Shown: positions 1 through 6,755 of the stretch, in pieces
How the letters are laid out: every line of letters starts with the position of its first letter
Numbering within the stretch: the first letter of the stretch is position 1
IMG/VR virus record: IMGVR_UViG_2711768074_000016
Location: 1-6,755 of that record
Direction: 5' to 3' (one strand)
Source: a virus
Lineage: Duplodnaviria; Heunggongvirae; Uroviricota; Caudoviricetes
Length of the DNA: 6,755 nucleotides
Translations under genes and position numbers: made by a program
Notes under the pieces: generated by a model
Databases searched by the model: none
What the model saw: only the letters and a program-made list of their open reading frames with translations
Told to the model about the DNA's origin: nothing

Positions 1-225
1 CTGTTCAGCGGCAAACCGATCCCCGACAACCGGGAAAACATCACTATTCGTCTGGATGATCACATTCAGTCTGTTCAGGGTAAAGAGAGCTATGAAGATG
101 AGATGTTCAGCATCAGATACTTTAAGAAGGGCTCCGCGCACATCACGTTCAGAAAACCGGAACTGGTTGATCGGCTAAATGACATCATTGCGAAGCATTA
201 TCCGGGGCAACTATCAGCCATCTGA
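1..225 (+). CDS. 3' end of a hypothetical protein (5'-truncated by the window edge); C-terminal 74 aa ...FRKPELVDRLNDIIAKHYPGQLSAI*
   Basis: Open frame 1 runs from the window edge to TGA at 223-225. It is convergent with the minus-strand operon and followed by a hairpin terminator. No family recognised from the fragment. Confidence 0.45.
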   Translation: MFSGKPIPDNRENITIRLDDHIQSVQGKESYEDEMFSIRYFKKGSAHITFRKPELVDRLNDIIAKHYPGQLSAI

Positions 226-243
226 GTCAGATGGAGAAAAAGC

Positions 244-267
244 TTACCTGACCCATTACCTGACCCA
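244..267. repeat. Perfect 12-bp tandem direct repeat (ttacctgaccca x2)
   Basis: Read directly: 244-255 equals 256-267. Lies between the stop of the plus-strand CDS and the terminator hairpin. Confidence 0.7.
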
Positions 268-282
268 ATTCAAAGGCAAAAG

Positions 283-323
283 AAAAAGGGTTAGCTGGTT
301 TATTAGCTAACCCTTTGTTGTAT
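283..323. terminator. Bidirectional intrinsic terminator between the convergent plus-strand gene and the tRNA
   Basis: 9-bp stem gggttagct (288-296) / agctaaccc (305-313) with an 8-nt loop. T-rich on the plus strand after the stem (tttgttgt) and on the minus strand after it (tttttctttt). Confidence 0.5.
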
Positions 324-324
324 A

Positions 325-400
325 TGGTGGCCCCTGCTGGACTTGAACCAGCGACCAAGCGATTATGAGTCGCTCGCTCTCACCACTGAGCTAAAGGGCC
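325..400 (-). tRNA. tRNA with anticodon CAU, tRNA-Ile2 (lysidine-type, ileX/ileZ-like) rather than tRNA-Met; 76 nt including encoded CCA
   Basis: The reverse complement folds as a canonical cloverleaf: acceptor GGCCCTT/AGGGGCC, D-stem GCTC/GAGC, anticodon stem AGCGA/TCGCT with loop CTCATAA, T-stem GCTGG/CCAGC with TTCAAGT loop, then ACCA. It is near-identical to E. coli ileX as I remember it, with a few substitutions typical of prophage copies. Confidence 0.88.
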
Positions 401-440
401 GGGAGCCGCATAATAACGACGCGTAATTAATTCTTCAATA

Positions 441-1499
441 TCATCCGTTCTGGCTGACTAAATCCTGTACTTCCCGAACCGTCTGCTCAAAACGTTCAGT
501 CTCCAGCTCAACGCCAATTGCACGACGCCCGAGCGCCAGTGCCGCTTTCACTGTCGAACCCGACCCCATGAAAAAATCTGCAATCAGGTCACCCGGACGA
601 CTGCTAGCGCTGATTATCTGCTGCAGCATTTCTGCCGGTTTTTCGCACGGATGTTTCCCGGGATAGAACTGCACCGGTTTATGCGTCCACACATCGGTAT
701 ACGGCACCTGCACCGTCACGCCAAAATACCGCCGCAGATGCTTATATTCACTCAGCAGTTCCATATACTGCCGGTTCAGCTCACTGTATGTGCTGACCAG
801 TTGGTAATGGGACTTTTCCAGTTCTCCCCGCTGATGTTTCTCTTCTGCCACCCGGGCAAACAGCGACTGTAATTTCAGATAATCGCTTTCGTTCGGTAGC
901 TGCCACTGACTGGCACTGAACCAGTGCGACACCATGTTTTTCTTTCCTGTGGCATCTGCAATCTGTTTTGCCGTTATCCCCAGGGCCGCGCGCGCATCAC
1001 GAAAGTAAGAAATCAGCGGGGCCATCACATGCTGTTTCAGTGCACTGCCCTTCGCCGCATACCCGGCATCTTTCGGACGATACGGCCCCTGATAATGTTC
1101 CGCGAACAGAATGCGCTCTGTGGCGGGGAAATACGCCCGCAGGCTTTCCTTGTTGCATCCGTTCCAGCGTCCGGACGGCTTCGCCCAGATAATATGGTTC
1201 AGCACACTGAAGCGTTCACGCATCATGATTTCGATATCAGATGCCAGGCGATGACCACAGAACAGGTAAAGACTTCCGGCAGGTTTCAGCACCCGCCAGA
1301 ACTGCGCCAGACACTGGTCCAGCCACTTCAGGTAATCATCGTCGCCCTTCCACTGGTTATCCCAGCCCTCGGGCTTCACTTTAAAGTATGGCGGGTCTGT
1401 GACTATCAGATCGACAGAGTTTTCCGGTAAGGTCTGGATAAATTCCAGGCAATCAGCGTTGATTAACTCACAACTGGATATTTTTACAGTATTAGCCAT
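441..1499 (-). CDS. DNA methyltransferase, beta-class (N6-adenine or N4-cytosine), probable phage orphan methylase, 352 aa
   Basis: Motif IV (VTDPPYF) lies near the N-terminus at residues ~33-39 and the AdoMet-binding motif I (DFFMGSGST) near the C-terminus. That permuted order is characteristic of beta-group amino-methyltransferases. No adjacent restriction endonuclease gene is visible. The RBS is weak. Confidence 0.85.
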   Translation of the reverse strand: MANTVKISSCELINADCLEFIQTLPENSVDLIVTDPPYFKVKPEGWDNQWKGDDDYLKWLDQCLAQFWRVLKPAGSLYLFCGHRLASDIEIMMRERFSVLNHIIWAKPSGRWNGCNKESLRAYFPATERILFAEHYQGPYRPKDAGYAAKGSALKQHVMAPLISYFRDARAALGITAKQIADATGKKNMVSHWFSASQWQLPNESDYLKLQSLFARVAEEKHQRGELEKSHYQLVSTYSELNRQYMELLSEYKHLRRYFGVTVQVPYTDVWTHKPVQFYPGKHPCEKPAEMLQQIISASSRPGDLIADFFMGSGSTVKAALALGRRAIGVELETERFEQTVREVQDLVSQNG

Positions 1500-1649
1500 A
1501 GATCAATAAGCACTTCTCTGATAGGCTCATACCGCTTTTGCGCAAAGCAGATGGGCCTGAGGTTTGCTTGTGACCCCAACGCATGAGCAGATGGCTGGCA
1601 GGTGCCGCTAACACCCACCAGCCGCCCATTACCACAAATAAAAAAGCCT

Positions 1650-1970
1650 TCACTGAGGAAGGCGTCTGTAACAACCGAACTGATAATCTGCCAGACCCGC
1701 CATAACAAGCTGGGTCAGTATTAACTGGCAGCGTTCGCGTGAAAGATAAGTGTTCTGCGCAATTTCCCCGGCGGTCGCCGGTTCGGTGACGCTTAATTCA
1801 TTAAACACCACTCTGGCGGTTTCGGTCATATCCTGCTGTTTTAGCATGCCTTTTTCCATTTTCCGGTTAACGTGACATACCAATAACTCTTGTCGAAAAA
1901 GCCAGCAAGTTGAAAGACCGGTATTAGCAACCACCAGCGCGTTTAACGCCCCGTGCCGTTTTTCAGTCAT
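1650..1970 (-). CDS. Hypothetical protein (106 aa), coding status uncertain; C-terminal half has a helix-turn-helix-like character
   Basis: Longest minus-strand ORF between the Q-like gene and the methylase. Its ATG directly abuts the T-tract of the upstream terminator and has no Shine-Dalgarno. Two alternative-frame ORFs overlap it (1484-1708, 1492-1674). Confidence 0.3.
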   Translation of the reverse strand: MTEKRHGALNALVVANTGLSTCWLFRQELLVCHVNRKMEKGMLKQQDMTETARVVFNELSVTEPATAGEIAQNTYLSRERCQLILTQLVMAGLADYQFGCYRRLPQ

Positions 1971-1999
1971 AAAAAAACCCGCAAAAAGCGGGCTCTTTC
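1971..1999 (-). terminator. Intrinsic terminator immediately downstream of the Q-like gene (tR'-like)
   Basis: On the minus strand: stem cccgc/gcggg with a 5-nt loop followed by seven T residues (gcccgctttttgcgggttttttt). About 80-100 nt downstream of the Q-like stop, matching the short pR'-tR' arrangement of lambdoid phages. Confidence 0.55.
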
Positions 2000-2071
2000 A
2001 AATGTCCATGTCTGCTATTCGCCTCGCGGTACAGCTTTGCGAAGCTTACCGGAATTGAAGCAGTTTTTACG

Positions 2072-2638
2072 TCAAAAAGCAATAACTTTTTTCTCTATAC
2101 CAAAAGCCATAACCATTGGTTTGTACAAAATAAATTCTGCCACCTTTAGCCAATGCTCAATGCGTCTTTCACAGGTTCTTAAACTCCATTCCGGATGTGC
2201 ATCATTCAGCAGTTCAGCCATTTTGCGCTTAGTCATCCCCCGCCCCACATAACGCTGACTCAGAACATTGAGCAGCCCGGGATAACCTGCCAGTACTTCA
2301 CCAATAACCCTGTCGATTATTAACGCCTCTGAATCGGTACAATGTGCCAGCCAGCTTTTTTGATTGCCGTTGATCATATCCCGCAAAAAAGCCTCAAGTT
2401 CAGGTTTGTCCAGACCCGCTTTTTTCATCCTCCGGAGCGCCTCGTTAATTGCCGTTTTTGTCAGCTTTTTAGAGGTCAGTAATTGGTTGAACATATTTCC
2501 CGTCTTACCGTCGCCAATATACGACCAACGCCCCCACATACGCAGTTTCCCCTGGATCCAGACACTTTCCAGCGTTTTCAGGCGTAAATGCTCACCGCTT
2601 TTGCCTGTAATTTCCGGGTATATCATATTTATGCTCAC
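2072..2638 (-). CDS. Putative late-gene antiterminator Q-like protein, 188 aa
   Basis: Position immediately after rusA and before a strong terminator, as in lambdoid nin-Q regions. The LRMWGRW motif resembles the RWGAW motif I recall in Q-like proteins such as DLP12 QuuD. The track start at 2638 is GTG and overlaps the rusA stop; an in-frame ATG at 2626 is an alternative start. Confidence 0.5.
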   Translation of the reverse strand: MSINMIYPEITGKSGEHLRLKTLESVWIQGKLRMWGRWSYIGDGKTGNMFNQLLTSKKLTKTAINEALRRMKKAGLDKPELEAFLRDMINGNQKSWLAHCTDSEALIIDRVIGEVLAGYPGLLNVLSQRYVGRGMTKRKMAELLNDAHPEWSLRTCERRIEHWLKVAEFILYKPMVMAFGIEKKVIAF

Positions 2639-2994
2639 TCACTTTCAATTTTGTAAATCTTCACGCCCAGCCGCCCACCAGAAACGAGCTGACCGCGCAC
2701 AATATTGATTTCATCAAACTGCTCGTCGTCTATAAGTAGTCCGGCATGCGTAAGCGCATCCAGTGGTGCCTTCAGGATATTGTCCAGGTCGCGGCGGCGC
2801 TTATCCGGTGGCTCTGCAATAATCTTTATCGCCAGCCTTCCGGACAGGTTTAATTTCAGCCACTGCTGGCGAACAATAAGTGCCACATCCCGGCGATAAC
2901 GCTCACCGGCTTTTGACACAAAATATGTGCTGCCACGACGTCGCCAGTAGGTGTTCACCGTCGGCGGGTAAGGCAAAACAAACTCTATACGCAT
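2635..2994 (-). CDS. rusA: Crossover junction endodeoxyribonuclease RusA (Holliday junction resolvase), 119 aa
   Basis: The translation has the RusA hallmark RRRDLDN acidic catalytic motif and is collinear with E. coli RusA, which is ~120 aa. Good RBS (aagagg, 6-nt spacer). Stop overlaps the start of the next gene. Confidence 0.9.
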   Translation of the reverse strand: MRIEFVLPYPPTVNTYWRRRGSTYFVSKAGERYRRDVALIVRQQWLKLNLSGRLAIKIIAEPPDKRRRDLDNILKAPLDALTHAGLLIDDEQFDEINIVRGQLVSGGRLGVKIYKIESE

Positions 2995-3006
2995 CAGTAA
3001 CCTCTT

Positions 3007-4056
3007 TTACCCGAGCACGCCGGTTGCAAAGGCGCGATCAAGAAAACGAAAAATTAAATCAATCTGGGAACCATGCTTTTCTTCAAATGCCAGCGGATCA
3101 GCATGAAGTTCGTTGTGATGCTCCCGGCACAACGGTAGCGTGAAAATATCGTGGGCTTTTGTCCCTATTCCGCCCTGACCATGACCAATCAGGTGATGGG
3201 GATCGTCGGCTGGCTTACCACAACACGCACACGGCTGTGTCTTTACCCAGCGCGTATATTTCTCATTTACCCAACGGCGACGTTTAGGTCGCTTCATTAA
3301 AGATTCCGGAGACTCCGGATCAACAGCAATGCTGACCACCGTCTTTTCCTGTGGCGGGTTCTGTTGCTGGTGGGCGTGAGGCAGCGGCGCAAGATTTTTT
3401 GTGCGCTGTTTCAGTATGCTGGTGGCGGTCTGCTCTCCCGGTACGATGTCGCTTTCACGGTACATTGAGCGGATTTTTTCCGCACGCAACCCCAGCGAAC
3501 GACGTAATACCGCTTCCGGTAGCGCGTCCGCCACCTGATTGCGGATCGCCCACCAGGATAATTCAGCCAGCGATAATTCCCGTTCCTGCGAGCCATTCAT
3601 TGCATGGCGTATGACGTCAATCATCCATGCAGACAGGTTTTGGTGAGCAAGTTGCCCGAGTGATTCGGAGGTCTGGTCGCGCAGCTGGTTGTCGCAGTGC
3701 CAGCACAACACCATTGCGCCGGTACCATAACGATGTATGACGGTTTCACTGTGATGGTAGTCACCATGAGGCCACTGGCAGGATTTGACATGACGCAGGA
3801 GCCAGTCAGACAGTGCGCCAGCGCCGCCAGCAGCACGAATCACACGCTCATCGCTGAAAAATGGCAGTAATGATTTATCCTCCGCCAGCGGCTGGCGAAC
3901 GGCAGGGACGACTCCGGACGGCAGACCGCGCATGCTTTTCGGTTCCGGCTCCACCAGCACCCTGCCGCAATGAAAAACCGGCAGTGATTCGCGACCGGGC
4001 TTAAGGACCACCAGCCCGAGTTCCGGTACCAGAACAGGTCGAAGTAATACCCGCAC
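3007..4056 (-). CDS. ydfU: DUF968-family prophage protein (YdfU-like), 349 aa, with a C-terminal Cys/His HNH-like motif
   Basis: Same length and N-terminus (MRVLLRPVLVPELG...) as the Qin prophage YdfU that I recall. C-terminal CACCGKPADDPHHL...CREHHNELH cluster. Tightly packed with both neighbours (1-nt gap to the upstream stop, 12-nt gap to rusA). Confidence 0.8.
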   Translation of the reverse strand: MRVLLRPVLVPELGLVVLKPGRESLPVFHCGRVLVEPEPKSMRGLPSGVVPAVRQPLAEDKSLLPFFSDERVIRAAGGAGALSDWLLRHVKSCQWPHGDYHHSETVIHRYGTGAMVLCWHCDNQLRDQTSESLGQLAHQNLSAWMIDVIRHAMNGSQERELSLAELSWWAIRNQVADALPEAVLRRSLGLRAEKIRSMYRESDIVPGEQTATSILKQRTKNLAPLPHAHQQQNPPQEKTVVSIAVDPESPESLMKRPKRRRWVNEKYTRWVKTQPCACCGKPADDPHHLIGHGQGGIGTKAHDIFTLPLCREHHNELHADPLAFEEKHGSQIDLIFRFLDRAFATGVLG

Positions 4057-4057
4057 G

Positions 4058-4336
4058 TTACCTCCAGATGCGTTGCTGGAATGTGCGGGACAGACGCGGT
4101 GGGCGTTCGGAGTAAGGAAGCCCGACGGAGATTATCCAGTGACGGTAGTCGAGGCTAAGGGCTTTTTTAACCTCGCATCCGCGCCTGCGGTAACACTGAA
4201 TGAGCCATTCGGCCTGTTCTTCAGTGCATGGGGGATGCTGGTACCAGTCTGACTTAAATGCGTGAGAATACCGCTCGTGCGTGTGGGCAAGAACGGTCGA
4301 ATTATCATGATTGTAATATTTTGCGTTGCGTGCCAT
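4058..4336 (-). CDS. Hypothetical prophage protein, 92 aa
   Basis: Strong RBS (GGAGG, 6-nt spacer before ATG at 4336). Stop immediately precedes the DUF968 start, suggesting translational coupling. No family recognised. Confidence 0.6.
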   Translation of the reverse strand: MARNAKYYNHDNSTVLAHTHERYSHAFKSDWYQHPPCTEEQAEWLIQCYRRRGCEVKKALSLDYRHWIISVGLPYSERPPRLSRTFQQRIWR

Positions 4337-4402
4337 CGGTTTCCTCCGGCGGCACGGTGTTACTCAGCGGGAGTTCAGCCCCGCGCAAGATTGTAGATGA
4401 GT

Positions 4403-4654
4403 TTATTCTTCTGAAAAAGCAGAAAAGCCAGCTTTTATTCCGATCTCTTTCAGTGCCTGTAATGAAGTGACAAACTCACCTTCGCGCAAGATAAATCCGT
4501 CTGTCACTCGACCATCCACAAAATTAATTAACGCAGCCCCATTCTTTCGCAAACACACAATGCGGTAATGACTAACAATATTTCCATTTTCAACGCACAC
4601 AGCATAGAGGCCATCTTCACAAAAAATTTTACGCAGTTCTTCGATGTTCATCAT
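4403..4654 (-). CDS. rem: Rem-like small prophage protein, 83 aa
   Basis: Same length, MMNIEELRK N-terminus and position (between hokD and the DUF968 gene) as the Qin prophage rem gene as I recall it. RBS GGAAGG with a 6-nt spacer. Confidence 0.65.
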   Translation of the reverse strand: MMNIEELRKIFCEDGLYAVCVENGNIVSHYRIVCLRKNGAALINFVDGRVTDGFILREGEFVTSLQALKEIGIKAGFSAFSEE

Positions 4655-4770
4655 CAGAATCCTTCCGGATAATTAGCTCTCCCCTTTAAGGGACCATCCC
4701 TCTTATCCCTGCGCGCTACTTAAGTATTTTTGATTCTATTCCGACACCGTCCAGAACTTCAAATGCGTTG

Positions 4771-4800
4771 AAAATAAAAACAAAAACCCGCCGAAGCGGG
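4771..4800 (-). terminator. Intrinsic terminator of the hok mRNA
   Basis: On the minus strand: stem cccgc/gcggg with a 4-nt loop followed by tttttgtttttatttt. About 70 nt downstream of the hok stop. Confidence 0.65.
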
Positions 4801-4870
4801 TTAAGTGCGGGTGCGTTGAGGATGCCTGACACATCAGCGGTGGCGAGGGATTTCTCCCCCGCCTGGTCTC

Positions 4871-5026
4871 TTACTCCTCAGGTTCGTAAGCTGTGAAGAC
4901 AGCGACCTCCGTCTGGCCGGTTCGGATTCGTACCTCGCAGAGGTCTTTCCTCGTTACCAGTGCCGTCACTATGACGGTTAAACAGATGACGATCAGGGCG
5001 ATTAACATCGCCTTTTGCTGCTTCAT
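4871..5026 (-). CDS. hokD: Hok-family type I toxin (HokD/RelF-like), 51 aa
   Basis: The translation MKQQKAMLIALIVICLTVIVTALVTRKDLCEVRIRTGQTEVAVFTAYEPEE matches HokD as I remember it. RBS AAGGAG upstream of ATG at 5026. Single transmembrane helix followed by a periplasmic tail. Confidence 0.85.
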   Translation of the reverse strand: MKQQKAMLIALIVICLTVIVTALVTRKDLCEVRIRTGQTEVAVFTAYEPEE

Positions 5027-5083
5027 AGCCTGCTTCTCCTTGCCTTTCGGCGCGTAAGAGGCTAACCTACGTTTGTGAAGCAT
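4871..5083 (-). CDS. mok-like reading frame: in-frame N-terminal extension of hok (70 aa) that gates hok translation
   Basis: ATG at 5083 with GAGG 8 nt upstream. The 19-aa extension MLHKRRLASYAPKGKEKQA parallels the MokC extension in K-12, which is likewise in frame with its hok. Confidence 0.45.
   Translation of the reverse strand: MLHKRRLASYAPKGKEKQAMKQQKAMLIALIVICLTVIVTALVTRKDLCEVRIRTGQTEVAVFTAYEPEE
5040..5068 (+). promoter_or_regulatory. Candidate promoter for a Sok-like antisense RNA (-35 TTGCCT, 17-bp spacer, -10 TAACCT)
   Basis: Hexamers read on the plus strand inside the mok/hok overlap, positioned so that a transcript would run antisense across the mok start codon and SD. Sequence pattern only. 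Confidence 0.25.
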
Positions 5084-5152
5084 AGATTGGGCCTCAGATT
5101 AATGTTAAGCGTCTTGCAGGACGCGTAATGTTAACTGGGGCTTTTCTCTGTC
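5075..5152 (+). ncRNA. Putative Sok-like antisense RNA complementary to the mok translation initiation region
   Basis: Inferred from the candidate promoter plus a downstream hairpin (gcgtc...gacgc at 5111-5126, enclosed by gcctcag/ctggggc) followed by ttttctc. Ends are not defined. Confidence 0.2.
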
Positions 5153-5237
5153 TGCCTTACGGTGGCATGCCCGAGGCAGACAGCCTCAAGCACCCGCAGC
5201 AATTCTACTTAACTCCCGTCACCTCGCCAATATAAAA

Positions 5238-5327
5238 TCAATCAGAAAGGCGATCCATAAGAACAATAGCAAGACAATAAATTGCCACTACAGCCGCAAT
5301 AGCCAGCGCGCATTTGAGAACCAGCAC
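5238..5327 (-). CDS. Possible small hydrophobic protein, 29 aa (VLVLKCALAIAAVVAIYCLAIVLMDRLSD, GTG start)
   Basis: Consensus AGGAGG Shine-Dalgarno 5 nt upstream of GTG at 5327. Single predicted transmembrane segment with a charged C-terminus. Starts ~70 nt downstream of the SIR2-like gene stop on the same strand. Below the ORF-track size cutoff; unverified. Confidence 0.25.
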   Translation of the reverse strand: MLVLKCALAIAAVVAIYCLAIVLMDRLSD

Positions 5328-5397
5328 GATAACCTCCTGTATTGGACGTACACCAGCTCTGATAAATATGAGGCTGCCTCTTTAACTTCGCATTGCG

Positions 5398-6429
5398 CTA
5401 CCAATCAATAAAATCAGTGATGTTATCCAACCTAATTACAGTAACTTCCCGTCTCAACTGGTTTTTCCAATATATCTCACGAGCGTTTTGTTCACCAGCA
5501 CCGCTCCACTCAATTACTCTTAAAGGCTTAGAGGTTAGGTAAGGTCGAATAAGCAGGTTAAGGTGAATATCGAGACCAGAGTAACCAAACAATATTATTT
5601 CTTCTGATTCAAATAATGCAAACTGCAAATAATCCCAGTACGTAGAAAGAACATTAGATGCTGCTATAACTGACGGTTTTCTTTTTATATGAGTTAACAC
5701 TATATGCTCACTAGGTTCATCTATGTCAAGAGTAAGTTGTGAGCGTGAAAGTTTTAAAACATTTTCATGCTGATTAATAAATAGTGGTGAACCATGCAAG
5801 TGCAAATAATAACCAAACCTACGATTGTATTTCCGTTCGAGCGCTGCAGAGGAAAATCCGTGGCTTAGCATCCCATCAACTAAAACCCCATCATACCCGT
5901 TGAATATATCATTATCTATGAATGAATTGTATAATAATTTGTCATAGTTTAATGTCGCGATATGTGAGTGTGTGTTCTTTACAAACTCCACAAGCGCATT
6001 TTCGAATCTTTGTGGCAAACCTTTATCGTAATTATGCAACCTGGTTGCAACTTTGTGAATATAAGTGGCGGTAATTTTGGGGAAGTTTAGTCCATCTTCA
6101 GTAAGCCAATGCACGTTCCCCTCTCCAATTTGAGCAAGAGCTTTACAATATGTGACAGCCTGGTGAAGGGTATCCAACTCATGTTCTCCTTCTGGTGGAC
6201 CTTGCCGCTGAAGACAACGCTCGATAAGTTGCTTGTGGATATCTTTTAAAAAATTGGGGCGATGCCAAATTTCTTCCAACGCTCTGTCTAAGGAGAAGTG
6301 AGCAGGATCTAAAGCCATACCGAGACCGTTGCCGAATATTATTAATTTTCTTGCCATATAGGGGGACTCATATTGGAATAACGCTGGATAGCGTCGCGCG
6401 ATACGCTTAAGTTTAGGATTAATAGACAT
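5398..6429 (-). CDS. Stand-alone SIR2-like domain protein (SIR2_2/ThsA-like fold), candidate NAD+-depleting antiphage defence effector, 343 aa
   Basis: The translation carries the four SIR2_2-type motifs in the correct order and spacing: a Rossmann glycine-rich loop LIIFGNGLG (res 29-37), TLNYDKLL (res ~158-166, putative catalytic Asn161), LHLHGS (putative catalytic His212, codon at 5794-5796) and ILFGYSGLD (res ~278-287). Compare ThsA: FAGAGLS, TTNYDRL, MHGD, LFVGFSFTD. The gene is AT-rich with many rare ATA and AGA/AGG codons. The start is uncertain: 6429 has a weak RBS and the in-frame ATG at 6357 is an alternative. Confidence 0.6.
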   Translation of the reverse strand: MSINPKLKRIARRYPALFQYESPYMARKLIIFGNGLGMALDPAHFSLDRALEEIWHRPNFLKDIHKQLIERCLQRQGPPEGEHELDTLHQAVTYCKALAQIGEGNVHWLTEDGLNFPKITATYIHKVATRLHNYDKGLPQRFENALVEFVKNTHSHIATLNYDKLLYNSFIDNDIFNGYDGVLVDGMLSHGFSSAALERKYNRRFGYYLHLHGSPLFINQHENVLKLSRSQLTLDIDEPSEHIVLTHIKRKPSVIAASNVLSTYWDYLQFALFESEEIILFGYSGLDIHLNLLIRPYLTSKPLRVIEWSGAGEQNAREIYWKNQLRREVTVIRLDNITDFIDW

Positions 6430-6651
6430 TCCGTTTGATTACTCTTGTTATTACAAACTTGCATGCAAAGAAGCCCAAGCTGTTAGGTAAACAGAGACCG
6501 CAGTGGCAAGATAATCTAGATATAGCCTATAAAATCCAACAACAAATAGCGGCCTGTTTTCTATGACTTTTCTTTTCCCTAAATATCGCTTATCTAATAA
6601 AATGCAATAATGTATTGCACAGTATTTAATGTGTATTAATATAGATAAGTA

Positions 6652-6755
6652 GGTGATGCTGCCAACTTACTGATTTAGTGTATGATGGTGTTTTTGAGGT
6701 GCTCCAGTGGCTTCTGTTTCTATCAGCTGTCCCTCCTGTTCAGCTACTGACGGGG
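6652..6755 (+). mobile_element. IS1 insertion sequence, left end (partial; continues beyond the window)
   Basis: The canonical IS1 left inverted repeat GGTGATGCTGCCAACTTACTGAT starts at 6652 and is followed by sequence identical to the IS1 5' region as I recall it. Confidence 0.9.
6707..6755 (+). CDS. insA: IS1 InsA, N-terminal fragment (3'-truncated by the window edge)
   Basis: GTG at 6707 followed by codons for ASVSISCPSCSATDG, the InsA N-terminus. Confidence 0.8.
   Translation, partial: MASVSISCPSCSATDG

Follow-up and report, generated by a model that had tools for sequence, protein, structure and literature searches.

A Probable Non-Specific Adenine Methyltransferase Gene of the M.EcoGII Family behind a Conserved Structured Leader in a Lambdoid Prophage

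Main Finding

The methyltransferase gene found in a viral DNA stretch of 6,755 nucleotides (hereafter the window, the whole stretch that was analysed) is best explained, with a probability of about 0.7 in our estimation, as a prophage gene of the M.EcoGII type, whose product, a non-specific adenine methyltransferase made late and in dependence on the antiterminator Q, would hypermethylate phage DNA against restriction. The family membership of the protein, the gene order, the terminators and the conservation of a leader RNA in front of the gene were established in this analysis. The family is already characterised, and the window gene is an ordinary member of it, since at least 80% of the gene was found in 1,917 of 5,426 complete Escherichia coli genomes, at up to seven places per genome.

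Enzymes of the M.EcoGII family are sold as reagents and have found application in the footprinting of chromatin and RNA. It is, in our opinion, a regulatory question how a cell can harbour an enzyme that would methylate every adenine, and for this question the leader, the small open reading frame (ORF) and the double terminator of this locus provide concrete mutable elements. The features considered below are collected in Table 1.

Table 1. Features of the window and their positions
Feature	Position	Strand	Characteristics
tRNA, CAU anticodon (RefSeq: tRNA-Ile)	325–400	minus	ARAGORN; Rfam tRNA 72.5 bits
Sigma-70-like promoter (predicted)	410–438	minus	TTGAAG-17-TATTAT; between methyltransferase stop and tRNA
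Methyltransferase CDS, M.EcoGII family	441–1499	minus	352 aa, beta-class; ORF, PF01555 and identity to M.EcoGII
Structured non-coding leader	1497–1634	minus	137 nt; abuts methyltransferase start codon
Leader domain 2	about 1500–1575	minus	nested helices; closing helix pairs −8 to −3 before AUG
Leader domain 1	about 1583–1629	minus	long hairpin nested in short outer helix
Terminator-like hairpin T2	1646–1663	minus	GCCTTC-loop-GAAGGC then T6; overlaps small-ORF stop
Small winged-helix ORF	1650–1847	minus	65 aa; phrog_331 (function unknown), E = 5e-37; weak Pfam TrmB match
Intrinsic terminator T1, tR'-like	1971–1999	minus	CCCGC-TTTTT-GCGGG then T7; ~70 nt past Q stop codon
Q-like late antiterminator gene	2072–2638	minus	DUF1133 E = 4e-105; PF06530 (Phage_antitermQ) above cut-off; phrog_753 'anti-termination protein Q-like'
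RusA	2635–2994	minus	
DUF968/HNH gene	3007–4056	minus	C-terminal part resembles HNH nucleases (phrog_96); two genes away
92-aa ORF	4058–4336	minus	phrog_1212, unknown function; precedes DUF968 gene
SIR2-family gene	5398–6429	minus	343 aa; prophage early/nin region beside hokD

Methyltransferase Protein and Its Specificity

The ORF of the methyltransferase is uninterrupted, from ATG at 1499 to the stop codon at 443–441. The assignment of its product to the beta-class amino-methyltransferases, made in the original prediction from the order of motifs, was confirmed: motif IV (DPPY, aa 44–47) is N-terminal to motif I (FMGSGS, aa 309–314), and the Pfam family PF01555 (N6_N4_Mtase) covers aa 29–340 with E = 1.3e-43 and 150 bits versus a cut-off of 26.7. 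An exact copy of the protein, A0A0K3TIW8_ECOLX, occurs on 33 contigs of public collections.

The closest solved structures are those of DNA amino-methyltransferases, namely 8urk/9c3u, M.RsrI, CcrM, M.MboIIA, DpnA and N4-cytosine enzymes, which align with the window protein over the catalytic core alone, as two separate segments. An alignment with RNA or protein methyltransferases had been named beforehand as the result that would speak against a DNA methyltransferase; the comparison with solved structures gave no pointer to a protein methyltransferase. The AlphaFold2 single-chain model, built from an alignment of 32 sequences, is of low confidence (pLDDT 58.6, pTM 0.43). Beta-class N6/N4 amino-methyltransferases are claimed to act as dimers (PMC7544214).

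The gene is an orphan, as had been supposed. Using PADLOC, solely methyltransferase models were matched at the locus, all of them by this ORF, and no endonuclease model or any other was matched by its neighbours, the 65-aa ORF and the tRNA gene, so the pair of methyltransferase and endonuclease of a type II restriction-modification system was not found there.

M.EcoGI and M.EcoGII originate from E. coli O104:H4 C227-11 and are non-specific adenine N6-methyltransferases (Murray et al. 2018, PMC5778455). M.EcoGII acts on adenine irrespective of the surrounding sequence, modifying up to 99% of dA in vitro and 86% of it in vivo, and also accepts single-stranded DNA, DNA:RNA hybrids and RNA (PMC5778455). 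This enzyme is encoded by a prophage, is unexpressed in the native lysogen and slows growth on expression (PMC5778455; also the EcoSal review). The two enzymes are identical in 333 of 349 positions, and phage 1720a-02 was cited as carrying 'a very similar' one (Murray et al., PMC5778455).

The window protein is identical to M.EcoGII in 328 of 349 positions (94%) over the full length, including the central target-recognition region. The reference used was a machine-read copy from the supplement of the SUPREM paper, which contains a few obvious errors; after their correction the identity is about 95%, and the corrected sequence is absent from the protein collection, hence the value is stated here as about 94–95%. 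In our own search, phage 1720a-02 (94.8%) and the best copies from Stx phages were 94.8–95.1% identical to M.EcoGII; thus, the window protein is as close to M.EcoGII as any homologue in the phage records, and its distance is comparable to that of M.EcoGI. Murray et al. regarded M.EcoGI and the enzyme of 1720a-02 as near homologues of M.EcoGII. More distant relatives, with 62–95% identity, are spread across Enterobacterales.

M.EcoGII (349 aa) and the window protein (352 aa) have in common the beta-class order of motifs, the prophage location and the absence of a partner endonuclease, but differ by ~17–21 substitutions (counted against the machine-read copy), including P230S and H232Y, and in the C-terminal tail (…DLVSQNG versus …DLIV). 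All 114 columns invariant among 36 family members of 53–93% identity are retained by the window protein. P230S and H232Y are departures from the consensus in two columns where at least 90% of the family members agree, which leaves some doubt about the full activity of this protein.

When five ancestors of the clade were reconstructed, each of them proved able to methylate both DNA and RNA in vitro (SUPREM study, PMC11551740). One of them, Anc284 ('SUPREM'), was described as non-site-specific, and M.PflMI, the nearest relative with a defined site, is just 27% identical (PMC11551740). According to the original prediction, the specificity of the enzyme cannot be told from its sequence. We disagree with this point, as identity of about 94% to an enzyme that methylates adenine in any context makes the likely specificity readable from the sequence, and the data on SUPREM and M.PflMI bear on it in the same direction. 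On this comparison, the window ORF encodes a member of the M.EcoGII family, and its product is probably a SAM-dependent N6-adenine methyltransferase with little or no sequence specificity. The suggestion that it might be an epigenetic methylase is likewise improbable, since neither M.EcoGII nor M.EcoGI is expressed in the lysogen and the expression of either is toxic. The 'site-specific' name given by automatic annotation is probably wrong for the M.EcoGII clade, which matters to anyone reading methylomes or phage host range.

Genomic Neighbourhood

The genes of the window follow each other on the minus strand in the order SIR2-family gene, hokD, rem, 92-aa ORF, DUF968/HNH gene, rusA, Q-like antiterminator gene, small ORF, methyltransferase gene and tRNA gene (CAU). 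The run from RusA through the antiterminator and the 65-aa ORF to the methyltransferase and the tRNA bears out the predicted position downstream of Q in the late region; in RefSeq the same Q gene is annotated as a DUF1133 family protein. The 92-aa ORF and the DUF968 gene are standard lambdoid nin-region content and no partners of the methyltransferase. Positions 324–6651 of the window share 99.9% identity with a lambdoid prophage in the O111:H2 strain 12A of E. coli. There, the genes after the methyltransferase are those of tRNA-Ile and two tRNA-Arg, a DUF6645 gene, and the holin, lysozyme, terminase and head genes.

The methyltransferase gene holds the same station in unrelated phage backbones. 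Its order in the Stx2a phage Stx2_14040 is Q, small ORF, methyltransferase, three tRNAs and stx2AB; in Hafnia phage yong2 it is antiterminator, small ORF, methyltransferase and holin; and in the P2-like Aeromonas phage phiO18P the gene stands between holin and lysin. Its upstream neighbour at loci of Mixta, Salmonella, Photorhabdus and Providencia is a gene of the Q families PF06323, PF06530, DUF1133/PF06530 or PF03589. Holins lie downstream of the methyltransferase in the scanned loci of Mixta, Salmonella, Klebsiella, Citrobacter and Photorhabdus, accompanied in Mixta by a phage lysozyme. Among 60 loci scanned, tRNA genes right after the methyltransferase are largely an Escherichia trait; the tRNA-Ile/Arg arrangement was otherwise found in E. 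albertii alone, and two Morganellaceae loci contain unrelated tRNAs further downstream.

In Stx2a phages the methyltransferase gene lies in the Q-gated stretch of the transcript that carries stx2, and its control elements are part of the upstream region of the toxin. The methyltransferase is undiscussed in those papers on the late regions of Stx phages that were examined. In many Stx2a phages (e.g., P14437, Stx2a_F451 and PA12) only the last 37 codons of the gene remain, with 84–92% identity, which suggests that the gene was deleted from those lineages.

The 65-aa ORF is named a 'TrmB family transcriptional regulator' or 'DprA-like winged helix' in different sources. Its place beside the methyltransferase gene is conserved in Hafnia phage yong2 and an Stx2a phage, and it was found upstream in about 60 of 80 genome loci and in 115 of 121 viral occurrences. 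In the other approximately 20 genome loci the leader is kept and this ORF is missing; therefore, it is not an obligatory partner or activator. A longer reading of 106 aa, starting at 1970, was rejected, its frame being not conserved. The ORF travels with the methyltransferase behind different Q genes, as far as Xenorhabdus (~40% identity), and in about a quarter of the loci unrelated genes replace it.

Terminators and Late Transcription

Expression from the Q-dependent late transcript had been graded as probable in the original prediction, and this is supported by the two intrinsic terminators between Q and the methyltransferase gene, as well as by the location of the gene between Q genes of four Pfam families and lysis genes in other genera. 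The anti-restriction role in the phage that was proposed with it is likewise supported, as probable.

The fold of T1 has an energy of −18.2 kcal/mol (z = −5.3), and none of 200 shuffled sequences was as stable; the loops found in Stx2_14040 and yong2 are different ones, on a conserved stem. The fold of T2 is weaker (−9.6 kcal/mol, z = −2.3), and a hairpin recurs at this position in homologous loci with differing stem sequences. In a scan, no sigma-70-like promoter was found between Q and the methyltransferase gene, and the late promoter pR' was not located, there being no consensus-like site between Q and T1; a weak TTGCTT-17-TTCAAT at about 2082–2054 was noticed by eye. As far as may be judged from sequence, the layout of the terminators, with no promoter found in between, would fit silence in the lysogen and Q-dependent read-through.

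The Stx phages offer a parallel in the PR'-tR' late leader (StxS), where an intrinsic terminator just past Q gates the late operon and the tRNAs have a separate promoter; however, the Q family there is another one, no sequence match exists, and StxS goes with a clade of 144-aa Q proteins (PMC7547250). In the Sakai Stx2a phage, the promoter driving the tRNAs was mapped between tR' and stx2AB (PMC7547250), and the promoter-like site predicted downstream of the methyltransferase in the window parallels it. Rfam matches of isrK, STnc370, RyhB and leader peptides on 1969–2067 were discarded: they are far below the gathering scores and centred on T1, and were taken for a generic resemblance to terminators. 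HnrS (EcOnc10–12), an sRNA of prophage late regions, was also found to be unrelated, as its Sakai coordinates lie between lysis and terminase genes on the opposite strand, away from Q and the methyltransferase.

Conserved Leader RNA

Immediately upstream of the methyltransferase there is a conserved leader, whose nucleotide identity across genera is 78–83%, whereas the methyltransferase proteins of the same loci are only 72–80% identical. The leader is non-coding because its homologues contain stop codons in all three frames; for the same reason, an ATG-led frame of 45 codons, which in the window overlaps the methyltransferase start, was rejected as a small ORF. No Shine-Dalgarno sequence was found at the usual distance from the methyltransferase AUG. 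In the outermost helix of domain 2, UGAUC at −8 to −3 is paired with GGUCA(C), which precedes the AUG by ~75 nt.

Folds calculated for single diverged members agree with the two-domain model. In an alignment of 46 sequences, 95.3% of the cells at the positions of the model are paired, versus 30–41% when the partners are slid, and double-sided changes occur at 10 of 41 pairs versus 3.0 ± 1.4 in shuffles, none of 500 shuffles reaching 10; in reading these counts it should be taken into account that the structure was derived from the same 46 sequences, which are related to one another. G-U cells (178) greatly outnumber A-C cells (21), and thus the structure is strand-specific and belongs to the mRNA strand. 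An alternative long-range pairing of UGGGC (alignment columns 41–45) with GCCCA (117–121), supported by one double change, was given by RNAalifold; it is possible that this is a second, perhaps switch, conformer, and the folds of diverged members favour the two-domain model.

A covariance model of the leader gave exactly one strong match per locus, always ending at ATG+3, including one match in a sequence outside the set from which the model was built; in Photorhabdus and Xenorhabdus the matches at the leader position were weak only. On viral contigs, a 21-nt core of the leader is followed by the methyltransferase start 129–132 nt downstream in 114 of 121 occurrences; three others lie at contig ends, and in the remaining four, domain 2 and the methyltransferase are swapped for another cassette. 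In these four contigs (L102, L140, L166 and L185), homology stops at about position 1577 of the window, between the leader domains, and resumes at the tRNA, with a cassette of about 800 bp in between.

No description of this RNA was found anywhere, including Rfam; a search of Rfam 15 gave no match on 1497–1634 either at E ≤ 1 or at E ≤ 10. We propose tentatively, at slightly less than even odds, that the leader is an undescribed cis-regulatory RNA dedicated to genes of the M.EcoGII family, in which domain 2 would close over the nucleotides preceding the start codon and hold off translation of the toxic enzyme until a signal of late infection, so that, together with the two terminators, it might form a layered safety lock.

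Comparison with Mom and Dam-Type Systems

In phage Mu, a small ORF lies upstream of mom, the mom start is occluded by mRNA structure, and the small activator (Com) is a zinc-finger protein binding the leader. The window is similar to com-mom in that the methyltransferase has a small ORF upstream and a leader predicted to occlude its start, and this likeness is an analogy only. Mom is a toxic DNA modifier which its temperate phage produces late and does not express in the lysogen (EcoSal review), and the M.EcoGII-type enzyme would share these properties; on the other hand, the chemistry of Mom is different, and the small ORF of the window is winged-helix-like rather than a zinc finger of the Com type. 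An obligatory upstream activator ORF, on which com-mom control depends, was not found, the 65-aa ORF being missing in about 20 of the 80 leader-bearing loci.

T4 Dam, P1 Dmt and 933W/VT2 Dam of the nin region are alpha-class enzymes, with motif I before motif IV, specific for GATC and encoded by early or nin-region genes. The same order of motifs, I before IV, was given for the alpha-class by Murray et al. (PMC5778455). These Dam-type enzymes resemble the window protein as orphan phage adenine methyltransferases, but in the latter motif IV precedes motif I and the gene belongs to the late operon. Both kinds occur in Hafnia phage yong2, where a separately annotated 'DNA N-6-adenine-methyltransferase' is present in the nin region besides the M.EcoGII-type gene.

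Proposed Mechanism and Alternative Explanations

The mechanism given here is inferred, as are the activity of this allele, its dependence on Q, what the leader does and any benefit against restriction. The gene would be kept off in the lysogen, as transcription from the Q region would stop at T1 and T2, and the start region of the mRNA, without a nearby Shine-Dalgarno sequence, would be buried in the conserved leader structure; such silence would be explained by the harmfulness of the activity. On induction, Q would make RNA polymerase resistant to terminators, and the late transcript would then extend across the small winged-helix ORF and the leader into the methyltransferase, tRNA and lysis genes. 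The leader might be opened by RNase processing, by the small winged-helix protein, or through feedback by the enzyme itself, as one that binds and methylates RNA. The enzyme would methylate most adenines of the replicating phage DNA before packaging, and the DNA of the progeny would be protected in the next host from type I, II and III restriction sensitive to adenine methylation. No published in vivo test of the protection of phage DNA by M.EcoGII-type enzymes was found in the literature.

The original prediction was of an orphan enzyme with its own, unnamed recognition motif, serving anti-restriction or epigenetic methylation. Most PF01555 enzymes are indeed site-specific, as are those with the closest solved structures (M.RsrI, CcrM and M.MboIIA), and the homologues bear the NCBI name 'site-specific DNA-methyltransferase'. 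This name is automatic, however, and the solved relatives align over the two stretches of the catalytic core alone, whereas the close identity to a non-specific enzyme extends across the recognition region; taken with the activity of all the ancestors on DNA and RNA, the description of SUPREM and the 27% identity of the nearest site-specific relative (PMC11551740), this makes recognition of a defined site very improbable. Even less probable is RNA, instead of DNA, as the physiological substrate, whether transcripts of the phage or the host or the tRNAs encoded nearby. M.EcoGII does methylate single-stranded RNA and DNA:RNA hybrids in vitro (PMC5778455), and tRNA genes directly follow the methyltransferase in Escherichia phages; yet activity on RNA is far below that on DNA and its variation among the ancestors looks neutral (PMC11551740), and the linkage to tRNA is largely confined to Escherichia, with a holin following in other genera.

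The gene could also be intact in sequence and functionless in this genome, the prophage being broken immediately downstream of it. Positions 1–400 of the window correspond to the end of a chromosomal island and ileY, and positions 324–6651 to the prophage, with the crossover inside the tRNA, a junction seen in no complete E. coli genome; the substitutions P230S and H232Y, in columns of at least 90% conservation within the family, point the same way. Against this reading, the ORF is of full length and keeps every invariant residue, and an identical gene (100% over all 1,059 bases) occurs in prophages that continue with tRNA, lysis and head genes, although IS66 disrupts the terminase in the copy examined. 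Moreover, the junction may be due to faulty assembly, or to an inversion after which both halves would still be there. A vestigial gene is therefore considered unlikely, and the late, non-specific methyltransferase of the M.EcoGII type remains the preferred reading.

Prophage Junction and SIR2-Family Gene

The tRNA gene at 325–400 is chimeric. As was shown by a three-way alignment, its 5' half corresponds to the phage copy and its 3' half to the chromosomal ileY copy, with a crossover around the anticodon loop. Positions 1–400 match one end of a chromosomal island together with the adjoining ileY, an arrangement seen in many E. coli, and positions 1–225 encode the C-terminus of a DUF4942 protein from this island. 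The junction is absent from all 5,426 complete E. coli genomes. It may have originated in three ways: ileY and the phage tRNA may have recombined or been the ends of an inversion, the island may have integrated into the phage tRNA, or the assembly may be at fault. In the first two cases the methyltransferase would be cut off from the lysis and head genes. As the prophage is interrupted right after the methyltransferase at the chimeric tRNA, the phage function may be vestigial in this genome.

At the other end of the window, the SIR2-family gene gave weak PADLOC matches (Aga_SIR2, PDC-S21 and SIR2, E about 1e-5) and could be placed in neither a PHROG nor an NCBIfam family; possibly it is a defence gene carried by the prophage.

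Follow-up and report, generated by a model that had tools for sequence, protein, structure and literature searches.

Right arm of the prophage and its Q-like gene

The window, by which we mean the whole analysed stretch of 6,755 nt, carries the right arm of a prophage on its minus strand. A SIR2-like gene (6429-5398), hok/sok (5195-4871), a DUF968 gene (4056-3007), rusA (2994-2635), a Q-like gene (2638 or 2626 to 2072), an ORF (1970-1650 in its long reading), a DNA methyltransferase gene (1499-441) and a tRNA gene (400-325) follow each other in that order. There is a gap of 101 nt between the Q-like gene and the ORF, and the DNA downstream of the Q-like gene is most likely the switch for the late genes of a lambdoid prophage, with a proposed promoter, a putative sigma-dependent pause signal and a terminator. 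The 1.1 kb around this element show 100% identity to E. coli SLK172 and 97.6% to O157:H7 EDL933, and of 5426 complete E. coli genomes, 2757 gave a match to a 1.1-kb query holding the Q-like gene and the ORF behind it.

The prophage homology ends exactly at the 3' end of the tRNA (position 324), with the end of an island lying beyond. As the homology stops at this point, an integrative island has seemingly inserted into the prophage's own tRNA gene. The insertion seems to separate Q and the late promoter pR' from the late genes in the window, and the control of this copy over the lysis genes may be lost, the operon being cut after the tRNA. Positions 1-323 are the end of a CP4-like island and include a DUF4942 gene; in UMNF18 the YeeU/CbtA toxin-antitoxin genes and the Cah autotransporter are found farther along the island. 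The tRNA at 325-400 was called Met (anticodon CAT) by ARAGORN and the identical gene tRNA-Ile by PGAP, a conflict which is the usual ambiguity of the lysidine-modified Ile2 tRNA of Stx-type phages.

Towards the other end, the hok/sok locus (4781-5195) scored 116 bits for sok in Rfam and E 3e-23 for Hok in Pfam, and a weak isrK-like match of 24.9 bits was seen at 4862-4781, over the terminator downstream of hok. The SIR2-like protein of 343 aa (region 5398-6755) gave weak matches to the Pfam SIR2_2, PADLOC SIR2 and PDC-S21 models and is a possible candidate for an anti-phage defence gene. The last ~100 bases of the window (~6650-6755) are presumably the end of an IS1.

The Q-like antiterminator gene runs from 2626 to 2072 and encodes 184 aa from the ATG at 2626, which is the start chosen by PGAP; with the GTG at 2638 as an alternative start the product (2638-2072) has 188 aa. 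The ORF ends with TGA at 2074-2072. The first-pass annotation had named the gene Q-like from its letters, and the name is borne out by matches to Pfam DUF1133 (E 3.7e-105), to PF06530 Phage_antitermQ (33.1 bits, above the cut-off of 26) and to PHROG 753, 'anti-termination protein Q-like' (E 5.8e-81); NCBIfam offered no matching model. Further, a profile of five divergent family members matched the Q21 structures 6JNX and 6P18 in two stretches (E 1e-7), and hhalign aligned the DUF1133 family with Q21 over nearly the full length (96.4% probability, E 1.1e-9), DUF1133 having an insertion of ~30 residues. Scored against the two Pfam models, Q21 itself reached 87 bits for PF06530 and 22 bits for DUF1133.

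In phages and prophages the DUF1133 gene directly precedes tRNAs and lysis genes. We found the Q-like gene ahead of lysis genes in two prophages, those of EDL933 and SLK172, and in two phage genomes, vB_EcoS-666R9 and vB_EcoS-683R6. Downstream of the same Q in EDL933 and SLK172 lie tRNAs, a nanS-like esterase, holin, lysozyme and Rz, and in EDL933 also terminase. The profile matches, along with the position before tRNAs and lysis genes, identify the Q-like protein as a distant homologue of Q21 and hence, as judged from the alignments, a member of that family. PGAP names it only 'DUF1133 family protein' in both SLK172 and EDL933, DUF1133 is still 'protein of unknown function' in Pfam, and a literature search on DUF1133 found nothing.

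Proposed promoter, putative pause element and terminator after the Q-like gene

We gathered the post-Q regions from ~170 related loci and anchored the main type on TAnGCT, which reads TAAGCT in the window. This resulted in 54 distinct sequences, 43 of which belong to the spacing class of the window. It should be noted that all 54 were selected by TAnGCT, so only the fixed distance to an upstream TTG is independent evidence for this motif. As a reference we used the phage 21 record OL657228, in which the annotated order is Q stop, pR' -35 TTGACA, QBEu ATTGAGCA, QBEd AATGAGCA, -10, transcription start site (TSS), the sigma-dependent pause element (SDPE) TAAGCTG, terminator, tRNAs and lysis genes. 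The SDPE of phage 21 starts one base after the annotated TSS, and the terminator ends ~50 nt from the TSS.

By homology, we propose TTGCTT (2082-2077), within the last Q codons, as the -35 of pR' in the window, and by conservation an extended -10 at 2062-2054 consisting of TG (2062-2061), a C and TTCAAT (2059-2054). The geometry in the window is TTGCTT-17 nt-TTCAAT-5 nt-TAAGCT, with the TG one base before TTCAAT. All 54 distinct family sequences have a TTG 34 or 35 nt upstream of TAnGCT, whereas the distance from the end of the Q stop codon to TAnGCT ranges among them from 7 to 42 nt; as the TTG keeps its distance despite the shifting stop, it is conserved at the DNA level and free of coding constraint. 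Within the 43 sequences of the window's class there is a G at -13 in every one and a T at -14 in 38, and in TTnAAT the T, A and T are present in 43/43 and the fifth-position A in 42/43. Near-consensus promoters occupy the homologous place in the Edwardsiella phage EPP-1 (TTGACA-16-TAGTAT-7-TACGCT) and in a Providencia phage (TTGACT-16-TATAGT-7-TATGCT), and other, more distant viral contigs read TTGACT-16-TATGAT-7-TAAGCT there. By analogy with phage 21 transcription is predicted to start at ~2049-2046, a position which is only approximate since the gap between -10 and TAAGCT is 5 nt in the window as compared to 7 nt in the strongest relatives. Published start data were also sought for the locus, and Tree et al. 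2014 gives no start site.

The window hexamers TTGCTT and TTCAAT are weak; they agree with consensus at 7 of 12 positions and the -10 has no A at position 2. The first-pass annotation had left the promoter to be predicted, and our consensus scan of the window called neither a promoter nor the terminator at 1998-1971; the -35 and -10 were placed through the 54 relatives and phage 21. Weak hexamers and a scan that calls no promoter are what one would see if the hairpin merely ended the early-right (Q) transcript and the interval held no promoter. Against this, the TTG / -10 / TAnGCT geometry is conserved wherever Q stops, the whole block is also found ~900 nt away from Q in two loci (L075 and L009), past an inserted module, and the phage 21 counterpart is a mapped promoter. 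We therefore hold it extremely unlikely that the hairpin is an end-of-operon terminator only.

A possible -35 TTGACG had been pointed out earlier at the end of Q. The hexamer is indeed there, at 2075-2070 and overlapping the Q stop codon, but it is not the -35: divergent relatives read TTTTACG, AATGAGC or AGTGAGC at this place, which corresponds to the QBEu position of phage 21. It was also reported that no convincing -10 lies at a workable spacing from TTGACG, and we agree, as the nearest -10-like hexamer is TAAGCT, 21 nt away. A promoter composed of TTGACG as -35 and TAAGCT as -10 was rejected on account of this spacing and of conservation. The promoter proposed from the family alignment is hence TTGCTT with the TG-extended TTCAAT, and not TTGACG.

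Since it falls at the QBEu position, TTGACG is more plausibly part of a likely Q-binding region. In the alignment, the promoter spacer at 2076-2061 on the minus strand, which includes the Q stop codon and TTGACG, corresponds in position to the two subsites for Q in phage 21, with TTTGACGT at 2076-2069 and AAAAACTG at 2068-2061. In a gapless comparison anchored on the pause element, QBEu ATTGAGCA of phage 21 lies at -28..-21 and QBEd at -20..-13. The relatives read AATGAGCA, AATGAGCC, AGTGAGCC or TTTGAGCA at -28..-21; the window has TTTGACGT, which departs from the TGAGC core of many relatives. By analogy of position, the spacer 2076-2061 is a candidate site for the binding of Q.

TAAGCT itself (2048-2043, minus strand) would lie at ~+1/+2 of the RNA. 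The same six bases make up the hexamer of the SDPE annotated in phage 21 (TAAGCTG), and none of the 43 sequences in the window's class departs from the T, A, G, C and T of TAnGCT. On this homology, we infer that TAAGCT acts as a -10-like sigma-dependent pause element. One might instead read TAAGCT as the -10 of the promoter, in which case transcription would start near 2036, the RNA would be ~65 nt and TTCAAT would have no promoter role. The A at position 2 and the T at position 6, which are the key positions of a -10, are kept in 54/54 sequences, and many Klebsiella relatives have a TG one base upstream. Yet no subgroup shows a -35-like hexamer 16-18 nt upstream, the near-consensus promoters of the relatives end 7 nt upstream of TAnGCT, and in phage 21 the same hexamer is the annotated pause element with the TSS one base before it. 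We consider a -10 role for TAAGCT improbable and keep to the pause element.

A second AAGCT (2037-2033, minus strand) lies 11 nt downstream of the first and is kept in most of the family, as AAGCTG or GAGCT. Together with the pause element it forms the inverted repeat AGCTT-CGCA-AAGCT at 2046-2033. The repeat is maintained in one relative (L189) by a compensated two-sided change, AGCTC-GCG-GAGCT. A by-eye search from the pause element to the terminator found only this short AGCTT/AAGCT repeat recurring, and no consistent second hairpin. The repeat could be a second -10-like element, a hairpin in the nascent RNA or a protein site, and the conserved second AAGCT 11 nt after the first is a modest new point of this study.

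The first-pass annotation placed a strong terminator within ~100 nt of the Q-like gene, abutting the next ATG, and this we could confirm. The intrinsic terminator tR' at 1998-1971 on the minus strand has a core stem 1992-1988/1982-1978, a loop at 1987-1983 and a T-tract at 1977-1971 that runs up to the ATG at 1970. It reads GAAAGAGCCCGC-TTTTT-GCGGGTTTTTTT and folds with -18.2 kcal/mol, as compared to -4.7 +/- 1.8 for 200 shuffles (z -7.6). We infer that the consensus scan overlooked it because the upstream A-run may pair with the T-tract and leave no free T tail. A strong hairpin with a T-run follows TAnGCT by 52-102 nt (median 67) in 62 of 72 distinct relatives, and most of the remaining 10 have a hairpin with a broken T-run. 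The stems of these terminators are diverse, with CCCGCC/GGCGGG types, CCTCGC/GCGGGG, CTGCC/GGCGG and ACCTGC/GCAGGT. Two mosaic joints were seen in this part of the window; at ~2018 the similarity to other Q-bearing phages ends, and at 1982, inside the terminator, the similarity to phiP27 and Stx2 phages begins. The promoter/pause part travels with Q, while the terminator and the downstream genes are exchangeable.

From the positions of promoter and terminator, a terminated transcript of ~77 nt is predicted at 2049-1971 on the minus strand. The consensus scan did call another intrinsic terminator at 1663-1646 on the same strand, composed of GCCTTCCTCAGTGAAGGC and a T-run; it overlaps the 3' end of the ORF after tR' and lies upstream of the methyltransferase gene. 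Its presence fits an operon that needs processive antitermination.

The T-tract of tR' was also said to leave no room for a Shine-Dalgarno sequence in front of a 106-aa ORF. The T-tract does abut the ATG at 1970, which comes immediately after its last T, but this ATG is probably no start codon, and the missing Shine-Dalgarno sequence is then no real problem. For a true start at 1970, without Shine-Dalgarno sequence and either leaderless or coupled to the terminator, speaks an open frame spanning 1970-1650, which many close relatives share with the window. However, other lineages have ATA, GTG, GCG or CGA in place of the ATG, and in at least 7 distinct relatives the 123-nt, 41-codon extension is interrupted by 1-nt deletions (122 nt) or in-frame stops. 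By comparison, the ORF of 65 aa that begins with the ATG at 1847 (1847-1650, minus strand) is undisrupted in 26/26; it is complete in 24 of these distinct relatives, and in the other 2 the recovered sequence stops before the ORF does. This 65-aa ORF is also the only one annotated here by PGAP and in the phiP27 record. Translation from 1970 is hence very unlikely, and conservation and annotation both point to the 65-aa ORF as the first gene after tR'. The disruptions in the relatives suggest that 1970-1848 is a probable untranslated 5' leader of the read-through transcript. The 65-aa product is winged-helix-like, with a match to Pfam TrmB at E 0.0015, which is below the cut-off.

Comparison with other late control systems

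The phage 21 cassette is the closest known system. It has a homologous Q protein, its promoter, like the one proposed here, starts only a few bases from the Q stop, and an identical TAAGCT hexamer stands at its start site. The putative Q-binding positions fall between -35 and -10 and are equally far from the pause element in both, and when anchored on the SDPE hexamer the order of the elements is the same and their spacing nearly so. Both have a short terminated RNA, predicted in the window, and tRNA genes, with late genes following in phage 21 and in the EDL933 and SLK172 copies. The window differs in that its Q is only distantly related, with the ~30-aa insertion, and is filed as DUF1133 by both Pfam and PGAP. 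Its spacer shows no clear direct repeat of the ATTGAGCA/AATGAGCA kind, its proposed -35 is TTGCTT instead of TTGACA and its proposed -10 the TG-extended TTCAAT instead of that of phage 21. The predicted RNA is ~77 nt as compared to ~50 nt, and the family of the window adds the conserved second AAGCT.

Late control in lambda relies on a constitutive promoter downstream of Q, a pause element resembling a -10 at +1 to +6, and a terminator that polymerase modified by Q reads through. The control logic of lambda pR', 6S RNA and tR' is the same as proposed here, but Q-lambda is from another protein family and the lambda RNA is 194 nt. The StxS RNA is the terminated pR' transcript of Stx1 and Stx2a phages, and a trans-acting role has been shown for it (PMC7547250). 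Like the RNA predicted here it is a short product of an E. coli prophage whose transcription ends at a tR' located behind Q, and the phages carrying it share the layout of Q, tRNAs, moron site and lysis genes. It differs in being 258 nt, processed to 74 nt (PMC7547250), and in having no sequence similarity to the element of the window.

In Gifsy-1 the IsrK and IsrJ loci likewise give short terminated RNAs between the Q gene and the lysis genes, and the short IsrK transcript has a regulatory role (PMC4825925). A DUF1133 Q is followed by a true IsrK in the loci L075, L009 and L006, where the IsrK copies score 67-76 bits on Rfam isrK. The window has no IsrK module; its stretch at 2045-1972 reached 19.8 bits (E 0.64) on Rfam isrK (RF01394), where the threshold is 50, and we rejected the block as an IsrK homologue on this ground. 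We initially assumed that AntQ of Gifsy-1 is a DUF1133 protein, an assumption which was dropped as the IsrJ loci indicate a Q of the PF06323 type. Using the published IsrJ probe we found the Gifsy-type IsrJ block, with a layout of TTGCAA-17-TATATT ... terminator in the loci L102-L177 (Salmonella-type prophages). It is different in sequence and occurs only with Q933-type (PF06323) genes, not with DUF1133, hence the block of the window was rejected as an IsrJ homologue too. When the DUF1133 block of L009 was scanned against Rfam with permissive settings, no isrJ match appeared. We regard lambda pR'/6S/tR', StxS and IsrK/IsrJ as functional analogues.

The type of element follows the type of Q. 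The IsrJ block directly adjoins a Q933-type Q in 37 loci; in 25 others the two are ~900-1,100 nt apart, with an IsrK/antirepressor insert between them. In L075 and L009 a module of ~900 nt with IsrK and antirepressor correspondingly separates the DUF1133 Q from a TTG...TTCAAT...TACGCT block, the order being DUF1133 Q, true IsrK, C4-like RNA, antirepressor, promoter/pause block and terminator; in L075 the same 65-aa ORF follows the displaced block and terminator. Each Q family thus keeps its own downstream block despite the inserts, as would be expected of a cognate loading site. By its position after Q933-type genes, IsrJ looks like their terminated pR' transcript, and the predicted ~77-nt RNA would be an analogue of lambda 6S RNA, StxS and IsrJ.

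The IsrK locus (~3075-3280 in L006 and L009, 2590-2790 in L075) matches the Rfam families for C4 antisense RNA and the c4-a1b1 target. According to these matches it resembles the immI (c4/icd/ant) module of phage P1, and a P1 immI-like module appears to be inserted between Q and its late promoter in L006, L009 and L075.

The analogues raise the question of whether the element mainly makes a trans-acting small RNA, with antitermination being secondary, a reading that is compatible with a Q-dependent cassette. Short pR'-tR' transcripts are regulatory in Stx phages (StxS; PMC7547250) and in Gifsy-1 (IsrK; PMC4825925), the predicted RNA has a hairpin and then a U-run at its 3' end, and the 25 nt after TAAGCT are conserved. 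On the other hand the Rfam isrK score stays far below threshold, and the stretch from the conserved 5' part to the terminator is a recombination joint that varies freely. We find a main role in trans doubtful, though conceivable.

Proposed control of the late genes

Taken together, it is highly probable from the sequence comparison that the element is the Q-utilisation cassette of the late operon of a lambdoid prophage, of the phage 21 type. Being built like the phage 21 cassette, it would be an ordinary member of a known control system. The first-pass view of the locus as a lambdoid pR'/tR'-type module is supported by this homology along with the conservation within the Q family.

The sequence elements, their conservation and geometry, the protein homology to Q21 and the gene context were established directly, and on these we base a mechanism whose steps are taken, by homology, from the cassette definition for Q proteins. 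By analogy, the start site, the pausing, the binding of Q and the Q-dependent read-through would be as follows. RNA polymerase with sigma-70 would start at ~2049-2046 from the weak promoter overlapping the end of the Q gene, and sigma region 2 would re-bind at TAAGCT (2048-2043) and make the polymerase pause near the promoter. Without Q, transcription would stop at the hairpin and T-tract at 1998-1971 and yield the ~77-nt RNA. Q made from the early-right operon would bind the spacer at 2076-2061 and load onto the paused polymerase. The polymerase modified in this way would pass the terminators at 1998-1971 and 1663-1646 and read into the 65-aa ORF, the DNA methyltransferase and the tRNA, and in intact relatives further into the lysis and structural genes.

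What is new here, modestly, is that alignment and context allow DUF1133 to be viewed as a clade of Q21-like antiterminators whose loading site is conserved. Further, we speculate, as a tentative possibility only, that DUF1133 forms a distinct clade of this kind with a loading site of its own, made up of TTG, a 17-nt spacer, TGnTTnAAT, 5 nt, TAnGCT and the second AAGCT one helical turn later, and that the ~77-nt RNA acts in trans. As the control principle is textbook knowledge, the gain lies in annotation and experimental handles, and not in concept.

A very common prophage gene, which automatic annotation leaves as 'DUF1133 family protein', is hereby given a function and a precise regulatory site at the strength stated above, and a likely over-long ORF call is corrected. 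This operon is also where Shiga-toxin phages and related ones carry inserted toxin genes or other cargo, and the positions given for promoter, pause element and terminator enable reporter and mutational tests of how late and cargo genes are expressed.

Follow-up and report, generated by a model that had tools for sequence, protein, structure and literature searches.

The 6,755-nucleotide stretch of DNA analysed here (the window) very probably contains an intact type I toxin-antitoxin cassette, hok/mok/sok, belonging to the hokD/hokW lineage and located in the early-right (nin) region of an E. coli lambdoid prophage that resembles Qin; homology would give the cassette the standard mechanism of such systems. 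Our observations concern its sequence elements, two alternative predicted folds, its homology and its distribution in populations. A sequence-only reading had proposed a complete module, and every element that it listed was found in the window: the hok ORF, an in-frame mok extension with its own Shine-Dalgarno (SD) sequence, a minus-strand terminator, and plausible sequence features of a plus-strand sok promoter and hairpin. The interval given for the module, 4771-5152, is too short, with the 5' end of the mRNA at ~5195 and the promoter reaching 5230, so that the tac element and the 5' hairpin were left out. The cassette is an already known and very common module, and hok/sok itself is nothing new, being a textbook type I toxin-antitoxin of which a prophage version, hokW-sokW, has been tested experimentally.

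All substantial ORFs of the window are on the minus strand, and their arrangement reads as the nin region of a Qin-like prophage, with the cassette oriented like the rest of the early-right operon. Beyond rem follow, in order, a 92-aa ORF, the DUF968/ydfU gene, rusA, a gene for a DUF1133 protein, a DNA methyltransferase gene and a tRNA. Positions 324-6651 are 99.9% identical to E. coli FDAARGOS_1059, and the segment 4660-5400 occurs with 100% identity in three complete genomes.

Table 1 Features of the hok/mok/sok cassette and its neighbours in the window.
Feature	Position	Strand	Basis	Details
SIR2_2-like gene	5398..6429	-	ORF call	
29-aa hydrophobic ORF (candidate gene, unannotated)	5238..5327	-	ORF call; sequence	GTG start, AGGAGG SD
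hok promoter (candidate)	5202..5230	-	promoter scan	-35 TTGGCG 5230-5225, 17-nt spacer, -10 TAGAAT 5207-5202
Full-length hok mRNA (predicted)	4778..5195	-	5' end, Rfam model start; 3' end, terminator T-run	~418 nt
tac element	5184..5195	-	pairs with fbi in full-length fold	GGGUGCUUGAGG, first 12 nt of mRNA
5' hairpin	5148..5183	-	Rfam match and fold	adjoins tac
ucb (upstream complementary box, anti-SD of mok)	5137..5143	-	folds	
mok SD	5092..5095	-	read from sequence	GAGG, 8 nt before mok ATG
Hypervariable stretch	5070..5091	-	cassette alignment	22 nt around mok ATG; target of predicted single-stranded Sok 5' tail
mok frame	4871..5083	-	ORF call	70 aa, in frame with hok; 19-codon N-terminal extension, shares hok stop
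hok SD	5036..5039	-	read from sequence	GGAG
hok toxin gene	4871..5026	-	ORF call; PF01848 HOK_GEF, E 1.2e-23	51 aa; match 1-42/42
fbi (fold-back inhibition) element	4809..4821	-	full-length fold	complementary to tac
Intrinsic terminator of hok mRNA	4775..4802	-	terminator scan	GC-rich stem-loop 4802-4785, then T-run
rem	4403..4654	-	ORF call	
sok promoter (candidate)	5040..5068	+	read from sequence	-35 TTGCCT 5040-5045, 17-nt spacer, -10 TAACCT 5063-5068
Sok RNA (predicted)	5075..5151	+	fold	~75 nt; 5' tail complementary to mok start, hairpin 5089-5142, U-rich tail

When translations were compared, the Hok peptide was 100% identical to K-12 HokD/RelF, and its RefSeq name is HokD (WP_000813254.1). 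The mok frame was open and its extension 19 codons long in every pattern-matched cassette, with codons 2-5 varying freely. In a preprint (bioRxiv 10.1101/2025.08.07.668861), overexpressed coding sequences of all homologs studied, HokD among them, are reported to cause lysis, with HokB and PndA of R483 as exceptions. A-to-I editing that changes a Tyr codon to Cys is stated for hokD in the literature, and HokD-type peptides may need it to be fully toxic.

The hok leader is matched over the complete Rfam model RF01794 ('sok'; model positions 1-157, minus strand 5195..5021) at 116.2 bits, compared with a gathering score of 59, and at an E value of 9.9e-27, which places the match far above chance. 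Because this model is written in the hok-sense orientation and terminates at the hok AUG, the hit certifies the hok leader and not directly an antisense transcript. Upstream of it, the -10 box of the candidate hok promoter and the sequence downstream of that box were conserved in all aligned cassettes; conservation of the -35 region was limited to the lineage in which homology runs to 5380.

Folding of the predicted full-length mRNA gave a minimum free energy (MFE) of -173.7 kcal/mol (z -6.5). In this predicted closed form, 5195-5184 pairs with 4809-4821 in both the MFE and the centroid folds, and the GCC of ucb (5141-5139) pairs with a GGC of the mok SD region, sequestering the SD. When the 3' end was trimmed in silico to 4826 or 4835, an open form was obtained in which the 5' end, tac, re-pairs with 5137-5143 and the mok SD pairs with a box just downstream of the mok AUG. 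Across 97 unique cassettes the tac sequence was invariant and its pairing with fbi was kept in 94-96, changes on the fbi side mostly still pairing as G-U wobbles. The pair 5181/5150 of the 5' hairpin is compensatory, being G-C in 15 and A-T in 78 of the same 97. A closed-to-open switch built on tac/fbi, ucb and dcb has been described for R1 hok mRNA, as summarised in PMC9841398, and the predicted folds reproduce that model.

On the opposite strand, the region 5075-5152 folds at -33.6 kcal/mol (z -5.8), a value that none of 200 shuffled sequences equalled, which is consistent with the hairpin of a putative Sok RNA. The candidate sok promoter in front of it was absent from the output of a generic promoter scan of the window, because its -10 box is a poor consensus match (3/6 positions); its -35 box is conserved across cassettes. 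The experimentally studied sokW has the same -35 and -10 boxes, and a change of TAACCT to GAGCCG (primers YO-421/422 and YO-597) is the toxic 'pro-less' (promoter-less) construct, in which mutation of the -10 box unleashed toxicity (Takada et al. 2021, PMC8621323). The position of the promoter in the window is identical to that of the sokW promoter, and the sokW Northern probe YO-592 (PMC8621323) corresponds to window 5105-5076.

The part of the mRNA that the predicted Sok tail would recognise far exceeds the remaining transcribed leader and the hok ORF in variability. Sixteen alleles of this 22-nt stretch were present in 119 cassettes, always 22 nt long and with the ATG fixed, and divergence per column was 0.19-0.22 within it versus 0.00-0.10 in the remaining transcribed leader and the hok ORF. 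Such variability would fit selection for Sok specificity among co-resident cassettes of one genome.

Cassettes of this kind are widespread. Among 5,426 complete E. coli genomes, 4,728 had some match to a query spanning 4660-5400, and coverage of at least 80% of that query was reached in 1,584 complete records. A single genome can have the cassette in as many as 10 places. An identical Hok protein appears in 52,437 blocks of the assembly collection, and this prevalence of both cassette and peptide argues for a maintained function. The cassette is also carried by mEp460, Tritos, Stx phages, PPompW phages and many P1-like plasmids.

In the Qin prophage of K-12, hokD had been placed downstream of relBE, and the order there is indeed relB-relE-hokD-rem-ydfU, in the same orientation as in the window; from the literature, K-12 hokD is co-transcribed with relBE. 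The absence of relBE from the window also held, in that tblastn and short-word blastn with K-12 relB, relE and the sequence extending to flxA gave no meaningful match. An alignment with K-12 had been suggested as a way of mapping the breakpoint: by BLAST, homology runs from rem to 5040, and reading of the two sequences places the junction at 5039/5040, ~14 nt short of the hok ATG. DNA identity between K-12 and the window is 98.7% over the segment that begins with the hok SD and includes rem, and the downstream genes (rem, ydfU) are the same. K-12 hokD has nothing of what lies upstream of the hok SD in the window (mok start, sok, ucb, tac, promoter).

The missing leader can be traced in two related loci, L004 and L007, in which a 3,274-bp segment lies inside the hok leader and the displaced part (window 5214 to 5025, 90% identity) is found 3.3 kb further upstream. 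On either side of this segment stands the same 15-bp sequence, GGAGAAGCAGGCTAT, as a perfect direct repeat; the window has it once (5039-5025), and it includes the hok SD. Its ends are TGT-starting imperfect inverted repeats with 15 of 21 positions matching when scored by hand, a level reached at 2 of 3,254 positions, and are thus suggestive of terminal inverted repeats; an automated repeat search of the K-12-type insert found the 15-bp direct repeat and not the short terminal inverted repeats. The segment encodes a 437-aa ISNCY-family transposase (NF033594, 456 bits) followed by flxA, ydfV, relB and relE, and only its right-hand 2.1 kb is kept in K-12 MG1655. Its right (K-12-type) junction, a sequence that does not occur in the window, was present in 1,168 of 5,426 genomes, and its left junction in 784. 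Judged from these sequences, the K-12 relBEF operon arose by insertion of a relBE-bearing ISNCY-type transposon between the SD and the initiation codon of hok, with the 15-bp duplication preserving an SD and an ATG for hokD. K-12 hokD is therefore a transposon-truncated derivative, and the window has the undisrupted, self-regulated form. A search of the open-access literature, with the older literature covered in part, gave no relevant account of relBE arriving by transposition into hok. This origin of relBEF matters for the interpretation of experiments on K-12 hokD and relBE.

Upstream of the cassette lies a slot with changing contents, whose boundary in the window falls at 5380/5381, 18 nt past the stop codon of the SIR2-like gene. 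Sequence shared up to 5380 is joined elsewhere to other cargo: an FRG-domain gene (L002), DUF7380 with EMARD_N (L009 and L010) or a RelA_SpoT-domain protein (L011). In other lineages the common sequence is limited to the cassette itself, which begins at 5214/5215 and ends at about 4776-4799. The nearest upstream ORFs of at least 120 aa fell into 52 unrelated clusters in 105 phage or prophage cassettes, among them KwaB of Kiwa (528 bits), PD-Lambda-2_C, a KAP NTPase, DUF5677 and QueH. The slot thus often holds known or candidate defence genes (SIR2-like, Kiwa, PD-Lambda-2, RelA_SpoT-domain, KAP NTPase), and since the cassette is conserved and the gene upstream of it highly variable, the cassette is usable as an anchor for mining the cargo of lambdoid prophages. 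A literature search found nothing specific describing a lambdoid hotspot adjoining hok.

The SIR2-like protein of the window matches PF13289 SIR2_2 at 26.1 bits (cut-off 24.5) and gave weak PADLOC hits to Aga_SIR2 (3.8e-06) and PDC-S21 (8e-06); it had no match in the phage collection (tblastn), among PDB sequences or in NCBIfam. Between the cargo boundary at 5380 and hok, a conserved block includes the candidate 29-aa gene, which gave no family hit in Pfam, NCBIfam or PADLOC. The identical sequence has been called in records of E. albertii, under no name but 'hypothetical protein', and comparison showed 4 synonymous versus 4 conservative changes.

By analogy with the systems that have been studied, we infer the transcription, 3' processing, toxicity and physiological role of the cassette as follows. 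A weak promoter (5230-5202) would yield a stable hok mRNA of ~418 nt, in which 5' tac and 3' fbi pair and ucb covers the mok SD, so that, as proposed, the full-length RNA would be neither translated nor bound by Sok. Slow trimming of the 3' end would then take off the terminator and fbi, allowing tac to re-pair with ucb and exposing the mok start. For as long as the short-lived Sok (5075-5151, plus strand) is made, it would pair with this start, block mok and with it the coupled translation of hok, and lead to degradation of the duplex. Once Sok synthesis stops, whether because transcription is shut off, the element is lost or the prophage is induced, the processed mRNA would be translated, and the 51-aa Hok peptide would enter the inner membrane and kill or lyse the cell. 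For a prophage the likely pay-off would be help with lysis on induction, with abortive infection or retention of the element possibly adding to it; R1 hok/sok is cited in the hokW-sokW work as reducing T4 plating by abortive infection. More speculatively, read-through on induction could interfere with the convergent sok promoter and yield 5'-extended hok RNAs, an idea that would fit the RecA-dependent loss of sokW.

Several other explanations of the locus were weighed against this one. The sequence-only reading had taken the cargo at this slot to have been exchanged and hok to have been kept; the slot upstream of hok is variable, as it supposed, but relBE of K-12 is not in that slot, having been inserted inside the hok leader. 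It is accordingly extremely unlikely that the locus is a K-12 relBE-hokD in which the SIR2-like gene replaced relBE at the same place, or a degraded relBE-hokD. Although the shared K-12 gene order and the variability of the slot would suit such an exchange, nothing meaningful resembling a relB or relE remnant was found in the window at the protein (tblastn) or DNA (short-word blastn) level, on which ground the degraded form was rejected, and K-12 homology ends within the hok leader rather than at the cargo boundary. The 3.3-kb displacement of the leader in L004 and L007, the direct and inverted repeats bounding the segment and the neighbouring ISNCY transposase together indicate that relBE came by insertion into hok and not by exchange at the slot. 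It is also very unlikely, if slightly less so, that hok/sok and the SIR2-like gene form one two-part defence system, in which, for example, a transcription arrest brought about by NAD+ depletion through SIR2 would let Sok decay, leaving Hok to complete an abortive infection. The two genes lie side by side in one orientation without a strong terminator separating them, hokD comes next in each of the three SIR2-carrying contexts inspected (L001, L015 and L016), and the reported effect of R1 hok/sok on T4 would be in keeping with such a role. Against this, the SIR2 segment is present in 46 of 5,426 genomes, compared with more than 1,500 genomes in which the cassette has other neighbours, and the upstream genes are as diverse as described above. 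In one of the three SIR2 contexts an IS481 has come between the SIR2 gene and hokD, at a point inside the hok regulatory region or immediately upstream of it, and in a survey hok was enriched in prophages and not near defence systems overall (12% vs 9.4%). A joint system was therefore rejected on distribution: the rarity of SIR2 and the varied neighbours of hok make hok the constant flank of a variable slot, and the SIR2-like gene, adjacent by position and not a partner of hok, is one among the many cargoes that the slot can have.

Structural integrity is no guarantee of activity, and the cassette could be intact yet physiologically silent, a hitch-hiking selfish remnant like the chromosomal hok loci reported inactive, a reading that is the main rival but that we consider rather unlikely. 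In a preprint, chromosomal hokA, hokB and hokC are reported to show neither post-segregational killing nor activation by rifampicin (bioRxiv 10.1101/2025.08.07.668861), and the hok leader has repeatedly been struck by IS elements, by ISNCY in the K-12 lineage and by IS481 in ETEC K_EC180, which suggests that loss of the locus carries no penalty. Recurrent IS inactivation would also suit a locus that is costly because active, however, and the regulatory elements are all intact and conserved across the 97 unique cassettes, while the near-identical hokW-sokW is active as a toxin-antitoxin and alters lysis and phage yield on induction (PMC8621323). A broader role for the functional cassette is conceivable but improbable, namely that in this prophage lineage hok/sok, as the fixed right-hand flank of a defence-gene hotspot, serves as a generic back-stop: a stop in host transcription, caused by phage takeover or by a neighbouring effector, would let Sok decay and Hok kill, and the 22-nt hypervariability would reflect diversifying selection against cross-neutralisation by the Sok RNAs of co-resident prophages or by phage-borne Sok mimics.

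Of the relatives that have been studied, hokW-sokW from Sakai prophage 5 (Sp5, an Stx2 phage) of E. coli O157:H7 comes closest (Takada et al. 2021, PMC8621323). The window and the Sp5-type cassette are 92.8% identical over 417 nt (window 5215-4799) and have in common the leader, the TTGCCT and TAACCT boxes of sok and an in-frame 70-aa mok. The Hok peptide of the window is identical to HokW at 47 of 51 positions, all four substitutions lying in the last 8 residues (FTAYEPEE in the window, FVDYESEK in HokW), and the 22-nt Sok-target stretch is a different allele. The flanks differ on both sides, homology extending from 5215 to 4799, and HokW lacks the terminator sequence and the 29-aa ORF block of the window. 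In the published work, hokW-sokW acts as a type I toxin-antitoxin in which, on RecA-dependent induction, Sok disappears and the toxin appears; it aids lysis, and its deletion halves phage release (PMC8621323).

The prototype, hok/sok (parB) of plasmid R1, has the same architecture and the same predicted RNA switch, with tac-fbi and ucb pairing, re-pairing and a Sok directed against the mok start, and belongs to the same Pfam and Rfam families. R1 mok is read in a different frame from hok, whereas mok of the window is an in-frame extension. The predicted Sok hairpin of the window has ~16 extra nt relative to the Rfam consensus, and the cassette is carried by a prophage, not by a plasmid. In sequence the two are distant: HokW, the close relative of the window's Hok, is 44% identical to R1 Hok (PMC8621323). 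As for the chromosomal hokC/mokC/sokC (gef) type loci of E. coli, the 90%-identity cluster of the 70-aa mok product of the window includes members named MokC regulatory protein, and hokC-type plasmid and chromosomal copies have about 80% DNA similarity. hokC occupies a fixed chromosomal site and is reported inactive in tests in a preprint (bioRxiv 10.1101/2025.08.07.668861), whereas the cassette of the window moves with lambdoid phages and P1-like plasmids.

The relB-relE-hokD arrangement of K-12 type looks, from comparison of the sequences, like the product of a transposition into the leader of hok. In comparison loci L004 and L007 (L007:1699-5002), which carry the full arrangement and both lie outside the window, a 3,274-bp ISNCY-family element with flxA, ydfV and relBE as cargo genes sits inside the hok leader. 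The element has imperfect inverted ends beginning TGT and is flanked in both loci by a perfect 15-bp target duplication, GGAGAAGCAGGCTAT, the insertion site corresponding to window positions 5039-5025. Only the right 2.1 kb of the element remains in K-12 MG1655, where ydfW is the tail of its transposase. The right junction of the element is present in 1,168 of 5,426 complete E. coli genomes; for the left junction the count is 784. A search of the searchable open-access literature returned no description of relBE arriving by transposition into the hok leader. In locus L016 of E. coli K_EC180, the gene of an IS481-family transposase (L016:1544-2689) separates the SIR2 gene from hokD; it lies inside the hok regulatory region or immediately upstream of it and may represent a second, independent IS disruption of that region.

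Within the cassette itself, a 22-nt stretch around the mok start codon is hypervariable; it is the target of the 5' tail of Sok, the predicted plus-strand antisense RNA. This stretch occurred as 16 alleles among 119 cassettes, with a divergence of 0.19-0.22 versus 0.00-0.10 in the remaining transcribed leader and hok ORF, and the mok frame stayed open. The stretch may determine the specificity of Sok among co-resident cassettes.

The gene directly upstream of the hok cassette was extremely variable: in a comparison that drew on loci L017-L136 and L002-L013, the upstream genes of 105 cassettes fell into 52 protein clusters. Among them were Kiwa KwaB, PD-Lambda-2_C, a KAP NTPase, DUF5677, QueH, RelA_SpoT, a Cap4-like/AAA protein, DUF7380+EMARD_N and an FRG-domain protein. 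The conserved hok cassette could thus be used as an anchor to mine prophage cargo. In the window, this position is held by a SIR2-like gene that barely passes the Pfam SIR2_2 cut-off (26.1 bits against 24.5), gave weak matches alone in PADLOC (Aga_SIR2 and PDC-S21), and returned nothing from NCBIfam, PDB sequences or the phage collection. Its RefSeq start lies 24 codons later, giving a protein of 319 aa. The segment carrying it was present in 46 of the 5,426 genomes, with O55:H7, O111:H2 and swine ETEC strains among the carriers.

Features of the window, with positions and strand.
Feature	Position	Strand	Remarks
tRNA gene	328-400	minus	Rfam, 72.5 bits
Tyr47 codon of hok (TAC)	4880-4890	minus	context CTTACGAA; same as K-12 hokD
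Hypervariable stretch around mok ATG	5070-5091	minus	22 nt; target of Sok 5' tail
Unannotated hydrophobic ORF, 29 aa	5238-5327	minus	MLVLKCALAIAAVVAIYCLAIVLMDRLSD; GTG start; AGGAGG 5 nt upstream
SIR2_2-like cargo gene	5398-6429	minus	Pfam; in segment 5381-6651

The interval from the cargo boundary to the predicted hok promoter contains a 29-aa ORF, annotated solely in E. albertii records, as 'hypothetical protein', and without a family match in Pfam, NCBIfam or PADLOC. Its frame stays open in three loci with other cargo at the slot (L002, L009 and L011), where the changes comprise four synonymous and four conservative substitutions, and is truncated in L005.

At the other end of the window, the tRNA gene lies just downstream of a phage DNA methyltransferase gene; the matching genome is annotated in this region with tRNA-Ile, followed by two tRNA-Arg genes.

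Finally, the Tyr47 codon of hok is unpaired in the predicted mRNA fold. In hokD, according to a recent survey, A-to-I editing turns this Tyr into Cys.

Follow-up and report, generated by a model that had tools for sequence, protein, structure and literature searches.

Why does one end of a lambdoid prophage segment carry an AT-rich block full of codons that are rare in Escherichia coli, how did that block come to lie against an IS1 element, and what might its single gene do? The question arose for a viral stretch of 6,755 nucleotides (positions 1 to 6,755 of IMG/VR record IMGVR_UViG_2711768074_000016; hereafter the window, to which coordinates refer unless another source is named), in which a first-pass annotation had described 5230-6651 as foreign cargo, bounded by IS1 and recently acquired from a lower-G+C donor. 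The features that bear on it are as follows.

325..400, minus strand: prophage tRNA with a CAU anticodon (ARAGORN, Rfam); RefSeq annotates the identical gene as an ATA-reading tRNA-Ile
4871..5195, minus strand: hokD/mok toxin gene with the sok antisense/leader (Pfam HOK_GEF, E = 3e-23; Rfam sok, 116 bits at 5021-5195)
5229..5380, minus strand: moderately AT-rich spacer (43.4% G+C) outside the SIR2 cassette, common to SLK172-type prophages with other cargo
5381..6651, minus strand: in-window portion of the SIR2 cassette (38.1% G+C), 100% identical to E. coli O111:H2 12A
5398..6357, minus strand: coding sequence of a 319-aa stand-alone SIR2 (SIR2_2) protein
6358..6651, minus strand: AT-rich stretch upstream of the SIR2 gene within the cassette (35.4% G+C), truncated by IS1
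6652..6755, plus strand: left end of IS1, comprising its terminal inverted repeat and the first part of insA, whose reading direction points away from the SIR2 gene

The difference in base composition from the nin/Q side was confirmed by calculation. The block 5230-6651 has 38.7% G+C as against 51.3% for 324-5229; the value is 39.1% for the SIR2 open reading frame at 5398-6429 (minus strand, 343 codons; GC1/2/3 of 49/34/35%, GC3 34.7%) and, as had been proposed, lower still in 6430-6651 (32.9%). The earlier estimate of about eleven ATA and about nine AGA or AGG codons in the 343 proved exact (ATA, 11; AGA, 6; AGG, 3). As reference for composition we used the prophage of E. coli O111:H2 12A, which is 99.9% identical, lacks IS1 and is 40.6 kb long, and the codon-adaptation index was trained on 40 host genes of the same strain. 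At 38.1% G+C the 1,368-bp cassette defined below is the minimum of all windows of that size in the 12A prophage (mean 52.3%, sd 4.4%). Of the 25 isoleucine codons in the SIR2 gene 11 are ATA, compared with 58/446 across the remaining prophage genes (Fisher p = 2.6e-4) and 36/627 in the 40 host genes (p = 1.8e-7), and AGA or AGG makes up 9 of its 18 arginine codons, compared with 100/585 (p = 1.7e-3) and 19/692 (p = 2.2e-9), respectively; the codon-adaptation index was 0.49 for the gene, with means of 0.62 for the prophage and 0.71 for the host. In both G+C and codon usage, then, 5398-6429 differs significantly from prophage and host. The gene-level deviation in G+C is moderate (z about −2.2), and a few small prophage genes are similarly AT-rich (rem, 39.7%; dicB, 37.6%; one 112-aa gene, 36.3%). 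The prophage tRNAs cover ATA, AGA and CGA/CGG codons, and the isoleucine codon enriched in the cassette is the one assigned to the tRNA at 325..400.

A change-point search on G+C placed the left compositional boundary at 5228 (0 of 200 shuffles reached the observed score). The first-pass boundary at about 5230 thus held as a compositional limit but not as the junction of the inserted unit, which homology puts at 5380/5381. Comparison with related prophages, the check that had been suggested for locating the junctions, resolved both of them: blastn against sibling prophages with other cargo gave 5380/5381 on the left and the window-equivalent of 6748/6749 on the right. The cassette is accordingly 1,368 bp long and runs from 5381 to 97 bp past the point of IS1 insertion; these remaining 97 bp are displaced beyond IS1, outside the window. 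In E. coli O111:H2 12A the uninterrupted cassette occupies 3371110-3372477 of NZ_CP077479.1. To the left of it, the spacer holds an unannotated 29-aa hydrophobic open reading frame (5238-5327) that is conserved in loci L002 and L037, and the hokD/mok-sok locus forms the conserved left flank of the cargo slot.

Inside the cassette, a mere 15 bp or so separate the stop codon of the SIR2 gene from the left junction, and no convincing terminator was found after the gene. The gene has an alternative in-frame ATG at 6429 that would give 343 amino acids. The 319-aa start is the more likely of the two because the 24-aa N-terminal extension is poorly kept between the two alleles of the gene (15 of 24 residues identical, as against 89% for the remaining protein) and is missing from the relatives in all other genera. 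The intact upstream region is 391 bp in locus L001 (12035-12425 there), and in this region the alleles share 80% identity. Upstream of the gene there is a single sigma-70-like site (TTGACA, 18 nt, AAAAAT); it is located at the right junction, on the far side of the IS1 insertion point, and its −10 element is not kept in the second allele. The only repeat found flanking the cassette was a 12-nt imperfect direct repeat, 22 bp off the right junction and possibly due to chance.

These limits do not agree with the description of the block as bounded by IS1. Homology of the window with IS1-free prophages ends at 6651, and the sequence from 6652 to 6755 matches, at 98.3% identity, elements that carry an IS1-family annotation in 4,963 E. 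coli genomes; the insertion point is inside the upstream region of the cassette, 97 bp short of its right junction and 294 bp upstream of the start codon. Delivery of the cargo by IS1, whether as a composite transposon or by IS1-mediated recombination, would make the element a true boundary and would account for the IS1 end that meets the AT-rich region at 6652; in other lineages, too, insertion sequences (IS481, an ISEsa1 remnant) are found next to the cassette. However, homology with the IS1-free prophage is unbroken to the insertion point and the cassette continues past it there; this IS1 junction is missing from all 46 cassette-bearing complete E. coli genomes and from E. albertii, and its sequence was present in none of the 64 fetched loci; and only one IS1 end lies within the window. 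We consider delivery by IS1 so improbable as to merit almost no weight. Rather, these comparisons indicate that IS1 is a later insertion, specific to the source genome among those sampled. With IS1 in place, the SIR2 gene is cut off from prophage transcription arriving from upstream and from the single promoter-like site found, so expression of the gene in the IS1-bearing strain may be altered. For annotation, the lesson is that an insertion sequence next to a foreign block has not necessarily brought it in.

The position occupied by the cassette is a cargo slot between the end of the replication module (a DUF977 gene) and the hokD/sok locus; in each of the five contexts inspected the cassette had the DUF977 gene as its neighbour. 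In strain 2013C-4974 the slot contains Septu PtuA/PtuB (E = 1e-165 and 1e-83), in SLK172 it contains unrelated genes, and in KSC1031 relBE-ydfV-flxA as well; RosmerTA occupies a neighbouring slot just past hokD. We found the cassette in 46 of 5,426 complete E. coli genomes, as one chromosomal copy each and in two alleles, and also in E. albertii and in 13 IMG/VR contigs; among the carriers are EPEC and ETEC strains as well as Stx2e prophages. The sporadic distribution, the unrelated genes in the slot of sibling prophages and the deviant G+C and codon usage together bear out the proposal that the block is foreign, horizontally mobile cargo. We conclude that it is a self-contained accessory cassette ('moron') of a Qin/Rac/Stx2e-type lambdoid prophage, and as such ordinary prophage cargo.

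Whether the low G+C marks a recent arrival is a separate matter, and here the first-pass reading was supported on neither count. A second SIR2 allele occupies the same position, with the same junctions, in a sibling prophage; its coding sequence is 89.5% identical (the two differ at 53 synonymous and 34 non-synonymous codons), both alleles have about 39-41% G+C, and the replication genes adjoining them have diverged to a similar degree (90.0-93.7% identical). From this similarity we conclude that the cassette was inherited together with the replication genes and that its acquisition was not recent. The donor fared no better. Across 26 non-redundant loci the family gene had a lower G+C than its flanks in 24 (by 8.3 points on average over the loci, Wilcoxon p = 1.2e-5), among them hosts with as much as 60-65% G+C (37.6% vs 60% in Klebsiella; 43% vs 64-65% in Pseudomonas), and it follows that AT-richness characterises the family as mobile cargo and does not point to a particular donor. 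The suggested search for the closest homologues and their hosts was carried out and led outside Escherichia to Pantoea, Serratia and Citrobacter (80-82% amino-acid identity), none of them a low-G+C taxon.

The competing explanation, that the gene came recently from a lower-G+C genome and has not yet drifted toward the composition of its host, does draw on the strong deviation in G+C and codon usage from host and prophage, and on the low-G+C hosts (33-36%; Psychromonas, Pseudoalteromonas, Psychrobacter and a Francisellaceae genome) in which relatives of the gene match their flanks. We nevertheless regard it as distinctly improbable given the age of the two alleles, the hosts of the nearest relatives and the consistent difference from flanks; GC1 and GC2 are low as well, which shows a bias of long standing that extends to the amino-acid composition. 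Taken together, the comparisons indicate that the low G+C and the ATA-, AGA- and AGG-rich codon usage are long-standing traits of this mobile SIR2 gene family across its hosts. A low-G+C, rare-codon block in a prophage thus need not signify recent transfer from a low-G+C genome, and comparison with sibling prophages is what reveals the real unit and history of such blocks.

We then considered the protein itself. Sirtuins are recognised by three motifs, a glycine loop, an Asn motif (TQNID-like) and a His motif (HG). The 319-aa protein has all three intact, the latter two as TLNYD and HLHGS, and they are invariant or nearly so in 23 relatives (57-89% identical). It gave a SIR2_2 (PF13289) hit that was marginal (26.3 bits against a cut-off of 24.5), and each of the 23 relatives matches this model too. 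The AlphaFold2 model (pLDDT 82.5, pTM 0.84) has a Rossmann-type SIR2 fold, which together with the motifs places the protein in the SIR2 superfamily; its best structural matches are anti-phage SIR2 proteins, to which it is nearer than to classical sirtuins, and the fold closest to the model is that of the SIR2 of SIR2-HerA. With only two cysteines the protein lacks the Cys4 zinc module of classical sirtuin deacylases of the CobB or Sir2 type. By sequence and predicted structure it is a single-domain, stand-alone member of the immunity-type branch of SIR2 proteins (SIR2_2, 'SIRim').

The family is small, with 344 clusters among 1.84 billion representative proteins, and in all of the best 150 of these the length is 135-397 aa; amino-acid identity across genera is 56-89%, and many carriers are environmental or marine bacteria. 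A profile of the 23 relatives gave no meaningful match among all PDB sequences, NCBIfam had no match for the SIR2 protein, and no PADLOC match exceeded 24 bits; lacking a strong profile match, the protein receives no sequence-based assignment to a named defence family. Among plasmid records there was one distant match only (Marinobacter, 37% identity), and literature searches for the family, including by RefSeq protein accessions, returned no experiment or paper.

The neighbourhoods of the relatives were compared next (all-against-all blastp of open reading frames within 5 kb). No neighbouring gene was common to more than 3 of 24 loci, and hence no conserved partner gene was found among them. 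Defence genes recur nearby: in Serratia the gene has a PDC-M36A-like gene on one side and SoFic (E = 4e-119) on the other, three loci have type I restriction genes right beside it, and the 121 neighbouring open reading frames included matches to GajB (8e-186), AbiEi, PbeA and HEC-05. The Klebsiella copy lies among ordinary chromosomal genes and not in a defence island, and distant family members are found in other phages, at different accessory slots.

Anti-phage SIR2 proteins act by depleting NAD+, and oligomerisation often activates them (PMC12700824); the SIR2_2/SIRim branch is about 12-fold enriched in defence neighbourhoods (bioRxiv 10.1101/2024.09.18.613514). The product of the cassette is probably a one-gene, NAD+-hydrolysing anti-phage defence, judging from its motifs and predicted fold and from context, with Septu in the slot of a sibling prophage and SoFic, type I restriction, Gabija and AbiE genes near relatives. 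We propose that, on sensing a superinfecting phage, the SIR2 protein would hydrolyse NAD+, and that the loss of NAD+ would abort the infection and so protect the lysogen population. Since no partner gene is conserved, activation would be by self-assembly and not through a partner protein. No sensor domain or trigger is evident in the protein, which counts against a role in defence. The account as a whole, namely a moron cassette that encodes a one-gene NADase defence, whose low G+C is old and into which IS1 inserted later, is the explanation that we favour, with moderate confidence. If it is right, this rare, well-conserved and uncharacterised stand-alone family could be the simplest of the NAD+-depleting defences.

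A bolder form of the proposal may also be considered. The family might be a minimal, partner-less SIR2 immune module in which a domain of about 320 aa both senses infection and destroys NAD+, perhaps as filaments of the kind formed by human FAM118B, and the AT-richness, which persists even in hosts of 60-65% G+C, might then be a maintained regulatory feature and not a leftover of the gene's origin, for example one that allows silencing by H-NS-family proteins to keep a toxic NADase off until infection. We consider this larger claim unlikely.

Two other roles for the gene were weighed against the defence reading. One is that the protein is a deacylase or an ADP-ribosyltransferase acting on host or bacterial proteins and conferring a lysogen trait or virulence, in the manner of SliP of Campylobacter jejuni, the one studied member of the weakly related DUF4917 family, which was reported to be secreted and to be an active sirtuin-like deacetylase (PMC10421069). 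Eighteen of the 23 relatives have weak matches to DUF4917 (best E = 7e-8), whereas the window protein has none at E ≤ 0.01; the pathogenic carriers, with EPEC, ETEC and Stx2e prophages among them, and a conservation across genera that is unusually high for a defence gene would fit such a role, yet many carriers are environmental or marine and the neighbours are rich in defence genes. Taking into account as well the missing zinc module and the best structural matches, which are to anti-phage proteins, we rate this role as rather unlikely.

The other is a service to the phage during lytic growth, by manipulation of NAD+ or of nucleotide signals, by counter-defence, or by exclusion of rivals only after induction. 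The orientation of the gene with the early-right operon, directly downstream of the replication genes, would suit it, as would the lack of a conserved promoter and the prophage tRNAs for ATA, AGA and CGA/CGG, which would aid translation mainly after induction. Against this, 391 bp of AT-rich sequence upstream is what is usually seen with an accessory gene under its own regulation, many relatives reside in non-phage chromosomal islets or defence islands, and matches were found neither by tblastn in 50,697 phage records nor, at E ≤ 0.001, among the predicted viral structures of BFVD. A lytic role is in our estimate quite improbable, and the one-gene defence stays the preferred reading.

Among known SIR2 systems, the fold closest to the model is that of the SIR2 subunit of SIR2-HerA (Nezha; PDB 8w9l, 8yhx, 8j4u, 8sub), with which identity is only 14-15% and to which profile searches do not link the window protein; the latter is 40-90 residues shorter, the prophage annotation includes no HerA, and none of the 24 relatives has a HerA gene as a neighbour. 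We rejected identity with this system for want of an adjacent HerA gene. Thoeris ThsA, DSR1/DSR2, Avs5 and the SIR2 proteins of short Argonautes are NAD+-depleting defence effectors, each of which either depends on an obligatory partner (the TIR-domain protein ThsB, or pAgo) or has a sensor or ligand-binding domain fused to it (SLOG or Macro, STAND, large helical domains, APAZ), whereas the window protein is the catalytic domain alone. Thoeris was rejected since there is a single 319-aa domain with no conserved neighbour and no PADLOC match to ThsA; DSR1/DSR2 and Avs5, which exceed 750-1,000 aa, on the length of 319 aa and of at most 397 aa in the best 150 family clusters; and short-Argonaute SIR2 (SPARSA) because the PADLOC match to Aga_SIR2 was weak (24 bits) and no pAgo gene is adjacent.

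Small SIR2-like proteins were compared as well. Members of DUF4917 (PF16263), including SliP, are small and single-domain like the window protein. Human FAM118B and FAM118A (PDB 9r0p) are likewise single-domain, immunity-type sirtuins and form filaments; they are 13-17% identical to the window protein but are vertebrate-specific and act as a paralogue pair.

The cassette as a genetic unit has closer parallels. We found no description of the DUF977-hokD slot of Qin/Rac/Stx2e-type prophages in the literature searched; with Septu and toxin-antitoxin genes replacing or lying beside the SIR2 gene it is a lead for phage-defence biology, although neither the slot nor the stand-alone SIR2 protein would surprise a specialist. 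Like lambdoid morons and the defence hotspots of prophages, it holds a discrete insert of deviant composition between conserved phage genes; as in the hotspots of P2/P4 (PMC9122126) and of E. coli prophages (PMC9519451), alternative cargo occupies the one site in sibling prophages, and, again as in those hotspots, the alternatives include known defence systems, here Septu, RosmerTA and toxin-antitoxin modules.

All prophage genes in the window are on the minus strand; they represent the early-right and nin part of a Qin/Rac-type lambdoid prophage. As an uninterrupted reference we used the prophage of E. coli O111:H2 strain 12A (L001), which is 99.9% identical to window positions 324-6651 and lacks the IS1.

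Features of the window
325-400, minus strand, tRNA with CAU anticodon
441-1499, minus strand, DNA methyltransferase
2072-2638, minus strand, DUF1133/Q-like antiterminator
2635-2994, minus strand, rusA
3007-4056, minus strand, DUF968
4403-4654, minus strand, rem
4871-5083, minus strand, hokD/mok
5021-5195, sok region (Rfam, 116 bits)
5398-6429, minus strand, SIR2-like ORF
6430-6651, AT-rich non-coding stretch
from 6652, left end of IS1, insA reading rightward

The first-pass annotation had singled out 5230-6651 as AT-rich and full of rare codons, and the computed values bore this out. The SIR2 ORF has a G+C content of 39.1% (GC3 34.7%) and contains 11 ATA, 6 AGA and 3 AGG codons; G+C is lower still, as had been claimed, in 6430-6651 (32.9%), relative to 51.3% in 324-5229. 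When G+C was followed window by window across the 40.6-kb reference prophage (mean 52.3%, sd 4.4%), the 1,368-bp cassette containing the gene was the minimum of all windows of that length, at 38.1%. ATA supplied 44% of the Ile codons in the cassette gene, compared with 13% across the other 41 genes of the prophage and 5.7% across 40 host genes; for AGA/AGG the corresponding shares of Arg codons were 50%, 17% and 2.7%. These differences were significant by Fisher tests against the prophage genes (p = 2.6e-4 for ATA, 1.7e-3 for AGA/AGG) and against the host genes (p = 1.8e-7 and 2.2e-9). Usage of both codon sets is already higher in the whole prophage than in the host, and some small prophage genes are equally AT-rich: rem (39.7%), dicB (37.6%) and a 112-aa gene (36.3%). 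The last, a hypothetical gene adjoining tail gene J of the sibling prophage (L041 762-1100; GC3 24%), is more AT-rich than the SIR2 gene and probably represents a further accessory insertion into that prophage. The sibling prophage also has a tRNA cluster (L001 5828-6077), roughly 5 kb downstream of the SIR2 gene, for Ile (CAU, the ATA reader), Arg (UCG) and Arg (UCU, reading AGA/AGG). These tRNAs decode the codons that are over-represented in the cassette and, to a lesser degree, across the whole prophage. The window keeps the CAU tRNA only; in place of the two Arg tRNAs it has the 3'-terminal part of a DUF4942 gene, encoding the C-terminus of the protein (1-225).

A G+C change-point search placed the left compositional boundary at 5228, with a score reached in none of 200 shuffles. 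The boundary near 5230 proposed earlier was therefore correct for composition but not for the start of the cassette, which homology placed at 5381. In blastn comparisons with sibling prophages lacking the insert, homology to SLK172, which carries other cargo, ended at 5380 (...GAGGCTGCCTC/TTTAACTTCGCATTG, approximately 15 bp after the stop codon of SIR2) and restarted at L001 12426, equivalent to window 6749 and 49 bp past the DUF977 3' end. Because of these junctions (5380/5381 and window-equivalent 6748/6749), we define the cassette as 1,368 bp, consisting of one gene and a 391-bp AT-rich upstream region. The spacer 5229-5380 (43.4% G+C) is common to SLK172-type prophages and thus lies outside the cassette; in strain 2013C-4974 homology breaks earlier, at 5267. 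A 12-nt imperfect direct repeat, CTCTTTAA(C/T)TTC, occurs exactly on the left junction (L001 11055-11066, window 5378-5389) and 22 bp outside the right one (L001 12447-12458, window-equivalent 6770-6781), and could be recombination micro-homology or a chance match. Between sok and the cassette there is also an unannotated, hydrophobic minus-strand ORF of 29 aa (VLVLKCALAIAAVVAIYCLAIVLMDRLSD, 5238-5327), with a GTG start 5 nt after AGGAGG, which stays hydrophobic in SLK172 (three conservative changes) and KSC1031 (78% nucleotide identity) and could encode a small membrane protein or type I toxin.

The IS1 had been supposed to bound the block, but proved not to. Its insertion point (6651/6652) is within the upstream region of the cassette, 97 bp short of the right junction, and this IS1 junction was absent from every cassette locus fetched. 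The likely SIR2 start codon is at 6357, since relatives begin at MARKLIIFGNGLG, and the insertion is 294 bp upstream of it. Upstream of the gene there is a single sigma-70-like site (TTGACA, 18 nt, AAAAAT; L001 12428-12399), and it lies beyond the insertion point; in this genome IS1 therefore cuts the gene off from both this site and replication-operon read-through. SIR2 expression may be lost here; the −10 element of the site is not kept in the second allele. Insertion sequences occur in or beside the cassette in three lineages, IS1 (window 6652), IS481 (L039, an ETEC Stx2e prophage, 5616-6689) and an ISEsa1 remnant (L037, KSC1031, 5409-6479), which suggests that the region tolerates or attracts them.

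The claim that the block is foreign cargo was right in kind: it is a mobile cassette in a slot, between the DUF977 gene and hokD, whose cargo varies from prophage to prophage. We found no description of this slot in the literature searched.

Cargo of the DUF977-hokD slot
Strain 12A, O55:H7 CB9615, ETEC Stx2e prophages: SIR2 cassette
SLK172: hypothetical gene, SAM-dependent methyltransferase, SMEK-domain fragment
2013C-4974: Septu (PtuA E = 1e-165, PtuB E = 1e-83)
KSC1031: second SIR2 allele, then ISEsa1 remnant and K-12-type ydfW-flxA-ydfV-relBE block

The cassette is rare: of 5,426 complete E. coli genomes, 46 have it, each in one chromosomal copy (30 at ≥99% identity, 16 at ~87.5%), and it also occurs in E. 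albertii and 13 IMG/VR prophage contigs. A second variable slot, between a 92-aa ORF and hokD (4337-4870), holds rem in the window; in SLK172 (L002 9080-11232) it holds a different small gene and RmrT/RmrA (RosmerTA; PADLOC E = 5e-25, 6e-105), a pair also annotated in O55:H7 CB9615. Positions 5035-5040, in the mok/hok leader, are a recurrent insertion point, occupied by IS481 in the ETEC Stx2e prophages (L039 5616-6689) and in KSC1031 (L037 3253 and 6554) by the K-12-type relBE-ydfV-flxA-ydfW block, which lies there between the hokD coding region and another copy, 84% identical, of its upstream sok region.

The earlier interpretation of recent acquisition from a lower-GC donor did not hold. 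The two alleles are 89.5% identical in SIR2 coding sequence and 91.7%, 93.7% and 90.0% identical in the DUF977, replication and YdaT genes, showing that cassette and replication module diverged in step. The alleles both still have a G+C content of ~39-41%, and their codon differences (53 synonymous, 34 non-synonymous) indicate purifying selection. In other bacteria the homologous gene was below its flanks in G+C at 24 of 26 non-redundant loci (mean difference −8.3 points, Wilcoxon p = 1.2e-5), and gene G+C followed flank G+C with a slope of only 0.43. For example, the Klebsiella pneumoniae homologue (37.6%) lies inside a 1.7-kb islet with sharp edges, in surroundings of 60%, and a Pseudomonas homologue has 43% relative to flanks of 64-65%. 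GC1 and GC2 of the SIR2 gene are low too. AT-richness is therefore a standing trait of this mobile family and tells little about any one donor; none could be named from a search for the closest homologues, the nearest outside Escherichia being in Pantoea, Serratia and Citrobacter (80-82% identical).

Across more than 20 genera, relatives have lengths of 319-325 aa. Among 1.84 billion representative proteins the family forms 344 clusters (50% identity), the best 150 of which are all at most 397 aa long; this stand-alone family is small and uniform. Two members, P0042 (Vibrio parahaemolyticus) and P0044 (V. aestuarianus), have an extra N-terminal region of 190-220 aa, alike in both and without a Pfam match, which might reflect either fusion to a sensor domain or an error in calling an upstream gene. 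RefSeq already names the gene "SIR2 family protein"; the Pfam SIR2_2 match is marginal (26.3 bits, cut-off 24.5), and 18 of 23 relatives gave weak DUF4917 matches. An AlphaFold2 model from 23 sequences was confident (pLDDT 82.5, pTM 0.84). The glycine loop (GNGLGM), the Asn motif (TLNYD) and the His motif (HLHGS) are invariant or nearly so across the alignment, and we take them to be counterparts of the sirtuin GAGxS, TQNID and HG motifs, a correspondence supported by the SIR2_2 alignment, which starts at residue 132.

No neighbouring gene was conserved across 24 loci, and no HerA, TIR or pAgo gene was present in the prophage; the protein thus works by itself or together with factors of the host or phage. 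Relatives occur recurrently among defence genes: the Serratia one is flanked by a PDC-M36A-like gene and SoFic, type I restriction genes adjoin the relative in three loci, and a scan of 121 neighbouring ORFs gave matches to GajB, AbiEi, PbeA and HEC-05 near relatives. In other phages they occupy unrelated accessory slots, by terminase and portal genes, by an endolysin, or by a tail fibre gene and methyltransferase. Because of this defence context, these slots and the Septu in a sibling's slot, the most likely role is a prophage-expressed, single-gene, NAD+-depleting abortive-infection defence. Our analysis shows the fold and motifs of the protein, its stand-alone architecture, its mobile and defence-rich surroundings and purifying selection on it. 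From these we infer NADase activity, with its trigger and mode of activation, and a phage-resistance phenotype: the protein would deplete NAD+ on infection, leading to abortive infection. The cassette is, in essence, ordinary prophage accessory cargo, and its gene belongs to the anti-phage SIR2 kind as a stand-alone, uncharacterised member. Its modest interest is mainly that it may be a minimal NADase defence and that it draws attention to a prophage cargo slot. Activation might occur by self-assembly, for which ThsA, Avs5 and FAM118B are precedents (PMC12700824). With only two cysteines the protein lacks the zinc module, in keeping with the immunity-type ("SIRim") branch of SIR2 proteins (bioRxiv 10.1101/2024.09.18.613514; PMC12700824).

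Follow-up and report, generated by a model that had tools for sequence, protein, structure and literature searches.

AcrZ, MgtS, MgrB, and CydX are single-pass inner-membrane proteins that act by binding larger membrane proteins. The 29-codon gene described here, which we call class A, shares with these four (reviewed in PMC12648545) a length below 50 amino acids, a single hydrophobic helix, a strong Shine-Dalgarno (SD) sequence, and omission from annotation. However, they are chromosomal core genes with known partners, whereas class A is prophage-borne, restricted to Escherichia, and has no sequence similarity to any of them. Type I toxins (Hok/Gef, TisB, DinQ, IbsC, ZorO) are likewise short hydrophobic peptides, and class A is prophage-borne and adjoins hok; unlike these toxins, it has no HOK_GEF match, no conserved antisense RNA promoter, and no SD-sequestering leader, and its homologue is efficiently translated in growing cells.

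That homologue is XECs145 of E. coli O157:H7 Sakai, which Hucker et al. (PLoS One, 2017; PMC5597208) listed as a RIBOseq-positive "novel gene"; its product is a 34-amino-acid relative, MSDDISLAMEGALAVIAVVGVYCLVVFLMDRLGN, which we call class B. In LB, XECs145 had 346 RPKM in RIBOseq versus 79 RPKM in RNA, with a coverage of 0.99 and an RCV of 4.35 (PMC5597208). These values concern a protein with 55% identity to class A, and the strain harbours numerous near-identical prophages, to which reads can multi-map; part of the culture may also have been spontaneously induced. The same study predicted an inner-membrane protein with one transmembrane helix and assigned the gene a longer, assumed start (PMC5597208).

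Classes A and B have 55% amino-acid identity at 60% nucleotide identity, with the core AL-A..AV...(I/V)YCL.V.LMDRL in common, and synonymous codon changes have left Y, C, L, L, R, and L the same in both. In class B, pN/pS is 0.18 in frame, while its other frames exceed 1. Like class A, XECs145 stands directly upstream of a prophage hok promoter, has a strong SD and one predicted transmembrane helix, and is under purifying selection. Unlike class A, it starts with ATG and has five extra acidic N-terminal residues, and its flanks also differ, with a small ORF of another kind (class C) before it and a 24-bp palindrome after it. The positive-inside rule gives opposite topology answers for the two classes.

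Class C is a 27-amino-acid ORF, MTWPEAFTTVGIAMAVALVVYSICRWG, of the same prophage region that also encodes a single-helix microprotein behind a strong SD. It is found either immediately before hok or as the tandem neighbour of class A or B, and its pN/pS is 0.25. Class C is not demonstrably homologous to class A, as helix register and tail differ, and, unlike class A, it lacks a promoter of its own, its translation often being coupled to that of the gene upstream through an ATGA overlap. It is absent from the window analyzed here, by which we mean the whole stretch of 6,755 nucleotides of viral DNA. No significant profile match was found for the class A peptide in Pfam, NCBIfam, PHROGs, or PADLOC (best PHROG E-value, 0.74), nor for the class B and class C peptides in the same collections. 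A full-text literature search for the peptide strings gave no match, and the ORFs described in a preprint on small proteins of strain CFT073 are others, not class A.

The gene and its surroundings in the window

We consider it likely that class A is a genuine gene for a membrane microprotein, part of the lambdoid (Qin-like) prophage backbone, and not a partner of the SIR2-like gene upstream of it (Table 1). The sequence-only reading had pointed to a hydrophobic frame of 29 codons, opened by a GTG with an AGGAGG 5 nt before it and lying about 70 nt downstream of the SIR2-like stop codon on the same strand. All of this is borne out: the GTG occupies positions 5327-5325 and the TGA positions 5240-5238 of the minus strand, the AGGAGG stands at the distance given, and exactly 70 nt separate the GTG from the SIR2-like TAG at 5400-5398. 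The translation, MLVLKCALAIAAVVAIYCLAIVLMDRLSD, is the same as the one read earlier except for the initiator Met. The peptide would consist of roughly one transmembrane helix (residues about 6-24) followed by a short polar tail, M-D/E-R/H-L/F-S-D, and its best 19-residue Kyte-Doolittle window scores 2.84 versus 3.07 for Hok.

Table 1. Features of the window around the class A gene, listed along the minus strand
Feature	Position	Strand	Basis or remark
SIR2-like (SIR2_2/DUF4917) cargo gene, upstream neighbour	5398..6429	-	Pfam PF13289, weak PADLOC SIR2 matches
SIR2-cargo/backbone junction (about 5383/5382)	5371..5397	-	Aligned with 87%-identical SIR2 allele and SIR2-free copy
-10 hexamer CATATT of own sigma-70-type promoter	5365..5370	-	Conserved across subtypes
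5'-UTR motif TACGTC(C/A)A	5342..5350	-	In all five diverged upstream subtypes, flanking bases differ
Shine-Dalgarno AGGAGG	5333..5338	-	5 nt before GTG
Class A, 29-codon gene (GTG start, TGA stop), single-pass hydrophobic microprotein	5238..5327	-	ORF list and sequence
hok promoter TTGGCG-17-TAGAAT	5202..5230	-	Promoter scan
hok/mok/sok type I toxin-antitoxin locus, downstream neighbour (hok 5026..4871)	4871..5195	-	Rfam RF01794, 116 bits over 5195-5021

The upstream neighbour is named "SIR2 family protein" in RefSeq, and its start is probably at 6357, since its homologues elsewhere are 319 amino acids long. Downstream, the mok/hok frame matches Pfam HOK_GEF with an E-value of 3e-23 and is called hokD in RefSeq; the Rfam sok model places the 5' end of the hok mRNA at about 5195.

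The window contains 87 ORFs of at least 25 amino acids, and AGGAGG occurs in it at 2 sites, with 1.8 expected; taken alone, the class A signal in this window is no more than chance. We take the ORF to be more than chance because of comparative evidence, namely that related loci keep the frame, that variants are biased by codon position, that promoter and SD are conserved, and that a homologue is translated.

Most class A copies have a sigma-70-type promoter of their own, a 5' UTR of about 30 nt, and a strong SD. The promoter TTGAA[T/G]-N17-CATATT (TTGAAK) is conserved, with its 17-nt spacing fixed and the sequence of the spacer diverged, in the main, L004, L026, L132, and L133 subtypes, and transcription is predicted to start around 5358-5360, about 7 nt past CATATT. 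The SD core AGGAG/GGAGG persists in all diverged upstream subtypes; weaker versions are confined to a few copies and to the decayed L201. In the window, the -35 slot (5393-5388) reads ATGCGA, where other copies have TTGAAT. Alignment with the 87% SIR2 allele and with a SIR2-free copy indicates that a deletion of about 100 bp removed the -35 hexamer together with the right arm of a hairpin. FDAARGOS_1059 carries the allele of the window, and 94EC (NZ_CP047576) a copy whose promoter is complete. Because its own -35 hexamer has been deleted, class A in the window is probably read via read-through from the SIR2-like gene (putative promoter at about 6665-6638) or from the early rightward operon.

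We propose that class A opens the conserved backbone on the downstream side of an insertion site where cargo (moron or defence) genes vary widely; in about 90% of its copies, it directly precedes hok/sok. The cargo here is the SIR2-like gene, and with the class A -35 hexamer lost to the deletion, the peptide is probably translated from read-through transcripts. Judging from its composition, the peptide may insert into the inner membrane, where it would serve as a non-toxic accessory factor of the prophage and not as a killer. By analogy with AcrZ, MgtS, MgrB, and CydX, from which the idea is borrowed, it might pair its helix with that of another membrane protein, using a small-residue face formed by A7, A9, A12, and A15 together with the conserved Tyr17-Cys18, a mode of action that we put forward tentatively.

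Conservation, selection, and distribution

Related loci were anchored on the central 18 nt of the class A ORF (n = 134). Start, frame, and stop are intact, and free of indels, in 131 of these phage loci; of the other three, one carries an IS1 insertion, one has lost its stop codon, and one has decayed. Conservation of the frame and the balance of synonymous and non-synonymous changes were among the checks that the sequence-only reading had proposed for this ORF, and both came out in its favour. The 38 class A alleles differ by 25 synonymous and 30 non-synonymous variants, where the frame offers 22 and 62 sites, respectively (p = 0.0016, from counts that ignore phylogeny and recombination), and pN/pS in the ORF frame is 0.39, the lowest of the six frames. 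None of the 21 substitutions in the transmembrane helix leads to a charged residue, proline, or stop (p = 4.5e-4). In the most diverged intact copy, L132 (82% nucleotide identity), 10 codons are changed synonymously and 4 non-synonymously, the latter all conservatively.

The substitution pattern shows a gene under purifying selection for a predicted hydrophobic helix, and the selection signal within class A is moderate (pN/pS about 0.4). The case for coding is built on these within-class statistics and on the diverged copy L132, not on the comparison of classes A and B, where pN/pS is 0.50 in frame 0 versus 0.47 in frame 1. Disrupted copies occur without obvious consequence: IS1 has inserted in L135, the stop codon is lost in L190 and L144-147, and the promoter is lost in BL21(DE3). 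In the pseudogene L201, promoter, SD, and frame have all decayed together.

Of 5426 complete E. coli genomes, 1959 carry the class A segment, mostly at 90-95% identity, but much of this prevalence is vertical inheritance of one cryptic prophage remnant, so the intactness of the gene is weaker evidence than the raw numbers suggest. A GTDB scan with the core motif found the family only in Escherichia/Shigella, plus three evidently contaminated MAG contigs. In a protein search with the 41-amino-acid in-frame extension of class A, all matches were from Escherichia and were named "hypothetical" or "membrane protein." The protein thus exists in databases as "hypothetical protein," "membrane protein," or "putative membrane protein" (WP_000960667.1, ACT39199.1, MCJ2196538.1).

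The ORF had been described from the sequence as unannotated and as a small protein of a kind that ORF callers miss. The first is true of almost all RefSeq genomes, where the annotation at the match is "none" in nearly every row, and the second was right as well, the comparative evidence pointing to a real gene whose annotation is nearly always absent. About a third of the sequenced E. coli genomes carry this gene, which standard annotation almost never calls. Class A adds a well-supported entry, with a defined promoter, an SD, and an allelic series, to the catalogue of prophage membrane microproteins; we regard it as a useful annotation and a lead, not as a new mechanism.

Toxicity, hok, and the SIR2-like gene

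The sequence-only reading had offered an independent small toxin as one explanation, and class A could be pictured as a type I-like membrane toxin that depolarises the inner membrane when expressed. In size and composition, it does resemble TisB, DinQ, and the Ibs and Zor-type toxins (review PMC12648545), it lies in a prophage beside another type I toxin, hok, and a promoter-like site (9/12) is found on the opposite strand at 5209-5238. However, this candidate antisense promoter was rejected, as it is not conserved: its -10 hexamer is TAAAAT in only about half of the copies, the others having TGAAAT, and loci without hok lack the site. A leader or small RNA that would sequester the SD was rejected too, since the 5' UTR and ORF fold no better than shuffled sequence (z = +0.7) and the only antitoxin RNA that Rfam finds at the locus is sok, which belongs to hok. 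Furthermore, the SD is of consensus strength, the promoter looks constitutive, and in growing Sakai cells the ribosome-coverage value of the class B homologue ranks among the higher ones, in contrast to silenced type I toxins. What stands of the toxin proposal is the small, hydrophobic, membrane-type peptide; as an account of what class A does, it is disfavoured, and we consider it unlikely.

Class A is independent of both the SIR2-like gene and hok. A tie to hok/sok would make it either a leader or interference element for hok transcription, or a modulator of Hok or an immunity factor, and the arrangement of the genes lends itself to such a view. Only 8 nt separate the class A stop codon from the hok -35 hexamer, and about 75% of 123 hok loci are directly preceded by one of the small hydrophobic ORFs, class A, B, or C, or by a remnant of one. 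With no terminator between the two, transcripts from the class A promoter would enter the hok promoter and leader. Nevertheless, each gene is found without the other. Class A is intact, with its promoter, in 14 loci where hok is absent, and intact beside a decayed hok in a pINV-like plasmid copy, which is not the behaviour of a leader peptide or uORF occurring only with hok and constrained only by it. Conversely, no such ORF accompanies hokW of phage 933W or about 15 further hok loci, and in 16-18 loci hok is kept while only the last 6-10 codons of the class A ORF are left. The amino-acid sequence of class A is under selection, for which an element acting only as a leader or by interference would have no need, and its peptide has no Pfam match to the Hok/Gef family (PF01848) at an E-value of 1 or below. 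The linkage to hok is explained by synteny within the nin region, and a role in hok expression or Hok activity seems quite improbable to us.

A broader version would place a conserved membrane module at the nin start of lambdoid Escherichia prophages, made up of one or two unrelated single-helix microproteins (class A/B and class C) immediately ahead of hok/sok, which would be functional partners of Hok and more than its neighbours by synteny. We give it little credence; if true, the microproteins might tune Hok pores, protect the lysogen from its own Hok, or aid abortive infection or prophage maintenance.

The sequence-only reading had also suggested that the peptide might be a co-transcribed partner of the SIR2-like protein, as membrane anchor or effector, which would make the two genes a defence system. 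In the window, co-transcription itself is plausible, with class A on the strand of the SIR2-like gene, 70 nt downstream, no terminator between them, and a probable dependence on upstream transcription. Class A also lies downstream in all 12 IMG/VR loci with this SIR2 gene (100% and 87% alleles). Seen from the side of class A, however, the junction with SIR2 occurs in only 30 of the 1959 genomes that bear the gene, and across 115 loci the gene immediately upstream belongs to 36 unrelated families. In the 87% SIR2 allele, a hairpin and the complete class A promoter stand between SIR2 and the ORF. Downstream of the SIR2-like/DUF4917 homologues of Serratia, Klebsiella, and Aeromonas (56-82% identity), such an ORF is missing, the ORF family being confined to Escherichia, and PADLOC has no match for the class A peptide. 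A dedicated two-gene system is thus very improbable, and any co-transcription of SIR2 and class A in the window would be an accident of insertion.

As a prophage backbone gene, class A forms the conserved right-hand border of a variable cargo or defence site, so that any defence gene landing there seems to have a membrane "partner." Recognising this border should allow such hotspots to be read better and avoid invented two-gene systems. No relevant description of a lambdoid hok/nin hotspot emerged from a literature search.

Chance, the last of the explanations offered from the sequence, would require that DNA-level causes (the region upstream of the hok promoter, a recombination anchor, or recent common descent) had conserved a meaningless frame, and is barely credible: the frame is a short one beginning with GTG, chance alone would supply one AGGAGG, many copies come from one cryptic prophage remnant, a pN/pS of about 0.4 is not extreme, and most annotation pipelines skip the ORF, but this is outweighed by the conserved frame, the synonymous excess, and a helix with zero disruptive changes, by the retention of the peptide through synonymous changes in L132 and class B, in places without the hok promoter, and by a promoter and SD that are conserved despite diverged spacers, a homologue that is translated, and the joint decay of promoter, SD, and frame in L201.

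Two overlapping frames (a 38-amino-acid frame at 5404..5288 and the +1 frame "RWLLLL") were rejected as coding, as their ends vary between classes and their pN/pS is higher. A terminator-like hairpin inside the class A ORF (5303-5284) has only 3 GC pairs and was treated as chance.

Coding evidence for the 29-codon frame

The hydrophobic frame between the SIR2-like gene and hok (the small ORF) is, judged from its pattern of sequence change, a real gene for a predicted single-helix peptide of about 29 aa, apparently selected to stay hydrophobic. The sequence-only reading had described an AGGAGG motif 5 nt before a GTG, opening a hydrophobic frame some 70 nt past the SIR2-like stop codon, and all of these elements were found at the positions given. 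The window by itself cannot set this frame beyond chance, since it holds 87 ORFs of at least 25 aa and two AGGAGG sites against 1.8 expected.

Features around the small ORF in the window
Feature	Position	Strand	Remarks
Promoter-like site TTGGCA-16-TATATT	6665-6638	-	precedes the SIR2-like gene
SIR2-like gene	6429..5398	-	ends 70 nt upstream of small ORF, same strand
-10 hexamer of small gene	5370-5365	-	retained, as are UTR and Shine-Dalgarno
Shine-Dalgarno AGGAGG	5338-5333	-	5 nt before GTG
Small ORF	5327..5238	-	GTG start, 29 sense codons, TGA stop; product MLVLKCALAIAAVVAIYCLAIVLMDRLSD
hok promoter TTGGCG-17-TAGAAT	5230-5202	-	begins 8 nt past small-ORF stop codon
hok mRNA/sok region	5195-5021	-	Rfam sok model, 116 bits

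Phage loci were gathered by anchoring either on the -10 hexamer and 5' end of hok or on the central 18 nt of the small ORF. With the latter anchor, start, frame, and stop are kept without indel in 131 of 134 related loci; the other three are L135, interrupted by IS1, L190, whose stop codon became Cys, and the clearly decayed L201. Pairwise pN/pS in this frame is 0.39, the lowest of the six frames, and among the 38 distinct alleles, the 22 synonymous sites account for 25 codon variants and the 62 non-synonymous sites for 30 (binomial p = 0.0016), neither figure being corrected for phylogeny. Within codons 6-24, none of the 21 non-synonymous variants introduces Pro, a stop, or a residue that is charged or strongly polar, an outcome that 31% of the possible single-base changes would have (p = 4.5e-4, phylogeny uncorrected). 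The most diverged copy (L132; 82% nucleotide identity, without hok downstream) differs by 10 synonymous and just 4 non-synonymous codons, all conservative (A>V, A>V, I>V, D>E). A single cryptic prophage remnant is the ancestor of many E. coli copies, a kinship that the selection statistics ignore; despite this shared descent, all coding tests point in the same direction, and the comparison of related loci proposed with the sequence-only reading favors a protein-coding frame. In L144-L147, beside an 87%-identical SIR2 allele, the stop codon has been lost through an 11-nt deletion; the frame now reads MLALTCVLAIVAVLVIYCLVVAFMERFSDWRGRGS and ends inside the hok promoter spacer, with the -35 and -10 hexamers of hok intact.

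In other prophages, the same position is occupied by a 34-aa relative, class B (MSDDISLAMEGALAVIAVVGVYCLVVFLMDRLGN), with 55% amino-acid and 60% nucleotide identity to the 29-codon class (class A). It keeps Y-C-L...L-M-D-R-L, largely through synonymous codon changes, and its within-class pN/pS is 0.18, with its other frames above 1 (phylogeny not corrected for). The class B frame is the novel gene XECs145 of O157:H7 Sakai, predicted to encode an inner-membrane protein with one TM helix (Hucker et al. 2017, PMC5597208). Its published values were 79 RPKM (RNA), 346 RPKM (RIBOseq), RCV 4.35, and coverage 0.99 in LB, and 121.3 RPKM, 150.1 RPKM, 1.14, and 0.84, respectively, in the BHI control (PMC5597208); they concern a homologue rather than the 29-codon class, and since Sakai carries many similar prophages, the reads may map to several copies. 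XECs145 is the closest known entity to the small ORF and has been reported solely as a RIBOseq-positive hypothetical gene. Class B loci (e.g., L025) have a conserved, perfect 24-bp palindrome without a T-run (CCGATATGGGAATTCCCATATCGG) after the ORF stop and ahead of the hok promoter; it is also found in some hok loci without any small ORF and may form an RNA hairpin or bind a protein.

Expression signals and predicted function

The small gene normally appears to have its own promoter and a strong Shine-Dalgarno sequence. Five otherwise diverged upstream subtypes (main, HannyBb/L004, L026, L132, and the plasmid copy L133) share TTGA(A/G)(T/G), exactly 17 nt of unrelated sequence, and CATATT, the pattern that a sigma-70 promoter with a predicted start site and a 5' UTR of about 30 nt would leave, followed by AGGAG/GGAGG. 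Also kept in all five, amid variable bases, is TACGTC(C/A)A (window 5342-5350 (-)), which falls within the predicted 5' UTR, some 4-10 nt ahead of the Shine-Dalgarno sequence. Both hexamers, Shine-Dalgarno, and frame are damaged in the pseudogene L201. Folding of the predicted 5' UTR together with the ORF was no stronger than that of shuffled sequence (z = +0.7), giving no sign of a sequestered Shine-Dalgarno.

The small ORF fits the broad kind of small single-pass membrane proteins encoded by prophages and is an uncharacterised, Escherichia-restricted family within it; its peptide matched no model in Pfam, NCBIfam, PHROG, or PADLOC, and searches outside E. coli returned Escherichia/Shigella only. 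The peptide would insert into the inner membrane and may work by helix-helix contact, the mode of action of the characterised bacterial microproteins AcrZ, MgtS, and MgrB (see also the review PMC12648545). Candidates for making the contact are the conserved small residues at 7, 9, 12, and 15, Tyr17-Cys18, which is invariant, and the M-(D/E)-(R/H) boundary. Topology is uncertain: by the positive-inside rule, class A would be N-in (K5 versus the acidic tail), but class B, with its acidic N-terminus, would not. Because the promoter looks constitutive, the Shine-Dalgarno is unmasked, and a homologue is efficiently translated in growing cells, the product would be a non-toxic accessory factor. The independent small toxin suggested in the sequence-only reading is improbable: of four hallmarks of type I toxin-antitoxin systems, two, the antitoxin RNA and translational silencing, are lacking. 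Membership in Hok/Gef was rejected, as there was no profile match.

Independence from hok and from the SIR2-like cargo gene

The small gene is a backbone gene of Escherichia lambdoid prophages, independent of both SIR2 and hok. When 123 hok loci with a common hok leader were sorted by what stands upstream of hok, an intact class A ORF was present in 41-46, its last 6-10 codons alone in 16-18, class B in 25, the unrelated class C in 24, and none of the three in about 15. Fourteen loci keep promoter, Shine-Dalgarno, and intact small ORF, with a convergent DUF1971 gene in place of hok. On the 261-kb pINV-type virulence plasmid of FDAARGOS_944 (L133, NZ_CP065614.1), the gene has a promoter, Shine-Dalgarno, and ATG start (product MLVLKGTLAIAAVMTIYCLIVVLMERFSD) and lies beside a decayed hok leader within the long stretch between ospZ and icsP, some 280 nt upstream of the latter. 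No small ORF of this sort accompanies hokW of phage 933W. The linkage is loose; synteny in the nin region explains the association and nothing requires a functional link; a role as Hok modulator is decidedly doubtful.

Class C (MTWPEAFTTVGIAMAVALVVYSICRWG; 27 aa, one helix, strong Shine-Dalgarno) is apparently unrelated to classes A and B and is absent from the window. It stands directly before hok, ending 23 nt before the hok -10 anchor in L015, L024, L030, and others, or, as a class-C-like ORF in the class B loci (L011 and L025, for example) and some class A loci, in tandem just before the class B or class A frame. It is often joined to the gene before it by a start-stop overlap (ATGA); its pN/pS is 0.25, with other frames above 1, and codon 3 is a stop in 2 of 24 copies.

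Across 115 loci, the nearest gene upstream of the small ORF comes from 36 unrelated families, including SIR2/DUF4917, QueH, DUF4145, AbiH-like (PADLOC 1.8e-27), ThsA-like SIR2 (8.9e-32), and Hp3, and many of these cargo genes are without any match; the small ORF thus marks the conserved edge of a hotspot for cargo insertion. In Qin-like lambdoid prophages, the slot from the DUF977 replication-module gene to the small ORF (window about 5398-6700) seems to be a hotspot for defence and moron genes. Homologues of the SIR2-like protein (56-82% identity) occur across Gammaproteobacteria, and those in Serratia, Klebsiella, and Aeromonas stand alone, with no comparable ORF downstream. The longest SIR2 frame has 343 aa from 6429, against 319 aa in RefSeq and nearly all homologues in other genera, so its real start is probably the ATG at 6357 (MARKLIIFGNG..., window 6357-6429 (-)).

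In the phage contigs with the 87%-identical SIR2 allele (L144-L147), a hairpin (GCGAAGTTAG...CTAACTTCGC), a complete TTGAAT-17-CATATT promoter, and a diverged ORF lie past the SIR2 stop. The window's allele is, on this comparison, derived from a longer arrangement as in L145 by a deletion of ~100 bp (5371-5397 (-) versus L145 3530-3640), which joins GCGAAGTTA directly to AAGAGGCAGCCTCATATT and took the right arm of the 10-bp-stem hairpin and the small gene's -35 hexamer. With the -35 deleted, no terminator between SIR2 and the small ORF in the window, and a promoter-like site before SIR2, co-transcription of the two is likely in this allele, as a by-product of the deletion. That much of the co-transcribed SIR2 partner proposed in the sequence-only reading stands, for this allele only; the partnership itself is not supported, given the variable upstream gene and the stand-alone SIR2 homologues. 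The consistent co-occurrence expected of a two-gene SIR2 system is missing, and a dedicated partner is very improbable. When a conserved gene borders a defence hotspot, it can be mistaken for the "partner" of any cargo landing there. A chance frame is scarcely credible in view of the intact frames, synonymous excess, and helix maintenance.

Distribution and annotation

A Qin-like lambdoid prophage of E. coli FDAARGOS_1059 matches the window at 100% identity and has the gene order cro, cII-like, O-like, DUF977, SIR2, small ORF, hokD, rem, DUF968, RusA, Q-like, methyltransferase, tRNAs. Of 5426 complete E. coli genomes, 1959 have a match to a 155-bp query (small ORF plus 58 nt upstream), in most cases at 90-95% identity; the SIR2 junction was also matched in only 30. 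Nearly all matched genomes carry no annotation there, as anticipated for a small protein missed by ORF callers, and recognition of the gene fixes a widespread annotation gap. One RefSeq genome annotates the frame (WP_000960667.1, "hypothetical protein"), and NCBI names for the exact peptide and its variants are "hypothetical protein," "membrane protein," "putative membrane protein," and "conserved hypothetical protein [REL606]."

Most E. coli matches, including L002 (94EC), lie at about 2.3-2.6 Mb, and most of the genomes have the small gene at the left end of a surviving cryptic prophage remnant (ORF-hokD-DUF968-RusA-Q) abutting chromosomal MFS-transporter and LysR genes, so much of the prevalence reflects vertical inheritance. 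In E. coli B strains (L131, BL21(DE3), NZ_CP053602.1, 2204-2613), a deletion has joined the region to a truncated DUF977 gene; the small-ORF promoter is entirely lost, and the ORF, named "conserved hypothetical protein" in REL606, overlaps the 3' end of the DUF977 frame.

Elsewhere in the window, Rfam isrK gave a sub-threshold match (24.9 bits, E = 0.03) at 4781-4862 (-), over the hok 3' end and terminator, and a second weak match at 1972-2045 (-). The tRNA at 325-400 (-), which opens the phage tRNA cluster behind the methyltransferase gene, has a CAT anticodon and is called tRNA-Met by ARAGORN and tRNA-Ile, presumably lysidine-modified, in the identical RefSeq genome.

Follow-up and report, generated by a model that had tools for sequence, protein, structure and literature searches.

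Antiphage systems built around SIR2-like effectors, including DSR1/2, ThsA, and SIR2-HerA, deplete NAD+, and the sensor parts of SIR2 effectors are SLOG, APAZ, STAND, or the large C-terminus of the DSR proteins. In Thoeris, ThsA ends in a SLOG (or Macro) domain and is accompanied by a gene for the TIR protein ThsB; DSR1 and DSR2 span about 1,000 aa and include a C-terminal sensor region; SPARSA combines an APAZ domain fused to SIR2 with a short Argonaute; and KomC of Kongming and Avs5 likewise have a sensor domain or a signal-producing partner. The SIR2 subunit of SIR2-HerA (Nezha; 8w9l, 8yhx, 8j4u, and 8sub), 360–400 aa in length, is activated by HerA. PsSIR2 on its own is inactive, its NAD pocket being closed off by the small domain, and a small-domain deletion (residues 53–130) switches the NADase on (PMC11472057). 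A smaller, single-gene arrangement, sole-Sir2, has been proposed as a complete defense system: it is an NADase in vitro, a close homologue confers protection against T2 and T4 in E. coli, and within its approximately 440 aa a DSR2-like SIR2 domain at the C-terminus follows an additional substructure at the N-terminus (bioRxiv 10.1101/2024.12.27.630466). Outside defense, SliP of Campylobacter jejuni, a small DUF4917 protein described as a deacetylase and not as a defense enzyme, is reported to be active, secreted, and a virulence factor (PMC10421069).

The gene considered here lies in a 6,755-nt stretch of viral DNA (hereafter the window, meaning the whole stretch that was analyzed), in whose ORF list it appears as an intact minus-strand ORF of 343 codons at 5398..6429. 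A sequence-only reading of the window had presented this ORF as a 343-aa, stand-alone SIR2-like protein. The frame is there as described, but the length is not, since comparison with homologues makes a product of 319 aa, starting from the ATG at 6357 (M25 of the 343-aa frame), the most likely one. M25 is invariant among aligned homologues and is the start codon of most of 794 homologues; the corresponding codon has a Shine-Dalgarno sequence in front of it in most loci, where a stop codon also closes the frame a few codons upstream. The RefSeq entry WP_000101550.1, named "SIR2 family protein," also comprises 319 aa. The 24 codons upstream of M25 display a dN/dS of 0.5–0.7, compared to 0.08–0.16 for the gene (measured against the 87% E. 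coli allele, two metagenomic relatives, and a Serratia copy), the upstream extension is absent or closed in most homologues, and in distant copies homology covers the coding sequence but extends no more than about 40 bp further upstream from M25, stopping at about 6393–6406. Given its non-coding-like evolution, its absence from most homologues, and the coincidence of the RefSeq start with M25, the N-terminal extension of the 343-aa product was rejected. Counted from M25, the putative catalytic residues N161 and H212 of the 343-aa numbering become N137 and H188. This is a genuine gene, intact and subject to selection. The features of the locus are the following:

5384..5397, minus strand: 3'-terminal 14 bp of the cassette, after the stop codon (blastn breakpoints at 5383–5385 in three independent contexts)
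5398..6357, minus strand: SIR2-like coding sequence, most likely 319 aa plus stop (ORF, RefSeq, M25, dN/dS, AlphaFold2 model, SIR2 fold)
5569..5589, minus strand: FGYSGLD, start of the GYSxxDxH(L/I)N motif (G258, D263, H265, and L266 invariant in 73 sequences)
5788..5802, minus strand: HLHGS, with the putative catalytic His188 (H186, L187, H188, and G189 invariant in 73 sequences)
5941..5955, minus strand: TLNYD, with the putative catalytic Asn137 and Asp139 (N137, Y138, and D139 invariant in 73 sequences)
5971..6291, minus strand: predicted helical "small domain," residues 23–129, a candidate lid for auto-inhibition or sensing (helices in the AlphaFold2 model)
6319..6333, minus strand: GNGLG, glycine-rich Rossmann loop, residues 9–13 of 319 (N10 and G11 invariant in 73 sequences)
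6358..6429, minus strand: 72 nt counted earlier as 24 N-terminal codons, most likely untranslated leader (dN/dS, homologue starts)
6358..6651, minus strand: non-coding cassette DNA upstream of the gene, presumably promoter and leader (about 87% conserved with a copy in an unrelated, non-prophage island)
6652..6755, plus strand: left end of IS1, 294 bp upstream of the start codon, context and not part of the gene (sequence; thousands of E. coli matches)

Four SIR2 motifs had been recognized in the translation, and all of them are found at the residues given (GNGLG 33–37, TLNYD 159–163, HLHGS 210–214, and FGYSGLD 281–287 in the 343-aa numbering), invariant or nearly so across homologues in alignments of 21, 71, and 73 sequences. 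N137, D139, and H188 align with N163, D165, and H212 of PsSIR2, with HLHGS opposite KLHGS (H212); these 3 PsSIR2 residues are its putative catalytic ones (PMC11472057). The FGYSGLD region aligns with GYGFPDEHIN and GYSYKDQHIN in 8yhx and 8w9l, so that the GYSxxDxH(L/I)N motif is common to the window protein and the SIR2 proteins of SIR2-HerA. The match to Pfam SIR2_2 (PF13289) that the sequence-only reading had proposed to look for was obtained with 26.1–26.3 bits against a gathering cut-off of 24.5, a narrow pass, and the same model is matched by 68 of 73 diverse family members, spanning 38%–100% identity. The protein belongs to the SIR2_2 superfamily and probably works like its members.

A match to DUF4917, by comparison, was not obtained: the window protein has no Pfam hit to this family at E<=1, weak DUF4917 (PF16263) hits are confined to 21 of the 73 relatives (best E 6.9e-9), and one of these relatives scores 18 bits against a gathering cut-off of 28. 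At the Pfam gathering threshold, the protein is not a DUF4917 member. Models of defense proteins, with which the sequence-only reading had proposed a comparison, did yield matches, but remote ones: in PADLOC, the window protein weakly matches the SIR2 part of Aga_SIR2 (E 3e-6, its best), followed by PDC-S21 (E about 1e-5) and the "SIR2" models (E 5e-5), and the best E-value anywhere in the family is 8e-12, with 1.5e-9 as the best family match to the "SIR2" models. PDC-S21 is hit by 54 of the 73 family members. PADLOC models of DSR gave no hit to the window protein at E<=1, and neither NCBIfam nor PHROGs contains a match to it. The family is not covered by the PADLOC v2 models.

An AlphaFold2 model built on the 71-sequence alignment is confident (pLDDT 90.8, pTM 0.90) and predicts a SIR2-type Rossmann fold with an inserted small domain, namely a Rossmann sheet interrupted between strands 1 and 2 by a helical domain of about 105 residues. 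The Rossmann core on which the earlier assignment depended is thus part of a confident model, and the view that no sensor domain is fused to the protein also stands, given that the predicted SIR2 fold fills all 319 aa as a single domain. In a Foldseek search against the PDB, SIR2 subunits of SIR2-HerA rank first (E 1e-10, TM about 0.6), with human SIRT2 and SPARSA well behind, and about 270 residues align with the SIR2-HerA SIR2 versus about 200 with classical sirtuins. The modeled fold therefore supports antiphage SIR2 NADases as the closest structural relatives. At the sequence level, the distance is considerable, with 14%–17% identity and profile E-values of 0.002–0.09: a PDB search with a profile of the diverse family returned 8yhx_G (E 0.002) and 8w9l_A (E 0.085), weak matches whose alignments keep TxNYD, LHGS, and GYSxxDxH(L/I)N in register, and the same search with a close-homologue profile returned no relevant match. 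A fold search of BFVD gave no close structural match.

Classical sirtuins (CobB/Sir2) contain a Cys4 zinc module in the small domain, whereas that of the window protein is predicted to be all-helical. Only two cysteines are conserved in the family (C72 and C95 in the 343-aa numbering) and there are no CxxC pairs, indicating that the zinc module of deacylase sirtuins is absent. This bears on the possibility that the protein uses NAD to modify other proteins, as a deacylase or an ADP-ribosyltransferase would, and thereby regulates a target protein of the host or of a phage or contributes to virulence in the manner of SliP, with no bulk depletion of NAD+. The Asn/Asp/His chemistry is common to sirtuin deacylases and NADases, so that sequence cannot tell NADases and protein-modifying enzymes apart; the 21 relatives with weak DUF4917 hits recall a family in which SliP is reported as an active deacetylase (PMC10421069); uniformly strong purifying selection would fit a conserved substrate; and pathogenic strains (O55:H7, O111:H2, and porcine ETEC) are numerous among the E. 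coli that carry the gene. Nevertheless, the missing zinc module and a structural ranking that favors SIR2-HerA both speak against such an enzyme, and we regard a protein-modifying role as unlikely.

The architecture of the locus sets it apart from the multi-part systems. Neighbor genes were called by a simple longest-ORF rule, and when all ORFs within 4 kb were clustered, no neighbor cluster recurred in more than 5 of 82 loci. PADLOC found neither HerA nor a recurrent defense partner among the 144 nearest neighbors, HerA occurs neither in the window nor in the E. coli prophage contexts, and it adjoins the gene in 0 of the 82 loci, in contrast to Nezha, where HerA activates SIR2. The earlier statement that the window contains no partner gene thus extends to the homologous loci. 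Based on neighbor clustering together with the Pfam and PADLOC scans, all without a partner, the gene is solitary as a rule, and HerA or any other conserved partner was rejected. No TIR gene is present among the neighbors scanned, and no Argonaute gene in the window or among the 144 nearest neighbors; the protein itself has no extra domain such as APAZ. Since the defining partner or domain of each was not found, the locus is not SIR2-HerA, Thoeris, DSR, SPARSA, or Avs5; its product, a single domain of 319 aa, is also shorter than the SIR2 of SIR2-HerA, its best structural match, and far shorter than DSR1/DSR2. Unlike KomC, it has neither a sensor domain nor a signal-producing partner.

Comparison with the small stand-alone proteins is closer. 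The window protein resembles sole-Sir2 in being a small SIR2 protein encoded by a single gene, and is set apart from it, as judged from the published description, by a Rossmann loop that starts at residue 9 and a predicted Nezha-like SIR2 fold throughout. DUF4917 and PDC-S21, whose profiles span 311 and 336 positions, likewise comprise SIR2-like proteins that stand alone, are about as long as the window protein, and are encoded by patchy accessory genes, yet their scores for the family are far below family level; PDC-S21 is unmentioned in the literature searched. In light of the RefSeq name and of PDC-S21, DUF4917, and sole-Sir2 as comparable small SIR2 proteins, calling the arrangement possibly undescribed was an overstatement, and the idea of a small stand-alone SIR2 candidate is not new. 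This particular SIR2 family is nevertheless uncharacterized, and its architecture is the smallest among the systems compared. Within that literature, from which many subscription-journal papers are missing, we found no paper on the protein or its family, WP_000101550.1 included. The E. coli defense screens (Vassallo 2022, Rousset 2022, DefensePredictor 2026, and a language-model preprint) hold no match to the protein, nor does a domain-centric NAR 2026 paper, a study that excluded single-gene candidates.

The genes that do surround the homologues are heterogeneous. Pfam assignments for the 74 nearest upstream genes include ResIII/type I restriction (3), integrase (2), NAPRTase (2), and many housekeeping functions, and PADLOC recognizes helicase-type defense proteins in 2 to 3 loci as well as a candidate PDC-M36A beside the Serratia copy. 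Defense genes among the neighbors are scattered, and many loci lie between ordinary core genes. In five alphaproteobacterial loci, an ORF of about 200 aa with no assigned family abuts the start of the gene.

One association raises the question of whether the gene could have a housekeeping role in the turnover or salvage of NAD and merely happen to be mobile. In four genomes of Rhodobacteraceae, pncB (nicotinate phosphoribosyltransferase) precedes the homologue by 21–44 bp, with synteny conserved, and the Klebsiella copy is followed by a P-loop gene that weakly resembles AAA_28 (NadR-kinase-like). However, pncB is adjacent in 4 of the 82 loci only, the Rhodobacteraceae surroundings otherwise consist of unrelated core genes (a carboxylase, TrhO, ArfB, the Vut_1 transporter, and MepA), and the copy there is 11–14 GC points below its flanks, so that it looks inserted. 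The Klebsiella neighbor matches generic P-loop models, below their cut-offs, and the gene is found in fewer than 1% of E. coli genomes. Residence of homologues in metabolic operons would have spoken for such a role; with pncB as the sole metabolic neighbor, confined to 4 related genomes in which the other neighbors are unrelated core genes, the comparison favors the defense reading, the salvage operon was rejected, and a housekeeping function in NAD metabolism appears very improbable.

In E. coli, the gene is carried by 46 of 5426 complete genomes and exists as two alleles, 30 copies being about 99% identical and 16 about 87%. In every case, the carrier is a lambdoid prophage of the Qin/Rac type, in which the gene immediately follows the DUF977 gene at the end of the replication module and is co-directional with the early rightward operon; in other prophages, the same slot holds relBE, ydfV, and flxA. 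The differing slot contents and the sparse carriage agree with the accessory gene in a variable prophage slot that had been recognized from the window alone. The two neighbors named at that time are present as well, hokD at 4871–5026 with an Rfam sok at 5021–5195, and the left end of IS1 beginning at 6652. IS1 is missing from this site in all 46 of the 46 gene-carrying complete E. coli genomes, and its junction at 6651/6652 severs the upstream part of the cassette, which in IS1-free copies runs about 60 bp further, about 350 bp in all. The interval 5238–6651, put forward earlier as including the native upstream region, therefore holds that region in truncated form.

The unit that moves is a cassette with sharp boundaries, seen in the prophage, in a TacAT/IS110 island, and near rpoD-mug. 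Homology to the island copy (TacAT plus an IS110 remnant) runs from the IS1 junction of the window down to 5384, and two further contexts break off at the same point. A small hydrophobic ORF at 5238–5327, formerly viewed as a potential companion, lies outside the cassette, which ends at about 5384; it is part of the common hokD-flank DNA, which over 4000 E. coli genomes possess while lacking the SIR2 gene, and was rejected as a partner. Within the conserved leader, a structured RNA or riboswitch was rejected (z = 0.15, not significant, and no Rfam match), no conserved ORF was found, and operator-like inverted repeats at 6589–6649 were set aside as, by eye, poorly conserved in the 87% alleles.

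Beyond E. coli, a search of 1.84 billion representatives retrieved 305 family clusters at 50% identity, 155 of them at E<=1e-30, nearly all of 310–365 aa; a few Vibrio proteins carry N-terminal extensions of 190–220 aa, in which a Pfam scan found no domain. The 80 species genomes with homologues belong to Gamma-, Beta-, and Alphaproteobacteria, Chloroflexota, Verrucomicrobiota, and others, and the E. coli protein is 73%–78% identical to proteins of Saccharospirillum, Bacterioplanes, and Chromohalobacter (Oceanospirillales), Aeromonas, and Vibrio. In 87 of 89 loci, the GC content of the gene is below that of its flanks (median difference −0.079). The broad but thin spread, the high identity across taxa, and the AT-richness together indicate repeated horizontal transfer. 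Family members are encoded on 20 IMG/VR contigs, and the more distant phage members, at 41%–52% identity, occupy diverse positions: one is flanked by the portal and major head genes in a phage of about 51 kb, another follows a PIN_12 protein in a Mu-like phage, and a third is located beside a DNA methyltransferase near the tail genes. A tblastn search of the INPHARED phage set found no record that carries the gene. We conclude that this is a horizontally transferred accessory gene carried repeatedly by phages; many copies are chromosomal and outside any phage.

Such a distribution would also be compatible with a gene that serves the prophage itself, either as an addiction or stabilization toxin or by tuning host NAD metabolism during lytic growth or in the lysis–lysogeny decision. 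Its cassettes adjoin toxin–antitoxin loci (hok/sok here, relBE in the same slot, and TacAT elsewhere), its orientation with the early rightward operon implies transcription upon induction, and several unrelated phages harbor it at different positions. Against this, no candidate antitoxin moves along with the gene: the cassette consists of one gene and the leader of about 350 bp, and that leader displays neither significant RNA structure nor a conserved ORF. The many chromosomal copies outside phages likewise speak against service to a prophage, and known phage strategies rebuild NAD+ instead of destroying it (bioRxiv 10.1101/2024.02.11.579819). We give a prophage-serving function a low probability.

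We favor, with a probability of roughly 55%, a single-gene, NAD+-depleting abortive-infection enzyme that is a putative prophage moron. The gene would be optional cargo of a Qin/Rac-type lambdoid prophage and would encode a single-domain SIR2 NAD+ glycohydrolase, possibly a homo-oligomer. In the lysogen, the enzyme would probably be kept off, most plausibly by the helical small domain occluding the NAD pocket. Upon infection by another phage, a trigger would lift this block, and the active enzyme would cleave NAD+ into ADP-ribose and nicotinamide through Asn137, Asp139, and His188, such that the loss of NAD+ aborts the infection. The invariant Asn/Asp/His residues and the predicted fold suggest the NADase chemistry, the behavior of PsSIR2 and ThsA provides the analogy for an auto-inhibited "off" state, and the accessory, phage-borne distribution, together with the precedent of the relatives, points to a role in defense. 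Several observations run counter to the defense reading: the nearest structural relative needs HerA, the matches to defense HMMs are remote, no fast-evolving surface that could serve as a sensor is seen, defense genes are scattered among the neighbors, and the INPHARED set lacks the gene.

More tentatively, the protein may represent the smallest self-sufficient SIR2 immune module, Nezha-like but lacking both HerA and a sensor domain, which would deplete NAD+ upon sensing infection, either with its small domain or by responding to some conserved cue, metabolite or host-derived, and which would belong to a phage-borne single-gene defense family of about 300 clusters from Proteobacteria and beyond that lies outside the defense models searched; we consider this broader proposal possible and advance it with reserve. 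If the protein can defend unaided, a SIR2-only protein of 319 aa would offer a minimal model for the on/off control of SIR2 NADases, a question that elsewhere is tangled with HerA, SLOG, APAZ, or STAND partners. The defense reading, if true, would also add a new family to defense-annotation databases and one more cargo type to the variable lambdoid-prophage slot of pathogenic E. coli. Should the gene not be defensive, it would illustrate that a defense-like SIR2 fold in a phage slot alone does not prove immunity.

Finally, the pattern of selection bears on how the enzyme would be triggered. No hypervariable or fast-evolving patch was seen across the whole protein, the small domain included, whereas a protein that senses phage proteins directly would not usually be so strongly conserved throughout. 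That this conservation extends to distantly related bacteria points to a trigger that is itself conserved, as opposed to a rapidly changing phage protein, and such a trigger, if real, would be useful to identify. In the pairwise dN/dS comparisons, the helical insertion evolves no faster than the catalytic core; family-wide, it is somewhat more variable, with a major-residue frequency of 0.49 versus 0.61.

In the window, the conserved upstream part of the SIR2 cassette (the SIR2 gene with its conserved upstream DNA and a short stretch past the stop codon) is interrupted by IS1 at a point 294 bp before the SIR2 start codon. The SIR2 gene occurs in 46 complete E. coli genomes, all of which lack IS1 at this site. 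The junction brings together a TTGGCA hexamer from the IS1 end and a TATATT from the cassette, 16 nt apart and oriented toward the SIR2 gene, a pair that matches the consensus at 10 of 12 positions. In IS1-free copies, the top promoter-like site is TTGACA-18-AAAAAT, which lies ~100 bp past the IS1 insertion point. The window copy may therefore be expressed differently from the native one.

Features of the window
6638-6755, IS1 insertion region, where IS1 interrupts the conserved upstream part of the cassette
5238-5327, minus strand, 29-codon ORF, unannotated; start codon GTG, Shine-Dalgarno sequence AGGAGG
325-400, minus strand, tRNA gene called by ARAGORN as tRNA-Met with a CAT anticodon

At the other end, the diverged alleles of the cassette (87-89%) carry an insertion of ~98 bp exactly at the junction with the hok flank (window ~5384; L087 9001-9400 and L104 1500-2170), which marks a sharp recombination joint. 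The flank itself, at 90-95% identity, occurs in over 4000 E. coli genomes and holds, upstream of the hok/sok locus, the 29-codon ORF. Its predicted product is a hydrophobic peptide, VLVLKCALAIAAVVAIYCLAIVLMDRLSD, and a terminator-like hairpin is predicted within the ORF. The product may be a small peptide of the membrane, or the reading frame may have no function.

In 5 alphaproteobacterial genomes, the SIR2-like gene is preceded by a ~200-aa ORF that adjoins its start or overlaps it, with gaps of -3 to 13 bp; these ORFs are homologous to one another, have no Pfam match, and may define a two-gene variant of the family. The Vibrio homologues P0042 (506 aa) and P0044 (541 aa), 67-68% identical in the SIR2 part, are extended at the N-terminus by 190-220 aa that resemble each other and contain no Pfam domain. 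The extension may represent a sensor or regulatory domain fused to SIR2, or may stem from an error in gene calling.

In 4 Rhodobacteraceae genomes, an AT-rich SIR2-like gene occupies one shared site, with pncB (nicotinate phosphoribosyltransferase) on one side; on the other lies a convergently oriented gene with an ArfB-like RF-1 domain, and the remaining neighbors are unrelated core genes. The Serratia plymuthica copy sits in a small defence-like island, since its upstream neighbor at 147 bp, a gene of 680 aa, is hit by PDC-M36A, a defence-candidate model of PADLOC (E 6e-21), and a Fic-domain gene lies ~1.1 kb downstream. On IMG/VR contigs, members with 41-52% identity are found at quite different positions in unrelated phages, namely between the genes for the portal and the major head protein, after a PIN_12 protein in a Mu-like transposable phage, and beside a DNA methyltransferase.

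Loci around family members
L054 7342-8001; L066 7388-7993; L069 6679-8001; L075 7402-8004; L080 6362-6976: ~200-aa ORF, alphaproteobacteria
L074, L082, L084, L086, around 6650-9650: Rhodobacteraceae pncB/SIR2-like/ArfB-like site
L003 5812-7854: PDC-M36A-matching gene, Serratia plymuthica
L109 8001-8978; L115 8001-8960; L114 8001-8963: phage-borne members, IMG/VR contigs

SliP of C. jejuni (Cjj81176_0779), a DUF4917 "secreted sirtuin", is reported to share an operon with a type I restriction enzyme R subunit (PMC10421069). This is a typical defence-island setting, and one may ask whether the main role of SliP-type proteins is defence against phages.

Finally, the tRNA gene at 325-400 is part of the Arg-Arg-Ile tRNA cluster of this prophage family. 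The corresponding prophage tRNA, which adjoins a DNA methyltransferase, is annotated in RefSeq as tRNA-Ile, presumably of the lysidine-modified type.

Follow-up and report, generated by a model that had tools for sequence, protein, structure and literature searches.

An IS1 element upstream of a SIR2-like gene on a lambdoid prophage contig, with a candidate hybrid promoter at its junction

The window, by which we mean the whole stretch of DNA analysed (6755 bp), is the complete draft contig CYGG01000125.1 of GCA_001284325.1 and ends inside an IS1 repeat. It carries a portion of a lambdoid prophage of the DicA/DicC (Qin-like) type, in which every prophage gene is on the minus strand. The features of the window are collected in Table 1. 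Between positions 324 and 6651 the window was 99.9% identical, with five differences, to prophages of three complete E. coli genomes, for example that of O111:H2 strain 12A.

Table 1. Positions of genes, sequence elements and predicted signals in the window
Feature	Position	Strand	Remarks
tRNA	325-400		
DNA methyltransferase	441-1499	minus	
DUF1133/Q-like gene	2072-2638	minus	
RusA	2635-2994	minus	
DUF968	3007-4056	minus	
92-aa ORF	4058-4336	minus	
Rem	4403-4654	minus	
hokD with sok	sok 5021-5195	minus	sok, 116 bits
SIR2_2/DUF4917-type gene	5398-6357	minus	319 aa; longest ORF to 6429, 343 aa; RefSeq 'SIR2 family protein'
Retained SIR2 upstream region, cassette rather than backbone	6358-6651	minus	294 bp; from comparisons with loci L028 and L035
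Weak candidate native promoter, TTGCAT-16-TATTTA	6607->6580	minus	below scan threshold; suggested by alignment
-10-like hexamer TATATT in target DNA	6638-6643	minus	16 nt from IS1 -35; 8 nt from junction
Predicted 9-bp target-site duplication copy (AGATAAGTA)	6643-6651		adjoins IS1 tip; predicted from the left flank only
IS1 left end (IRL side), cut by contig end	6652-6755	plus	104/104 identity to annotated IS1A/IS1B copies
Outward -35-like hexamer TTGGCA in IS1 inverted repeat	6660-6665	minus	5/6; 8 nt from tip

Several smaller features of the prophage portion were recorded. The tRNA gene accounts for four of the five differences from strain 12A (positions 334, 342, 357 and 358). This tRNA has a CAT anticodon and was called Met by ARAGORN; in RefSeq relatives it is annotated as tRNA-Ile. 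The left end of the window (1-400) differs from the closest complete genomes, where two tRNA-Arg genes lie past this tRNA. Positions 1-225 instead belong to the 3' part of a DUF4942 gene on the plus strand, as in three other loci (L011-L013, 96.8% identity), and in those loci an IS1 is found about 1.6 kb past the DUF4942 gene. The single nonsynonymous difference from the closest genomes is RusA R45W (window 2862). The exact RusA R45W protein is on record in the contig of the window and in two unrelated short metagenome contigs only. Matches to the Rfam family isrK, below its gathering score of 50, were seen on the gene strand at 4781-4862 (24.9 bits) and 1972-2045 (19.8 bits), the former lying downstream of hokD and the latter of the Q-like gene.

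The product of the SIR2-like gene matched the Pfam family SIR2_2 (PF13289) with 26.1 bits against a cut-off of 24.5, and its PADLOC matches were weak (Aga_SIR2, PDC-S21 and SIR2; E about 1e-6 to 1e-4). NCBIfam and PHROGs gave no match to the protein, and no relative of solved structure was found in the PDB by single-sequence or profile search. A set of 794 homologues, mostly of 319-323 aa, carries PF13289 and/or PF16263. The AlphaFold model was of moderate quality (pLDDT 64, pTM 0.69). When this model was compared with known structures using Foldseek, it was matched to the SIR2 (Rossmann-type) fold, the best match being the SIR2 protein of SIR2-HerA antiphage complexes (E 7e-8, TM 0.45-0.59), followed by FAM118B, the SPARSA SIR2 and sirtuins. 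The invariant columns of the family, G-N-G-L-G, L-N-Y-D and H-L-H-G-S, resemble what we take to be the NAD-site motifs of defence SIR2 proteins. On this evidence, from the Pfam match, the predicted fold and the motifs, the protein is best described as a putative SIR2-family enzyme without the partner that defines the two-component systems. DUF4917, a Pfam family matched by many of the homologues, also appears in a paper on a secreted Campylobacter jejuni sirtuin (PMC10421069). Should that sirtuin be related to DUF4917, SIR2 proteins of the DUF4917 type might conceivably serve some purpose besides phage defence.

Two start codons were considered for this gene. The ATG at 6357 is the RefSeq start, and the invariant columns of the family begin there. 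In 11 homologues, with identities as low as 71%, the 24-codon in-frame extension (6358-6429) is uninterrupted, with an R-Y-P-x-L-F pattern and an ATG in the same place; it contains a stop codon in Serratia and has no ATG in Klebsiella. These codons may encode an N-terminal extension peculiar to a subfamily, or they may form a conserved leader element. Position 6357 is the safer start and 6429 the alternative.

The IS1 end was located at base resolution. Position 6652 is the first base of the IS1 left inverted repeat (GGTGATGCTGCCAAC...), and the terminal inverted repeat beginning GGTGATGCTGCCAACTTACTGAT is present at the tip of the element. From this tip to the end of the contig, all 104 bases are identical to copies annotated as 'IS1-like element IS1A/IS1B family transposase' in three other loci (L003, L004 and L021); the sequences flanking these copies differ as far as that terminal base. 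The GTG of insA at 6707 is offset by 55 bases, as in the annotated copy of L003 (tip 5041, CDS 5096), and the IS1 genes point away from the SIR2-like gene. Furthermore, 21 IS-free loci share the 40 bases ending at 6651 and then all read TTGGTCTTATTTG... (TTGGTCTTATTTGATAAC...). Because these loci are identical to the window up to 6651 and diverge from it thereafter, the break lies exactly between 6651 and 6652. That it falls exactly on the IS1 tip favours a real transposition over an assembly chimera. A full IS1 is 768 bp long, with a right inverted repeat, the insAB' frameshift transposase and a direct target-site duplication. The element usually duplicates 9 bp of its target, and the predicted copy of this duplication in the window adjoins the tip.

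The position assigned to the left end in the initial annotation, 6652, was borne out by the identity from the tip and by the breakpoint in the IS-free loci. The distance given there, about 220 bp to the SIR2-like gene, was likewise confirmed, being 222 bp to the ATG of the longest ORF and 294 bp to the RefSeq ATG. The spacer had also been described as very AT-rich, and the G+C content was indeed 32.9% for 6430-6651 and 35% for 6358-6651, compared with 48.3% for the whole window and 51% for the backbone genes.

In the IS-free loci, the genes upstream of the SIR2-like gene are, in order, a co-directional DUF977 gene, a gene for a 321-aa O-like protein, YdaT, Cro/DicC and a divergent DicA-like repressor. 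DUF977 matched PHROG 142, 'Ren-like exclusion protein', and the 321-aa protein matched O-like replication initiators, which places the SIR2-like gene just after the replication module. The IS1 was inserted 146 bp past the stop codon of the DUF977 gene, in an AT-rich intergenic region of 441 bp. As judged from these sequences, the SIR2-like gene appears to be a cassette that occupies a variable slot for cargo, with the replication module (O-like, Ren-like DUF977) on one side and hokD and the nin/Q region on the other. In a close relative that lacks the SIR2-like gene (L028, 12560-16131), the slot between DUF977 and hokD holds a hypothetical gene, a SAM methyltransferase, a second hypothetical gene and a SMEK-domain protein. 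Some relatives have a second variable slot, between hokD and rem, containing genes for a 216-aa protein and a 367-aa HTH/Peptidase_M78 protein (L005 11653-13387).

The extent of the cassette was estimated from two comparisons. Relative to L028, the segment specific to the SIR2-like gene corresponds to about 9610-10977 of the IS-free locus L006, that is, the gene with about 390 bp upstream and 17 bp downstream. In L035, where a protein 88% identical is encoded in another chromosomal context, the upstream homology begins at about L006 9650-9668. Given these boundaries, the IS1 site, between 9706 and 9707 of L006, lies inside gene-linked sequence, 40-55 bp from its distal edge. The retained spacer has no ORF longer than 43 aa and no annotated gene; none of its small ORFs is credible, and nothing in Rfam matched it at E <= 1.

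The possibility was considered in the initial annotation that the insertion had removed or truncated an upstream partner gene. The comparisons gave no support to it. In the IS-free loci the next gene upstream is the Ren-like DUF977, 146 bp beyond the insertion point, and DUF977 is a backbone gene: its 3' end was found in 3274 of the 5426 complete E. coli genomes and the SIR2 cassette in 46, and in L028 DUF977 adjoins different cargo. The insertion is intergenic, and judged from the sequence it truncates no gene itself. Moreover, homologues of the SIR2-like protein have unrelated neighbours. In Aeromonas the gene for the homologue of about 320 aa follows sucD; in Klebsiella it has a LysR regulator on one side and an AAA_28 gene on the other, and in Serratia it comes after the gene for a 680-aa protein; on the contig of the Pseudoduganella-type homologue it comes after HATPase_c_3 and 249-aa proteins. 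The homologue of L035 is beside a TacA/TacT pair and that of L039 near rpoD and mug. The neighbourhoods compared, from E. coli and other genera, contained no conserved partner (HerA, a TIR protein or a short Argonaute), and the protein has no fused sensor domain.

The insertion was rare in the collections searched. Of 5426 complete E. coli genomes, 46 have the junction of DUF977, spacer and SIR2-like gene (701 bp), and it is uninterrupted in all 46, with at least 99% identity in 30 and an allele at about 83% identity in 16. The junction of IS1 with the SIR2 spacer was absent from the 5426 complete E. coli genomes, from the GTDB species representatives and from JGI metagenome contigs, and the predicted right junction of IS1 was not found in the GTDB species-representative genomes. 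Two partial matches to the junction (H31 and H35, with 74-81% coverage and about 90% identity) were rejected as IS1 copies elsewhere, the AT-rich flanks of which aligned by chance. The insertion is thus known from one draft contig, indexed under two samples, and from these sequences it looks like a recent, lineage-restricted event.

Other interruptions were seen near the gene. In the scaffolded assembly OU349844.1, a gap of 100 N (L008 9627-9726) ends 20 bp from the site at which IS1 is inserted in the window, and before the gap is an unrelated lambda-like region with a Lambda_CIII-type gene. A further repeat or IS in this stretch upstream of the SIR2-like gene may have broken the contig there. 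An IS481/IS3-type element (rve integrase core) lies between the SIR2-like gene and hokD in many pig ETEC/Stx2e strains and in other genomes (L002 11120-12193; L010-L013 and L017, about 11270-12430; hits H5-H23). With such elements on the hokD side and IS1 upstream, both flanks of the SIR2-like gene are recurrent IS targets.

The far side of the IS1 is beyond the contig end, where the element may be truncated or the prophage may have undergone a deletion or inversion. A simple insertion would put the IS1 right end (...GTTGGAGTCATTACC) before AGATAAGTATTGGTCTTATTTG, followed by the DUF977 gene. An IS1-associated rearrangement was weighed, namely a deletion of the left part of the prophage, an inversion, or a composite IS1 transposon of which this copy would be one end and the nin region and the SIR2-like gene the cargo. 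IS1 is known to cause adjacent deletions (PMC9330008), and the IS1 copy past DUF4942 in L011-L013 has the same orientation, so that direct repeats could bracket about 10 kb if the source of the window shares that copy. One IS1 end is in the window, and the left end of the contig lies in the DUF4942 gene. This left end shows no IS, however, and its identity to L011-L013 is no higher than 96.8%. In other genera the cassette was without IS1 among the called neighbours. The related proposal of the initial annotation, that the insertion marks IS-mediated mobilisation of the cargo, found no support, since IS1 was on this side in none of the other cassette copies examined. A rearrangement or mobilisation is therefore regarded as highly unlikely.

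The promoters that might serve the SIR2-like gene were examined by a sigma-70 consensus scan of 5300-6755. There were 9 matches compared with 4.2 expected, consensus matches being common in AT-rich DNA. In the IS-free locus L001, the best match on the SIR2 strand was TTGACA-18-AAAAAT (12428->12399), 71-100 bp beyond the insertion point, so that in the window it is separated from the SIR2-like gene by IS1. The -35 of this match is identical in the allele that has diverged by 17%, whereas its AAAAAT -10 is not kept there, and the whole match is outside the homology common to the cassette in the other context (L035). The initial annotation placed the native promoter, as probable, in the spacer next to the gene. 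In the retained native spacer there was no other match of at least 9/12 on the SIR2 strand, the only strong one in 6358-6651 being the hybrid at the IS1 flank described below.

Phylogenetic footprinting of the SIR2 upstream region gave no clear conserved sigma-70 consensus and one weak candidate. The identity of the upstream region was 73-77% as compared with 81-83% at third codon positions, indicating that the leader is without extra constraint overall. The weak candidate (Table 1) is similar in three diverged alleles, with forms such as TTGAAT-16-TATTTG and TTGAAC-17-TATTTT.

If TTGACA-18-AAAAAT, read-through from the early operon, or both provide the true promoter, a polar IS1 would cut the gene off from it and would lower the expression of a costly NAD-degrading gene. 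The position of the best native consensus, upstream of the insertion point with its conserved -35, agrees with such silencing, as do the recurrence of other IS elements beside the gene and the decrease in osmB expression after an upstream IS1 insertion (PMC8764528). On the other hand, the candidate -10 is not conserved, the site is outside the homology shared with the cassette elsewhere, and the predicted hybrid promoter would compensate for the loss. The SIR2 ORF is moreover intact in the window and identical to the IS-free copies. Silencing is considered very unlikely.

The first match listed in the scan was TTGGCA-16-TATATT, on the SIR2 strand, with a score of 10/12 that was level with one intragenic match. 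Its -35 is contributed by the IS1 inverted repeat and its -10 by the target DNA. The insertion would create this hybrid promoter because the IS1 -35 is 8 nt from the tip and TATATT is 8 nt from the junction; the IS-free locus has no promoter match at the corresponding place. To put this arrangement in numbers, IS1 was inserted in silico in the same orientation at each position of the 441-bp intergenic region. The -35 was paired with a 5/6 -10 at 16-18 nt in only 3 of 440 cases (0.7%), a figure computed after the hybrid promoter had already been seen. All three positions use the same TATATT, and when a 4/6 -10 was accepted the fraction rose to 7.7%. TATATT reads TATATC or GATATC in the diverged alleles and is for this reason taken as a non-conserved element. 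This, the retained weak native candidate and the leader's lack of extra constraint speak against a working hybrid promoter.

The mechanism itself has precedents. PMC8764528, which cites Prentki et al. 1986, describes how the IS1 inverted repeat, with its outward -35, gives rise to hybrid promoters. The same paper reports that the outcome of an IS1 insertion depends on spacing: afaA was up about 7 log2 (E. coli ST131), osmB was down and ugd was unchanged. IS1 is also listed among the fusion-promoter elements in PMC9330008, with an IS1 upstream of acrEF in Salmonella. For the exact -35 hexamer of IS1, a search of the literature gave no usable source beyond the general statement in PMC8764528. 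An effect of IS1 on expression by the known hybrid-promoter mechanism is plausible on these grounds, as far as it can be read from the sequence.

A near-neutral insertion was also weighed. IS1 favours AT-rich DNA, the native promoter may lie in the retained 294 bp and continue to drive the SIR2-like gene, and the hybrid consensus would then be coincidental. The insertion site, at 33-35% G+C, fits this reading. About 290 of the approximately 335 bp of gene-linked upstream sequence are retained, including the weak three-allele candidate, and the ugd transcript stayed at the same level when IS1 lay upstream of that gene (PMC8764528). Furthermore, an insertion unique to one contig is what would be expected if it were recent and unselected. 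Against this, the retained native spacer has no match of 9/12 or better on the SIR2 strand, and the hybrid match equals the best of the region and needs one of the three qualifying positions in 440. A neutral insertion is possible but, on balance, unlikely.

The reading that we prefer, with a probability of roughly 0.6, is that a strain-specific IS1 lies in the upstream region of the SIR2 cassette and that transcription of the SIR2-like gene is driven or supplemented by an IS1-target fusion promoter. The cassette has a single, SIR2-like gene, and the IS1 moved into the AT-rich DNA upstream of it without itself destroying a gene. The 441-bp intergenic region would thereby have been split, the distal 146 bp being moved at least one IS length away and the proximal 294 bp staying with the SIR2-like gene. 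The distal part contains the best native consensus promoter and would receive any read-through from the early-right operon. The hybrid promoter, of the type described by Prentki in 1986, would then read into the SIR2-like gene and uncouple it from the early transcription of the prophage, with a predicted transcript leader of about 270 nt. The sequences show the insertion, its exact site and its uniqueness, the backbone character of DUF977, the absence of a conserved partner, and the occurrence and rarity of the hybrid consensus. We infer the activity of the hybrid promoter, a block of upstream transcription by IS1, the completeness of this IS1 copy and a simple insertion on its far side.

The insertion is an ordinary strain-specific polymorphism, and events of its kind are already known. 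If the hybrid promoter is active, it would be a natural case of an IS altering the expression of a prophage SIR2-type gene, and IS-free controls at 99.9% identity exist, such as O111:H2 strain 12A. If it is inactive, the insertion is one of very many IS1 polymorphisms in E. coli and matters only for annotation, in that it explains where the contig breaks and bears on the choice of gene start and on the lack of a partner gene. It is distinctly unlikely that the IS1 was selected because a SIR2 NADase-type gene, weakly expressed or tied to early transcription, was made constitutive by the hybrid promoter. Had such selection occurred, an IS would have rewired a candidate immune gene, in analogy to the activation of resistance genes by IS elements. 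Fusion promoters made by IS elements are well documented for antibiotic-resistance and adhesin genes; we know of none for a defence-type gene.

The locus can be compared with four known systems. The SIR2_2 match, the predicted SIR2-HerA-like fold and the position in a prophage cargo slot are shared with the defence SIR2 proteins (SIR2-HerA, SPARSA SIR2-APAZ, ThsA and DSR). In contrast to those systems, the protein described here, with a putative anti-phage role, is a stand-alone one of about 320 aa, without a HerA, Argonaute, TIR or SLOG partner or domain. As in the lambdoid cargo (moron) slot after ren, a variable, AT-rich, bounded insert lies between a Ren-like gene and nin, and the cargo differs among relatives; whereas a moron has its own promoter, that of the SIR2 cassette is a candidate only. 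The IS1 agrees with IS1A/IS1B of E. coli and Shigella in its first 104 bases, its IRL tip, its insA offset and its AT-rich target, although just the left end is visible in the window. Finally, the known IS1 hybrid promoters (Prentki, Teter, Chandler and Galas 1986; afaA; acrEF) serve resistance or adhesin genes, whereas the target here is a prophage SIR2-like gene; as a further difference, about 270 nt separate the predicted hybrid start from the start codon. The predicted arrangement is nevertheless the same as in those promoters, with an IS1 -35 placed 16-18 nt from a -10 in the target DNA and directed towards the gene.
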